From assembly GCA_965645245.1 (NCBI GenBank), contig OZ287074.1, positions 310,001 to 374,000 on the forward strand: DNA of 64,000 nucleotides, given 5' to 3'. A model generated the notes under the pieces. The model made no database searches. It worked only from the letters and a program-made list of their open reading frames with translations, and had not been told where the DNA came from. The position numbers and the translations under genes are program-made. The stretch is from Massalongia carnosa (Eukaryota). Shown in pieces: positions 1 through 64,000 of the stretch. Position 1 is the stretch's first letter. Every line of letters begins with the position of its first letter.

Positions 1-2
1 CG

Positions 3-2477
3 GGTGCGGCCGATGATTGTTTTACATGCCAGGAGCTTCGGAGGAAATGCGACAGGAAGCGTCCGTATTGTACGCAATGCCTAGATCATGGCAAAGACTG
101 TTCGGGATACAAGACGGCTCTGACCTGGAATGTTGGAGTAGCCAGCAGAGGAAAACTGCGAGGATTATCTTTACCCATAGCTAAGTCGAAGAAAGTGGAG
201 CAAGACCCCGAGCAAAAATCTACCAAGAAGAAAAGCGCTTCCAGTGAAACGACCCAACCTAGCTCCTCGCGCCGCAGCTCACAACTCGCCCCCACTAGCC
301 AGCCTTTCAACGCCATGGACGAGGTTGGCACTACCAGGTACAGTTTTATCACCGTAGATCCTCACTCGTCGACGACCTCACCAATGTTACCTCCCCCAAA
401 CCTTGTGTGGCCCTCACCTTTCCCTCACTCCCCTCACAGAAGTGAAGCACGCCTCCAAAAGCGTGTCAGACGCCACTCACTCCGACCACTTCGAGTGCCC
501 GCATATCATGCTGTGCGAAGTTTCGAGGGGTTACCAATGTCGGCGCATGCCTTGGGCGGTTATACCAACCATGAATTTGAGGGTTCTGTTGAATGCTCGC
601 CCACAGTCTCATCATTTGCGGGATTTGAGCCAACCTACAAGGACTGCGCTGCGACCGCCATCCTTTCCAATCCTTTCGAAAGTTACTTCTTCGATGGACA
701 TGAGACGGTTGGATGGCCAAGAGATAACATGAGTTCAAGCTTTAGTTCGGGCCGGAGCAGTGGTGACTACCCTGACGACGAGACATTTTATGCAGATCCT
801 ATTGTTGCAAGTACCTTGGATGATATTTTATCTACACAGCATGCCCTAAACCATCACGATCTGGTTATTGATGGGTTTGGAGGAAGCACCGATGACACAG
901 ACAACGTCAAGTTTCGCATCCAGGGACCATCGTCAAGCTTGGTCACTGATGACTGTGGAGCTCACCCAAGGTTGAACTTTCCCAGGTCCCTTCCGTCTGT
1001 CGTTGCTGGAAAAACGTCTAGCCTACAAGGACTGATCGATTACTACGACAAGGTCATCTCTCCCGTTATTGTTGCATTCGATAGCCCCTCAACCCATTAT
1101 CGATCTCACATTTTACGGTTAGCTGTAGAAAGCGAGACCCTCCAGCATGCCATTGCTGCTTTATCCGCCAACAATATAAGGCAGAGGAGAGCTTGCCACA
1201 CGCCATCCAGCAACAGAAGCAGAACGGGTATGGCGACGTCTCCACACGGTCGCTCTATCAGAAGATCTTCCATGGCTTATACAGTGATCAATACCGGTCT
1301 GGGTCACTTTTCGCAAGTAAACCCCGAAGAACCTTCGGTAGAGGAACTTTACCATAAAGGAGCTTCTATAAAAAGTTTGAACGAAGAACTTGCGGACCCT
1401 TCAAGGCGAATGGATGATTCCATCCTTGCGACCCTTCTAATCCTCTGTCTTTACCATGTCTCTGATACCGGCGTGGCAAAATTCAAGACCCGATTTTTAG
1501 GGGTGAAGAAGATCCTTTCCTTTCGGGGCTGCATGTCAGGAACTATTTCCAAGGCGACAACATGGCTCACCATTTTGTTTACCTGGTTTGATGAGCTGAC
1601 AGCGACGATGAATAGCCGAGATGGACCCCTTCGAAGTAACGATATCAACATGAGTATCGGCGACGGCGACGTATGGGCTTTGAAGAACCTTGTAGGTTGC
1701 GATGCTCAGCTCTTTCAAATTCTTTCTAAGCTAGGGCGCCTCAACCTTCTCAACCAAAACAGACCTGTGCAAGACGCATTCTCCGGGGCGCCAAACGCCA
1801 AGATTGGCCCTCTGTCAATTCCTACTCCAAAGACCCAAGACTACTACAGCATGAACTACCAACGCTTCGATGGAAACGGATGGTCTAACCTTCACGATCT
1901 TGAAGTGGCTTTGGATGAAACCGAGACACCCGCGCAGTTTTGGACGGAATGGAGTGACATTCGCAAAAAGCTTCGGGACTGGCAGCTTCCAACGCCCATG
2001 TCGACACTTACAGGCTCTGACACGGGAAAGGGAAGTCAAGTTGACTTGGCGAATATCTCGGAATCATTCCGCTACTCTGCACTTCTCTACACCGAGAGAC
2101 TCGCTTTTCCACACTTACCATCCGCGCATCCAAATTTCCAGAACTTGGTGAACCAAGCTCTTCACCATATCGGAAATGTTGAGTCTGACGTTTTCCTCCT
2201 TTGGCCTTTATTCATTAGCAGCGCCGGGTGCGTCACCGAGCAACGGCGTTTGTTGATCCGACAGCGTTGTCTGGAGGTCCAGAAGGACTCGGAAGTTTTC
2301 AACAGTATTTCTTGTCTGGACCTGCTGCAGAAAGCATGGCAAGATGATGGTGTGGCCGATTGCGAAAACGATTTCGGCTCTGTACTTGATGAGTCGACTG
2401 GCATGAACATGGGGTGGCACGGGTCTAGATGGGGGAAGGGAATAGAACGGGTGGATGGCGAGTATATAGCTGTTTGA
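3..2477 (+). CDS. Zn(II)2Cys6 fungal transcription factor, Acr-2-like (5' end outside window)
   Basis: Frame is open from base 3: CFTCQELRRKCDRKRPYCTQCLDHGKDC Zn2Cys6 cluster followed by LTWNVGVASRGKLRG, continuous with ORF 195..2477 carrying a fungal TF-specific C-terminal domain (YYDKVISPVIVAFD, LLWPLFI). Confidence 0.85.
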   Translation, partial: GAADDCFTCQELRRKCDRKRPYCTQCLDHGKDCSGYKTALTWNVGVASRGKLRGLSLPIAKSKKVEQDPEQKSTKKKSASSETTQPSSSRRSSQLAPTSQPFNAMDEVGTTRYSFITVDPHSSTTSPMLPPPNLVWPSPFPHSPHRSEARLQKRVRRHSLRPLRVPAYHAVRSFEGLPMSAHALGGYTNHEFEGSVECSPTVSSFAGFEPTYKDCAATAILSNPFESYFFDGHETVGWPRDNMSSSFSSGRSSGDYPDDETFYADPIVASTLDDILSTQHALNHHDLVIDGFGGSTDDTDNVKFRIQGPSSSLVTDDCGAHPRLNFPRSLPSVVAGKTSSLQGLIDYYDKVISPVIVAFDSPSTHYRSHILRLAVESETLQHAIAALSANNIRQRRACHTPSSNRSRTGMATSPHGRSIRRSSMAYTVINTGLGHFSQVNPEEPSVEELYHKGASIKSLNEELADPSRRMDDSILATLLILCLYHVSDTGVAKFKTRFLGVKKILSFRGCMSGTISKATTWLTILFTWFDELTATMNSRDGPLRSNDINMSIGDGDVWALKNLVGCDAQLFQILSKLGRLNLLNQNRPVQDAFSGAPNAKIGPLSIPTPKTQDYYSMNYQRFDGNGWSNLHDLEVALDETETPAQFWTEWSDIRKKLRDWQLPTPMSTLTGSDTGKGSQVDLANISESFRYSALLYTERLAFPHLPSAHPNFQNLVNQALHHIGNVESDVFLLWPLFISSAGCVTEQRRLLIRQRCLEVQKDSEVFNSISCLDLLQKAWQDDGVADCENDFGSVLDESTGMNMGWHGSRWGKGIERVDGEYIAV

Positions 2478-2847
2478 TGCTGGAGGACTGCACGTGGGTT
2501 GTTTATTTGTATTCTTCAAGTAATTCATTCGATACACATACTTTGGTCAAGTATCGTATCGACATTTACGAGATAACCATTTTCATATTACTCTGTACAG
2601 ATGTCGTGATACGAGGAGCGGGTGAGGTCATGAAACGGATCTGACAAAGCAAGGCGCACGCTAGTCTCGTCTCGGCGTTAAACCTTAGGGCTTTTGATTT
2701 CCCCTTTGCCCTATTGGCCAATGCGACCAAACCCTAGAGCGACTCATTGACGATGATTTCTAATCCACTCGTAATTCCAGGTCCGGTATCATCACTCTGC
2801 TCCACAATGCACCACATCAATCCCCTTCTTTTCCTTTTCACTTCCAC

Positions 2848-3909
2848 ATGCACCCTGCCCCTCGCCTCCTATCCATCCTATCGCACCTGAATCCGCTGCC
2901 TAAAATGCCCGCCCCATTCGCCATAATCGCTGGCGTCGGCCCCGGCACCGGCGCCTCCGTGGCCCGGAAGTTCGCCGCCGCGTACCCGGTCGTCCTGCTC
3001 GCTCGGAACTCAGCCAATTACGAAGACGTAGTGGCTGAAATCAACAAATCCGGGGGCAAAGCTGTGGGGATTCGCACCGACGTGTCGGACGAAGGGAGCG
3101 TGAAGAGCGCGTTCGAGACGATCGAGAAGGGGGTATTTGGCGGCACGGAAGGGAGTGGGGACTTGGCGGCTGCCGTGTTCAATGTGGGGGGTGGATATTT
3201 GAGGAAACCGTTTTTGGAGCTGACGAGAGAGGAGTTTGAAGGCGGGTGGAAGGGCAATGGGTGAGTGTTTTTTTTTCTTCTCTTTTTCCTTTCCTTTCCC
3301 TTTCCTTTGACTAGAAATCAAAAACCAAAAAAAATACTGTAATGCCTACAATTGTTCCAAGTCCATGCGATCAATCATACAGCTAACCCCTTCCTAAAAG
3401 ACTAGGGGGCTACCTCTTCTCCCGCGCCACGCTCCCGCTGCTCCTCTCCACCGTCGCCGCCTCTCCGGCCCCCAAGCACCCGCCCACCCTTGTCTTCACT
3501 GGCGCCACGGCCTCGGTCCGTGGTGCCGCCTTGACTTCCTCCTTCGCCACGGGCAAAACAGCATTGAGGGCGCTGACGCAGAGTCTAGCGAAGGAGTTCG
3601 GGCCCAAGGGCGTGCATGTCGCGCACGCGATTATCGATGGGGTGATTGATATTCCGCGGACCAAGGGGTATGTGTTTGAGCATGAAGATGCGAAAATCGA
3701 CGCCGATGCGGTGAGTACTTGCCTTTTTTTCTCTGTCTGTCGGCTCGGGAAGACGAAGAGGGTTAGGATGTCGAATTTAGTTGCGGACGTTGTGGCTGAT
3801 TTGAGGGGATTTCTCCTAGATTGCGGATGCATACTGGTATTTGCATACGCAGCCCCGAACTACATTCACATGGGAAATCGACATCAGGCCGTATGTGGAA
3901 AAATGGTAA
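2848..3909 (+). CDS. Short-chain dehydrogenase/reductase (3 exons; start 2848 or 2905)
   Basis: IAGVGPGTG Rossmann motif, FTGATASVRG, SFATGKTALRALTQSLAKEFGPKGVHVAH. Introns approx. 3261-3405 and 3711-3819; last exon IADAYWYLHTQPRTTFTWEIDIRPYVEKW*. Confidence 0.9.
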
Positions 3910-4884
3910 TCTGTAAGACGGAACCAGAAAGCGCTAGCTTATTGCCTTTCCGCGTGTTATTCCACCTGCTATTCTACCTGTTATTTCATTTGCGATCCAT
4001 CTCTCACCCCAACCATCACCGCAAACTGCAAAAGTCCAATGGACGTGTTTTGCGAGGTCATACGGTTATGCATGCAAAGATCATCTGTCTACTACTTTAA
4101 TTGTTACTTCTTTGCTACTTCATTTATTACATAACTCATTTACTACCGCAATTATTGTTGCATCAAATTTTGTTGAATAGGTCTATGACTATGGCTATAT
4201 GACTATGTAAAGATAGGGGCCTGTATGACCATGATGTTAAGGATGCAGAGTTGCCACGGAGTGCAGAGCAATCTGTTCCTTTTATGTTGGTCACCTCTGC
4301 TAAGCGAGATGATAATAGTTTATCCGAGCCTCTATGCGATTAGATTAGATCTGATCTTATCTAATCTATCGGCTAGGCAATGCTGGTAGAAGTTGAACAT
4401 TCAACAAATTTTGATGTGATTCAGCTCAGCTATTTTTCTCTTTTTACCGCGCTTTCGGGGTTCAAAGTACAATACATTATTCTGCAAAAGCAAAGTAGCC
4501 GAGCCCCTGTCCCATATCAGATTTCTGTACTTTGATAGAATAAGAGTTTTCTTTTGAATCTTCTACTAACTTCTCGGCGTGCAAATAAATTATGCAGACG
4601 AGCATAACTCGTGCGCAGCTGACACGGCCCATGCAGACCATATTGAGGTAACCCGACACGAGTAGGAAGAGGAGTTCTTAATTAAAATGTAAGTGAGTAC
4701 GCGTGGATGACTCCATGCTAGACGCCTTAAGGCCATGCATGGCATACTGCTTACTGCTTGCTACTTGCTGACGCCACGGTGGACTCTTTACAATTATATA
4801 TAAAATACCGGCATTCCGCTCAAACAAAAACCTCCCTCCCTGCAGTTCCCAACCCCAAAGTCTCAACTCAAAACCACCGGCAAG

Positions 4885-5645
4885 ATGTCAAAGATGTTCT
4901 CCCTAGCTACGCTCATTCTCTATGCCTCTGCACCCTATGCCCAAGCTGCTGCTGTTTCAGCCCCCGCAGCCGAAAAGGTCTACCCTGAAGTCGTTCCCGG
5001 CCCAGGCTTGCCCAGTCTTGCGTCACTTGGACTTACCTCTACCGAGCTATATCAGAGTAAGGATGATTGATCATCCACCGCATCTCCGCTGCGACCCCGT
5101 TTCATCAGAATAACAGCTCCGTCTACAGTGACGCCGAAAGTCGACAGTCAACTCTCTATTGACTACACACTCTTCAACGCTTCCTGCGGCGGGGGAAGAG
5201 GCGGCACGGCTAACGTCGATGATGTGATTGCATGCTTCAACTACCTCGTGAGCATCGGTAACAACAAATGCACGATCCCTAGCGACAATGAGCAGCACGT
5301 AATGTGTATTGCCGGAATTGCCCAGGTCTTAGGATACGACCAAATCAGCCATGCTACCACCTCATCTTGGTAAAGAAAAACCCTGTTACATTTATGTCTA
5401 CGTAGTTAACGCTTGTCAAAAAAAAAGAAAAAAACAGTTACGATGTAGCTCTGGCCATTCAATGGATCTTCACCCACTGTAATACCAATGGCCAGGTTTG
5501 AGGGTAAGGATTTTTTTTCGATGTCCTTTTAAGCTATATATATGCAGAATTGGATTTATGTGACTAATGCAAAAAAAAACCCCCAAGCAACCAAGCAGCG
5601 AATGGAAACGGTGGTCTTGTCGTTATCGCGGGAAGCAGGACATGA
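4885..5645 (+). pseudogene. Small secreted cysteine-rich protein, 4 exons, with in-frame TGA at 5499-5501 (pseudogene or truncated allele)
   Basis: Signal-peptide-like N-terminus, YPEVVPGPGLPSLASLGLT motif, 6 Cys. Introns 5057-5127, 5370-5437, 5504-5587; exon 3 reads ...HCNTNGQV*G and exon 4 continues NQAANGNGGLVVIAGSRT*. Confidence 0.6.
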
Positions 5646-6677
5646 GAAAAGTATGATCGGGGGCCGTTGAAAGTGCAAAGTAAACACAGCTAGGTAGTTT
5701 TTGTTATTTCGCCTTCTGCGGACCTAAAAGGCGATTAATATTTACGCTTGAGAACATTTAAACTAGTCGTTCATTTTAAACAAGTTGAAGCTTCAAGCAA
5801 CCTGTGCTCTTCACTCCTCTATGCGGGTTCCAGCCAGAATGGGTTAAAAGGCGGCTTAGGATCGGGGCAAGGGGATAGAAGGGCAATCCATGAGACATTT
5901 GGCTTTTTGCTTGCCCCGTTACGTCCCCCCCCCCCAGGACCGGGCGGTGGGGTGGTGTGGCCAATTGGCGGAATGGATATGTATGGTATGAATGAATTGG
6001 GAGGGGGACGGCGAGGATTGGTGGGTGGATGGGAGTGGCACGTAAAAGTGCCGAGACAGAGAGAAAATGAAGCGATTGATAGGAAGAGCGACGTGTTCCA
6101 TGAAGATATATAACCGTGATCCTTGGGCTGGAGAACGAACGGGACATGCAAACAGCGAAAGGTCAAAGCATACCATGCAACACACGTGATGTCCGGGGAT
6201 ATCCCCCGAGTCTGGGGGGATTCTCTCTCTCTCCCGTCGCCGTGTCCCGAATTACCCATCGGATCCTATCTTTTACCAGTACGGAATATAGCTCGCAATT
6301 GGTGAACGTCGACGTAACTCTCACGATCGGTCTGTATGGAATGACATGAAAAGAAGCATAATGAATGACCTTTGCTTGCTCCTGAGCAGGTTGAATGGAG
6401 GTGGAAAACCAAAAGTCAAAGAGGGGGGCTGAGCGATTACGTTGGACGGGAGAGAACTAGGGGGGAACTAAGCCTTGCGAAGGGTCTGGGAAGTAAATCG
6501 AAATGGAAATCACCACCGGAAAGGGTAAACGGGAGAGGAAGAAGGGGAGTTTTTTTCGGAGCTTGATTAGTTTTAGGAGTGATGTGTGTGATATGCAGCA
6601 AAATACAAGACCCCGAGTATGAACCTTGAAATAGTCACTCCGACAATCGCAAAAAGATATTACCGTGAATGCTCCTT

Positions 6678-7842
6678 TCATCCTCTCACTGACTGGAAAA
6701 TCTTCATCGTGTGGTCCCATATCGTCTCGCCCGCCCCCTTTTGCCTCAGTTCCTGCAAGGCGTTGTCGTTAGCCCTCCTCTCCCCATCCGATCCGACAAG
6801 ATAAGCGCCGCTCCCCACTTCACCAGCGCTCCCTGTCTTGATCGCTTCGCCTCCCGCCTCAACGCCGCCATCGTTCTCTCGAGCCGGGTAGACACCGCTA
6901 GTGGCTGCGTACAAATGCCTCTCTCCGCTCTCGGTAATGTCTATTGTCCAGGGCCCTATAAGGGCGTATATCAGCTTACCTCCCAATCTTATCAAGGGTC
7001 CGGTTTCTTTGATGAATCCTGTTTTTACGGCCCCCGGGAAGGTATGCACAAACGAGACTGTCGGATGTTTCTTAGCTGCTTCTTCAAAACAAAAATCAGT
7101 CATCGTTATGGCGTGCAGAGCCGCTTTCTTCAAGGTAAAGTCTCGTTTTAGATCCAAGTTTTGGAGGTCGAGAGCGGTGGACTCTTCGCCTGGAGACAAG
7201 ACTGAAACCACGCGTGAGAGTCCAGGCGAAGAAGCTGTAAGAAGCGGTAGAAGCTGTTGGGTGAAGCGAAGGCGAGAGTAGAAGTTTGTCGTCAACTTTC
7301 GGTCCAGACCTTCCGAAGTTTCTGTCCGCCACGACGATCAGCGATACCCAAGGCATTCACGTGGATCAATGAATTTCTACCATCTCTACCCTTCAATGAC
7401 ATAGTCCCCTGCGACATGAAAAGAAGATTGAGGTTCTTCTCGTTCGCCTTGATCTCATCACAGACTTCATCGACACTTTTAAGTAGCGAAAGGTCTTTCT
7501 TGATGAACGTCAGCTGACCGCCTGGATGAGTAGCCTGAAGTTCGGAGATGATTCGATTCGCTGCCTCTTCATTTCTAGAGGTACGTTTGGCATTGGTGGC
7601 AGAACGCAGAGATATGTGATACCTACCTTCCGACAAAATAGACGCGGGGTTTGGTTGTTTGGCGGTAAAACTGCTTTAATGTGCTTTCACTAATACCGCT
7701 TGTTGCGCCAACTGGATCAATGGTCAAACTCTCGCTACGTGCGTATTGAGTAGGTTTGAAACATACCAAAAAGAGCTACCAATCCAGGGGGGAGAGTCTT
7801 AAGTTTGGCGTTGGAAGCCCGGATTACGTCCAGGGTGACCAT
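6678..7842 (-). CDS. Short-chain dehydrogenase/reductase (multi-exon)
   Basis: ATG at 7842 MVTLDVIRASNAKLKTLPPGLVALF, then VGATSGIS, DLSLLKSVDEVC, EGLDRKLTTNFYSRLRF, FVHTFPGAVKT; canonical introns join the ORF fragments. Confidence 0.85.
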
Positions 7843-8454
7843 CTCCAGCTATGTATTTAACTGTTGAGAGGCGCCGACTAAACCGACGGCTGTAAGACCT
7901 AGCTAGGTACAGTATAAACTGGTGATAGATGCACGCACGCGGTCCTTGATGCTCAGTATACGGTTGATTATTGTCCTTCTACGCAAGAAGAGGAAGGGAA
8001 GGAGGATGGGATATAAGTTAGTTGGAATGAACGCCCGTTCGTCCAAGCCGAGATTGCCGATCGCGCCTCTCGCTGCGTTCGGCCGTCCAGTCGGGTCGTT
8101 GCGCATAATAACTACCACTAATCACGTGTCCAAGGATAGTTAAACCTTATAGCTTCCCGGAAGGCTTATTTTCCGAACCCCAGGCTCAGGGTCTTCTCAG
8201 CTCCGGAATCCGGCACTTGATGCTCCGATTCTCAGCCATTTCCAAGCCACTTTCAAGCCACCTTTATTTACCCTTTTTGTCCTAGGTCCTAGGGGCAACC
8301 TCAAAGCACAATGCTCGGCTTCCAAAAGGAGGAAAGAGGAAAACCAAAAGAACCGAAAGAGTCGCAAACCTCCTATCATTAACTTCTTCCAGTTCAGTGT
8401 TCGCTTTCAGTTGAGGCAACTTCAAGTCAATAGAAATACATACCTTGATGCGCA

Positions 8455-9162
8455 ATGGCGTTATGTTCTAATCGCCCTGAAGGCTTTGTAGGTAACGGTA
8501 CAAAGTAGAATAGTCAGTAAATCAAACCTAATACCTTCTAGGGGCCCATCTCTCGAATGTATTCCCATAGCCTTACCTCCTGCTTCCTGGATACAATCCT
8601 GATTCCGCTCTGCACATGGCTATACCTCTTAGCAATCATCAAGCTCGTCGTCATTTCGACGCTCATCAAACCTCAGAAGCGGAAGTCCCTCGGGGATGGA
8701 GTATTCTACACGGACGTTACCCTTGGAGTCCCAAGCTCCGGAGCGCCAGTTGGCTCCAAGCCGGGCAGAAGACCCAGCAGAATGCGCTTTGTGGTTATCA
8801 TACTCTACTACCTCCTCCTCGTCGCACAGTTTCTCATGTGCGTGCTGGAGATGGTTCGCCTCGCCCTGGCTCACCTTGGGATCGGCCTACTCCCGTTTAC
8901 GCTCGTTTCCGTGGTTGTGGCTGGCACGCTTCGGTTTTCCAAGGGATTCCACAATCGGATTCGTGGATGGCGCTGGGCAAATCTGGGTATATGGATCGCG
9001 CTTGCGGTCGCTAATGGTGTCAAACTGTCGGCAGAGCATAAGGAGGGGATTCATGAACGGAAAGGTACCAAATATCCTGTTGTGGATGAGTTTACGGATG
9101 TGGCAGTGATGATCGGAGTATATGTAGCGATAGGGATCCTTGAGGTCTGCTTGAGATCATGA
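8455..9162 (+). CDS. Small multi-pass membrane protein with an N-terminus resembling ABCC/Ycf1 TMD0
   Basis: Exon 8455-8487 (MALCSNRPEGF), intron 8488-8541, then in frame GPISRMYSHSLTSCFLDTILIP...; about 5 hydrophobic segments; stop at 9162. Confidence 0.75.
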
Positions 9163-9830
9163 AATTTCACTTGGCCAATTTCACTTGGCCAATATCTAGA
9201 GGAAACACAGAGCAGAAAAACACAAAATATCTTGGACAATGTCAGCTCCTTGCAATTTTAATTAATCTAACGTTGGAGTAAATAACAAACAATAATGTCA
9301 ATGCATGACGTGGACTTTCTCAAGAACATGGGTACTTGCGGTGTGTGTTTACGTTTCTATTTTGACGTAATTCTAGTTTTGATGCTGAATCTAGAGTACC
9401 AAGGAGGAGAGTACGGAGTACAGAATATTCCATACTCGTGTAATGCCTTGATTTTGTGCAATACGAGGGTGATCGACGCTCATCACGTCACTGGTTATTT
9501 TCCTTGTATTAAAACCCCGCACATACCACGCTAGCTAATAAATATTACGTATCATGGTCAGAATATCATGCACAATCTTGTTCGGTTGTTCCTCGTCTGA
9601 ATCGATGCAGAAAAAAAGATTGTTGTGTCGACGAGGCTGAAAATCCTCCCTAATCCCCTTCAACAACCCCCGTGTTCTTACCCTCAATAGAAAACCCGTC
9701 TCTTATCAGATGTCTTAGGGTTTGTAATTGTCTGATCGAGGCCCCCAATGTGGACGTCGATTAATACCGGCCCCCAAAGCTCCCTTTCCCTTCAGCTTCA
9801 GAACCGTTGAAAACTCAGCCCCCCCAAACA

Positions 9831-10664
9831 ATGAGAGTGTTTGCGGCAATATGTTACTGTATCCTCCTTCCTTGCGTCATTCCTGTGAGATTGAGCTCCG
9901 TCATTCACAAAAAAGCGTCGAAAAAGAAAGCGGCCTGGAAGAATGACGTTCGCCCACTTCCTCGTCGGCGCACGAGCTTATCGTCCACCGCCCCCGCACC
10001 GCAATTGAACTGCGCTCTGCTTGCCCGTTTGCCCTTGGAGCTCCGCCTGGAAATCTACGCCTACGTCTTCGGCGGCACCGTCATCCACCTGATCCAGATC
10101 CCCCGCCGCATCGCCCACACCCGCTGCCGCCTTCGCTCCTCGCCCGATCTCCCCCGCAACTGCCGCCCCGCGACCCGCATGCCTTTGCACCCCTCGTTCG
10201 GCAGCGTCGCCAACGCGAACGTGGCGCTGCTGAAAACCTGCCGGCAGGTCTACGAGGAAGCCGCGCGTATGCTCTACGCCGGGAACACCTTCGACGTCAA
10301 CCAGCTCAGCACCTTCCTTTCCTTCACCCGCACCATCCTGCCTACCCGCCTCGCCGCCATCACGAGCATGCACATGAACCTGGATCTTAGCGGCGTGGTG
10401 CGGGCGCCCGGCTCTCAGGCTGCCCTCAATTGGAATCACAGCTGGCATGTGATCGCCACGAAAATGCCAGGATTGCGAGACCTCGCCCTACGCCTGGCAA
10501 ACGTGTCGCGACCTTCCATACACGGAGAGTGGGTGGCACCGATAGGTGAAATCAGGGGGCTAAAGCGATTTAAGCTAGAGCTAGAGACGAGGTCGGATGA
10601 GCGTGAAGCGGCGGAAGTGGTGCGGCGGTATCTTACACAGTTGCTCCTGAACAAGGAAACTTGA
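9831..10664 (+). CDS. Conserved fungal hypothetical protein with F-box-like motif (DUF7730-type)
   Basis: LARLPLELRLEIYAYVFGG and LLKTCRQVYEEAARMLYAGNTF motifs; GC-rich coding composition; start codon uncertain. Confidence 0.75.
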   Translation: MRVFAAICYCILLPCVIPVRLSSVIHKKASKKKAAWKNDVRPLPRRRTSLSSTAPAPQLNCALLARLPLELRLEIYAYVFGGTVIHLIQIPRRIAHTRCRLRSSPDLPRNCRPATRMPLHPSFGSVANANVALLKTCRQVYEEAARMLYAGNTFDVNQLSTFLSFTRTILPTRLAAITSMHMNLDLSGVVRAPGSQAALNWNHSWHVIATKMPGLRDLALRLANVSRPSIHGEWVAPIGEIRGLKRFKLELETRSDEREAAEVVRRYLTQLLLNKET

Positions 10665-11951
10665 ACATTACAAGAGCCCATGCGCCCGGGGGGGGAGGGG
10701 GGGGGGGTTTCCACGAGGGCGTTTCGTCGTAAGTGAAGGGTGTAAGCGATGCATAAGAGATACGATATAAAGAATGATGAAAATGGTTACGTGGTCGTTT
10801 TCTACCACGATTTGCGAGTTGGTGTCTTCATCGTCTACCCCGAGCTGTTATCTGTTTTGTTGTCGATTGACTTTTAGCTGTTCGCTCCGTTCCCGGCTCC
10901 CTTTATAGCATCAAAACAATATATTTTCCACAAACGGGAATAAACACCCTCCTGAACCCTTCGGAAACCCGTCCGAACCTCCTCCCCTCACCTCCTCATC
11001 CATCGCCATTTTACCCACATCTCCCCTCCTTCCCCTCCCCCACCCATATAAGCATACAAGCCTTCATAGTCCCTTCCCTTTCCCTTTCCCTCAACACACT
11101 ATCTCCCCCCCCCCCCCCCCAAAAGACAAAGAGCTGAATCTCGTCACTAGAAACGGTTTTTGGAAGATTTGTGACCTCAGGTCAAGCCAAGGGCTAAGGG
11201 CCAAGACCGGGGGATATGATATGAAGGGAGTAGCAGTTTTCCACGAGAAGAAGATGGAGGATAAGGGGGAGGGGGAGGGGAAAGGAAGGTTTTGTCTGGT
11301 AGAGAACCCGATTCCGCTCCTTGTCGTTGATAAAATCCCCTCATGATTTCCTTCTAAATAAGCTGGGGCCTTCCTTCCATCCGATCCCAGCGTCAAGACT
11401 TGACCGGATCGATGGTCATCGCCTTCTGGAGTCGACGGGTTCTGTCATTGGCTCTGAGTTGTTTCCATTCAAGACATTATCCATGCCCATTGTGGGCGCA
11501 AAGTGGACTGTTGGCGAAAGAAAGCCTTGCCCCGGCCGTCCGGCTAAAGCTGTTCTTTGCGCCTTCGGGTACAGGAAGGAAGAGTTTGGTTGCTCGACGC
11601 TGAACTTACATCCGGCCCACCGATTGGGCAATCTCGAAAACAAATCATCTGAGAGCTTCTATGTCTACGAGTAGGCTGTGGACAGGAAAGTGAGTGCAGT
11701 TACTTTCCATTACGTGTGTAGAATCGCCAGCTTTGAAAACAAGATATACATCAGAAATCACACGGTGTACCTAAAAATATCAGCACGACACGATCATCAA
11801 GCTGCTTCATGAAGGGGCTCAATGGGTCTACAGCACGACGATGATTAAATCCAAAGTCAGATCGCTTATACAAGAAAAGGTGGTTGTGCGTAAATTCAAC
11901 AGTTCATGTCATAACCTAAGAGTAGATTACGAATAAGTTGAAAAATCCCAT

Positions 11952-14900
11952 CTATTTCAAGTCAGAAGTCTCACTCTTCAAGCCTGTCAAGCCTTGGCGT
12001 ATGGCGAGGACGCTATCCACAATAACCGCATCGATACCTTCCCTTACTTGTAGCTATTTCATCGTCAGTTCCATTAGAGAGTCCGGCGAAAATAAGCCGA
12101 TTATGAAATTACCTTTACATTCTCTGGATCATTGTTTAGTTGCCCATATGAAACGCACACAAGGCCTGATTCCTTCACCACCTTGACCAATCTCGGACTA
12201 AGGACTAGAGGCTCCGCTGCAGTAACGACTCCCAGCAGATTCCATCTTGATGCGAAGCGAATGGCTTCTTGCAGGCTGCTGGCCCTAATATCGCCAACAG
12301 GAGTAGTGCCAGCGTCCGTAAGGAAAAGTATAGGTATCGAAGGTTGCTTAAAGGAAAGAAGAAGGCAAATGTCCGGATTGAAACTTGAGAAGATGATATT
12401 ACGCTTCTTGCCCAAGTCATAAACTTTTGTTAGCACGGTGTCGACAAATGAATTTAGTTCTACAGCGTAGGTATCCATTTCTTGCTCTTCACTCTCGTGC
12501 AGCATCGGATACTCTGTTCTAGAGTCAGAGGCTGGGAAGAATCAAGGCATCAAAATCTATGCTTACTCATCTCGATATTAAAGCCAATTGTCTCAGGAAG
12601 TTCCCGAAACATAGCTTCTAGAGTTGTGAAAGGAGCTTGAATAAAGTTCCCGCGGCTGTTTCCCTTGAACCCTTTGTTTTTGAAGTCTCGGGTATGCTTC
12701 ATACGTTCACTCATTTCCAAAACCTCCTCTTTCGACGAGCCGCTTGCGGACATAGCTCGGTGTCTTCGGGAATCTGAACCCCGGATGGTTTGCGGAGCTC
12801 GATCAACTGGCACTGGGGACGCTGGTCGAGACGGACGGGGTGTACGAACATTGTTAACATGTAGAAACTACAATTAAATTAACAGTAGCTCTCAAGCGCT
12901 GTTATTATAGGCGCCATACTTGTTCGAGGGTCAGTGTGTGAACAGGAGCATCAATTCCAGTTTCGCTGACAAGAAAATCATGGTAGATGACGGGGACGTG
13001 ATCTTTGGTTAACTGAACATCTATTCTGAATAAGCCCAAATGGAGTTGAATCTTCTCTCCTTATCATACCAAACTAAAGTCGGCTTAGTAATGGGACACA
13101 ATTTGAGTGTAAGTCAGGCTTACCTCTACGTACGAAGCTCCCAAATTTGCCGCGGCAATAAAAGACTGAAAGCGTTAGTGACAGGTAATTAGAAAGCTTC
13201 CTAGGGGCAAATACCTGGATTGTGTTTTCACCGAGTTGCAAAGACCTTCGAGCAGCTACATTCTTACCAAGGCCTTAATGAAGATAAGCAGAGGCCTACC
13301 AGAATGAGGTTTAGAGCAATGATCACCTCGATGCCCAATCACCATCGTTGAGGCCATACTCTTCCAATAAGTCTGGTTTTCCGTTATCATCATGTTTGGG
13401 TGGGTGAAGGGGGTGATGACTAGGAAATTGAAGTTAATGGATCCAATCACATCGAGAGTGGTGGCTGCAATAATTGGCACTGTGACATCTCCTTGCAAAG
13501 TTATACGTTTCGATCCAATGCTTGGTTTGATACTAGAAATTAGAGCTACTCCACGTCCAACAATGCGCTCACTAGTACCAGCATACGTTGGTACGATATC
13601 AAACAATAATTTGACTCTCATAGCATCTATGGCCGTAAACACTATTGGGTCCGTAGTAATATTATCTTGGACTGGAAGATCAATGATAGAAGGCTCGCCC
13701 GATGCTTCAGTAGCAGATACAACCACGGAAAGCGCAGTATCAAGCTGGGTCAAATGGGCACTGGCCAATGGGATGCGATCAAGATTGACAGCCTCAGTCG
13801 CTTTTCGGGTGTCCATAGTACCTAAGCTAACAAGAATCATCGTTTCCTTCGTAAGGTAGCGATGACCAAAGGTCTTGACAGTGTCCGGGCTCCGTGTTAT
13901 ATGTTTTCCAGTTGTATTTCCATTGGATCTTCGATCGGAAAGTAAACGATTGGTGGATGTAGGGGGAAATGCCTCAACCAACGTAGCATCTAAGTCGAAC
14001 GTTTGAGATGCTGCAATCGCTGTTGCTAAGGTTCTTGCAACTGTTATATGACCCCTTAATGTAGCGTGCTCTTTTGCTGTCCAACCGGAGGTGTCCAGTC
14101 TTTCCAGATCGGCCCCAGCGGCCATGAGAAGCTCAACCATACTAAGATGGCCATCGACGCATGCTAGAAACAGCGGAGTCCAGCCGAAAGTATTTTCCCC
14201 AAGTTCCATATTTGCGCTTTGATTTTTGCTAGATAATAGGGCACTAGCACATTCAGTATGGTTGAACCTTGCGGCAACATGAAGAGCCGATTCCCCTTGA
14301 TCGTCTTGATAATTCAAATCAACCCCAGCCTCCACTAGCAAGCTAACAATGGCGACGAAGTTCGCCTTGGTAGCCAGAGCAAGAACTTGGCTAGATTTTG
14401 CCATGTGTTTGCGCACAGCGGATTTGCGGTTGTTTACTCCCATCCAATTCTCTGCTTCAAGCAAGGCTTGGGTTGTCAGGGGATGGCCACCGATAACAGC
14501 CAAATGCAAAGGAGCAAAACCCTCATTATCTTGCCAGAAGGGTGCGTCAATCCCGTCAACTACTTCAAACTGACCCCATGATTGCATGCGAGTCATGATA
14601 ATCTGACAGACACAGACGATTCCATACTGTGCCGCATAATGTAATGGCATTCGCCCAAAGATATCTCGTGTTCGAAGAGACTCTCGTTGATCTATACGAA
14701 GATGATCTAGAAAATATTCGAGAAGGATAAGAGACGTATCATCTCTAGCCAATTTTGTGACTCCATCGAGCTCTTTTGAAGACGATGCAAGAGGTGCTAG
14801 TACGGGGGGGGTGGCAGGGATAATATAGTTGGTTATCCCAAGGGAGAAGTTCAGGATTACATTGGCTGCAGACTCTTCTACGTTAGATGGATTCCAACGA

Positions 14901-15821
14901 CCAATTGTAAGGACAAGCCGATGTATGCAGTTCCGTTTGTTAATATCATCACCATCGTCAAGGCTCTTTATTCGACCAAGAAGCTTGTCGATACATGCCA
15001 TTGCCCTGCATGAAAGAGCACGTTGTAAAACGTTGAGAGCTAACAGATTGGATGAGATATCATTTGGCCCAAATCCCGAATTAATTTCTTCGAGCAGTTG
15101 CGCCAGCCGCTCAGCATTATCATTCCGAACAGCTTGATCCATATCATCCAACAGCTGTACTGGAATGCTCATTATAGCTTTTGAAGAAACCCGGTGTATT
15201 GAATGGGATGAGCGACTGGAACTTTGATCATCAAACATCTTAACATCTCCCAGAGCTGAAAGCCAATCATTGACCAGCTTCATTGTTTCAGACAAACCAC
15301 TATTAGTCGCAAAGGGCTTTGGATCAACCTTGAGCTCCAAGTAAGGTCGCTGGGTTGATGTTTGTGCCACCTTCTTGTCTAGTTTCTTTGTAATCTTGAT
15401 GAACCCTCTCCGGTTCACTTCTCCATACCATTGTAACTTCCTCAGATGACCTCGAAGTTCCAGCAAAGCCCCCATCAGCTCTTCCACCTCGTCTCTATCT
15501 ATGCCGCTAAGGGATCCTGATGGCTGTCCGTATCGGTCTTGTAGGAGTTTAAGCCGCCTAGCCGAGTCTTCATATTTTCGGTTGTAGAAGTAATCTACGT
15601 CTTCCAAGTTGCGATCCAGAGAATAGAAGAACTCTACCACAGAAAGAGTTATTTCTCTATCTGCATGCTAGCGATTAGGTCTTACCAGCAGTATCAATGC
15701 TAATTCCATCATCAGCTTCCCGAACCACAGACTTGATAAGTTTTTTGAGCGTCTTGTATTTAATGTAAGATGTAGCCCATTCCGGTACCTGATTCCGCGA
15801 GAGGTTTCGTCCAAACTTCAT
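11952..15821 (-). CDS. GDE1: Glycerophosphodiester phosphodiesterase Gde1 (SPX + ankyrin + GDPD)
   Basis: MKFGRNL...YIKYKTLKKLIK SPX start at 15821, GFIKITKKLDK, ankyrin repeats (GRMPLHYAA, GWTPLFLAC), VIGHRG, FNIEM, GIDAVIVD; several introns. Confidence 0.95.
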
Positions 15822-16608
15822 GTTGAAAAAGTAGAAAAGTAGAAAGTAGTTCTCGTTGAGCGAACTTCAATTTTGTGAGTTTATCTCGAAGACGGACACA
15901 GGGGAGGTGATGAAGCAGATGGCAAAAAGCATTCACAACGGAATACCACAATGTTCTCCATATAGCCGTTCACTGGGTTTCGCAATTTGCGCGATAAGCA
16001 AGCTCAAAGCATTTCCCAAGCAAACCATAGATTTCAAGCTTTATGCGTGCTTGAACCTAAGAAATCTGTTGGCTGAGCGGGTCTGACGTTAGGGTAGACA
16101 CACGGCTCGGATCAATTCTTTGTGCCCTGTACATGTGAATGTTGGATGGGGGATTGTGGAGTTGCCGGTGCGAGAAATCCCTTGGAGTGATGCTGAAGAT
16201 AGCTGGAACAGCCAAGGGGGAAATTGTGTCAGAATGCAGCCCTTTGTTGGCTTTTCTCCATTGTGGGCAGTAGGACTTGGAAGAGGTAGGGAGAAAGAGG
16301 TAGTCAAGCAACTTCTTCAGACGACTTTGCTTGCCGGTGGTGACATGATTTCCCCAGTGTTGCTTGAGGCAGACAGACAAGACAAGCACGCAGGAAGATG
16401 GTTTCCCTCCGTCACCGCAGTTCTCCTGCCAAGGATGCTCACTAGGTAGGTAGTTTCCATAGTTTATGATTTCCATACTCTGTGCTCTGCACAGTATTTC
16501 CCAATCCCAAACCTTAATGATTAAGCATCGACGAATTTCCCACCGCCAGTCACGCCACGATCGCCGCATCCTTGCAAGCCTCTCACGTGAACTCCCACTA
16601 AAGAATGA

Positions 16609-16862
16609 TACGAAGTACAGAGTACTCCGTACTCGGTACTCCGTACATAACCATCATACTCCATACATATACCTCTCCACATATCCCACGAACTCGGTAT
16701 CGAGCGAGATGTCCCATGTCTTCTTATCTTATTTTCGTTCTTTGCTCTTCAGTCACTACATCACATAAAACGAAGTACAGCTTGATTTAACCTAACTACC
16801 TACGTACTCAACTCAACGTGCTTAGACAGTGGAGTTGCTCTTGAGGTACAGAGTACTCTGTA
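16609..16862. promoter_or_regulatory. Cluster of TAC(G/A)GAGTA motifs incl. 16-bp palindrome TACAGAGTACTCTGTA (16847-16862)
   Basis: TACTCCGTA at 16623 and 16637; the same motif recurs in other intergenic regions; function unknown. Confidence 0.4.
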
Positions 16863-17280
16863 AAGTTGTTCATAGGACTACAGCAAAATGGTCATCTCGA
16901 ACGCTTCCGCTTTCCTACTTAAAACCACTATTCCTTGCCCTCCTTGGCCTTTTTTTCGATTTTCCCACCTTTTTCCAAGTAAAATAAGATATTGTCAAGT
17001 GGCTGTCCCTATGATAAAAGGTTCAGAAGTTCAGCGTCCCTGAAAAGGAGATCCGAACTATGATCGTTGGCGTGCCAAGGCAATTATGCGATCAAAAGAA
17101 CCGTATGATCTCGAAAGAAAAATGTTTGTCGCTAAAGGGAATCAGAGCTAGTCAAAGGACTACCATAAGAATTTATGGAAAGCTGGTAGCTTGTCATAGC
17201 ATCATCTTTTTTTGTAATCTCAACCAACTGTCTAGCTCGAAGCCCTGAAAGACCCGAACTTGACATTTTACGCCCGCTCC

Positions 17281-20200
17281 TTAGTAGCCATTGTATTGTG
17301 GCATGGCCGGGCCAGAAAAATGGCCAGTTCTGCCATAGTGCTGACGCACTGGCTGATAATCTGTTGCGCCATCATATTGTGGCGCAGGTGGCCAAAGAGG
17401 CTGATTTACGGAGCCGCGATATTGTGGCGCGTACCCATGATGTTGAGTAGCAGAGGACGTCAGATAGTCTCCAGCACGTGTGCTTTGAGGCAAAAAGCCA
17501 TGTGCGTGATAGCTGGAGGACGCTAGTGAAGATTGTGCCTTGTGAACACGGGCATCCTGACTGATCATGAAGGGCTTAGATGAGGTGGACGGACAATCGG
17601 CTGCCCTACCCGATACTCCAGTCACGCGCTGAAATCTCACTTGTGAATTCTCCTTGTTCGCAACACGCCGCTCCCATTCCGTTTCACCTCCAGTTGCGAA
17701 ACGTGTTTGCTGTTTCATTAAAGCAGCAGGCCTATTTTGACTAGATTGAGGCATGGAGTGAGAAGGAGCTTTGAGTATCCCGCGCAGAAAGTTGTTGCTG
17801 CTAGGGTTGGCGGAGCTAGAAGTGAGGTTAGTTATGTCCGGTCAAAAAATGCCCATCTTCACCTTGGCTTACCTAGGGGGTGTATATTTTACCATATTCG
17901 CTTTGAAAGCTTCTCTCTGCTCAGGTGGTATGTATCCTCGAAGCTGTGAGGTTGAGTTTTTTAGGGAAGATGGAATGTTGACTTTGGGTACGCTGAGGGG
18001 ATTGTGTAAGCCAGATCCGTTCGCAAGATTCACATTGGTAATTCACCTTGCAGCTGTCCAATCATACGACTTCGAAACCCCCCACGCATCTACAGACTCA
18101 TCCTCTTCTTCCGAGCCCCAACGAGATTTTGAGTCAGTAACGGGGGCCCAAGCATTATATGCTTTTTGCTTGTTACTGTTCTTTGCTTCTGGTGTACCGA
18201 TAACAGGTTTGATGCCCATAACATCCGCATAATATCCTGGATTTATCGATCCATCGGGGTGATCATTAGTGCTAATGAGTTTACCAGATCCCCAATCATA
18301 GACTGGATTTATTGGAATATCCCAAGGGTCCATGTCATCATGGATAATATCCTCGGATTTGATACGTGAGTGCGAACTCTCATTGCCCTTCTGAATACTC
18401 CGAGCAAGCGATCCTTTGTTGGTGCCGCGATCACGCTGGGAGGTTGGAGTACCATAATCATCCTCAACGTATGCTTGGTAAGGACGACGACCTGATTGCG
18501 GAGTACTCGATTTGGCGGTTTTCGGTGGAGTGCGAGGCGTAGAGTTACGGTGGTTTTTTCGCACGGCGAAACCATGGGCTCTGTTGAAACTTGGAGTTGA
18601 AGGCTCCACCCCAGGACTCACATCTTTGCTCTTATACATAGTGCCCTTGGCACTATCTTCGGCGAACTTTATGGCAGTTAGTCCCAATCCGGAATGTTTC
18701 CGAGGGATGGTCACATCAATCAGTCCATTCTCCCCAGGGTCAGAATCCCAACTATCCACACGACGATGGGTAAATGGATTGAATGACTCTTTCTTGCTGT
18801 TGGCCTCGAATGATACCCGCCGGCTTTTCTCAGCGACATACGTGGACGAAAAGTGCGCAGTCGTATTTGTACCAGTTGACACTGTATTGCTGGCCCGCAA
18901 ATTGAAAATGCTATCGTTCCAGTTCCAAGGACGTGGGTTTATCACATGGTCTGGAATTGAACTTGGCAATACAATAGGGTCATGATCTGCCATGGCCCAG
19001 CGAACGTCCTGTTCTGCATCAAATGCAGGATCTTTGCTCTGCCCACCTTTGCAGCCATACATGCTGGCTTGCTCGCGAACGCGCCGGATCACTTCTTGGA
19101 ACTCTACTATGGTTGTACAGTATAGCTTTTTTCCATCCGCCGGATTGAAACCCGGTTCTTGCGCATAGAGAACTTCTTCGGTTGAAACAACTGGCAGTGA
19201 ATCATGGAATGCTTCTCCTGAATCCGAAGCTAAGCCGCTCGCCTCATTTCCCTCTTTCTGGTCTATTGAGTCTATGCTGGGTGTGACGCCGGGAAAACCT
19301 GTCGTTGTACTATCACTTCGAGATTTACCTTTACTATTAAAGATAACGTTTCCAAGGGATTGTATTGGTTGGGATTTTACTTCCCCTATGTTACTCAGAG
19401 CAGGCTTTTCAGATCCCGACTTCGTGTTGCTCGGGACAAATGGTGGTGCATCAGGAGATAGACAAGTCGACGAGATCATGGATGCCTTGTTGAAAAAGGA
19501 TGCCTGAACCGCCTCGTGATTGTTATTCGCAAAATATCCTGTCGGGCGTGAGCTAACGCCTCCATCCATGCGGGGAGCAGCAATGAAAGGAAGATTATCA
19601 AGATTCCCTGACTGCTGAGAGGGTTGCGTGCCGGTTTTCAAATATGGCCCAACAACAGGTGCAGAGGAAGAAGAAGAGAGCTCATTTTTATCCTTGCGTA
19701 CCCGAATGACATTAATTTGTTCAACCAGCCGTTTTCGCTGCGTAACCAACGCGGAATGCTCGAAAGGAGACAACTTGTGAAGATAGAGCGCAACATGTCT
19801 ATCCAGTGTCGAAAGCTGTCCAGTCAAGGTACTGAAAGTTTGGTTGAGAGCATTATTACCGGACTGGGTGATTGGCTGAGGATAAGATGAATGATATGTG
19901 TTAGCCGCAGTAGTGGAATTTACCTGTGGCTTCGTATGGGCAACAGGTTGAATAGAGGTAGAATACTGAGAACCACCAGATACCGGAGTATACACCGCCA
20001 TGGACTGTTCTGGAGTTATAGTAGTAGGAGCATTGGCCTGCATTGGCTCCAGAATCAACTTAGGACCATTCCAGGATGCTCGGTATTGAATTCCGTTCAT
20101 TGCTACAATTGCTCCCCCTCCCTGCAAATGAAGCAATGGCTCTATCCCAGGAGGGAATTCCACGGTATTGCTTGTGCGAGTATTTCCTTCTATGCTACCA

Positions 20201-21360
20201 AGGTTGAAATCTGCCGGATGTTGAGATTGAGTGACCTCCAGCTGATGTATCTGTGTCAGATTCATGTTCTGGTTAGCAACCAACTTTCCTGTTTGTGTAG
20301 ACGAGCTCGCTCGAGTGTCTACGGCTTCAGCTTGCATATTCGACTTGGTGCTAGCATTATATCCGGATTTCAACTTGGAAATTGGCTGTTGTCGGAGAGT
20401 GTTTTCGATGGAATCAAAATTCATCATTGGTGGTGGAGCTAATGGCCCAGCAGGAACAATACGTCCTCCTGCTGTAACTCGATTGTGCGGGGGCGATGCA
20501 ACTTGTCTCAGAAAGCGCTTGAATCCTTCCTGCTGCTGCGCAGTCTGTCCTAAAGGAGGGTCCTGTGGGCAACGATATGGCTGATTTGCATTCACCCATT
20601 CTCGACCAGTCCAGGTAATGTCATCTTCAGATCTATTAGATCGGCGAGGCAAGCTTGAAGCCTCGAATAGACTATGACGACGCAGCTTATCCATTGGTTT
20701 CGATTGCGAGCTCTGAGATTTGTGCTTGAAAACATTTTCTATACCAGAGTCAGGACCAAGGGAGATTTTAAGATGTTAGAAGACGCGTCAACCAAAAAAA
20801 CCCGCGCCATTTTGACAAATGCTCCTGCAGAGGCATCTTGAACGCATAAAATAGAGCAAGCTTTGAGATATTGAAGAATTCAAGACAGAAAGAAAGGCTC
20901 CTCATGAGACCTGCTTACCTGCTAACGCTCCTGGATGGACTCTTAGCTCCATATGCTCGGTGGGTGTTGCTTCTTTGAGCGCAATCAGGGTTGTAATATC
21001 GTATGCTTTTGGTTGAGGCACAACTGAATCAGAGCTTTTGATTATAGTCTCTGGGGAAGCAAGAGGGACCTCGCCGGCAGAGCCTGGGGACTGCTTCGTG
21101 GCTACAGATTCCGGCCCCTCCATTGTCTCGGATTGCTGTTGTACCCACTCTGATGTATTCGCAGGACTCGTGCGGAAGCCGTCAGAAAGATTGGAAGTTG
21201 GTGTTTGAGGAAGTGGTATCATCTCGTTGGTCTTAAGATACTCGAACGGCGGCTCAGTGAGGCGAACTCTGCTGGGTTCTACTGGGAAAGTAACAGCGTG
21301 CGTATCTTCAATGTAGCTTACACTCCAGTCAGATCTGTTGGAAGGATTGAGGCCTGCCAT
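17281..21360 (-). CDS. Large low-complexity hypothetical protein with a PAM2-like motif (4 exons)
   Basis: ORFs 20902..21375, 18043..20694 and 17281..17754 join in frame through GT-AG introns and a short exon (approx. 17874-17992); motifs ASPPHNRVTAGGRIVP and LSPDAPPFVP. Confidence 0.7.
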
Positions 21361-22134
21361 CCCGAAGACGATCATGATGGAGGAAAGAGAGTGGAACTGA
21401 AAGGTGGAAACATGTGTATGGTGAGGGGAAGATGGCTAAACTTACTGGATAAAGAGGTCACACGATGCCGAGAAATGACATATGCGTCAGCAGGGTGTGC
21501 TTAGTCGTCATTCCGGATCGTGATGGAAGCAATGCTAGCGAAAACCTGGAGGAGTGGCGAAAATCGTGAGGTTGAAAGTCAAGGGAGGACGATGGTTGAT
21601 CGCTCTACTTGCTAGCGGCTTTGTGATCGTGATATTTTAAACGAAGCTAATAGATAGGGCAAGAGCAATTGTCTGGTCACGTTTTTCATCTTCTCCTTTT
21701 TTACCTATTCTTTTTGTTGCCAAGGTGCGGTGTGACTTTTATGGTATATTTGGGCAAGGCATCGCCCGATGCTGGGGGGTTAGGAAAGACATTGATCCAT
21801 TGGCCTTCTATCATCACTGAACGAATAGTCAACATCATGCCATAGCCTTCGCTTAATTAAGCATTTCTGAAGCATTATCACTCTTGTCAAGACGGATTTT
21901 TCCTGCTTGTTAGTGTGGAATTCGGGGGTTGAGGTTACGATCACGCTCAATCCAAGACTCATCACAACCAGAAAAAGGGAGACCAGCTCAAAACTTAAAA
22001 ATCCATCACAAACACTTAGACAGACGTTGCGTTCCTGAAAAATTCTTTGACACACTAGCATATACTTTGAGCATCTAAGTAGGCAAACTTCACCGACCAT
22101 TTTCGATAACATCCGCATTGCAAACACCCCAATT

Positions 22135-23835
22135 TCAAACTCTCTCATCAATCTTCGTTGGCTTAATAAATGAATGCAGCCCCAGATCATCCGCTTCAAA
22201 GCTTGACTTGCGAATCAATTCCGAGTGGTCAAACCCGTCAGCACTTGTTTTCGTTGGTTTACTCTGTTCACCAAGCTCCCAGCTGTTAACTCTTTCATCA
22301 TCCTTTTTGGTAATGCTAGCACCAACACCGCTCTGTAGCCGTGGAAGGTCTTGATCTGAGGCGAGTTTCTCGCCTGCTTTGAATCCACCAAGCGCAGATC
22401 GTCTTGTGACCTTGGAGCGATGTAACCGAATTCCACCGACGAGCATAGCAACAGCGAAGGTGATTCCCACAAGCACTAAAGCGATTACTGCTCCAATTAC
22501 ACCCGCAACAGTTGGCTTCATGGAATGCTTGTACGTCCCAGAAAATTGGGTTGATTCGCTACCATTATAGAATCCTAAATCAGCGAATGCAGCACAAAAG
22601 ATATCATAACTCTGACAGGCTGTACACCAGCCTCCGGAATCGAGGGCCACATTACGAATTTTCACAAGAAAGTCATTGAACGACAGTATTGCGGTTTCGC
22701 TGCCGTCAAACAGAGAATAACTAGTTAGTGCAGAGGAAGAATTGGTACCGTTCCGGAAAAGAAACCGCAAACGGAGATCGTGAGTGTTAGGATAACCTGG
22801 TTTATCATTACTGCCCACAGTGTAAATTTCGAAAACCATGGAGGAGCCATAATCGGGTATTCCGTAGAAATCTGTGTTGGCCTTTGGCAGCTGGGCTAGA
22901 GCTGCAAACGCAACCATAGGCTCGAAGCTACCGAAAAGAAGAGAGATTTTGTTTACAACTCCTTTACTCTTAATATTACTTTGCAACAACGCAACGATCT
23001 CAGACACCAAAGTTTTTCCAGCAACGGTCTGGATAGAATTAGGAACAGAAGTATTGCCATTAGCAGCTTGGATTGACAGATCAGCAAGTCCACGTGCTCT
23101 AGCAAGATCGTCATCCGCCAATTGTTTCTTGATTGATTGATTGTGCGTGTGTACATAATTGAGATAGTCGAAAATCAGATATGCATTATCATAGCTGATC
23201 GCTGACTCTGGAAAGATTCCCCCTAGTATGTTTTGCTGGAAGCTCGTATAAAAATGCTGGGTGGATGTCTTCATTTGCAAAAATTCCTGGGACTTTGAGT
23301 AATTTGCTATTGCTTCATCATAAAGTGGACAGTTCATATCTCCGGCTAGGAAAATAACGTTCGGGTCAAGCGGAGAAACCGTATATATCTGAGCATACTG
23401 ATAACCGCCTAGAGGAGACTGAATGACAGTTCCATTGGCAAGGATGGAGGATAAATCTAGTCGGGTACTAGAATTTCGCGGTGGATAGAGCCCTTGCATA
23501 AAGGCTTGAGCAGAGGCAATAGCAAATTCCTCTATTGTAGACATGATATAAGTTTGCGTGACATCAAGAGTATCCTCCAAGAGACCGTTGATGGCATAGT
23601 TAGCAGCTTGAGCTGCTGCTGTAGCTGCAATGTAACGTTGACGAAAGAACAATCCGGCAGAGTACAGCTGCTGAGCACCCAAAGGTGTCAAGACGTTTTG
23701 AACCGGAAGAACGAGCGGTGTGCGCTCCCCATGATAGCTGTAGATCACTGAGGCCCAAACAGTCTCATTTACATCGCTCTGTGCTAGGGCGGGGATGGTG
23801 AAAGCAAGCAAGGTTACCACCGAAGAAATCAACAT
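22135..23835 (-). CDS. Histidine acid phosphatase family protein, signal peptide plus C-terminal TM helix
   Basis: Signal peptide MLISSVVTLLAFTIPALA, YHGERTP (RHGxRxP variant), LTPLGAQQ, TM segment VAGVIGAVIALVLVGITFAVAMLV. Confidence 0.88.
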   Translation of the reverse strand: MLISSVVTLLAFTIPALAQSDVNETVWASVIYSYHGERTPLVLPVQNVLTPLGAQQLYSAGLFFRQRYIAATAAAQAANYAINGLLEDTLDVTQTYIMSTIEEFAIASAQAFMQGLYPPRNSSTRLDLSSILANGTVIQSPLGGYQYAQIYTVSPLDPNVIFLAGDMNCPLYDEAIANYSKSQEFLQMKTSTQHFYTSFQQNILGGIFPESAISYDNAYLIFDYLNYVHTHNQSIKKQLADDDLARARGLADLSIQAANGNTSVPNSIQTVAGKTLVSEIVALLQSNIKSKGVVNKISLLFGSFEPMVAFAALAQLPKANTDFYGIPDYGSSMVFEIYTVGSNDKPGYPNTHDLRLRFLFRNGTNSSSALTSYSLFDGSETAILSFNDFLVKIRNVALDSGGWCTACQSYDIFCAAFADLGFYNGSESTQFSGTYKHSMKPTVAGVIGAVIALVLVGITFAVAMLVGGIRLHRSKVTRRSALGGFKAGEKLASDQDLPRLQSGVGASITKKDDERVNSWELGEQSKPTKTSADGFDHSELIRKSSFEADDLGLHSFIKPTKIDERV

Positions 23836-24454
23836 CTTTGTGTGGCGGCAGCGCAAAGACGGGTTCAAATACAGTCCGACTTCGAGGTAGTCAAGACTCG
23901 CTCCTTTGAGCCAGAGGTCATCAACAGCTACTTCGACTTGAGCTTTCTGGGAGCTCAAGAAGACAAGCCAGATAAATGGGTACTGAACATAACTAACCAC
24001 ATCACCTGATGACTACTAAGAGTACCCTGCACAGAGCGATGCACGCCACCCTCCTTGCCCCGGCATAAAGCCAAGTAAGAAGTGTGGTGTTGTCAATGAT
24101 GAAGAGGGGTTACTAATGGTCTAGAACAGTAAGGCGACCGAATTACATAAGACCACATTCTGATCTCTCCGGATAACGTGACTTGATCAAATCATATGCG
24201 ACATCTTTTGCTCTTAGGTTGGATTGTGAAACAAACCCCCAATCATTTAAAGAACCTGTCATGTCGGGATCTTCTGTGTGCGTTGCGTTGCAAACTGGAA
24301 TCAGTATGACGTACTTAACTGGCAGTTATCCGGATCATCATCCGGGGCCGACATCGATCATGAACCTTGAATCTTTTATCGATATCAGGTTAGCGCCCGT
24401 CTGAAGACAGGATCGGCAAGCGAAAGGCAAGCGACGCTTAGGTTTTTCAATGTA

Positions 24455-26409
24455 ACCGTGCGACCGAGGTAAATCCGATGGACCGCACCCGGAGCTACGC
24501 TCCAGGTGCGGCTCACCTCCATGACGCTATCATCTCCATGACGCATTTCTCAAACTCTTTACATTATATCCATTGATTGACCCTTTCAAAATGAAGCTAT
24601 TCAAAATCAAAGGCTGACGTTCATCTATCCAGCTTTCGGCCTTTTTACCCACCAAGCCAAACCGTTTAGCTATCGCTTTTCCATAGAGAAATATTTTCTT
24701 TTGTCTAGCCGTCTCAGCACGCTTTTGACGACCCTCCTCCCTTTCCACCTCTTCTTGGGTACGATGTAGGTGATTGTGCCTCACATCTCGAACGGTAACG
24801 ATTCCTCCCTTCTGAACAACGGTACCAGCAAGCTTTTTTCGGGCCCTTTTAGCTAATGCAGCTGTGTGTGTGGCTTGCAAGTCGCGTTGCGTCAATTCTA
24901 CGGAGTAGTAAATTAGCGTTTGCAACCGACCCTTTGATAAAACGTCGCATTCTTTCTGGAGTAATTTCTTTATTATTATTCATTCGCTGAATAATGTTTT
25001 CCCCTTCCTTAGCAACGTCTTTGGGCTTTTTGGGGTATGAGGTAGGATTATTGTCTCCGAAGATGATATTGGTAGTGGTAGTAATGCCGGATTTAAAGCA
25101 CGAATTTTGGTCAAGACTACCTCCGGATTGTAAGGTATCAACCCAGTTTTTTCCCAGGCTGATTTGATAGTAGATGATTTGAATGCCTTTGTACAAAATT
25201 GATTGAATGCGGCCAGAAAATCCAGACGATTGAAGTCAACGTCACCCAACCGAATGGCGTTGTCAACCGCTTCAGCATGATAATGTTTCATTGGCTGAAA
25301 AACACCAACGTCCAATGGCTGCGTCAAATGGGTTGAATGGGGGGGGGGGGTAATCTGAATAAACAGATATTATTTTCTTTCGAATATTCCCAAAATTCAT
25401 ACGTTAGATGAGATCCATATCCATCCAAAAAAAGAAGCCTAAACGCTCCTTTTTGAACCTTTTTTGAATGAGCATTAAAATGCTTTAACCACTCTAATGC
25501 TAGACAATCATTCGAATAGCCGCTATCGCTTGTAGTCAACACGATATCATCTTTCAAATCATTCTCTAAGGCCCATTTGTGAAGTATGTTGACCCCTTTC
25601 AAAATCAAAAAGGATGGAACGCTTCCGCCAACTCCATTGATGCATTCGACCGAAGTTATATAGTCTCGATTGTCTGGATCAGCGATCATAATTCGTTTAT
25701 GTGATGATAGTGTCACCACCAAATGGGTTACCCCACAGCCAACTCGAAAGCCTGTCTCATCCATATTCCATATATCATCTGGAGTTATACCAAGAAGGGC
25801 TACAGTCGATTGAAATGAAGAGAAATAAGTTTAAATATCCGTAACATTGTGAGCGTTTTTCCTTTCGGCTGCTAATGGCTTGCCTTTTTGCATGAAAAAT
25901 TGGGGATTTCTTTTCAAGAATCGTCCGGTCCAGCATTTTCCTACGCGGGTGAGAGAAGTTGAAGACGAGGAAGGATGTTGCAATTGCAACAAATAATTAG
26001 CTGCACCGCGAATCAATGGCAATCTTATTGATAATTCAATATCATCAAAAAATTCAATATACTCCTTCAGGGCTAGTTCTAGTGCAGCAGACAGCCTCAT
26101 ATTGACTGCTTTTCGCTTGCTATATCCATGTAGTCTTCTTTGAAATAGACGAGGTGAAATATCGAATTCTTTGGCACAGGCTGCGGCTGATTTGTATGTG
26201 TTCTTTGCAAATGCATCTAAGGCCTTTGCAATGTTAGCCTCTCGTTTCTTGTACGAATCAGACATGATGTGGTTGAATAATAAATGGTTGATGATAGATG
26301 ATAGAAATTTTTTAAAAATGCGTCATGGAGATGATAGCGTCATGGAGGTGAGCCGCACCCCGAGCGGAGCTCGGGATGCGGTCCATCGGATTTACCTCGG
26401 TCGCACGGT
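24455..26409 (-). mobile_element. pogo/Fot1-family DNA transposon, degenerate
   Basis: About 94-bp TIRs (ACCGTGCGACCGAGG... 24455-24548 / 26316-26409) flanked by TA on both sides (24453-54, 26410-11). Confidence 0.95.
24530..26265 (-). pseudogene. Disrupted pogo/Fot1 transposase (DDE_1 + CENP-B-type HTH)
   Basis: NMDETGF, LFLDGYGSH, QPLDVGVF motifs; in-frame TAA at 25831-33, frameshift at the poly-G near 25339-25350 and further shifts near 24910-24980. Confidence 0.9.
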
Positions 26410-26497
26410 TAGGGCAAGTAGATTAGGTCCTGACCTTGAACCGCTAAACAACATGGCATCACAATCAGCTTAACTGCAATCCCACCAATTCCAAACG

Positions 26498-29352
26498 ATG
26501 GTGACAACTAGAGGGCGGCAGCCGATATCAATAACAACAACAATAACATCAACTGCCGTAAAGAACACTCCATTAGATGATGCGCCTGTACTTTTCGGTA
26601 GGTCAGGAGTGCTTCTGCTCTGGTCGTAGTATTTCACATCGATTTTATCTAGTCATCGCGCGACAACCATTGATGATTTTGTTGAAGTCGATATTGATGC
26701 TAAGACCACATTTCTCTTTTCTAGGAGGGTCCATACACCCAGACACTGATTTGTACGACGACCGCCTAGAGACTATCGGATCACGACTGCGCAAAAGACG
26801 CCGTACTGAGCAACCTCCTAGTACAGGCTTAGTCCGCTCGTCAAAAAGGTCAACACCCAAGACTATAGGATTGCCTACTAGCAAGCAAACACAGACTAGC
26901 GTTGATTCCAAAGAATCTGCATACAGTATTTCTTCTCATTCGCCCTATATTACTCCATATAGCTCGTCCGACACGCTCCCAGCTCATTCAGTGGAACCGA
27001 CCCAGAGTAGCAATCACCATTTTGCCGCAGTAGATGACCCGAGAATAAATGGAGTTACAGGAGCGGTATCGGAAGTGGCTGAAGATCCAGCTTTGCCTGA
27101 AACCATATCGCAATCTCAGCTACCTATGTCCATAACAGCGGTCAGTCCCGATCTTGCGACTCTCATTCGTGAAATTGTTGAGCACGGCGAGGCGATTGAC
27201 CGGAGCTATGGCGAAATGGGCCATGTGGATACAGAGAGCTTCGTACTTCTAGGCGCAAGTCTGCACCTCAAGACTCAATGCCTACCAATCTTGGATAATC
27301 TAGTAAACATCCTGCAGAACTTGGTGACATCATAGCTAACATGCTCAGGCAACCCAAATACTCAATACTCTGGCAAAGTCCACATATATTGAGATTCTTA
27401 ATATGGCCACAAACCCCGACTCGGAAGCAGGACAAGCCTATACCTCATTGAAATCGCTCTTCAACCATACCAAGAAAGTCTACTCCATTGAAGAACATTT
27501 CCTTTCCCCATTCAGGTTGGGCTTGACCGAGATTGCACATTTCGATACAATCCGCAAGGCGAATATGGCTACATTCGTTTCAAGTGTATTTGGTAGTCAG
27601 GATGTCGGATTTTACTATTTAAACGAATACTTCCTCGAAACCTTTGTAGCTGATGGAAATCGCCTCTTGAAGAGTCAGGGTCAGCTATTTCTTGATCTCA
27701 AGACCCATGCGTACATATCCGCATCATCAAGTGGACAGCATTCACGAGAAGAGCTCTTGGAGGATCTGTTTCCGGATAATCTAGAGGAGCGCATTTTAAG
27801 CCGTAGACTTGGCGCGAAGCAACTTGCTCCAAGCGAGGCCGATTTCCTCAAGCGTGCACGTAATCGAAGCTTGTCATTACTAGCTGACTCTCAGACAGAA
27901 GAAGCCGTTGCAGCATTGCCAGAGAAATACATTTGGGAGGACTTTTTGAGGGATATCCGTGCTTATCTGATCAAAAACTTTGCTGACATTACCGGCATAC
28001 CTGTAAGCCTTGCTCCTAGGGCTACCGTGGGTTACCTGACTGATTCAAACATTGGATGCTAGACTCGGGCTTCTCCACGTTCAAGCCGAGCTTCGAATTT
28101 CTTTGTTACAGATCTGCAACCACCACAGCAGCCGCAACAATCGCGTCAGGCGTCGCAATACTATAATGCTCAACCCATTCAACAAACAAGTGAGCAGGAA
28201 TTCCCGCTGGACCGAGATCGAGTTCCAACACAGATGCCTCCAGAACAATGCCAAATCTTTACAGAGACCGACGATATCGCAGAAAAGGCAGCCCGTGCTG
28301 CGCAGTTCGCCATCCAAGGCTTCGATATGAATCAGGCTGCAGTAGCGCCGCATTCACAAATGCAAAATCATATAGATCAGCATATACAGCTGCAGCCTCA
28401 ACAATTTCAATATCACTTCGAGCACCAGGCCCCAACCCCTCATTACTTCCAGCAGGCTCAATATTACCAAGACCAGCAGATGCAGAATCAAATTGATCAG
28501 CAACCTATCAATATCTCTCACCAACACCAAGTGTATGCCGATCAAAACGCGATCCCCTACCATACTCAATCAGCGCCTACTAAAGATTTATACGCCCGCG
28601 CCCGCGCGGCAGCGTCGGCTAAGGCTTCCCCTACAAGCCGGAGGGCTGGGCACCCGAGCCAGCGACGTCCGTGGACGACAGATGAAGAGAACGCACTCAT
28701 GCAAGGTCTCGACTGCGTCAAAGGCCCGCACTGGAGTCAAATCTTAGCAATGTTCGGTCCAGGGGGAACTATTAATGAGATTCTAAAAGATCGTAATCAG
28801 GTCCAACTCAAGGACAAGGCCCGGAATCTGAAGTTATTCTTTCTTAAAAGTCAGATTGAGGTGCCTTACTACCTTTCATTCGTGACTGGCGAGCTCAAAA
28901 CGAGGGCTCCTGCCCAAGCAGCAAAGAACGAAGCGAAAGACAAAGAGAAGCTTAGCGAAGACCGCGCACACGTTGAGGGAGTGATGACCTTAGCCAGGGG
29001 GTTGATATCAGATGGAGAAGGTACAGTTGGGACGGAGAATGGGGCGGACGAGTGTTATAAGAATGAAGGGGATGAAAGTTTTAGAAGCGAAGTGCCAGAT
29101 GAAACAGACGGGCTGGAGAGTCAAGCTGATGAGCATTTTGATGATGACGAACTCTCAGGGGACAACTCGGAAGTTGAACCGTCTCTTGGGGGTAAAGGAT
29201 ACCTTGCAGAGCAGCCTTTGCCTTATGCAAACATATCGCAAGTTAACGGGGATAATGTCTATACTAATGGGCTGCTGCAGGCCGTCCAGCTTGAGGCTAA
29301 CAAACTGACAGTCACTGAACCCGCTATGCTTGGACAAATCGGTGCTACTTAA
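26498..29352 (+). CDS. TBF1: Telomere-repeat-binding Myb protein (Tbf1/TRF-like)
   Basis: TRF-like domain ([27 protein letters not shown]) and telobox Myb ([16 protein letters not shown]...[17 protein letters not shown]). First exon inferred from ATG 26498 spliced to 26725. Confidence 0.88.
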
Positions 29353-30106
29353 GAGCTCCTCCGTATCGCTGGAGAAAACAATTCGACCTGGTGGACTCTA
29401 TTAGGATCACCTTTTTCTTCCTAATTTCCGCTAATTATGCTATAAATTTATTTGCGTGCAACGGCACAAAGATGCAAATAGTGTCGTGTGCCTTGCCGGA
29501 ATCTCATCGAATTTCCACCTTAGGTGCCTCAGGCGGTTGGTACCTTGAAAAGCAATTCTTCATTCATGACGGATCGGAAGACCAGCTTATTTGTTGGGTC
29601 ATTCTTTCTCTCTCGGCACATGCCTTTAATAAAGACATGATGTCCGTACTTTACGAGGAGCCATTCCTCCGCTTGTTTTCCCAGTTTCTCAGACGATACC
29701 AGGTTCTTGTGGCATGGCAACAGGCTGTACGATAGCTTGGAGATGTTATAGATATGATGCTTATGCTGCGATGAGAGGCTTTGGGAGCTATAAAACTTGG
29801 CTGATATGGCCCTTTATGTTTGTAGGCTGGTTAGAGTAAAAGCTAGCTTCTGTAGATGAAGCTGTTGTCATGCACCAGAAATTTGGAGAAGCTCCGTGAG
29901 ATCTGCACTTTACCATGCAATACCTTATAAATCACACTGTTTCATCGAGTCCGTCCCCTGCCGGTTCAGCCCCTCTGAGCTCCCACTTTCCGCCCATCCA
30001 AGCCTAACAAAAGCACCTTCAACGCCCATTTGATCCCTTGACTGGCGCCATATAATCAACCAATGAAATGGCCCTCCTCAAGCCTACATACGCCTATCCC
30101 ATAATC

Positions 30107-30867
30107 CTACCGATAAAACTCCCCCCTCCTGACATTAACCCCATATTCTCCGACCGCGCAGCCAAGATCCTCCATCGTCAATACCGCCCTCCCTTGACCA
30201 CCTCCTCCACCTCCGCCGCCAAAGCCAGCTCTCTGCACTCCAAGTACATGCGCCCCACCCTTGCCCTTCTCCTCTCTCGCCTGCTGCTGCTGCTGTGTCT
30301 GCTGTGCCGCGCCCTGCAAGCCCGTAGCGGCTCCTACAGCTGCAGCGGCCGCAGCGGATGCAGAAGGTACCGAGGAACCCGAAGCCGAGGAGCGCATCCG
30401 TGAATACTGATAGGCATCGGCGGCGATATCGGCGATGAACTTCTGGGTGGCGAGCGCTAATAGGCGGGAGAGGGGCAACGGAGTACTGGCCGGGGGAAGG
30501 CCAGCTAAGGTGAGGTGGTATTGAGTCACAGCGTCAGGGATCTAGAACGGAACGGGCAACTTAGTTAATCGGTCTATCTTTTGGGGAGAGAATGGTAAAG
30601 TGAAGCAGGACGGGTGGGTGGGGCACGTACTATGGGAGCGTAGTCGTCCATTTTGGAGAGGAACTCTCGGAGTGAGACATCCTTTCGAGTTGGAACGCGG
30701 GGTTCTGGAGGGGGTTCGACAATAGTGTTTTCGTGGTTGGGCGCCGGTTCGATGGCCATATCAATGTCGGGGTCAAGTGTTGGATCGATGGATTCGTTAG
30801 ACGGGGTGGGATTGAAAGTGGAGGTGTTCTGAGCTGATGAGGTGAAATCAAGGTCCGCCATTTGCAT
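30107..30867 (-). CDS. TAF10: TFIID/SAGA subunit Taf10
   Basis: [15 protein letters not shown] / [10 protein letters not shown]...[23 protein letters not shown]...VLTMEDL; one intron approx. 30543-30630. Confidence 0.95.
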
Positions 30868-31336
30868 GGAGTTGATTTGACGGGGTTGATGGAGGATGAT
30901 GATGAAGAGCTATACGCACAGAATGAATTGATGATCATGAACGGTCCATATGAAGAATTTAATTCAGGGTACTCTGCACTCCGTAAAAAAGTTCGCCTTG
31001 TAGGGCTGATTGCCTTTTGTTGTCAGCCCAACAGGCGCTGTCCAGTATTGACCTTCACCCTTGCAAACAACTTGTCATCGATCCTTATACAAAAGTACCG
31101 AGTAGCAAACAGGCAGGAAACGATCAGCTTTGGGTGACTGTGTGAATCATACCTGAGTGATCATGGATTTTGTCTTCACCTGGATGGTACTTCCTCCATC
31201 CTTCGCACCCGCAATGCGCTCACGGTGGATCATCGGAGAATCAGACTAACTAGACTTCAGCGCCTGGTTAGAGGCCTCGCTGCAACTGAAACTTTCGCTC
31301 CCAAATTGTTACCATTTCGACTTCCTCTCCAGCAAG

Positions 31337-33502
31337 ATGCCTCCTACCTTCACTAAGCGCGCGACGTCTCCCCTACACTTCGAGCCACTCAGACCCCCAC
31401 CTGAAGATATTCTTTGCTATGGTTCGGATGACGAGGAAACCCCAGAGGGGCACAGAGACAAGCGACGGCGAATAGAAGCACAGGGACAACAGTACTTGCG
31501 AAGGGGACGGTTATTCATCCTCTCCGCAAGTCTTCGTGGGCCTTTAGATGAAGGATGGGTCAACCCCTGGGCAAGGAGAAAACGAGGCCGCAAAGGGCTT
31601 GAAATTGGGACGATCCCCAAGGAACCCAGGGTGATGATTGAAGATTCCACGAGGAAGACAGACATAGCAGTTCGACAACCAGTCTTGAAGCAATTACCTG
31701 TGTATTCCGCTGCAGATACTATTTCACCAGGCATCTTAACCTTAGAAAGTAAGCCGCAAGTTAAACGCCTTGCTAGGCTTAACAAACAAGATAGTGTATC
31801 TGCAGATGTATCACGGCCAGGTCAAGGCTCTATAGCGTTTCCTCTCACTTTAAATGAATATGAGAGCTGGAACGAAAGGGGACTTGCTCCGGGAACCAAA
31901 ACCTCCCGCGGACCCCAGCAAAATTGGTTGAAGTCGGAAAACATTGTTTTCGAAAAGCGCGCACAGAGACTATCTAGACACTCCACACCGACTCCTATTT
32001 CCAAGCCACCAGATCAGGTACTTCCAATTTTCTGGACGCCAGTTGATCATACATCTGGATTATCGCCACCTCATCCCACTACAAATGTCACAATAGAAAC
32101 TCTATTGAAAAACACCTCCAACTTTGGCTTCACGCCTGTCAACGAGCGCCAAACTGAAAAAGATCAAGAGGCTCTCGTGACGAATGGCAACTCTAAAGCA
32201 CGGCGGAACTCACCGCCAAAAAAGACCGTTCACAAAACAAAAATCCCAACAACAGCTCAAACCATACAAGAAAGAAACTGTAGAGCTAAGCGACTCTCTG
32301 AAGAAGCTGCTGAACAGACTAAAGCAAAAGACGAAGCGGGAAGGCCAACTCATCAAGCCGTTTCAGGGGCCCTAGATCGTTCATCAAGCATTGATACACC
32401 TTCTACCTTACCGCATGAGTCTAATAACGCACTCTGCCACGTTAGGAGACTCAGTTTCACTGCATCAGGAAACGTAAAAGACTCTAAGTTCAAACCGCGG
32501 AAGCTAACACGCAAAAAAGTCTCTTCATGTGGCTCCTCACCTGAAGGGCTTAGTTGCGGGACCTTGCCACCCTCTCTAGGAGTTTCGACTAGCGGTGAGC
32601 CATCTCGTGATGTCAATGAGCAGCCTGAAGCGCAGATTGTGATAGCAGATCCGATTGGAGCCGGCTTGCTACTATCTGGCCCATCAACGAATCTATTGGA
32701 GACTGATAAGCAACCACCGAATTTCGCAAGCATAGAAGAAGGCGACTCCTACGCCAATCTTTCCACTCAAGCCGCGATTCTGAAAGCTCAGCGCTACTTT
32801 CAAAACGACGTGATCTCACCCTTGAAAAGCTCTTCTCAAGGCCAGCAAATTCAAGAAGCTGTGTCGGAGGTCAGTCCAACGGCCAAAAAAGCAACCAAAC
32901 CAATAAGCACACCCCGTCCAGCCTCCCAAGGCCTATCAGCTTATGCAAAATCCCTAACGCCTGGCAAAAATGAGGCCGAGCTTATGAGCACCCAAGCCAT
33001 GGTCGAGGCCATGAGCCCCTTCGCCATAACGACGGTTAAGAAGCAAAAACGGACCAGCTTCGCCCTCTCTTCCACTTCCCCAACCGCAGCTCCCTTCCCG
33101 CCCCACTCCTTTTCCATGGCTACAACCCCCACTCATACCCCCCCAGCGGCCTTCACCCAGCGCAGCATCCCTGCTCCAGCTAATTTGTCCCGAACTAACT
33201 CTAACCTTCTTTCCCCCTCCTTACCCGTAACATTGTCCTCCATCGCCCCCATCGGCAGCCTCGCGGCCGATGCGTACCAGCACGACGGCCAACAGCAGCA
33301 GCCGCCGCCATCGCGATACTTTGATGCAAGCGGCTGGGATCTCGACGTCGCGATCGAAGAGGCTGAGCAATTCCTTGGGAGTTGGGATGTTGAGACTGAG
33401 GCCAGGAAGGAAGGACGCATGGCGTCAGGACGGGGTGTGGACGCCCATCAGGATAGCGGGGTGGGGCGAGAGGAAAGGACGAAAGGGATGTTGTCCGGTT
33501 GA
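31337..33502 (+). CDS. Conserved fungal hypothetical protein (S/P/T-rich)
   Basis: 721-aa uninterrupted ORF with LFILSASLRGPLDEGWVNPW, LSTQAA and C-terminal FLGSWDVE motifs. Confidence 0.75.
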   Translation: MPPTFTKRATSPLHFEPLRPPPEDILCYGSDDEETPEGHRDKRRRIEAQGQQYLRRGRLFILSASLRGPLDEGWVNPWARRKRGRKGLEIGTIPKEPRVMIEDSTRKTDIAVRQPVLKQLPVYSAADTISPGILTLESKPQVKRLARLNKQDSVSADVSRPGQGSIAFPLTLNEYESWNERGLAPGTKTSRGPQQNWLKSENIVFEKRAQRLSRHSTPTPISKPPDQVLPIFWTPVDHTSGLSPPHPTTNVTIETLLKNTSNFGFTPVNERQTEKDQEALVTNGNSKARRNSPPKKTVHKTKIPTTAQTIQERNCRAKRLSEEAAEQTKAKDEAGRPTHQAVSGALDRSSSIDTPSTLPHESNNALCHVRRLSFTASGNVKDSKFKPRKLTRKKVSSCGSSPEGLSCGTLPPSLGVSTSGEPSRDVNEQPEAQIVIADPIGAGLLLSGPSTNLLETDKQPPNFASIEEGDSYANLSTQAAILKAQRYFQNDVISPLKSSSQGQQIQEAVSEVSPTAKKATKPISTPRPASQGLSAYAKSLTPGKNEAELMSTQAMVEAMSPFAITTVKKQKRTSFALSSTSPTAAPFPPHSFSMATTPTHTPPAAFTQRSIPAPANLSRTNSNLLSPSLPVTLSSIAPIGSLAADAYQHDGQQQQPPPSRYFDASGWDLDVAIEEAEQFLGSWDVETEARKEGRMASGRGVDAHQDSGVGREERTKGMLSG

Positions 33503-34164
33503 GAATGAGTTGACGGAACCAAGGTGGTTATATATGTTGATTTTGACTGTGCGGCCGAACGATTGGTGCGTTAGGGAATGATGGCCGCTCACTTTTCCGC
33601 TTTGGCTACCTCACGCGACGACCAACAACCCCCTCACCCCCCGCTCAGGAGGGGTTGTTGGGCGGAAACTGTGGGGATGCTCGTATATAACAGCTCAATC
33701 GATGGATCTCTCTCTGCAAGCTACGAAGGGGTTGGGAAATGGTTCAAAAATCCCCTCGAGAGCTTCGGCGCTACCGAGTTAAATAAACCAATTCGTTTCT
33801 CATCTTGTCAGGCTTGTACTCCATGGGAAGATGCTCCGCAGCTTGGGGCGGGGGGGTGGGGGTCTACGGCCGCTGCTCGAAATGTTGTGGAAACCCCTCT
33901 TCCTGCTTGCATGCATGGATTGTGTGATTAAAGGTTTTATTTGCATTAGTCTGGAAAAATAAACCATATGCTGCGAGTTCTCTCGCTCGATACTTAGACG
34001 CAAATAACGTACATGCCAAGAACACGGCTACAAAAAAGAAACCCTTCCCTCCAAAATCTTCGCTATGCAATGCCATTCTCTATCTCCCGTTATCAGTCCC
34101 ATCAGCCATAATTACTCGGATAACTCTCAGCTAGATCTTTTACTCCACCTTCACCTTTTCTTCC

Positions 34165-35963
34165 TCAAACCACAGTCCCTCGCCTCCTCCACTTCCTCCA
34201 AACCCAACCCCAGAGCCCCATTGCCACGCAGGAACAAGCTGCCATTGCCCAGAAAGTCGGTCCGTAGCACCGGTACCCATAGCACAGCTTACCCCCTTCC
34301 TTATCCCCACCTTCTTGGATGCGCCTTTGATAAACGGCACTGTAGACGACGCCCCAGACTGCGGCACCGCCGGCGGGCACGAGTGCCACGATGCCGTAGT
34401 TGGTGCCGAAGTTGTGGGGGCCCCAGGCGACGTTGACAATGATGGGAATGATGCTGAAGGTGGCGCCGTAGGCGAGGCCGACAAGGGCGGAGACGAGGGG
34501 AAAGAGCGAGGGGTGGTGCTGAACTAGAGAGGAAGCGAGGATGAGCTGGGAGATAGCGAAGAGAAGAGTGCTAGCGAGGAGGAAGGCAACGCGAGAGATG
34601 GTGTGGCGTTTGCCCGGGTATATACCGCGGTTGGGGGACGAAGCAGGAGCAAGAAGGTCGGAGAGGGAACCGGTGAGAAGGCGTGCGAAGGTGGAGAATA
34701 AAGCGACAATCGAGACATTCAAGGCCGGAGAGTTTGAAGGGGGTGCGGGAGGAGAGGATGGGGGGTAAAGGGTCGAGATAATCGTGCCGAGGTTGTTGAT
34801 GAAGGCTTCGCCGGGGCCGATAACAAGGAAGAAGCCAGCGGCTAGGAGCCACATGGACGAGTCGGCGAGGAAGCGGTGCGTTTCGGTGTTGAAGATGAAG
34901 ACCTCAAGGGCGTCGGCTTTCGGCTTGGGCTCGTTCTTGGCAGAAGAACTAGACAAGCTTGGAAAGGAAAGGGTGCCGTACTCGGCGGTGGAGCTGTCAT
35001 GGAGCGTGGAGCTTCGGAATAGGGGACTCTCCTCCAGAAAACCGCTGCGTTCCAGCTCCTCGACAGCTTCAGCGATGATCTCCTCTTCGTTGACTACCCG
35101 TAGCGCCACCGCTCCGATCAGAGATACGGCGAATAGCAAAGCACTTAAGAATAGGAAGAATCGATAAACATCTACATCCCCCGTTTTCCCCCCTATGCCT
35201 GGCTCGTGCAGCAGTTGACTTCCAACCTGGCTTAGCCATAATCCACTCAGTCCATACGCCGCTATTGGCAATGCCAGCGCCAGTCCCTTATGTTTGCTCG
35301 TCCCAAAATTCTTGGCGCACGTCGTAACGCAGCCTATGACCAAAGTGCAAGTGCCAAGTCCTACTCCAAGGAATGCAATCACCATCACTGCGACCGGCCA
35401 TCCTCCTTCCTCCGGTGGACCGTGCCGGTATGTAAGAGCTGCCAGGAGGTAGCCAAGACCAAAAAAGAAGGCGGCCGCTAGAGACAGCGGGCGAGGGTTG
35501 TAGCGATCGCAGAGATAGCCAGAAATTGGAATGGGGAGGTACTGGGCGAGCGCACCGGCAATCGAGACAGCATTGACCTGAAACTGCGTGTAGTGCAGGC
35601 GGGTGAGAAACAATGGGCCGTAAAGGGAGTAGGTTGTTATGGAGCCTGCGCAGAGGCTGCCGTTTGTCCATCAGTGAGTCAGCACTTCGAGCGATCAGAG
35701 AAGACTTGCCAGCATAGTACCGCACACGCGAAGCTTGTGTACTTTGTGACGCTGTAGTGCATTTTTCGCCGATCACGTTCAATCACGCCGTCGATGACGT
35801 TGCTGAGCAGGCTTTCATCATCTCGAAGAAGACCGCCGGGTCCGGAATGATCGGAGCCATTGTGTGTTGAGGATGGTTTTCTGTGATCATCAAAGTCCAA
35901 TTTGTCGATGTTTGCAATGGCAAAGGCAATAGTAGGGCTGGAGCTCCGTGATCGCATGGCCAT
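34165..35963 (-). CDS. MCH1: MFS transporter Mch1-like
   Basis: CAGSITTYSLYGP after a short intron, GYLCDRYNPR, KHKGLALALPIAAYGLSG, GPGEAFINNLG, WGPHNFGTNYG; multiple TM helices. Confidence 0.85.
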
Positions 35964-36649
35964 TGTTAAACTCTCGATATACTCGATATACTCGATGTAC
36001 GGAGTATGAGGTACAGCATTGAAATATGATGGTGAGAAAAGGTTAGAAACTAGAAATCTATGAATCTAGGACTCTAGGAGGGAAGTGCAAAGCACTTTGG
36101 ATGGAGGTATGGATCCAGAATACATGACGGAAGCGTTAGACCTGCCACGCCTGCCTCTCGGGGGGAGGGAGTAAGTAAGTTACTTTGTACTCTGTGCAGA
36201 GAACACTTAACTCTCTCCTCTAAATAGAATACTAGAATACTCTGGACAGAGTATAGAGCATAGGAACTGTATGTGGAACTTTGAATACGCACCAATCGCC
36301 AGTCACCACTTCTGCACCGGCGACGCTCGGTTCGGAGTCATGGAGGAACGTCGAGCGCTTTCAATGTCGAACAGCCGCTAGAGTGCGTCCCGCAAGTCAA
36401 CGAGGGATCTGATATACTCCGAACCCTGCACGGAGATGTATTCTGCACAGATTGCGAAGGACGTAGGTAGTCAAATGGTATTTACAGCTCTACCATCTAT
36501 AAAACTCTGCTGCACGCCAATTTCGCAGCAAAAAGGTCCGCTCCCGCTCCTCGCTCCCCGCTCCCACCTCCATATCACCCAGATAAAGCCTATACAGCGA
36601 AAAGGCCAAAAAGGCAGATGCTTGTCCCGCGCAGTCAAAGTCTCAGCCA

Positions 36650-39600
36650 TCATATGCTCACATTCCCAGCGTCTACATCAAGACCGCTGTCACTCCACAC
36701 CGAGGACAACGTGGAGGAATTCACGCCTTGGAAACCCACGCTTGTCCCGTTCCCTTTCTCGCCATCCACCAAATTCTGAATGTTAACCTCCTTCCATATT
36801 CGCTGAAGATACATTCTGAGCGAGCGAAGTCCCCGGAGATAGCCCTGATCCACTCCACCGGGATCATGGGGGGGACACGCAACGGAGTCGGGGAGCTGAT
36901 ATTCGGCCGTCACACAATTCGCAAAGTCAACAATCTTCAAGTCTATCGTTGAAGTGGGCGAAGAGCCGCCTCGATACTTCGCGTCATTGCTCGCGGAATT
37001 TGGTTGAGCTGTTCGTCCCACCTCCGGTTCATCCTTTGTTAGCTCGCCGTCGTAGAGGATGAGCAAACTACTGGCGTAGAATCTATACCCAGGCAATTTC
37101 CGGATCATCTTTTCCAGTTTAGCTATCTTCTCCAAAACCACGGGCACGTGCCTGGATACGCTGGCATAGGATACGCCATCGTACAAAAACCGCGTTAGAG
37201 CGTCCTGAAAATCTCGCCCAGCTTTAAGATCGCGTCCAAAGTACTTGTCCTCAAACAGGTATGATTGCTTCTTTACGTTCCATACCTGCATCCCACATAA
37301 ACGAACACCTAGCTGTTGTGACGTCGTCATCATGCATTTCCGTCTCTGGGACTTTTTTTTCTTCTCGTCGGCTTCAATACCATACTGCCGAGTACCCATC
37401 TTCAGGTCGAGTACGCAAGGTTTCTTCATGCCAGCTGTGAGATCCTCCAAGAGAAGAAAGTGCTGAACCCGTTCATCGGGCTGGAGCTGAGCTTGTTTTG
37501 GATTTGATGGCCCTAGATTGATATTCATGGAAGCTGTTGCGATTTGCTCAGTTACGGCTTTCGGTTTCAAAAAAGCGAATGGTACTCTATTCACAGATGA
37601 AGCATTGACATCTACTAAGTCCTTCGGCTCAGCTTTGAAGTTATTCAATGCCTTTATATCCGATTCTTCAGCAGGAGTCGTGGGAAGAGTGGCTGGATTT
37701 GCGCCTACATCCATTGCAAACATTTCATCCTCCCTATCACCACTATAACCATCGTCTTCATAATACTCTAGGCTACTTCGCTTGTCGCTGTCGACATTAT
37801 CTTGTCTGCTTCGAAGGCCGCTACCAGAATGACGGCGACGTATCCTTTGTGACCCGGAGACTATCATTTTTCCAGCTTCGGGCTCTCCTGTATGAGTCCG
37901 TTCAAGTTTCTCCGGCCTAGGGACTGGGAGTCGTTCAAACAGTGGACTGCCCTGCCTTGTTGCTGTCAAGGGTTGTTGCCCATTTTTCGCTGGGGTCAGC
38001 TCAAGGAAAAAATTTGGACTTGGCTTACTATCCAATTCTCGACCATTTACACAACCTGATTGATCAGAAAATGTAGTCTTATATCGAGAAGTGTGCTTCA
38101 CATCGCTCGCTTCTGTTACGCGCGGCAGATTATTATGGGCTCGACCGTGTCGATGGTGGCGATAGATTGTTGGCGGTCCAAATACTTCTCGAAGCACTTG
38201 TTCCTTAAGTTTCGTGTTCACAAGAGTTGCCCCCCAGCTAGAATTATGCTTGTGGGAAGAGGACTTTGAGGTTAGTTCGCAGCCGTCGTATACCTCCAGC
38301 CCTGTTCTAAGGCTAGAAGTTGGAGGTTTATGTAAGTCTAAATCCTGGCGTTGGCCATTACTATTGAGGTTTCCTGGTATGTCTGAGCTAACTCCAAGGA
38401 TAGGTAAGCGAAAGAGACTATCAGGAATGATGTGTCGGTTATTGGCAAAGACTACTTGAGGAACAGGCATCTGTTGTTGCGAATGGCTTACAGCTCGAGA
38501 CTTCTCCTCTGGATCAAGATGCATATTTTTTTGACCTGTCCCTCGATCAGATGAAAGAATTTCGCTACCTGCATCATTGGTAACTATTCTAGGGGATGGC
38601 TCTGCCGTGCTCGTTGTAGAGTGAGCATTCTGCATGACAATGGCCTTCCTACGCTTAATGGCTTTGCGAAAAGTAACATTAAGAACCCCGATATATCTAT
38701 GTTTCAACGAATTCACCCATTAGCGAATACATTTTAAACGTCGCAGTATCGTGGTAATGGGGTAGATATAGCTTGGCTGATTCTCAGCGTCGAAACCTTG
38801 ATGATGGGGTGTTCTAGAATTGGCCTCACATACCTCGGAAGAAACTTCAATAACTCCGGATGCTCACGTTCAACCACTTCGTAAAACTCATTCTCCCTGT
38901 TACTCAGTTGTTTACAGACCGCCCGCTTCGAGAAACGGAAAACAGTGGTGTGTCCGCCTACTTGATGGTTATATGGCTTTAGTTCTACAGCGCCCAATGG
39001 CGCAACTTGATGATGGCGAACTCTCCGTAAGCTCGGTTTTGAAAATGAGTCTCGTGCGGTAGGAGTAGCCGTTGGGGTAGTTTCAGCTTCATCAGTAAGA
39101 CTCGAGTATTCACCAAGCACAGAGCGAGCGCTCTCATCGAAGGATTCGTACTCTGATTCCGACGCTGATGATGCTCCACTTTCAACCGCTTTGGTGGGCG
39201 TAGGTGCCCCGAGATATGTCCGAGCCATTTGTAAATCCCCATGCAAATACCGACTTTCGTTCCGAGATTGTAATGCAATATTAACATCTTCGGAGGGAGT
39301 GTCACTGTTTTGACTGTCTGGCGACTGAGGTTCCGAGTCATGAGCTATTCCGCTATCTTGGGACTCTTTGAATTGCTCAGCATTATCACTGGTGATGTCC
39401 TCTAAAGCATTTGGTGACGGAGCTTGATGAGGATAGTACAACGCCGAAGATATCTGCTCCTTCTCAGATTCCTCGTCATCATCTTCCTCAAGTTCAGCAA
39501 CATCCTTTATTGCCACGCTCGAGACTCCGTGATCAGGATTTATCTTCTCCGAGCGTTCAGAACGAAGCTGTGTAGAAACGGCCACGCTGTGAATAGACTC

Positions 39601-40938
39601 GACACTAGTGCTCTTATGACGGGCAGACGGGGATTTATCATAGAAAGGTGGAGCGAGATTATGGTGATCTCTATGATCTTCAAGCTGTCGAAGGGCGCTA
39701 GTAGAATGAGAAGTTTTGGCGATCCTTTGAACAGACTCTTCTTGACCGCATGTAGGGCACTGGCCTGAGTAATCAAAGCTATATTTGGGTTCATTGGAGA
39801 CATTTGATAAAGGCATCGAGGTTTCCGAACCTACCGAAGACTCCCGACGCGCTTGCTGAACAAGCTCATCGGAAGTTTGTTTGCCATGCTTTTCAAACGG
39901 TTCATTGCTTTGAGCGATAGCAGATTCAGCCTTCTCCCGTACAACGCCACACCGTGCAATGTCGGCTGCACATGGAGCATATTCACCACGTCCTTCAAAT
40001 CTCCTATTGTCACTGCCTAATCCTATTTTCCCGACCACAGAATCTTCTTCAACGAGGCCTGAGCTAAGCTTTGCCTTGTCCTGACCCTTCTTGCTATCCT
40101 GCAAGGTTGTATTCTCCTTGAACAGGCCAAGAATATGACTCGACTTTCTGCTCCTAGCATTTGACGCTGGTTCTGCTTGGGCCAAAGTTGCCTCTATCCG
40201 TTTCTCCACACGGCCTTTACCAGTGCGGCTTGAACTTCGATTCCTTTTTTCCTCCGAGAATGCCTCTCGCCTAGCACCCCACGAGAGCTCTCCAGCCTTC
40301 ATGATATCAGTCCTAGGCTCCGCACCACGATCCCATGTTTCAGCCATTCGCGAGTAATCAAGAGCACCTTGTGATTTCGTTCGTTGATACAGCAGCGGCA
40401 ATGCAGGGCGGGGGTCTGAGGGTGCGGCAGATTTGTGGGCGCTGAATCGAGCTGGACTACGAGAAAGAGCGTGAGGGGTAGCAGCTAAACTCGAAGGGAA
40501 ACTGGCGAAGGATGCTTTCGTTGACGACGTCGTAGGTGGAGGACGAATTCGACCTAATGATAGAGCAGGTGAAGCAAGGTTTGGGGAGAGGGGCCTCAGG
40601 GAGTCCAAGTGTGTTGTGACATCCTGAGAGATATGTTCCGGGTCGGGACTGCCGAAATTGGTTGGAGGCAGGCACGGTGTACTGACAGCACTACTACGAG
40701 GGATCGCCACCCGGTCCTCCTTTGACGCCCAGGATAAGATTCTCTCTGATGTGCCAGCATCTGTCAATGACCGCGAAAGTGGTTCTGCTCTTATAGACGG
40801 AGCAACGGCCACTGTTGTTATCGCTGGGGTCCCCTTCTGGGATGGCGTGATTGCATGATTGCGGTTGGGAAGAGTCTCAAAAGACCTCACCAAAGCGATG
40901 GGCGAGGTATCCGCGGGAAGGAAAAAGGGTTTTGACAT
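36650..40938 (-). CDS. KCS1: Inositol hexakisphosphate kinase Kcs1
   Basis: [23 protein letters not shown] across an intron, [35 protein letters not shown] motifs. Confidence 0.95.
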
Positions 40939-42634
40939 GAGGTGGACATTGGAGGGCGGCTAGTAAGCCTGTCTCTCTTGATTAGGTAGATATGCACTTG
41001 AGAAGATGAAGAGGACAAAAGGACGACGGGGCAGTGGCTTAAGTCGGTTTTTCTGCTTGAGGGGATAGGGTTTTTTTGGGGGGGGGGGGTAAAAGATAAC
41101 GGTGCTGCCTGTGTTCGTGATTAACTTTGACCGCTGTGATACCAGACCAACCGATTAACTAATCTTTGGCAATGCAGCGAACACGTTCCTGAGGAAGGTC
41201 TGTTACAGGCTAAGAATCGCTCTAACTCAGGTGTCGCGGAGAAATGCAGGATCTATTCTGTAGAGACAGGAATTATGATATTGCGGAAGTACAAGTATGG
41301 AAACCCTTCGAGTCATGTACTCTGTATTATCATACATATGACGATACGAATGCGTTAAGAGGTACTCTGCAGGTGTAGTCCAGCAAAAACGATTACTGAT
41401 GTGTACTCTGTAGTGAGGCATGATTACCTCGTAGTTACTCGGTAATTCTAAGGCATGCCTAGGGTGCAGCTGGTGATTGCCGGTAATTTAACATATTATA
41501 CGGAGTATTAAAGTTTGATAACGATCACACCAACCATCGACGTTGATTTCTTTGCCAATTACATCAATGCTCCGTTCTGGACGGGTACTCTATGGATACT
41601 TCAATAGGTAGGAACGTACAAGGCAAGATAGGTCGGCAACATGATACAGTGGATCAAGATCAATTGAAAGATGGGCGCAAGAGTTAACGCTAGGTATTCT
41701 GTACAGAGTACCTTATGTCGCAGCATTCTCGCGTCAAATTGAAAAACGGCATTTCGAAACATATCCTGCAGAAAAAAAATATTCCCCCTCAATCCATCTT
41801 CGCCAATCGATGCCCAACGTGCTCCTGCCTTGGCCTGTCTTCACTTGTCTTTCAACAACTTTGGTGCCTCGTTTCCTGCTTTTCGCTGCCGACGCAACGT
41901 TCCTCGATCCGTACCGAGCCATGGCTTGCCGGGTTTTGATCACTTCGAATGGCTTTCCGCCATCCGATGGGCTTTTCGGTTTCTGTCCCTACAGGTACGC
42001 AACCAGATCGACTAAAGTAGTGGTAAATGTCAACAAGTCTGAGAGGGTGCTTCCTCCACATGCGTTCAAGGTTTCTACACGTGCACGCTCCCTCTTTCTG
42101 TCAAAAAAAAATAAACCACTTGGCCATCCCCTTGTCTAAAACGTGCGTCTTTTCTTCGCCCCGGTCAGTCTTTATAGTATCATGATCTGTATTATGATCA
42201 TTTCGAGGAGAAGGCCACATCAGTTTACTCGTCACCTTGACTCTTCGTTACTCGGTTTTTAATAATTTAAGAAAACCTTTCTTCTTAGAAAGGCGATGCC
42301 TTGTCTGGACTTTGCTAAAAGAAAAAAGAAGAGGCTGGGCAGGACTAGGTTATGGCCAAGTAACTACGGGCGGGACTGAAGCGAAAGGGCGCGGGTGATG
42401 TGAGAGAGGTGAGATGGAGTTAAGACGTTCGTCGCTTGCTCACGGAGTTATCATCGTCATCAGATTGCTAGTGGAGCTGCTTTTCAGTGCAGGTTCCTAA
42501 ATGCTTGGCATCTTATTCCTACTACTGCATTGAATCCATCAGTGATATTATTATTTTGATCCAATCTTCTTCAAGTCATTACTATCATCTATCACCAAAC
42601 TGATAGGCTATATTCAAGCACCAACCATAGCGTT

Positions 42635-45436
42635 TTATTCCCAACGTTTCCACTCCTCCACCAAGCCTTTGACCCTCTCTGTCCTCTCCTCGTCCCCTAG
42701 TTCCGCCTTCTGAACCACCGCGTTTCTTGCCTGCAGCTCAATCTCAATCCTATGCCTCTGCACTGCCATAGCCATCAAACCCGCCAGATCGTTCCTCTTA
42801 CAAGCATCCGCAAAGGCAGTCCTCATACGCGGCGAATATAGCTGGCAGCTAACGCCTTCATCTAGAGGCTCAATGCGGTGTGGATTTCGAGAGAACTGGG
42901 AAGCAAGCGACGAGCCGCGGTTAATGGCTGGTTGAACCACTTCGTCGTAGCATTCCTCACAGACGGTTAGTTCGGGGATTTGAGCTATCGTATGCCAACG
43001 TTGGTCAAGGAGCATGTCGTCGCGGGAACACTCTCGAACGGCGGCCATTTTCTTGGCTAATTCTAGGAATCGGAGTGTATTTGGGGGTCTCTTGAACTTG
43101 TTGGCATGATCCGCGGTTACCTCAAGAAGATCAACATATACAGGAAATCTCTTACTATCCGAACGTAAAGCACATGCTCGCTCTTGCTTTGGATGATGGG
43201 AACGAGATTTTTGGAAAAGCCCACGTAGCAATGGGAACATGGTTTCGAGGCTACTGACGCAATACGAACAAGCGTCAAAGCCAGAAACTTGTTTTCCGCT
43301 TTCGGCATCCACGACACGATACCATTGACGAATAGCCCCTATTTTCCCTGGACATGGTGGCTCATGTACTGCGACTTCCGCCATGGTATAGATCATGTCA
43401 AAATCCCTGCGCCGCTGCTTGATGTTAAGTAGCCATGCCATTCGCACCCAAGGAAGGCTGAAGCCACAACGCGTTAAGGAACCTGGAGACCTTGATAGAC
43501 TCGGTTTGAAGTATCGTGCATAACCTGTACTAGATACAACATCGCGACATGATGGGCAAATAGAACAGGACGGGAAACCAACTAGAGTATACCAATCCGT
43601 AAGTCCTGCCAAAGGGGTTGGCCGTTCACATGGTGGCAAAATTGGTGGTTGAGCCTCTAAAGATACTGGACGATCTGAAACGGAAGGCCTCGTCCATGTT
43701 CTAGGTGGCGGGTTTATATCAGAGGTCTGTTGGAAAGATGCTGGATCCATGTAGAGCTGAGTACGAGTCTCCACATTAGATAGCGTGCGACGGCGTTGAC
43801 CAATTGGCAGTACGTCCAGGACCGGAGTGTTTGGAACCACCAAAGGAGCCAACGATGCATGTCGACTATCCAGTAACTTGAAATCCTTTGTGTTATAAGC
43901 AACCGATTTACTATGATTTGCGGGTGAGGGTGACCGAACATCTATACGAGGTGCTGCAGCCACACTCGTATCTCGGGTTGTATACGATGGCAACGGAGAA
44001 GTCATTTGTGACCGCGGACCGGGAATGAGTTTTGAACTTTCTGGCCTATTTAATTCCCCAGGTATAAGGCCTACAGACTGGCGTGTATGGAGTAACTGGA
44101 CAGGTGAGGAAGGTCTGGAGGTCGGCCTAAAGCTGGACTCTAGTGTAGGTGATGTATTCTTGGGGCTAGCATCTTGGCCCACATTACGGTTACTATGATT
44201 GTCATCTAGAGGAGGAGTAGGCGGCGATGAAGATGGACTGTTTACAGGCGAACCACGTGGAGATGCCTGTCGCTTCGTAGCTCGAGGAGTCGAGAGTAGA
44301 GTATTTACGTTCTGCACCCCAACGGCTATAGGAACAGTCACATTTGTTGAGGGTACTCTGGAATCAAAGACAGATACAGCTCTTACAGGTAGCAAACTAG
44401 GCTGTTGGAGCAAGGTATTCTTCCTCTCTTTCCGGATTGAGAAATCCTCGAGACGGGGCATCGAGAGCATATGTGGAGAGTCGGGAGAATTTCGGCCAGG
44501 CTTTCTAATACTTTGAGAAGTAGGGAGCTCGTCCGAACTTAGATCTGAATCATCGGAGGACATCGGATAAGGAGTAGCCGTTTCAGGTGTTATGGACCCT
44601 CTCCATTGAGCACGCTCACCTGGTTGTGGCATTGCGGATACATATCTTCTAGGAAATGGCCGAATACCTTGTTCCAATTTGCCTGATAACTGACTCGAAT
44701 TTATTGTCCCATCGATCTTGCTAGAATGATTGATTGTTTCGAAATACTGGCTTCGTTTCTTTCGAGATCTTATTTTCGGGCTCATCAAATCTGGAGAGAG
44801 AAGGAATTCCCCAGAAAGCCGATTCTCCGATGGTTTGACCGACTTTGGAGTCCCTGTACAAGGTGAGGGTAGCCTCTGTAGATGAGGCTTTGGCTGCTTC
44901 AAGGGGTTCAAGATGGGCAAATTTGTTTCCACCACCGGTCGATCTTGCCTACCCCGACTTTTTTCTTTTTTCTGGAGACCTGAGGGCCTATTGTATTTCG
45001 GGGATCGTGGTTCATCGTATGTTAAAGGGATTTCAATGCCTCTCTCAGGAATGTAAACATAACGACGATCATGGTTGCTATAATCAGACACAGGTGTAAA
45101 AGCTGTAGAACTTTTACTTGAAGGGCTCACATTTGTGGGTACCGTTACATATAGTGTCTCCTCTATTCCGGCTGATGCATATGTTTTGGTCAAATTTTGA
45201 TTAACCTCAAAGATTATGGGCACCTGATCAATGTCGCCCCGCGGTTGTGCTTCGGTTTTCCACGCATCTGGTACCGCTGGTTTGTGCTCATGCGTCAATG
45301 AGACCAGCTCATCCTCCACAATTGGGTTTGGAGGCCAACTTTGTGCTGATCTTTGATGTGGGTAGATTACAGTTTTTGCTTCGTGATGTAGCCATCGTTG
45401 TTCATAGCGGTTGTCGGTATAGTGAGATCGCGACAT
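42635..45436 (-). CDS. Hypothetical protein: S/P/R-rich N-terminus plus C-terminal domain with three Cys4 repeats
   Basis: About 930-aa single ORF (first ATG 45436); repeats containing CPSC, CSYC and CEEC. Confidence 0.8.
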   Translation of the reverse strand: MSRSHYTDNRYEQRWLHHEAKTVIYPHQRSAQSWPPNPIVEDELVSLTHEHKPAVPDAWKTEAQPRGDIDQVPIIFEVNQNLTKTYASAGIEETLYVTVPTNVSPSSKSSTAFTPVSDYSNHDRRYVYIPERGIEIPLTYDEPRSPKYNRPSGLQKKEKSRGRQDRPVVETNLPILNPLKQPKPHLQRLPSPCTGTPKSVKPSENRLSGEFLLSPDLMSPKIRSRKKRSQYFETINHSSKIDGTINSSQLSGKLEQGIRPFPRRYVSAMPQPGERAQWRGSITPETATPYPMSSDDSDLSSDELPTSQSIRKPGRNSPDSPHMLSMPRLEDFSIRKERKNTLLQQPSLLPVRAVSVFDSRVPSTNVTVPIAVGVQNVNTLLSTPRATKRQASPRGSPVNSPSSSPPTPPLDDNHSNRNVGQDASPKNTSPTLESSFRPTSRPSSPVQLLHTRQSVGLIPGELNRPESSKLIPGPRSQMTSPLPSYTTRDTSVAAAPRIDVRSPSPANHSKSVAYNTKDFKLLDSRHASLAPLVVPNTPVLDVLPIGQRRRTLSNVETRTQLYMDPASFQQTSDINPPPRTWTRPSVSDRPVSLEAQPPILPPCERPTPLAGLTDWYTLVGFPSCSICPSCRDVVSSTGYARYFKPSLSRSPGSLTRCGFSLPWVRMAWLLNIKQRRRDFDMIYTMAEVAVHEPPCPGKIGAIRQWYRVVDAESGKQVSGFDACSYCVSSLETMFPLLRGLFQKSRSHHPKQERACALRSDSKRFPVYVDLLEVTADHANKFKRPPNTLRFLELAKKMAAVRECSRDDMLLDQRWHTIAQIPELTVCEECYDEVVQPAINRGSSLASQFSRNPHRIEPLDEGVSCQLYSPRMRTAFADACKRNDLAGLMAMAVQRHRIEIELQARNAVVQKAELGDEERTERVKGLVEEWKRWE

Positions 45437-46009
45437 GTCGGTACCATGATAATGATATCTTAAGTTATGTAAAGTCTCAAGATATTCCAATACTCATAAC
45501 TTCATCTCTCCTGCTAGCTCGAAGGATGATGATAAGAGGGCATCCCTTTGAAACTCAACCAAACGAAGACAGAAGAAGCCTTCCAAAGTAACTGATACTT
45601 AATTGAAAATGGTTACTAAATTGGTTGCACGCTAATGAATAGGTTGGCCAGTCTCCTGACAATAGCGTACGTAGGCATGTCCGTCGTCAGCCGTCAAAAC
45701 CACCCTATGCCCCAATAAGTAATGAATTAATTCTCCTTTTCGCTTCTATACCAACCCAAATGCAGTTGGGCAAACCTCTTTACATGAAAATTTTGTTCAA
45801 AAATTTAGAGACAAATTTATGCTCAGGAGGGGTACCTGTCATCAATATTTAGTTGAAGGCATCGCTCTATCACTTGGCATATGAGGAACACTGATTGTAA
45901 ATTTAGGAAGCAAAACTGGAAGCGTATCGTGACCTTAAATTCCGACTTCATCCTAGTTCTTACTAATCGTCGGCCTCGCTTAGCTGCCTCCATACGAGGT
46001 GTACCACCT

Positions 46010-47337
46010 CACGCGGGGGACAAAAAAAAAACTACACCAAAATTTAACCGGGTTCAACCCCCCACCAAAACACAAGCAATTTCCATACAATTTTGATGGG
46101 ATAATCACCATTTCAACAACCAGTCATCCAATTCATTCAATCTATTCAATAACCAGTCATTTTACCCTCACCATCCAAAACAGCTCTCAATCTATCTGGC
46201 ATAGTAGACACCCGTTCATTGATAAATGCCTGGGAAACGTTCGCCCACCCCTCATAAATTAGCCCCTTGGTCGTATCATCATCCCAATGAGGATATTTTT
46301 TTAAATATTGCTTCGGGGCCTGCCAGCAATTTTCTATAGGGGCCAAATCAGGTGAACATGGACAGTTGAAATAGTGCTTCAGATCGTTGTTCTGCTTCCA
46401 AGTGCGTACAATGTTTGATTTGCCTGGTCCATGTCCAGAATCACCGTCTTCTTCTAAGACGAAATCGTGTTTTGCTTCAATCCAGGGCTTCACAATAGGC
46501 TCCAATATAGAGTCGATATAGACTCGTTGACTAATCTTTCCATTGGAGTTTCCAGGAACTCTGTAAAAGTAGATATCTGACTTGAAGTCATGACCTGCAG
46601 CAGCCCAACAGTGATGTCTCTTCTTGACGGCCTCGTCTGGTTCATCTGCTTCTTGAATACAATCATGACAATAACGTTCACCTAATCTTCGTATGATGCG
46701 TAATTTGCCCTGAGGTCCCCATCCAAAGTGCACTTCGTCACTAAATCGAACTTGTTTCCAGTCTTCTGCATTTGGATATCTAGAAAGCATAGCATCTGAC
46801 CACTTCATACGAAGCTTTCTTGTCTTCTCGTTCACCCATCCCTTTCTGCACGCAATGCATTTGTGATAATCCATGGTGCCCATGATTCGTTGAATGGTTT
46901 TGCCACTGCAGTCTAGGCCTACTTCGAAGCCCAATTGCTCCCATGTAAGAGCGCGCGCCTCCATACCTTCTTCTTCCAATAGCCGTTCCATTTCTCTAAT
47001 CAATTTAGGCGTAACAATTTTGTGACGCCCACGAGCTTCAGAAACATCGGAATTATTATGATGACGGCGTGATGAGGCTCCTTCACGCAGGTATGCATAG
47101 CCCCTCGTACGTTCCACATCAAATGTGCGAAAAACATCCTCTTTGTGATAAGAAATGCCTTGCTTTTCGCAAAATTCAACGGCTCCCTGAATTTTAGCTT
47201 TGGTAGGAGTCTCGATATGTTTAGAATTCATAATAATGATAATTATCCCATCAAAATCGTATGTAAATTGCTTGTGTTTTGGTGGGGAGTTGAGCCCGGT
47301 TAAATTTTGGTGTAGTTTTTTTTTTGTCCCCCGCGTG
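46010..47337 (-). mobile_element. Tc1/IS630-like (DD37E) DNA transposon with CAC...GTG ends and 5-bp TSD CACCT
   Basis: 96-bp TIRs 46010-46105 / 47242-47337 (4 mismatches); CACCT at 46005-46009 and 47338-47342. Confidence 0.93.
46146..47231 (-). CDS. Tc1-like DDE transposase, intact 361 aa
   Basis: WKQVRFSDE, EEDGDSGH, SPDLAPIENCW motifs; 37 residues between the second D and the E. Confidence 0.93.
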   Translation of the reverse strand: MNSKHIETPTKAKIQGAVEFCEKQGISYHKEDVFRTFDVERTRGYAYLREGASSRRHHNNSDVSEARGRHKIVTPKLIREMERLLEEEGMEARALTWEQLGFEVGLDCSGKTIQRIMGTMDYHKCIACRKGWVNEKTRKLRMKWSDAMLSRYPNAEDWKQVRFSDEVHFGWGPQGKLRIIRRLGERYCHDCIQEADEPDEAVKKRHHCWAAAGHDFKSDIYFYRVPGNSNGKISQRVYIDSILEPIVKPWIEAKHDFVLEEDGDSGHGPGKSNIVRTWKQNNDLKHYFNCPCSPDLAPIENCWQAPKQYLKKYPHWDDDTTKGLIYEGWANVSQAFINERVSTMPDRLRAVLDGEGKMTGY

Positions 47338-47685
47338 CACCTCTAGTCGGGGAAAGCGGTCTGCGTAGGCAAGCGATCTGCGTAGTTTCAATCTTAGGAT
47401 TCACCCATTTTACCACCTATTTTGCAGCTTTTTGCAACACTTCTCGACCGCAACCTACGACCGTTAGCTGTTATTAATCATACCATAGATAGATATCAAC
47501 TGCACATCCTAACTGCTCATTTATCAACCGGGAATGCATTATATTTTTCCAATTTCACCAGTTTTATCACCTATTTACAACTCATTTGCGACGCCGTCTC
47601 ATCATGATTTGCAAACTCCATTTGCTTTATTTTCAACCTCATTTGCAAATATTATTAATAAGTAGATATATATCAACTGTGCGTT

Positions 47686-48834
47686 CTAATATTTACTCCT
47701 AGTCTGACGATAGCCCCCTTGATAAAAGTTAAACTGCTCATCCTCATCACCCTCATCACCCTCATCATTCTCATTATTCTTAGTGTTGATCTCTGCAAGG
47801 ACATCTTGGATAGCCTTATCATGCCATTGCTTATAGGGTTGAAATACGCCCACATCAAGGGGTTGCATACAATGAGTCAGATGTGGTATCAGGGGGAGAG
47901 GGCGAATGTGATTTTCATTGGCAAGCTTTATAAACTCAGGGGTGCAATAACTAAGTCCCATGATTATCCATGAGCATCAATTTCTACTGCTTTGTAGGCC
48001 CCGAGTTTGTATTCGCAATGAAATGCTTCAAAAATTCAATTGCTATTTTATCGGTGATGAACCCACTTTTTGATACTTCAGTCAGAGTCCCCGTGGGCAG
48101 CCCCTCTTGGAACCAGTTCTGCATTATTCTACGACCTTGCATAATTAAAACGGGAGAAGGTGGTTGATGACCAGCGGCGTTGATGCTTTCGATTATGATG
48201 AGAGATTTGCGATTTTCTGGACTGATTGAATAGAACTCCTTAATATCTGATGGAACTAGAATTTCATGACCCTTCATACACCCAACTCGAAATCCTGCTT
48301 TATCAAAGTTCCAGATATCTTGTGAATGAGTTATCCCCAACTCTGCAAGAACCCGCTGATATCGATCAAACCATAATCTTACATCTGACTCCTGAGCCGC
48401 AGTATATCGAACAACTGCCAGCGGCTTAGTCTTTATCTTGTGCAGGCCATTGTCTTTCCACCGTTGCCTAAACCACCGCGGACTTGGATCATTGAATTCG
48501 GCATCTTGAGCACGTTTCAGAGTCTTAATGGCAGCAAAAGCCACTTTATGAGTAGGTTGAATGCCATACGCATTCAGAGATCGAATGAATTCGTGAATGG
48601 CTCTGACCTGATGCTCCTCCAGTATTTTGTTCTACCCTTCAATTTTCTTCGACGGCATCTTTTCACGTTCAATTGAACTGTATAGAGTGATGTCGACGAG
48701 GTTGAAGATTCGAGCAGCGCAAACGATGCTCTCCTTGGGGTTTTCTAATAAAACTGCTTAGCATTTTGCACGCGCGTTGCAATAGAATCACTGGTTTTAA
48801 TAAGGTTCTTATTCATTATGCTACTGCTATTCAT
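47686..48834 (-). pseudogene. Disrupted, C-terminally deleted pogo transposase
   Basis: WNFDKAGF, PHLTHCMQPLDVGVFQPYK fragments with stops and frameshifts; jumps directly to an acidic tail (ENDEGDEGDEDE). Confidence 0.85.
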
Positions 48835-49422
48835 GATTGAGGTGGGGAGCGGTTGATGAAATAGGGAGAGAGTGATTGACGAAATAGGAGGCATGCAACT
48901 GATGCGGTCGCGATTGAATAAAGGTGAATATCCCGGTTAATCAATGAGTAGTTAGGATGTGCAGTTGATATCTATCTATGGTATGAATAATAACAGCTAA
49001 CGGTCGTAGGTTGCGGTCGAGAAGTGTTGCAAAAAGCTGCAAAATAGGTGGTAAAATGGGTGAATCCTGAGATTGAAACTACGCAGATCGCTTGCCTACG
49101 CAGACCGCTTTCCCCGACTAGAGGTGGTACACCTCGTATGGAGGCAGCTAAGCGAGGCCGACGATTACCTATGAGTATCTACCTTTTCTATTGGTCTTCT
49201 CATGCGGCCAAACATGAAGTTTCCCAACAACAGAACACAATCATATATTAGGGGTTTTCAGAGTAGAATTTCGACTTTTATAAATAAACCATTATTTCTT
49301 ATTCTATAAACCATTATTCCCGTATTTGCCATTTTGCTCTGAGTCCCCCTATCACCTTAAATTTCAAAAAGATTAATAAACTGCTTATCGCCTTATCTGA
49401 TCATCATCAAAAATCAATCATC

Positions 49423-50679
49423 ATGAAATTCTCTAAAGCATCATCTTATCAAGCTTCTGAAATGCCTCGATACAGCAACAAGCTTCTTTTACAAAGAGAT
49501 CTGTACCACCTTTTCTTAGCCAGTAGTACTCTTGCCACCTCTTCCAATGAGGCCGATGACGCTTTGGAATACCTCATTCTTTCTGAAGGATTAAAGGATC
49601 AGAGATATCTTTTTTCCAGATCTTCCATTCTCAAGTCCAATTGGGCCGTTCGAGTCCTTCCCACTCTTTCAGATGATCGATATCGAGGCTATTTACGAAT
49701 GAGTCGTATCTCCGTTCAACGAATAGTTGATTTAATTCGATCCGATTCGGTCTTCCAAAACAATTCCAATATTCAACAGGCACCGGTCGAAAGTCAACTT
49801 CAATGTGCCTTATACAAGCTTGGTCATGATGGTAGCGGAAGCGGGTTTCTTTCAACTGCCACCTTTTGGGGAGTATCCGAGGGACACGTTTTCGATTGTA
49901 CCAAGCGAGTGGTGGAGGCCTTATGTCGGTTGAGGAATAGCTTCATCAAATGGCCAACTGCAAGAGCTAGGACAAGAGAAAGCTTAGCCAATGATACTCG
50001 AGAATCAGGATTTATCGGAGTAGTAGGAAAGGTGGATGGGACGGATATAGTGCTCAGTACCAAACCTGGAGGTCGTTATGACGGCGAATTATTCTTTAAT
50101 CGAAAGAAAAGATACGCCCTGGATTTATGTGCCGTATGCGATTCCGACAAAAGATTCATTTACTTCCTCAGTGGTTGGCCAAACTCTCAGCACGATCAGA
50201 GAATCTTCGCGGCGGGAGATTTGAATAGAAATCCTCATCTTTACTTCTCGGAAGGGCAGTATCTTCTCGGCGACAGTGCCTACACCAATTCTCGCTATTT
50301 GGTGACTCCATACAAGGCCCCTCATACCAGAGATGCGAATGTTCGAAAGTTCAATAGAAGACTGTCTCGAATTCGTATTGACATCGAGCACACCTTTGGA
50401 ATTTTGAAAGGAAGATGGAAAAGTTTAACCAGGCTGAGACTTCGAATTAGAAACAAAAAAGGTTACATCTACGCCATTCGTTGGATTACTGCATGTGTAG
50501 TACTGCATAACGTTTTGTTGGACATGCATGATGAATGGGAAGAAGAAGAAGGATGGTGGAGATCAGAAGAGGAGGCTCATGATGAAGAATTAAAACATTT
50601 GGCTACAAGGCAAATGATGGAGGGCATTTTGAAAAGGGAACAGGTAAAAGATCTAGTTCTCAATGATATTGGCAGATGA
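49423..50679 (+). CDS. Harbinger-type DDE transposase (DDE_Tnp_4/HARBI1-like)
   Basis: VGKVDGTDI, NRKKRYAL, GWPNSQHD, YLLGDSAY, RIDIEHTFGILKGRW, ACVVLHN. Confidence 0.93.
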   Translation: MKFSKASSYQASEMPRYSNKLLLQRDLYHLFLASSTLATSSNEADDALEYLILSEGLKDQRYLFSRSSILKSNWAVRVLPTLSDDRYRGYLRMSRISVQRIVDLIRSDSVFQNNSNIQQAPVESQLQCALYKLGHDGSGSGFLSTATFWGVSEGHVFDCTKRVVEALCRLRNSFIKWPTARARTRESLANDTRESGFIGVVGKVDGTDIVLSTKPGGRYDGELFFNRKKRYALDLCAVCDSDKRFIYFLSGWPNSQHDQRIFAAGDLNRNPHLYFSEGQYLLGDSAYTNSRYLVTPYKAPHTRDANVRKFNRRLSRIRIDIEHTFGILKGRWKSLTRLRLRIRNKKGYIYAIRWITACVVLHNVLLDMHDEWEEEEGWWRSEEEAHDEELKHLATRQMMEGILKREQVKDLVLNDIGR

Positions 50680-50728
50680 CTATTAAGCAAAATGCATCTC
50701 ATCTTTGAGACATCAATGAAATAAAATC

Positions 50729-51697
50729 TTATCTCTGGGACGTCTTCTCCAGCTCGATTTGTAGTCGTCGCATGGTCTCCTCATGTTGCATTTTAGCCAT
50801 GATAAAGGATTCTTCATGCTTCAAAATAATCTCCTGATGATGCTGATCTCGTTGCTTGATTTCTAGATCATTATTCCTTTGCAGTCTAGCCTGATCAATC
50901 TCGAAATCTTTAGATTTCATGAGTTGAACCTCAATCATTGCATCACCCACGGACTTGTTTTTAGATCTTTGCTTACTTAGCTTGGGACGAGACGTCTCGC
51001 TGTCGCTGTCCACATTCCAGGGACGTTTAGTGGATGATCCCATCTTCTTGTTAAGGGTAGAAGGTTTTAAATGTTTAACCGTCTTCTTCTTCATCGGACC
51101 TTCTTTCAACAAATCCGTTTCGGATTGATTATCTTCATCTGTAGTCTTATCCTTAAGATCAATCTCGAAGTTATCATCTTCTGAATCATCGTTCAGTTCT
51201 TTTCCGCCTGTCATCAATTCTGTAGTAACATCAGGCTGAGTGGACTCTATGAGAAATGGAGGGGTAATAGTAGGTAGATCCCCCATGATCTCTTCAAATT
51301 CATAGTACCATGCGCATTTCTTCAAGATAACCTCCTTGATTGTCTCCCCGCGAGTTTTGTCGGCGACAACATCATGATTGGTAGGATCCACTCCCCATCC
51401 AGTTGTATCGGCCAGACTCCGCGTCTCTTTGAAAGTCTTTATCATCTGACCGATTTTGTCCCTCGTCTTTTCCTTTGAGATGTCCGGTCGTTGCAGTCCC
51501 AATCCACTTTCTTCCAACAAACGTCTGGATGCCTCCACTTTATTACTCTTTTGATAGGTGTTTAGATGAGTAAGGACTCCATCGCCATCTCGAAAGCAAA
51601 GCCATTGAACAATCTGCTGAATGTCTTCATCTTTCCATCTGATGTTGGGAGCCTGGCGAGTTCGAACGATACGAGTAGGAGGGGGTGTGGACGTCAT
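50729..51697 (-). CDS. Harbinger second ORF, Myb/SANT-like DNA-binding protein
   Basis: NIRWKDEDIQQIVQWL, TGWG, KKCAWYYEFEEIMGD and a coiled-coil C-terminus; lies inside the TIRs. Confidence 0.8.
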   Translation of the reverse strand: MTSTPPPTRIVRTRQAPNIRWKDEDIQQIVQWLCFRDGDGVLTHLNTYQKSNKVEASRRLLEESGLGLQRPDISKEKTRDKIGQMIKTFKETRSLADTTGWGVDPTNHDVVADKTRGETIKEVILKKCAWYYEFEEIMGDLPTITPPFLIESTQPDVTTELMTGGKELNDDSEDDNFEIDLKDKTTDEDNQSETDLLKEGPMKKKTVKHLKPSTLNKKMGSSTKRPWNVDSDSETSRPKLSKQRSKNKSVGDAMIEVQLMKSKDFEIDQARLQRNNDLEIKQRDQHHQEIILKHEESFIMAKMQHEETMRRLQIELEKTSQR

Positions 51698-52602
51698 CTT
51701 TATTTTAGAACTGTTGAGGCTGATTCTGAGAATTTCTATTAACTAGATTTTGAGCCCTGACAAGAACACCCTGACAAGAACAGTGGTCAGCTATGAAAGA
51801 AGACGAGGTAGTAGTATTCTTACCTTAATTGTACGATTCGTTGATGCCGTTGATCATTTACCTTATAATTCTGATGAATGAGGTTAGTGGATTGAAGGAT
51901 TTATGAGATACGGGTTTATGAGATAATGGTTTATCGGTCGATTATTCCCGTGTTCCCGTATTTATAAAAAAAAGGGGTAGAGTTAAACCTATATAGGTTT
52001 AGTCTGCTTACTAATATTTACGGGAAAACGGGAATAATGGTTTATAGACTCGAAAATTTCTACTCTGAAAACCCCTATTAACAAGTATTCTTCTCCAACA
52101 CCAAAAACCTCGCGAGAATATAACAGCAACATGCTATGTAAAGGAGACAGAATACTCAAAACTTAGGCTGCCAAATTTATCGTTGTCATAGTGGTTCTGT
52201 AATGTCGTTCGCGGTATTGGTTTGTGCATATTTCGTAGCATAGTTGCCGTTAGTATCTTCACAACACAGAACCGATTTGAGCTCAGGATCTATTGTTATC
52301 TAGTTCAACAGAACTGTTGAGCCACCGAGAAGATATTAAATGAGGTTTCTAAGCATTCTTCTTTGATGTCTAGACCACCATTATATATCCGTTATCTTTT
52401 TTGTTCTGTTATTGCTTCTTCTATTTACCAACGTGTAATCTTCCCAGGCTTATCCTTACCTATTCTACAATTTATTAATAATCAGCTGATACACTTGATC
52501 TTTTTAGACAAATGAGGGAACTGTGAGATGCCAAATGCATGCAAGAATGGCAAAGTACCCAGCAAAAGACAAAAAAATGATTTGCACCATGCCAGGACCA
52601 TC

Positions 52603-53052
52603 CTAGCCAACAACCTTCCTCAAAAATTCTTCAATCTCCTTATCCGAGTCTGCTTCTTCTTCCTCTTCCGCTCTCAATTGTTCTTCAGCATCGACGATAC
52701 TCTTGATCAGCTTCCTCTGTCGTCGTCTAGCATTTCCTCCCCAGTTCGTTCCTGTCGCACCAACAATTTCTTCCTCACTCTCGCTATCGTCAGGTATGTC
52801 TACATGCCCACGCAGAGAATCAGGAGAAACAGCTGCTGAAGAGGAAATCTCGGTCCCGTCGAGTTCTCTCTCGTGGTCTGCGGCTTGGAACCGACCGCCT
52901 AGTTTTATCAAGTAAGGTCGTAATAAACAATAACCGCCAACAATGACAAGGAGCCTGATATAATCTTTAGGAGTAAGGTTTCTTGAAGATTGTGCGGCAT
53001 GGTCTCGGAAATCTTGGACCCAAGCTTGGAAATTTGAGCTAGTGAACGACAT
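52603..53052 (-). CDS. PGA2: Pga2-like trafficking protein
   Basis: DYIRLLVIVGGYCLLRPYL TM motif, WGGNARRRQRK, DSDKEIEEFL C-terminus. Confidence 0.8.
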   Translation of the reverse strand: MSFTSSNFQAWVQDFRDHAAQSSRNLTPKDYIRLLVIVGGYCLLRPYLIKLGGRFQAADHERELDGTEISSSAAVSPDSLRGHVDIPDDSESEEEIVGATGTNWGGNARRRQRKLIKSIVDAEEQLRAEEEEEADSDKEIEEFLRKVVG

Positions 53053-53408
53053 CAGGAAGGTTGCTAGAGAATGTAAGCATTGGTGTTGAGTACTCTATAG
53101 TTCTATGGTAAATTAGATACAGACACTTTGGCATAGTAGTTGATAAACTTGTGAGATGGTGGTAGTCGTCCAAACTTTGCGTGAGTTGAGATATACAGAA
53201 TGGTTATTTCCTGTGGAGATAAACCATGCTAAATTACCTTAGACTAAGTTGATGCACGTGCTTTGGTGTTTGGATTTATTAGGTAACGTTAGGTAAGCTT
53301 GCATCGTCTCAACGTGACAAATGAATCCTTCAGGCCTTCTCCGTACATTATCTTCCTTAGCTATCATACTTAGACCTCTAGAAAATAACACCAACCCTAC
53401 AGTAGAGC

Positions 53409-53905
53409 ATGGCCAGTCGGGAAGATGAGGCGTTGGAGGAGGTAAAATTTAAGGATCCGTCCTCTATGAATGCTTCGGCTAATAGTGTAGCGTCTGAAAG
53501 CTGCTTTGTGGTTTTCAGTTGGCAAAATTGTGGACGAGGAAACGCTCAAACTTGGAGTCAATGCTACACCGCAGTTTATTGGAGCACTGACAGAGCTGGT
53601 TTGGGCACAAATAGGTATATTTAAGGTAACTAACAGGAAGGGTAACTGGCATGCTAACTAGGTGCGCTCTGATAGAGAACATAAGTCAGGATCTTGAGAG
53701 CTTTTCCCAGTAGGTATGTCTACATCAAACGCCATTAGCAGGACTATTATAGCTAACTATTAGCGATAGACACGCCGGTCGTACAACAGTTTTAACAGAT
53801 GATGTCTTACTCCTTTCACGTAGGAATGAAGGCTTAGAGGCTGTGCTGCAGAATTTTCTTTCCACCTTCCAACACATCAAAACCAAAGCTGTTACCCGGC
53901 GATAA
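53409..53905 (+). CDS. MHF1: CENP-S / MHF1 histone-fold protein (4 exons, not in ORF track)
   Basis: Exons 53409-53441, 53491-53614, 53676-53709, 53770-53905 give RLKAALWFSVGKIVDEE...ATPQFIGALTELVWAQIENISQDLESFSQHAGRTTVLTDDVLLLSRRNEGL. Confidence 0.92.
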
Positions 53906-54729
53906 GTGTTGCAATCAACTCCTAGGTTGGCAAACCTGCAGATTCTGATACGAAGATTGCTGGGAGGCTCAAACATACCTGATGCATATTGCGCGGAGGA
54001 TAAGAAAACTGTCAAGATAGCTTGCTACTGCTAATCTGGATCTACAAGGTCATGAAATATCGGTCAGACTGGACAGTGTATCCTTTGCAGTTGATCGCAA
54101 TTCATTTAGAGGCCGCATCCACCGAAGCAGCAGCAATAGTCGGCTAAAGTAGCTCTGATGTTCGAATTATCTGCGTATTCGACCTCAACTTGGATCTAAA
54201 AATCAATCATCAGCATTTCCCAAGGAAGAGAAATCTTTCCTTCAAATCCAAAGCTAAGAATTGAAGATCGGTCACCAATCCTTTCATTCTACGCATCTGT
54301 GACGGCATGGCTGTTAGGTTATTGCAGAATATTATCCTGAATAAATCTAGACTTTGATGTGATCCAAAAGGTCGAATGATTTAAGGCATATCTCCTTTAT
54401 GCACCTCATTTATATCTAAGATAGCCGAAAAATGTATGCGGAGTCTCGGTTTTTGTAGGGTCAAATTCATAATAAAGTATAATGACCGTTTAGTACAAAT
54501 AATAGCCAACCCGTGTTATATTTCAATGTTGCCCCATTAGGAGTTATTCCACTACACATTACTAGGAATATTTGCGTTTACACCATATTATCGGGTGTGC
54601 TTCATAGATTACAGGGTGGCTTTAACCAAACTTTTGATTATGGCCTTTCTTCTATGATTTTATCTGTTCTTTACGTCTTCCCATTGTTTTCAGTTGCAGC
54701 CGATGGCTAACCTAAGGCAATTCGTTTAC

Positions 54730-55440
54730 AACGTCTAGAAATCTCCCTAAGCACAGGTCGTTGGAATGAAAATATACCAGCTTCACCCAAACGGCAATTT
54801 TGACGAGTGTTCATTATGCGCGAACGGCTAAAATACCTTGATCGAGGTCTGCTGTATACCTGCAGCGTCAAAAGCTACCTCACTCCTTGCCCTTGGCCAA
54901 TCTCCATTACTCTATCAAAATGCTGTCTTTCGCCGGGTCGAGCACGTAAAGTGCTCCAAATTTTCTTACAAACTCTCTACGTCGAGGCGCCGCTTTGCGA
55001 AATGAAAACTGTCTCTGCCCCTCGAGTTTTCAGAACCTGCACCATTGCTAGGCTGAGTGGTCCATCACCAAAATGTAAACAGAATCTCCTTCGTCGAATG
55101 GACTTGTATTTATCGCAGCACTTTAGAGGTCCTTCTTTGCAAGCACCACATGTGTTATCAAGAATGATTGGTTGCACGACTACTCTTTCACCAATTCGGA
55201 TACCTTTCACCAACGTTAGTTCCACCTCTTATATCGTTCCCCTAAATCCATAGCCGAAGGGCAACAGGTTCCGGTACTAAGATGTGGCGTCGTGGGTATT
55301 AGGTTTGCGCCACCAAGATAATCATGGAAATTTCTTTAAGTTGCTTTCCTGTATCTCATTGCAACAGTTGTCCCAACTTATGCGGGTTTACCAATTAAAG
55401 ACGGATTAGTACTGTGCCAGCAAAACCCACCTTCACCTAA
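54730..55440 (-). pseudogene. Decayed Zn-dependent MDR (2,3-butanediol dehydrogenase-like)
   Basis: Fragments in shifting frames: VKVGFAG, HDYLGGANLIPTTPH, IGERVVVQPIILDNTCGACKEG, GPLSLAMVQVLKTRGA, VAFDAAGIQQT; stops, frameshifts and an internal deletion. Boundaries approximate. Confidence 0.7.
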
Positions 55441-56128
55441 CCTTTTGTCACACCTATCCAGTTAGCTTTACTAACACTGGGTAAGATAAAAGTCTTATAG
55501 CCACGACTAAGCGAAGAATATGGATATTTCTTAATGGAGTTATTGGAAGTATGAGAAAGAGGTATTAGTACAATGCTACATTATAGATGCGAATCGTACG
55601 GGGGTACAACACGAAGACTCCTCTGGTTACAAAAGTTGAAAGATGTCTTAAACTCTTTGGCCTCACCATTTATTTTACTACCTATGCAAAGTCTTACGGT
55701 CAGTGCGGTGGAACTTCCGTACCTAGGTACCTGGTCGACTGTGGTTAATCTGAGGTGGCAAATATAGGCATGGTTCTGGCTCTCCTCGGAATCGACTTTT
55801 AATCTACGTCATCTCGTACTTCTATACCGATGGGATTTATGAAGGTTGCGGTCCGGCCTTGATGAAGTCATGCAAAAGCTTCGTGCGCTTCCCAATGGTA
55901 GGCTCACCAATCATCTCCTTAATCATGTGGGTCCTCTTGACTTGTGCGTTCGAAAATCCGGCAGTTGGAGGTTTAGGTTATCACTGAGTGACATCAGTGA
56001 CATTACCTCATTGAAAATCTTCGGTAGAGAAAGTATTAAGTTGTTACGCCATCATTTCCTAAACTTTAAGTTCTACGATTCTCATTTCGTTCTGCTTTAT
56101 TTCTGTTATTTCACTTTCTCTAATCATC

Positions 56129-57389
56129 ATGGGTTATCCGGATACCTTTGAGGGTTTCATGGTAACGTCCCAAAAGAATTGGAGCGATTTTAAGAAGCAA
56201 GAAGTTTGTTCATGTCCAACATGTCTACGAACAATCAAGTCGCTGATTAGACCAGTTTAAACCGAAACCTTTCGAAGACCGTGATATCGATATTCGAATC
56301 GAGGCTTGCGGTGTATGTGGTTCTGATGTTCATACCATCACCGGCGGATGGGGAGAGCCTAATTTGCCCCTTTGCGTCGGACATGAGATAGTTGGCAAGG
56401 CAATCAGAGTCGGCGATAAAGTGACAACTGTCAAAGTTGGAGACCGCGTTGGTGTTGGCGCTCAGATATGGGCATGCTTAGAATGCAAGATTTGCAAATC
56501 GGACAATGAAAACTACTGTCCTCATCAAATTGGTATTGTACTTCTGCAATATAATCAGCTTCAAGATAAAATGCTCATGCGAAGAACAGATACCTATAAT
56601 GCCCCGTATCCCGATGGTACTATTTCTCAAGGTGGATACGCCAGCCACATAAGGGCACATGAGTACTTCACCTTTCGCATTCCAGGTAATATCTCATCTG
56701 AAAGTGCCGCACCGATGCTCTGTGCTGGAATTACAACGTGGAGTCCTCTCATTCGCGCCAAAACGGGTCCTGGCAAAAAAGTAGCGATTCTAGGAATGTA
56801 AGTATTGGCCAGGACATGGAATACCGGCTCTTTTAGGATACGCTGACAAGTAGCCATTTTCAGTGGTGGCCTTGGCCATTTCGGTCTTCTTTGGGCCTCT
56901 GCTCTCGGCGCTGAAACTTATGCTATTTCTCACAGTCCCGATAAAGAGAAAGATGCCCTCGCTCTTGGTGCTAAAGAGTTTATTTGTACTCAAAAGAAAG
57001 ACTGGGCTAAACCATGGGCGTTCACCTTCGATTTCATTTTGAATGCTGCCGATATGACGCACACGTTCAATCTTTCCGAGTACATGTCCACTCTAGCCGT
57101 TAACGGCACATTCCATAATGTTGGGCTTCCTGATCAGCCACTACCACAATTGAAAGCACAGGATTTCGCACCGAACGGATCCAATATTGGAGCCAGCCAC
57201 ATAGGGTCTCGGCCTGAAATTCTGAGCATGTTGAAGTTGGCCAGCGAGAAGAATATCAAGCCGTATATTCAGACATTGGAGGTCAGTGAGAAGGGATGCA
57301 AAGAGGCTGTAGAAAGGGTGAAAGTCAACGATGTGCGATATCGTTTTACGCTTGTCAATTTTGACAAGGCATTTCCTGGCCGGGAATAA
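56129..57389 (+). CDS. NADP-dependent alcohol dehydrogenase (cinnamyl-ADH / Adh6-7-like)
   Basis: ACGVCGSDVH, GHEIVG, CLECKICKSDNENYC, APMLCAGIT, GGLGHFG, VRYRFTL; three introns. Confidence 0.93.
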
Positions 57390-58104
57390 GATGGTAGTAC
57401 AAGCGCAACATCGAGCATAAATGCGAGGACTATCATGCGAGCGTGGAATGTATCTAGCAAAATAAGCATTGGCATTCAGTTTCCCAAACTAAAGTTTTCA
57501 TTCCAAGGTGTACAAATTTATTGTCGGCTCAAACTTACGTTGTAGTCTGCTTTTCTAGGTTTATATGGCGGGTACACTATTTCCTGAAGTATACCAACTT
57601 CAGTCCTCATGACGTTGATAAACGTAATGCATGATTGCCTAACTAGTGACTGGGCCCTAGTTTCGGGTTCGAGCCATCAATCGTTTCAAGCGTTTCGTGT
57701 TCAGCATCAAATTAAACGGCTTTCATCTCCGCTAGCTGTTATCGATGAGATTCTACTCTGTACACGGGGATATAACTTACCAACTTGTCAAGACACTCCG
57801 TCCCACCAGTTCCACCACTTGATTTCTCTAAACCACCACATCAGCGCCATCACCTCAGCATTAAATAAACTTTAATTACTATCTAGGAGAAATAGGGATT
57901 AATTTTATCGAACCTCCAAGAACAAGGCTGAATCTTAGATGGACTAAAGTTCGCACTAAGGAAGCCATCTTCAGAGAGTACGGAGTATGTACGGAGTACT
58001 TTCCGTTAGTTAGTCTTTGGTACGTCATCATTTATAGAATACGTCATGGTAGAAAGTTGGGTAGGTACCTAACCTAATCCGGAGTGACTTTAATTAAGCC
58101 AGTA

Positions 58105-60046
58105 ATCGTGCTAGACCACTTTCGGAATGCAGAGAGCACCCCTTAGTGCTTACCGGCTCAAAGACGCTACCGGCTCAAAGACGCATTTTCAACATTTTAC
58201 ACCTCAACTTCGACACGTCAACAATCAACAACATAATGGTCAATTCATATTCAGCTATCGAGGATCGAATTGACAGTGCAATTGACGCGTTACATGATGG
58301 TTTGTATACTAATTGTCGAGCTGCAGCTATAGCTTTTGACGTTGCCCCTCGTACGGTTCAAAAACGATGGAATGGAGGCAACTCCAAAAGCAGTCGACCT
58401 AGTACCAACAAAGCTCTGACGGATGAGCAAGAACAAGCTGTTCGTGACTACATCGAGCGATTGGACAAGGCCAACATGTGTGCGCGACCCAAATTGATCG
58501 TGGGGGCTGCAAATTATCTGATTCGTTTTGAGAATCGTACTCTTGGTCATCAGTGGCTGAAGCGATTTCTTGATCGAAATCCCGAGCTTCATGTACGAAA
58601 ACAGAAGCCTCTCGCAGTCGATCGAAAAAATAGTCACGACGTTAACGATATGGTTGAATATTTCAGCAAATTAGAAAGGGTGATGAGGGAAAAGGGAATA
58701 ACGGAGCTGGATGTATGGAATATGGACGAAACAGGCTTTCGAATTGGATGCGGACGAGCTCAAATAGTAATCACCTTGGACCCACGAAAGCCTCTTCGTA
58801 TGACTGATCCGGATAATCGTGACTACATTACTTCTGTAGAGTGTATCAGCTCGGCCGGTGACGTTATTCCACCATTACTTATTCTTTCGGGTATTCATAT
58901 TCTTCATAAATGGTGTCAACACAACGATCTCGACGGAGAGACGTTGATTGGGACCAGCGAGACCGGCTATTCAAATGACGATTTAGCCATGGATTGGCTT
59001 CGTCATTTCATCGAGCATACACGGACTAAAAGACGTGGAGCTTGGCTACTTCTAGTCATCGACGGGTTTGGGTCTCATTCAACCATTCCGTTTTTGAAGC
59101 TGGCCACTGAAAATCAGATCGTTCTATTTCGTCTTCCAGCACATTCTACTCATTTGACTCAGCCGTTAGATGTAGGTGTTTTTCAGCCGTACAAACACTA
59201 TCATGCTGAGGCCATTGATCATGCGATACGAATGGGAGACACGGAATTTGGAAAATTGGAATTTTTAGCCGCATTCCAGGAATTTCGCAACAAGACATTC
59301 AAATCATCTACTATTCGTCATGCATTCAGGACCACCGGCATCGTCCCATTCAATCCGAACATGGTACTCGACGTCATTCGTCAGAAGCAAGCTGCAGCCT
59401 TGGAAATTAGGAATGAACCCCGCACCCCGAGCCCCCTACCTCTTCAATTTCATGAGCGCACCCCTCGAGGCCCCGAATCAATCAGAAAATTCGGTCACAA
59501 ATTGCAAAGGGCATTGACCGCGGCCGGGCCGATCGGTGGATGGATGGATAAAAAAACAGTGGACGGTTTTCAGAAATTTATTAGGGCCTCCATCACCTCC
59601 GCCAACACCCTAGATTTGACTACGCGGGACCTTCAGCAAGTGCAAAAAGCCACCACATCGCGTAAAAGTCGGGCCGCTCTCGGGGGTCAGGTAGCTGCAA
59701 AGGGTGGAGTCATAAAAGTCAGTCAATGTAGAGAATTATGTTCAATTCGTCAAAAAAAAGAGGAAGAAAAGGCTAGACGAAAGGAACAAAGGGAGGCTAA
59801 TAAGGGGAAAAAGGCCTCATCAACCCAGTTAGACAACGTCCGATTTTTACTAGGGCAGGGCCTGTTAGTAGAACAGACTGAGCAGTAGATTTTAAACCCG
59901 AAATGAAGCTATTTGGACGTCTTTTCATGAAGGTCTGATTTTTTTAATGTTGAGGTGTTGAAAAATGCGTCTTTGAGCCGGTAGCGTCTTTGAGCCGGTA
60001 AGCACTAAGGGGTGCTCTCTGCATTCCGAAAGTGGTCTAGCACGAT
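58105..60046 (+). mobile_element. pogo/Fot1-family transposon, intact
   Basis: Perfect 85-bp TIRs 58105-58189 / 59962-60046 with a tandem 17-bp repeat (TACCGGCTCAAAGACGC x2); TA on both sides. Confidence 0.96.
58236..59888 (+). CDS. pogo/Fot1 transposase, intact 550 aa
   Basis: N-terminal HTH, WNMDETGF, VIDGFGSH, PAHSTHLTQPLDVGVF. Confidence 0.95.
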   Translation: MVNSYSAIEDRIDSAIDALHDGLYTNCRAAAIAFDVAPRTVQKRWNGGNSKSSRPSTNKALTDEQEQAVRDYIERLDKANMCARPKLIVGAANYLIRFENRTLGHQWLKRFLDRNPELHVRKQKPLAVDRKNSHDVNDMVEYFSKLERVMREKGITELDVWNMDETGFRIGCGRAQIVITLDPRKPLRMTDPDNRDYITSVECISSAGDVIPPLLILSGIHILHKWCQHNDLDGETLIGTSETGYSNDDLAMDWLRHFIEHTRTKRRGAWLLLVIDGFGSHSTIPFLKLATENQIVLFRLPAHSTHLTQPLDVGVFQPYKHYHAEAIDHAIRMGDTEFGKLEFLAAFQEFRNKTFKSSTIRHAFRTTGIVPFNPNMVLDVIRQKQAAALEIRNEPRTPSPLPLQFHERTPRGPESIRKFGHKLQRALTAAGPIGGWMDKKTVDGFQKFIRASITSANTLDLTTRDLQQVQKATTSRKSRAALGGQVAAKGGVIKVSQCRELCSIRQKKEEEKARRKEQREANKGKKASSTQLDNVRFLLGQGLLVEQTEQ

Positions 60047-60228
60047 TAATCGGAGCTGGCATCTACTTACTCAAGATTCGGTTATCGACAAAGCGCCATG
60101 CATCGGTTTTGTTAGAGCACTTTAAGTGACGGTTGCAAGTTTTAATGATTGCAAAATGGCAACAGCCTGCATGTTTACGGCAGTACTCGTACAGAGAATT
60201 TACCAACAGCATTGTGGGGCTCCGATAA

Positions 60229-62721
60229 ATGTTATTTAGATTGAACTGTTTCAGCTTAGCAGTTCATTATTTCTCTGCTGTTTCAATTCACCGTCACCGG
60301 TCCATACAGTCTCTATTCTCCAAACCTCAATTAAGTGCAAAGAGTATTCTGTTAACGGCGAAGAGGAAAAGCTATACCGTAGTAGCGGCGCATAAGCGTC
60401 CACTTGTGATAGCACCGGTATCAAATCCGCTGCAAATGAGTAGCCTATCTCTTTCGGTGCGGAGGGCAAGTCGACGAAAAGCCTCGCAGGCGAAAGCTGA
60501 ACCTACCTCGATGAACCCTGATGATAATCCAAATGTCCTTGATGGGCCTCAAGCATTGCGTGCGTCTCCAGATGCAGACGGGCTGGACGAGCGGTTGAAT
60601 TTAGAGCACGCCGGATTGATTATCGAGAAACAGGTGAAGGAAGAAACCGAAGATGCTCCCTTGCTGATCTCTGGCGATGAATATGATTCGCCTCTCTCGG
60701 AGCTATCATATGTAGAGTCACCGGTCAAGGCGACCAACTCAAAAATAAGATCTACCAGCGGCATGCGCGTTAAAAGCGAGGGCGGCGCAGGATCACACAA
60801 GAAAATAGCTCAGGCTGCAAAACCTAGATCGGATCCTGCTAGGGACCATCAGTTCCTTGATCCAGAAGCGGAAGGCGACGAAGAGGCTGATGAGGAAGAA
60901 ATTCAAGCTGCATTATCGCGGCCGCCCCCTGTGAATAGCGATTACCTCCCTCTACCTTGGAAAGGCCGACTAGGATATGTAGGGCAAAATATGTTTCACC
61001 CGGATATATGCTAACTTGAGTAAGGCATGTTTAAATACTTATTTGCGTTTTTCGAACCCACCTGTCTTCAGCTCTCGAACCTGTCGCATCGCATCGATTT
61101 TAGAAAACCGGCATCCGCTTAAAGAACCAAACGAGCCTCCGCACGCTACAAAAAATAGACCTGATAGGGATCAGCCTGCAAGTGTCGAACGGGGACAAGC
61201 GTTTGTGGAGAGTCTTGGGCTAGCCAATGCAAGAGATATTGTAAAGATGCTTAAGTGGAATGATCGGTATGGCATCAAGTTTTTAAGGTTGAGTAGCGAA
61301 ATGTTTCCCTTTGCAAGTCATGAAGAGTACGGCTACAGATTAGCTCCTTTTGCCGCTGGAGTACTTGCGGAAGCTGGCAAAGTTGCAGCAGAGTTAGGTC
61401 ATAGACTGACCACTCATCCTGGCCAGGTAAGTTTTTTTACACTATCCTTTTTCACTTAATTAACCGCCCTTCATAGTTCACCCAGTTAGGATCGCCACGA
61501 AATCAAGTCATCTTAAATGCTATCCGTGATTTAGATTATCATGCGGAGCTCCTGAGCTTGCTCAAACTACCGCCCCAACAGAACCGAGACGCCGTCATGA
61601 TTCTGCATCTTGGGGGGGTTTTTGGGGACAAGTCCGCAACCCTTGATCGCTTTCGAGAGAACTATAAAGGCCTGTCCCAAAATATCAAAGACCGATTGGT
61701 TCTAGAGAACGATGATGTCAGTTGGTCAGTACATGATCTTTTGCCATTATGTGAAGAACTGAATATCCCGATGGTGCTTGATTTCCATCATCATAACATA
61801 GTCTTTGATTCCCAACAAATTCGGGAGGGTACCAAGGATATCACACAACTCTATCCCAGAATACTTGCGACTTGGAAGAGGAAAAACATAACGCCGAAAA
61901 TGCATTATTCTGAACCAATCCCCTCTGCAATAACGGGGATGCAGCGTAGGAAGCACAGTCCTCGAGTTGCTACTCTACCACCATGCCCTCCCCAGATGGA
62001 CCTTATGATCGAAGCCAAGGATAAAGAGCAAGCGGTGTTTGAACTCATGCGAACGTTCAGGCTCCCAGGTTTTGATAGTTTTAACGACATCATTCCGCAT
62101 GTTCGAAAAGATGACAACAAGCCCGTAAAGCTAGCAAAGAAGGAAACACCTCGAAAAAAGGCCAAGAAAGCCCAGGCTAGGGACGAAGATCTCGAGATGG
62201 TGGATGAAATTATGAATGCTGAAGAAGATCGTGTCCAGGCTGAGATTGCGGACGAAGATGTTGGAATGGGGGGCCCTGACGGACGGGTTTACTGGCCACC
62301 TAGCATGGAGCACTGGCTACGACCTGTGAAGAAGGTGTTGAAGCCCAAGAATCCAGGTCGTCTTGATGAGAAGGAGAAAGCCACGCCAGCAAAGAAGCGA
62401 AAAGCTGGGGCAGATCCCACAGAAGCAACGGCGAAACTCGAAGACGAAGCCCGTCAAAATACTGATCCGATCGCAGCGGCTGCCCCACCCACGCCGGCGA
62501 AAAGATCAAAAACCATGACCAAGGCTAATGCCAAGAAAGCAGCACCTTCGAAAAAGGCTGCTAAAAGTGTACTCGCGCCGTCGGCCTCTGATCATGAGAT
62601 GTTTGATCCCTATCTCGATGGCTCGAAGGAGCCAGCTCCAATTTTGGCACCAGTCAAGCCACCGGTTCGAAAGAGCGCGAGAGCCAAGAAAATCAGCCAT
62701 GCAACGAATAAAGAGTTATGA
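60229..62721 (+). CDS. UVE1: UV-damage endonuclease UVDE
   Basis: WKGRLGY/ACLNTYLR, FLRLSSEMFPFASH, HPGQ/FTQLGSP, LVLENDD, LDFHHH, MIEAKDKEQA; two introns; start 60229 or 60436. Confidence 0.95.
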
Positions 62722-63296
62722 CGATTAAGAACACCATGGGCTGATGCCACGAGAATGATGTATGGTTGGCTCATTCAGTTTGAAAAAGACATAGTACCTA
62801 TATTACAGGTCGACAGGTATCAGCCGGAAGTTTTGCTTTGCAAGGTCATCCAGTACAAGTGCTACCGAGGGTGCATTTCTGCCCTAAGGTGCTTACTTAG
62901 CCAGCGAATGACGTCGGAGGGAAACCTTTCGGCTACCTTAGCGTCGCTAGCTCTTCAAAAAGCTTGGCATGATGCCTGTCATACTGATCATCTTTGGCGA
63001 CAAACGGCTAAGTAGGTTTGGAATTACGCCTCGTTCTTTCGCGAGGCGTGCCATATGTGGCAGCCCATTGGGCATTGGGTGCATATTGTGGACTACTCAC
63101 ATGGTTGGTCTGGTTCTGGTAACTGTTAGTCTGGCTTTGAGCGATAAATCATCAACAAGATATGTAGCGGGGCTTTCTCAATACTTCTTTTGTTTGCACA
63201 CACAACTGAAAGTATTATTCGATTGTATTATTCTGTTCTGCTTATAAGTTGGCTGCGTTGTTACGACCAGGGTGATATTTATCGCAACTATCGAAT

Positions 63297-64000
63297 ATGG
63301 TGTCTCAACATGTCGTGGAACTATGCCACAGCTCTGCTACCGTGAGCTCAGAGCTGGCCAAACACCCTACAGCTTCGCCTGGAAGTATAGCTAAAACGCT
63401 GTATCACGGTGGCCAAACAGGCCATGTAGGACCTGAGCCACTCAGCAACCGAGTAGTGGATGAGGAGGATTTGGAGAAGGCATTCAGCTGTGGCAAATGG
63501 GGCAATTCTCGGCCTAGTGATCTCTTCTTGAGGGCAAGATCGCTAAATCTTTCGATATGGGTGCGATTCTAAAGAGTTTCACATTCAGATCTATCATGAT
63601 GTTCTATGTACTCTCGAACATGATCCTATGGCGAGCATGACTTCACCACCCTTGATAGGTACCTGTGGCACTGTACCACTGACTATCATTGCACCTTTGC
63701 CCGATATTTGCCGTCACATGTCAAACTGTATTGCCCGGGCCGAAAAGGAGGTTTTGTTGGCCACAAACTACTGGCAATCTTCGGATGCGTCTACATTGAT
63801 CACCAACTCCCTCAAAGAGCTCTCACGTCGTGCTGGAAATCGAGGAGATAGAGCAGTTGTGAAAATCATATTCGATCGAGGAAATCCCAAGCAAGTCAGT
63901 ATATGAGACTCATTCCAAACCAAGCTAATATGCCAGATTTTTGATAACCATCAAATCATCTCACCCGAGGAGTATACCGGAAAGGTAATTCTTTCCAAAC
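63297..64000 (+). CDS. Fungal phospholipase D/nuclease-like protein (3' end outside window)
   Basis: IARAEKEVLLATNYWQSS...KIIFDRGNPKQ PLD-fold segment; first intron 63534-63588 (GC-AG); no HKD motif visible within the window. Confidence 0.65.

Follow-up and report, generated by a model that had tools for sequence, protein, structure and literature searches.

The window analysed here, a 64,000-nucleotide stretch of the Massalongia carnosa contig OZ287074.1, harbours a full-length, 1,328-bp Tc1-type element (46010..47337, reverse strand; ends CACGCG...CGCGTG), bordered on the left (46005..46009, forward strand) and on the right (47338..47342, forward strand) by the same 5-bp target-site duplication, CACCT. 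Its open reading frame (ORF; 46146..47231, reverse strand) encodes a 361-aa transposase with an N-terminal helix-turn-helix (HTH) region and a Tc1-type RNase H domain, and is enclosed by terminal inverted repeats (TIRs) lying downstream (46010..46112, forward strand) and upstream (47235..47337, reverse strand) of the gene. An earlier note on this DNA, made from the letters alone, had given these repeats as 96 bp; they are real, but 96 bp (with 4 mismatches) is a conservative end, the full repeat being 103 nt at 94% identity. With its size (~1.3 kb), its TIRs and its single ORF for one ~360-aa HTH plus DDE transposase, the element has the features of the Tc1 branch, as do Sleeping Beauty, Tc1 and impala (impala lies outside our Tc1-family sequence comparison).

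The assertion that this protein is an intact DD37E transposase of the Tc1/IS630 fold held up. The predicted catalytic triad consists of D165 (FSDE; codon 46737..46739, by alignment to Sleeping Beauty), D262 (EEDGDSGH; codon 46446..46448) and E300 (SPDLAPIE; codon 46332..46334), all on the reverse strand and spaced as DD37E, and the Pfam model DDE_3 (PF13358) matches above its cut-off, with HTH_Tnp_Tc3_2 (PF01498) below it. A profile search recovered Sleeping Beauty (E 4e-23) and, weakly, Mos1, and the predicted model (mean pLDDT 84.9) had Mos1, Sleeping Beauty and SETMAR as its top fold matches. Sleeping Beauty is the closest solved structure to this model (Z 21.4, rmsd 3.9 over 209 residues), with Z 18.7–19.4 for Mos1 and 6.0 for the Tc3 DNA-binding domain; in the clamp-loop region (residues 178–195) the pLDDT values are around 50 or lower. 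Chains of Transib or RAG are absent from the sequence and fold matches listed for the protein.

The element sits in the left TIR of a larger element (45966..49165, reverse strand) that has a broken ORF, TIRs of ~240 bp and a TA on both sides, and is multi-copy in the M. carnosa genome. This host had been called a pogo; its DDE_1 match is weak (E 7e-4, below the cut-off), hence ‘pogo-like’. The insertion itself was confirmed: the filled site reads GTAC-CACCT-[46010..47337]-CACCT-CTAG, and the empty site in the host's other TIR (49122..49126, reverse strand) holds the 5-mer once. Outside the duplication, a TA stands at target positions −3/−2 (46002..46003, forward strand) and +6/+7 (47344..47345, forward strand), the preferred positions discussed below. 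This 30-bp stretch of the host TIR (45990–46009 plus 47338–47360) is an insertion hot spot, with the insertions L001, L007 and L020, further ones by TA-duplicating families (L246, L258), and three footprints. Adjoining the host, a PIF/Harbinger-like element (49249–52077) with short TIRs and an apparent 3-bp ATT repeat carries an intact 418-aa DDE_Tnp_4 ORF and a convergent 322-aa ORF, and two further elements (24453–26411 and 58103–60048), alike internally and with TIRs of ~90–100 bp, are probably pogo/Fot1-like.

Five-base-pair duplications in family A and its relatives

The M. carnosa genome (52 Mb, 25 contigs) contains at least 41 long matches to the element, of which the best 30, full-length copies referred to as family A, were analysed. 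An exact 5-bp duplication flanks 30/30 of these copies, while lengths of 2, 3, 4, 6 and 7 bp fit 6, 1, 1, 1 and 0 of them. A constant CACCT would have been part of the element; instead, the 28 distinct sites yielded 26 different strand-folded 5-mers, none of which begins or ends in TA, while the element ends are identical in every copy. An empty paralogue was found for 8 of the 30 sites among the loci compared. A TA target-site duplication occurs in 0/30 family A copies, 0/41 copies of other subfamilies and 0/24 metagenome sites. The 5-bp duplication without TA described by the earlier note thus stands, and the flanks tabulated over genome copies and relatives are the variable 5-bp duplications that it had anticipated.

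The element had also been judged probably still mobile. Because the ORF is intact in 22 of the 30 family A copies, the median number of substitutions between copies is 4 (with 9 identical pairs among 435) and excision footprints occur, it does appear to have been active recently. As a rough measure, the contig depth in run X1 (~5,900 on the element vs 139.5 on the flank) corresponds to ~42 copies. The copies differ from their majority sequence at ~3 positions each, and 41 of the 95 differences are C>T or G>A, which suggests that RIP has acted little, if at all, in this genome. The presence of almost the same sequence in runs labelled as several organisms raised the idea of horizontal transfer, which found no support because runs X2 and X4 hold only depth-2 pieces of the element; contigs of X1 and X3 carry it with host flanks. 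No RNA dataset was found among the listed runs carrying near-identical element sequence.

Beyond family A, 60 divergent protein matches (51–72% identity; 113 matches in the genome altogether) were examined, and the 41 in which both ends could be located fall into 10 further subfamilies or clusters, each with a distinct TIR interior. The duplication is an exact 5 bp in 27 of these 41 copies and has at most one mismatch in 32; 9 mismatch at two or more of the five bases, 2 of them as a reciprocal swap. The swapped pair, L092 and L093 (G000:C12, ~909–921 kb), belongs to a 70%-identity subfamily; the two copies are inverted relative to each other and their duplications are exchanged (GCTAT/CCTGT), the mark left when some 9.5 kb between them is inverted. 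Since dN is 0.15–0.52 between subfamilies and dS 1.5–4.5 or saturated, the transposase ORF is maintained under purifying selection.

More distant relatives (40–67% identity) came from 79 metagenome loci, 52 with TIRs and 29 anchorable, representing 24 distinct sites; the duplication is an exact 5 bp at 15 of these sites, and 8 mismatch at two or more of the five bases. When 21 unanchored loci were re-examined, exact 5-mers emerged in 5 more by script and in 1 by eye, and CTC, CAA and CAT/CTT termini were also found with 5-bp duplications; CAC is the commonest terminus in the clade but is not universal. The 5-bp trait follows one transposase clade over 40–100% identity and several unrelated metagenomes. 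No relatives were found in the viral or the prokaryotic contigs searched, and no tiny MITE with 20–50 nt between TIR cores was found. One clade member on a metagenome contig (L201, 42% identity) has CAAGG ends and a 7-bp flanking repeat, and no duplication was seen in its relative L209; the lineage of L201, a single case, possibly underwent a further change of stagger.

Phylogenetic position of the transposase

A quick tree was computed from 64 rows, leaving out 14 loci in which no frame stays open for 250 aa, and a catalytic-domain tree from 27 of those rows, with TA families of the same genome as the only references; the tree was rooted on a long IS630-like branch. In the 27-row tree the 5-bp (non-TA) proteins form one clade on a long stem (100/100) with family B, from the same genome, as sister (96/96), and the quick tree agrees in nesting this clade among TA-duplicating Tc1-like transposases. 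Its closest sampled relatives make 2-bp duplications, mostly TA: among the other Tc1-like groups of this genome TA is duplicated in 8/8 copies of E/F, 10/10 of C, 3/3 of D and 4/8 of B, and a 5-bp duplication in none of these families. By descent the focal clade belongs among the IS630-Tc1-mariner (ITm) elements, although TA duplication is one of the traits by which that group is defined (PMC7325037, in part). The focal clade has the KCxAC and RYCxDCIQ motifs, together with the TIR motif GGGTGACA, in common with family B, but family B duplicates 2 bp. Two of its 8 copies (L252, L253), at different sites, have TT on both sides, which points to a loosened TA specificity, at a stagger of 2 bp, in this sister family. 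At the loci L231–L239, IS630-like transposase ORFs lack any TIR within 3 kb and adjoin a second conserved ORF; these are probably larger multi-gene elements.

The focal clade shares with the Tc1 family the SPDLxPIE motif, the best sequence and fold match and an excision nick that would lie 3 nt inside the ends, and departs from it in having a variable 5-bp duplication, not TA. Tc1 sensu stricto is DD34E, unlike the focal protein (DD37E) and its clade (mostly DD37–38E); the WPPxSPDL of Tc1 reads FNCxxSPDL in the clade, where the glycine turn and the positions equivalent to P247/K248 of Sleeping Beauty are changed as well. TRT, L18, L31 and Mosquito have the DD37E spacing too. TRT, whose fungal matches are in Mucoromycotina only, duplicates TA (PMC5630946, in part). 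Because the D–E spacing varies from 34 to 46 within the clade (37 or 38 in most aligned rows, A1), DD37E is not a family marker.

Target preference, excision footprints and mechanism

The target consensus, TA-N-[CCWGG]-N-TA with a palindromic logo, is the same in family A, the other subfamilies and the metagenome set, and the GC content is 63–73% inside the duplication vs 45% in the flanks. The change of target choice proposed earlier was upheld in part: the duplication contains no TA, but a preference for TA persists outside it, at −3/−2 and +6/+7. TA occupies these positions in 24/60, 20/54 and 16/30 half-sites of the three sets vs a background of 5.7%. In the tally of 69 distinct sites the share of TA half-sites is 41%, and C hardly ever stands at −2 (1%); a single half-site is TA at 43 of these sites, both are at 7 and neither is at 19. 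The window's own insertion is the sole family A site with TA on both sides. These figures could be read to mean that TA recognition was kept, one protomer binding TA much as in Tc1 with the cuts displaced, such that TA comes to lie one base outside the 5-bp stagger. The frequent TA, the avoidance of C and the mild excess of one-TA sites (43/69 vs 33.5 expected under independence of the half-sites; P 0.018, or 0.008 within family A) speak for this reading; we nevertheless consider it rather unlikely, given that the excess is non-significant in each of the remaining sets (P 0.16 and 0.78), that TA is missing from both sides at 19 of the 69 sites, and that the position of the Mos1 aromatic wedge is acidic in the focal transposase.

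Paralogues of the window's target carry CACCT[GTG]CACCT, CACCT[CACGTG]CACCT and CACCT[AGTG]CACCT, alongside 13 empty ones. The GTG and AGTG linkers are ambiguous at this site, as its 5-mer starts with CAC and flank nucleotides could be hairpin-derived; for this reason footprints were sought genome-wide. With CACGTG as linker in a target-like context, the flanking 5-mers are identical at 6 of 37 sites (P 1.6e-9 for enrichment over a cross-pair rate of 4/1332) and one base apart at 4 of 37, and a control linker gave identical 5-mers at 0 of 21 sites. Reading by eye yielded 8 of 81 sites (6 contexts) for the GTG linker, 1 among 100 listed of 133 for its control and 0 of 13 for a 4+4 linker. For 0/10 of the genome-wide candidates was an empty paralogue present among the loci compared. 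When the collected loci were scanned all against all for indels, no convincing footprint emerged, and a second insertion hot site had none.

As the 5-mers of the genome-wide footprints do not begin with CAC, the linker derives from the element ends, and these footprints retain as many as 3 nt from either end, which fits a nick 3 nt inside. They match Mos1, an enzyme of the same fold, in which the non-transferred strand is cut 3 bases inside the inverted repeat (PMC5481204, in part). Excision thus appears to be of the Tc1 type, with a nick 3 nt inside and no hairpin, and only the integration stagger would have changed. The different cleavage stagger that had been attributed to an ITm lineage is accordingly narrowed to the target, where it is 5 bp, while excision stays Tc1-like.

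The genomic products are variable, GC-rich 5-bp duplications and donor sites repaired to 5-mer[GTG/CAC or CACGTG]5-mer. They make it very probable that the element is an autonomous cut-and-paste transposon of a Tc1 subclade, which would combine its own transposase and Tc1-like excision with a 5-bp target stagger. We infer, with good support, that the TIRs are bound by the element's own DD37E transposase, which, as Mos1 does, nicks the non-transferred strand 3 nt in from each end and cuts the transferred strand at the tip, no hairpin being formed, after which the two 3'-OH ends would attack the target 5 bp apart, not 2.

A candidate cause of the wider stagger emerges from alignment. Mos1 selects TA by adenine flipping, involving W159, R186, F187, K190 and V214 (PMC5481204, in part); W159 is replaced by H168 and F187 by E200 in the focal transposase. 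Twenty alignment columns are fixed in 18 5-bp proteins and absent from 8 TA proteins, among them H168, K232 (beside Mos1 V214), G266 (Sleeping Beauty K248; the neighbouring S265 corresponds to P247) and N289 (at the W of WPPxSPDL), and the basic-small-glycine turn (Mos1 R186/F187, Sleeping Beauty H187) has given way to a longer charged segment in the clade. Target bending and TA reading are tied to those positions in Mos1 and Sleeping Beauty (PMC5481204 and PMC8934666, both in part), and we put forward the hypothesis that their changed residues might have widened the stagger; we go no further because columns fixed in a clade may follow simply from shared descent, the model of the loop is poor and family B too carries an insertion after the second D. 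Two other candidates were rejected. The DD spacing does not account for the stagger, as family B is DD41E through that insertion and yet duplicates 2 bp, nor does a displaced GGGTGACA motif, whose distance from the tip varies among TA families too.

Resemblance to Transib and described Tc1-type elements

The earlier note had likened the CAC ends and 5-bp duplications to Transib and RAG, a likeness that is partial: CAC holds for the focal family, but CTC, CAA and CAT/CTT occur elsewhere in the clade. Most clade members do share with Transib/RAG1 the CAC termini and GC-rich 5-bp duplications, and the CCWGG-like core is similar as well (PMC1131882, in part), as might be expected if the Tc1 ORF were a passenger and a Transib/RAG-like transposase, or another one that duplicates 5 bp, mobilised the ends in trans. 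We consider this very improbable, in that the 5-bp trait tracks a single transposase clade over the range of identities and metagenomes given above, the transposase ORFs are under purifying selection, and the genome-wide footprints keep 3 nt of the element end, unlike those of hairpin-forming enzymes. Moreover, the termini vary within the clade, whereas Transib positions 1–3 are perfectly conserved (PMC1131882, in part). The D–E spacing of Transib/RAG1 is 206–253 aa (PMC1131882, in part) vs 37 aa in the focal protein. A RAG1 search of the M. carnosa genome gave no match anywhere, the controls being equally without match. The focal clade would be Tc1-like in excision and Transib/RAG-like in its integration product, and we regard the Transib resemblance as convergent. 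That the boundaries are mis-drawn, or that host repair produced the duplication after a shorter stagger, is scarcely credible despite a minority of older copies with mismatched flanks, as the ends are constant while the 5-mers vary, empty paralogues hold one 5-mer, repair would not give a length of exactly 5 in every family A copy, and the TA families C, D and E/F of the same genome give TA throughout.

Duplication length can shift within a superfamily, as illustrated by Zator (3-bp TWA), Tc4 (TNA), the ciliate TBE elements (ANT) and hAT5. To our knowledge, the exceptions within ITm are 3 bp long with fixed T/A positions, and none has a free 5-bp duplication. In the full-text literature, most subscription papers excepted and Repbase and Dfam being outside its scope, we found no description of a Tc1-type element with a 5-bp duplication. 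None occurs in the portions consulted of PMC11887251, PMC2817418, PMC5630946, PMC2851567, PMC4522978, PMC5915480, PMC5481204, PMC8934666, PMC3538342, PMC13004909, PMC4188875, PMC7325037, PMC11544213, PMC6737239 and PMC1131882; 5-bp duplications are reported there for unclassified small repeats, namely Smini1/3 (PMC2851567, in part) and two MITE families (PMC4522978, in part). The clade accessions KDN61748, PQE31529 and EDU4* are absent from part 1 of the tree file in the supplement of PMC7325037. Because TA duplication is a defining trait of the group and serves as a filter in fungal surveys (PMC4188875, in part), the 5-bp clade would be missed or mislabelled. On balance, we lean towards regarding its 5-bp trait as undescribed. 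Mftc1 of Monilinia fructicola, which we take to be a ~1.37-kb element labelled Tc1, could be a described member of the clade.

The named homologous proteins belong to Dothideomycetes, Leotiomycetes, Sordariomycetes and Orbiliomycetes, four classes of Pezizomycotina, from which the Tc1 subclade appears to be Pezizomycotina-wide. The reading that we somewhat favour is of an undescribed, Pezizomycotina-wide family derived from Tc1, in which a 2-bp TA stagger would have become a free 5-bp one (perhaps 7 bp in one sub-lineage) with Tc1 excision kept and with convergence on termini like those of Transib/RAG and on GC-rich target sites. If this is true, the 2-bp sisters in the same genome would constitute a natural experiment on stagger and TA specificity on a Sleeping Beauty scaffold, and the residues that set the distance between the two target cuts of a DDE transposase would become a testable question. 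Engineered Sleeping Beauty variants shift preferences around TA (PMC8934666, in part), whereas here evolution would have altered the stagger itself, with a TT-tolerant 2-bp sister in the same genome. A Tc1-type enzyme that is active and prefers GC could, in addition, be put to use for tagging or as a vector, with a new range of insertion sites. Two multi-copy clade members (P0058, P0046) are annotated as HMG box proteins in Pyrenophora tritici-repentis and Rutstroemia, a label that is a mis-annotation.
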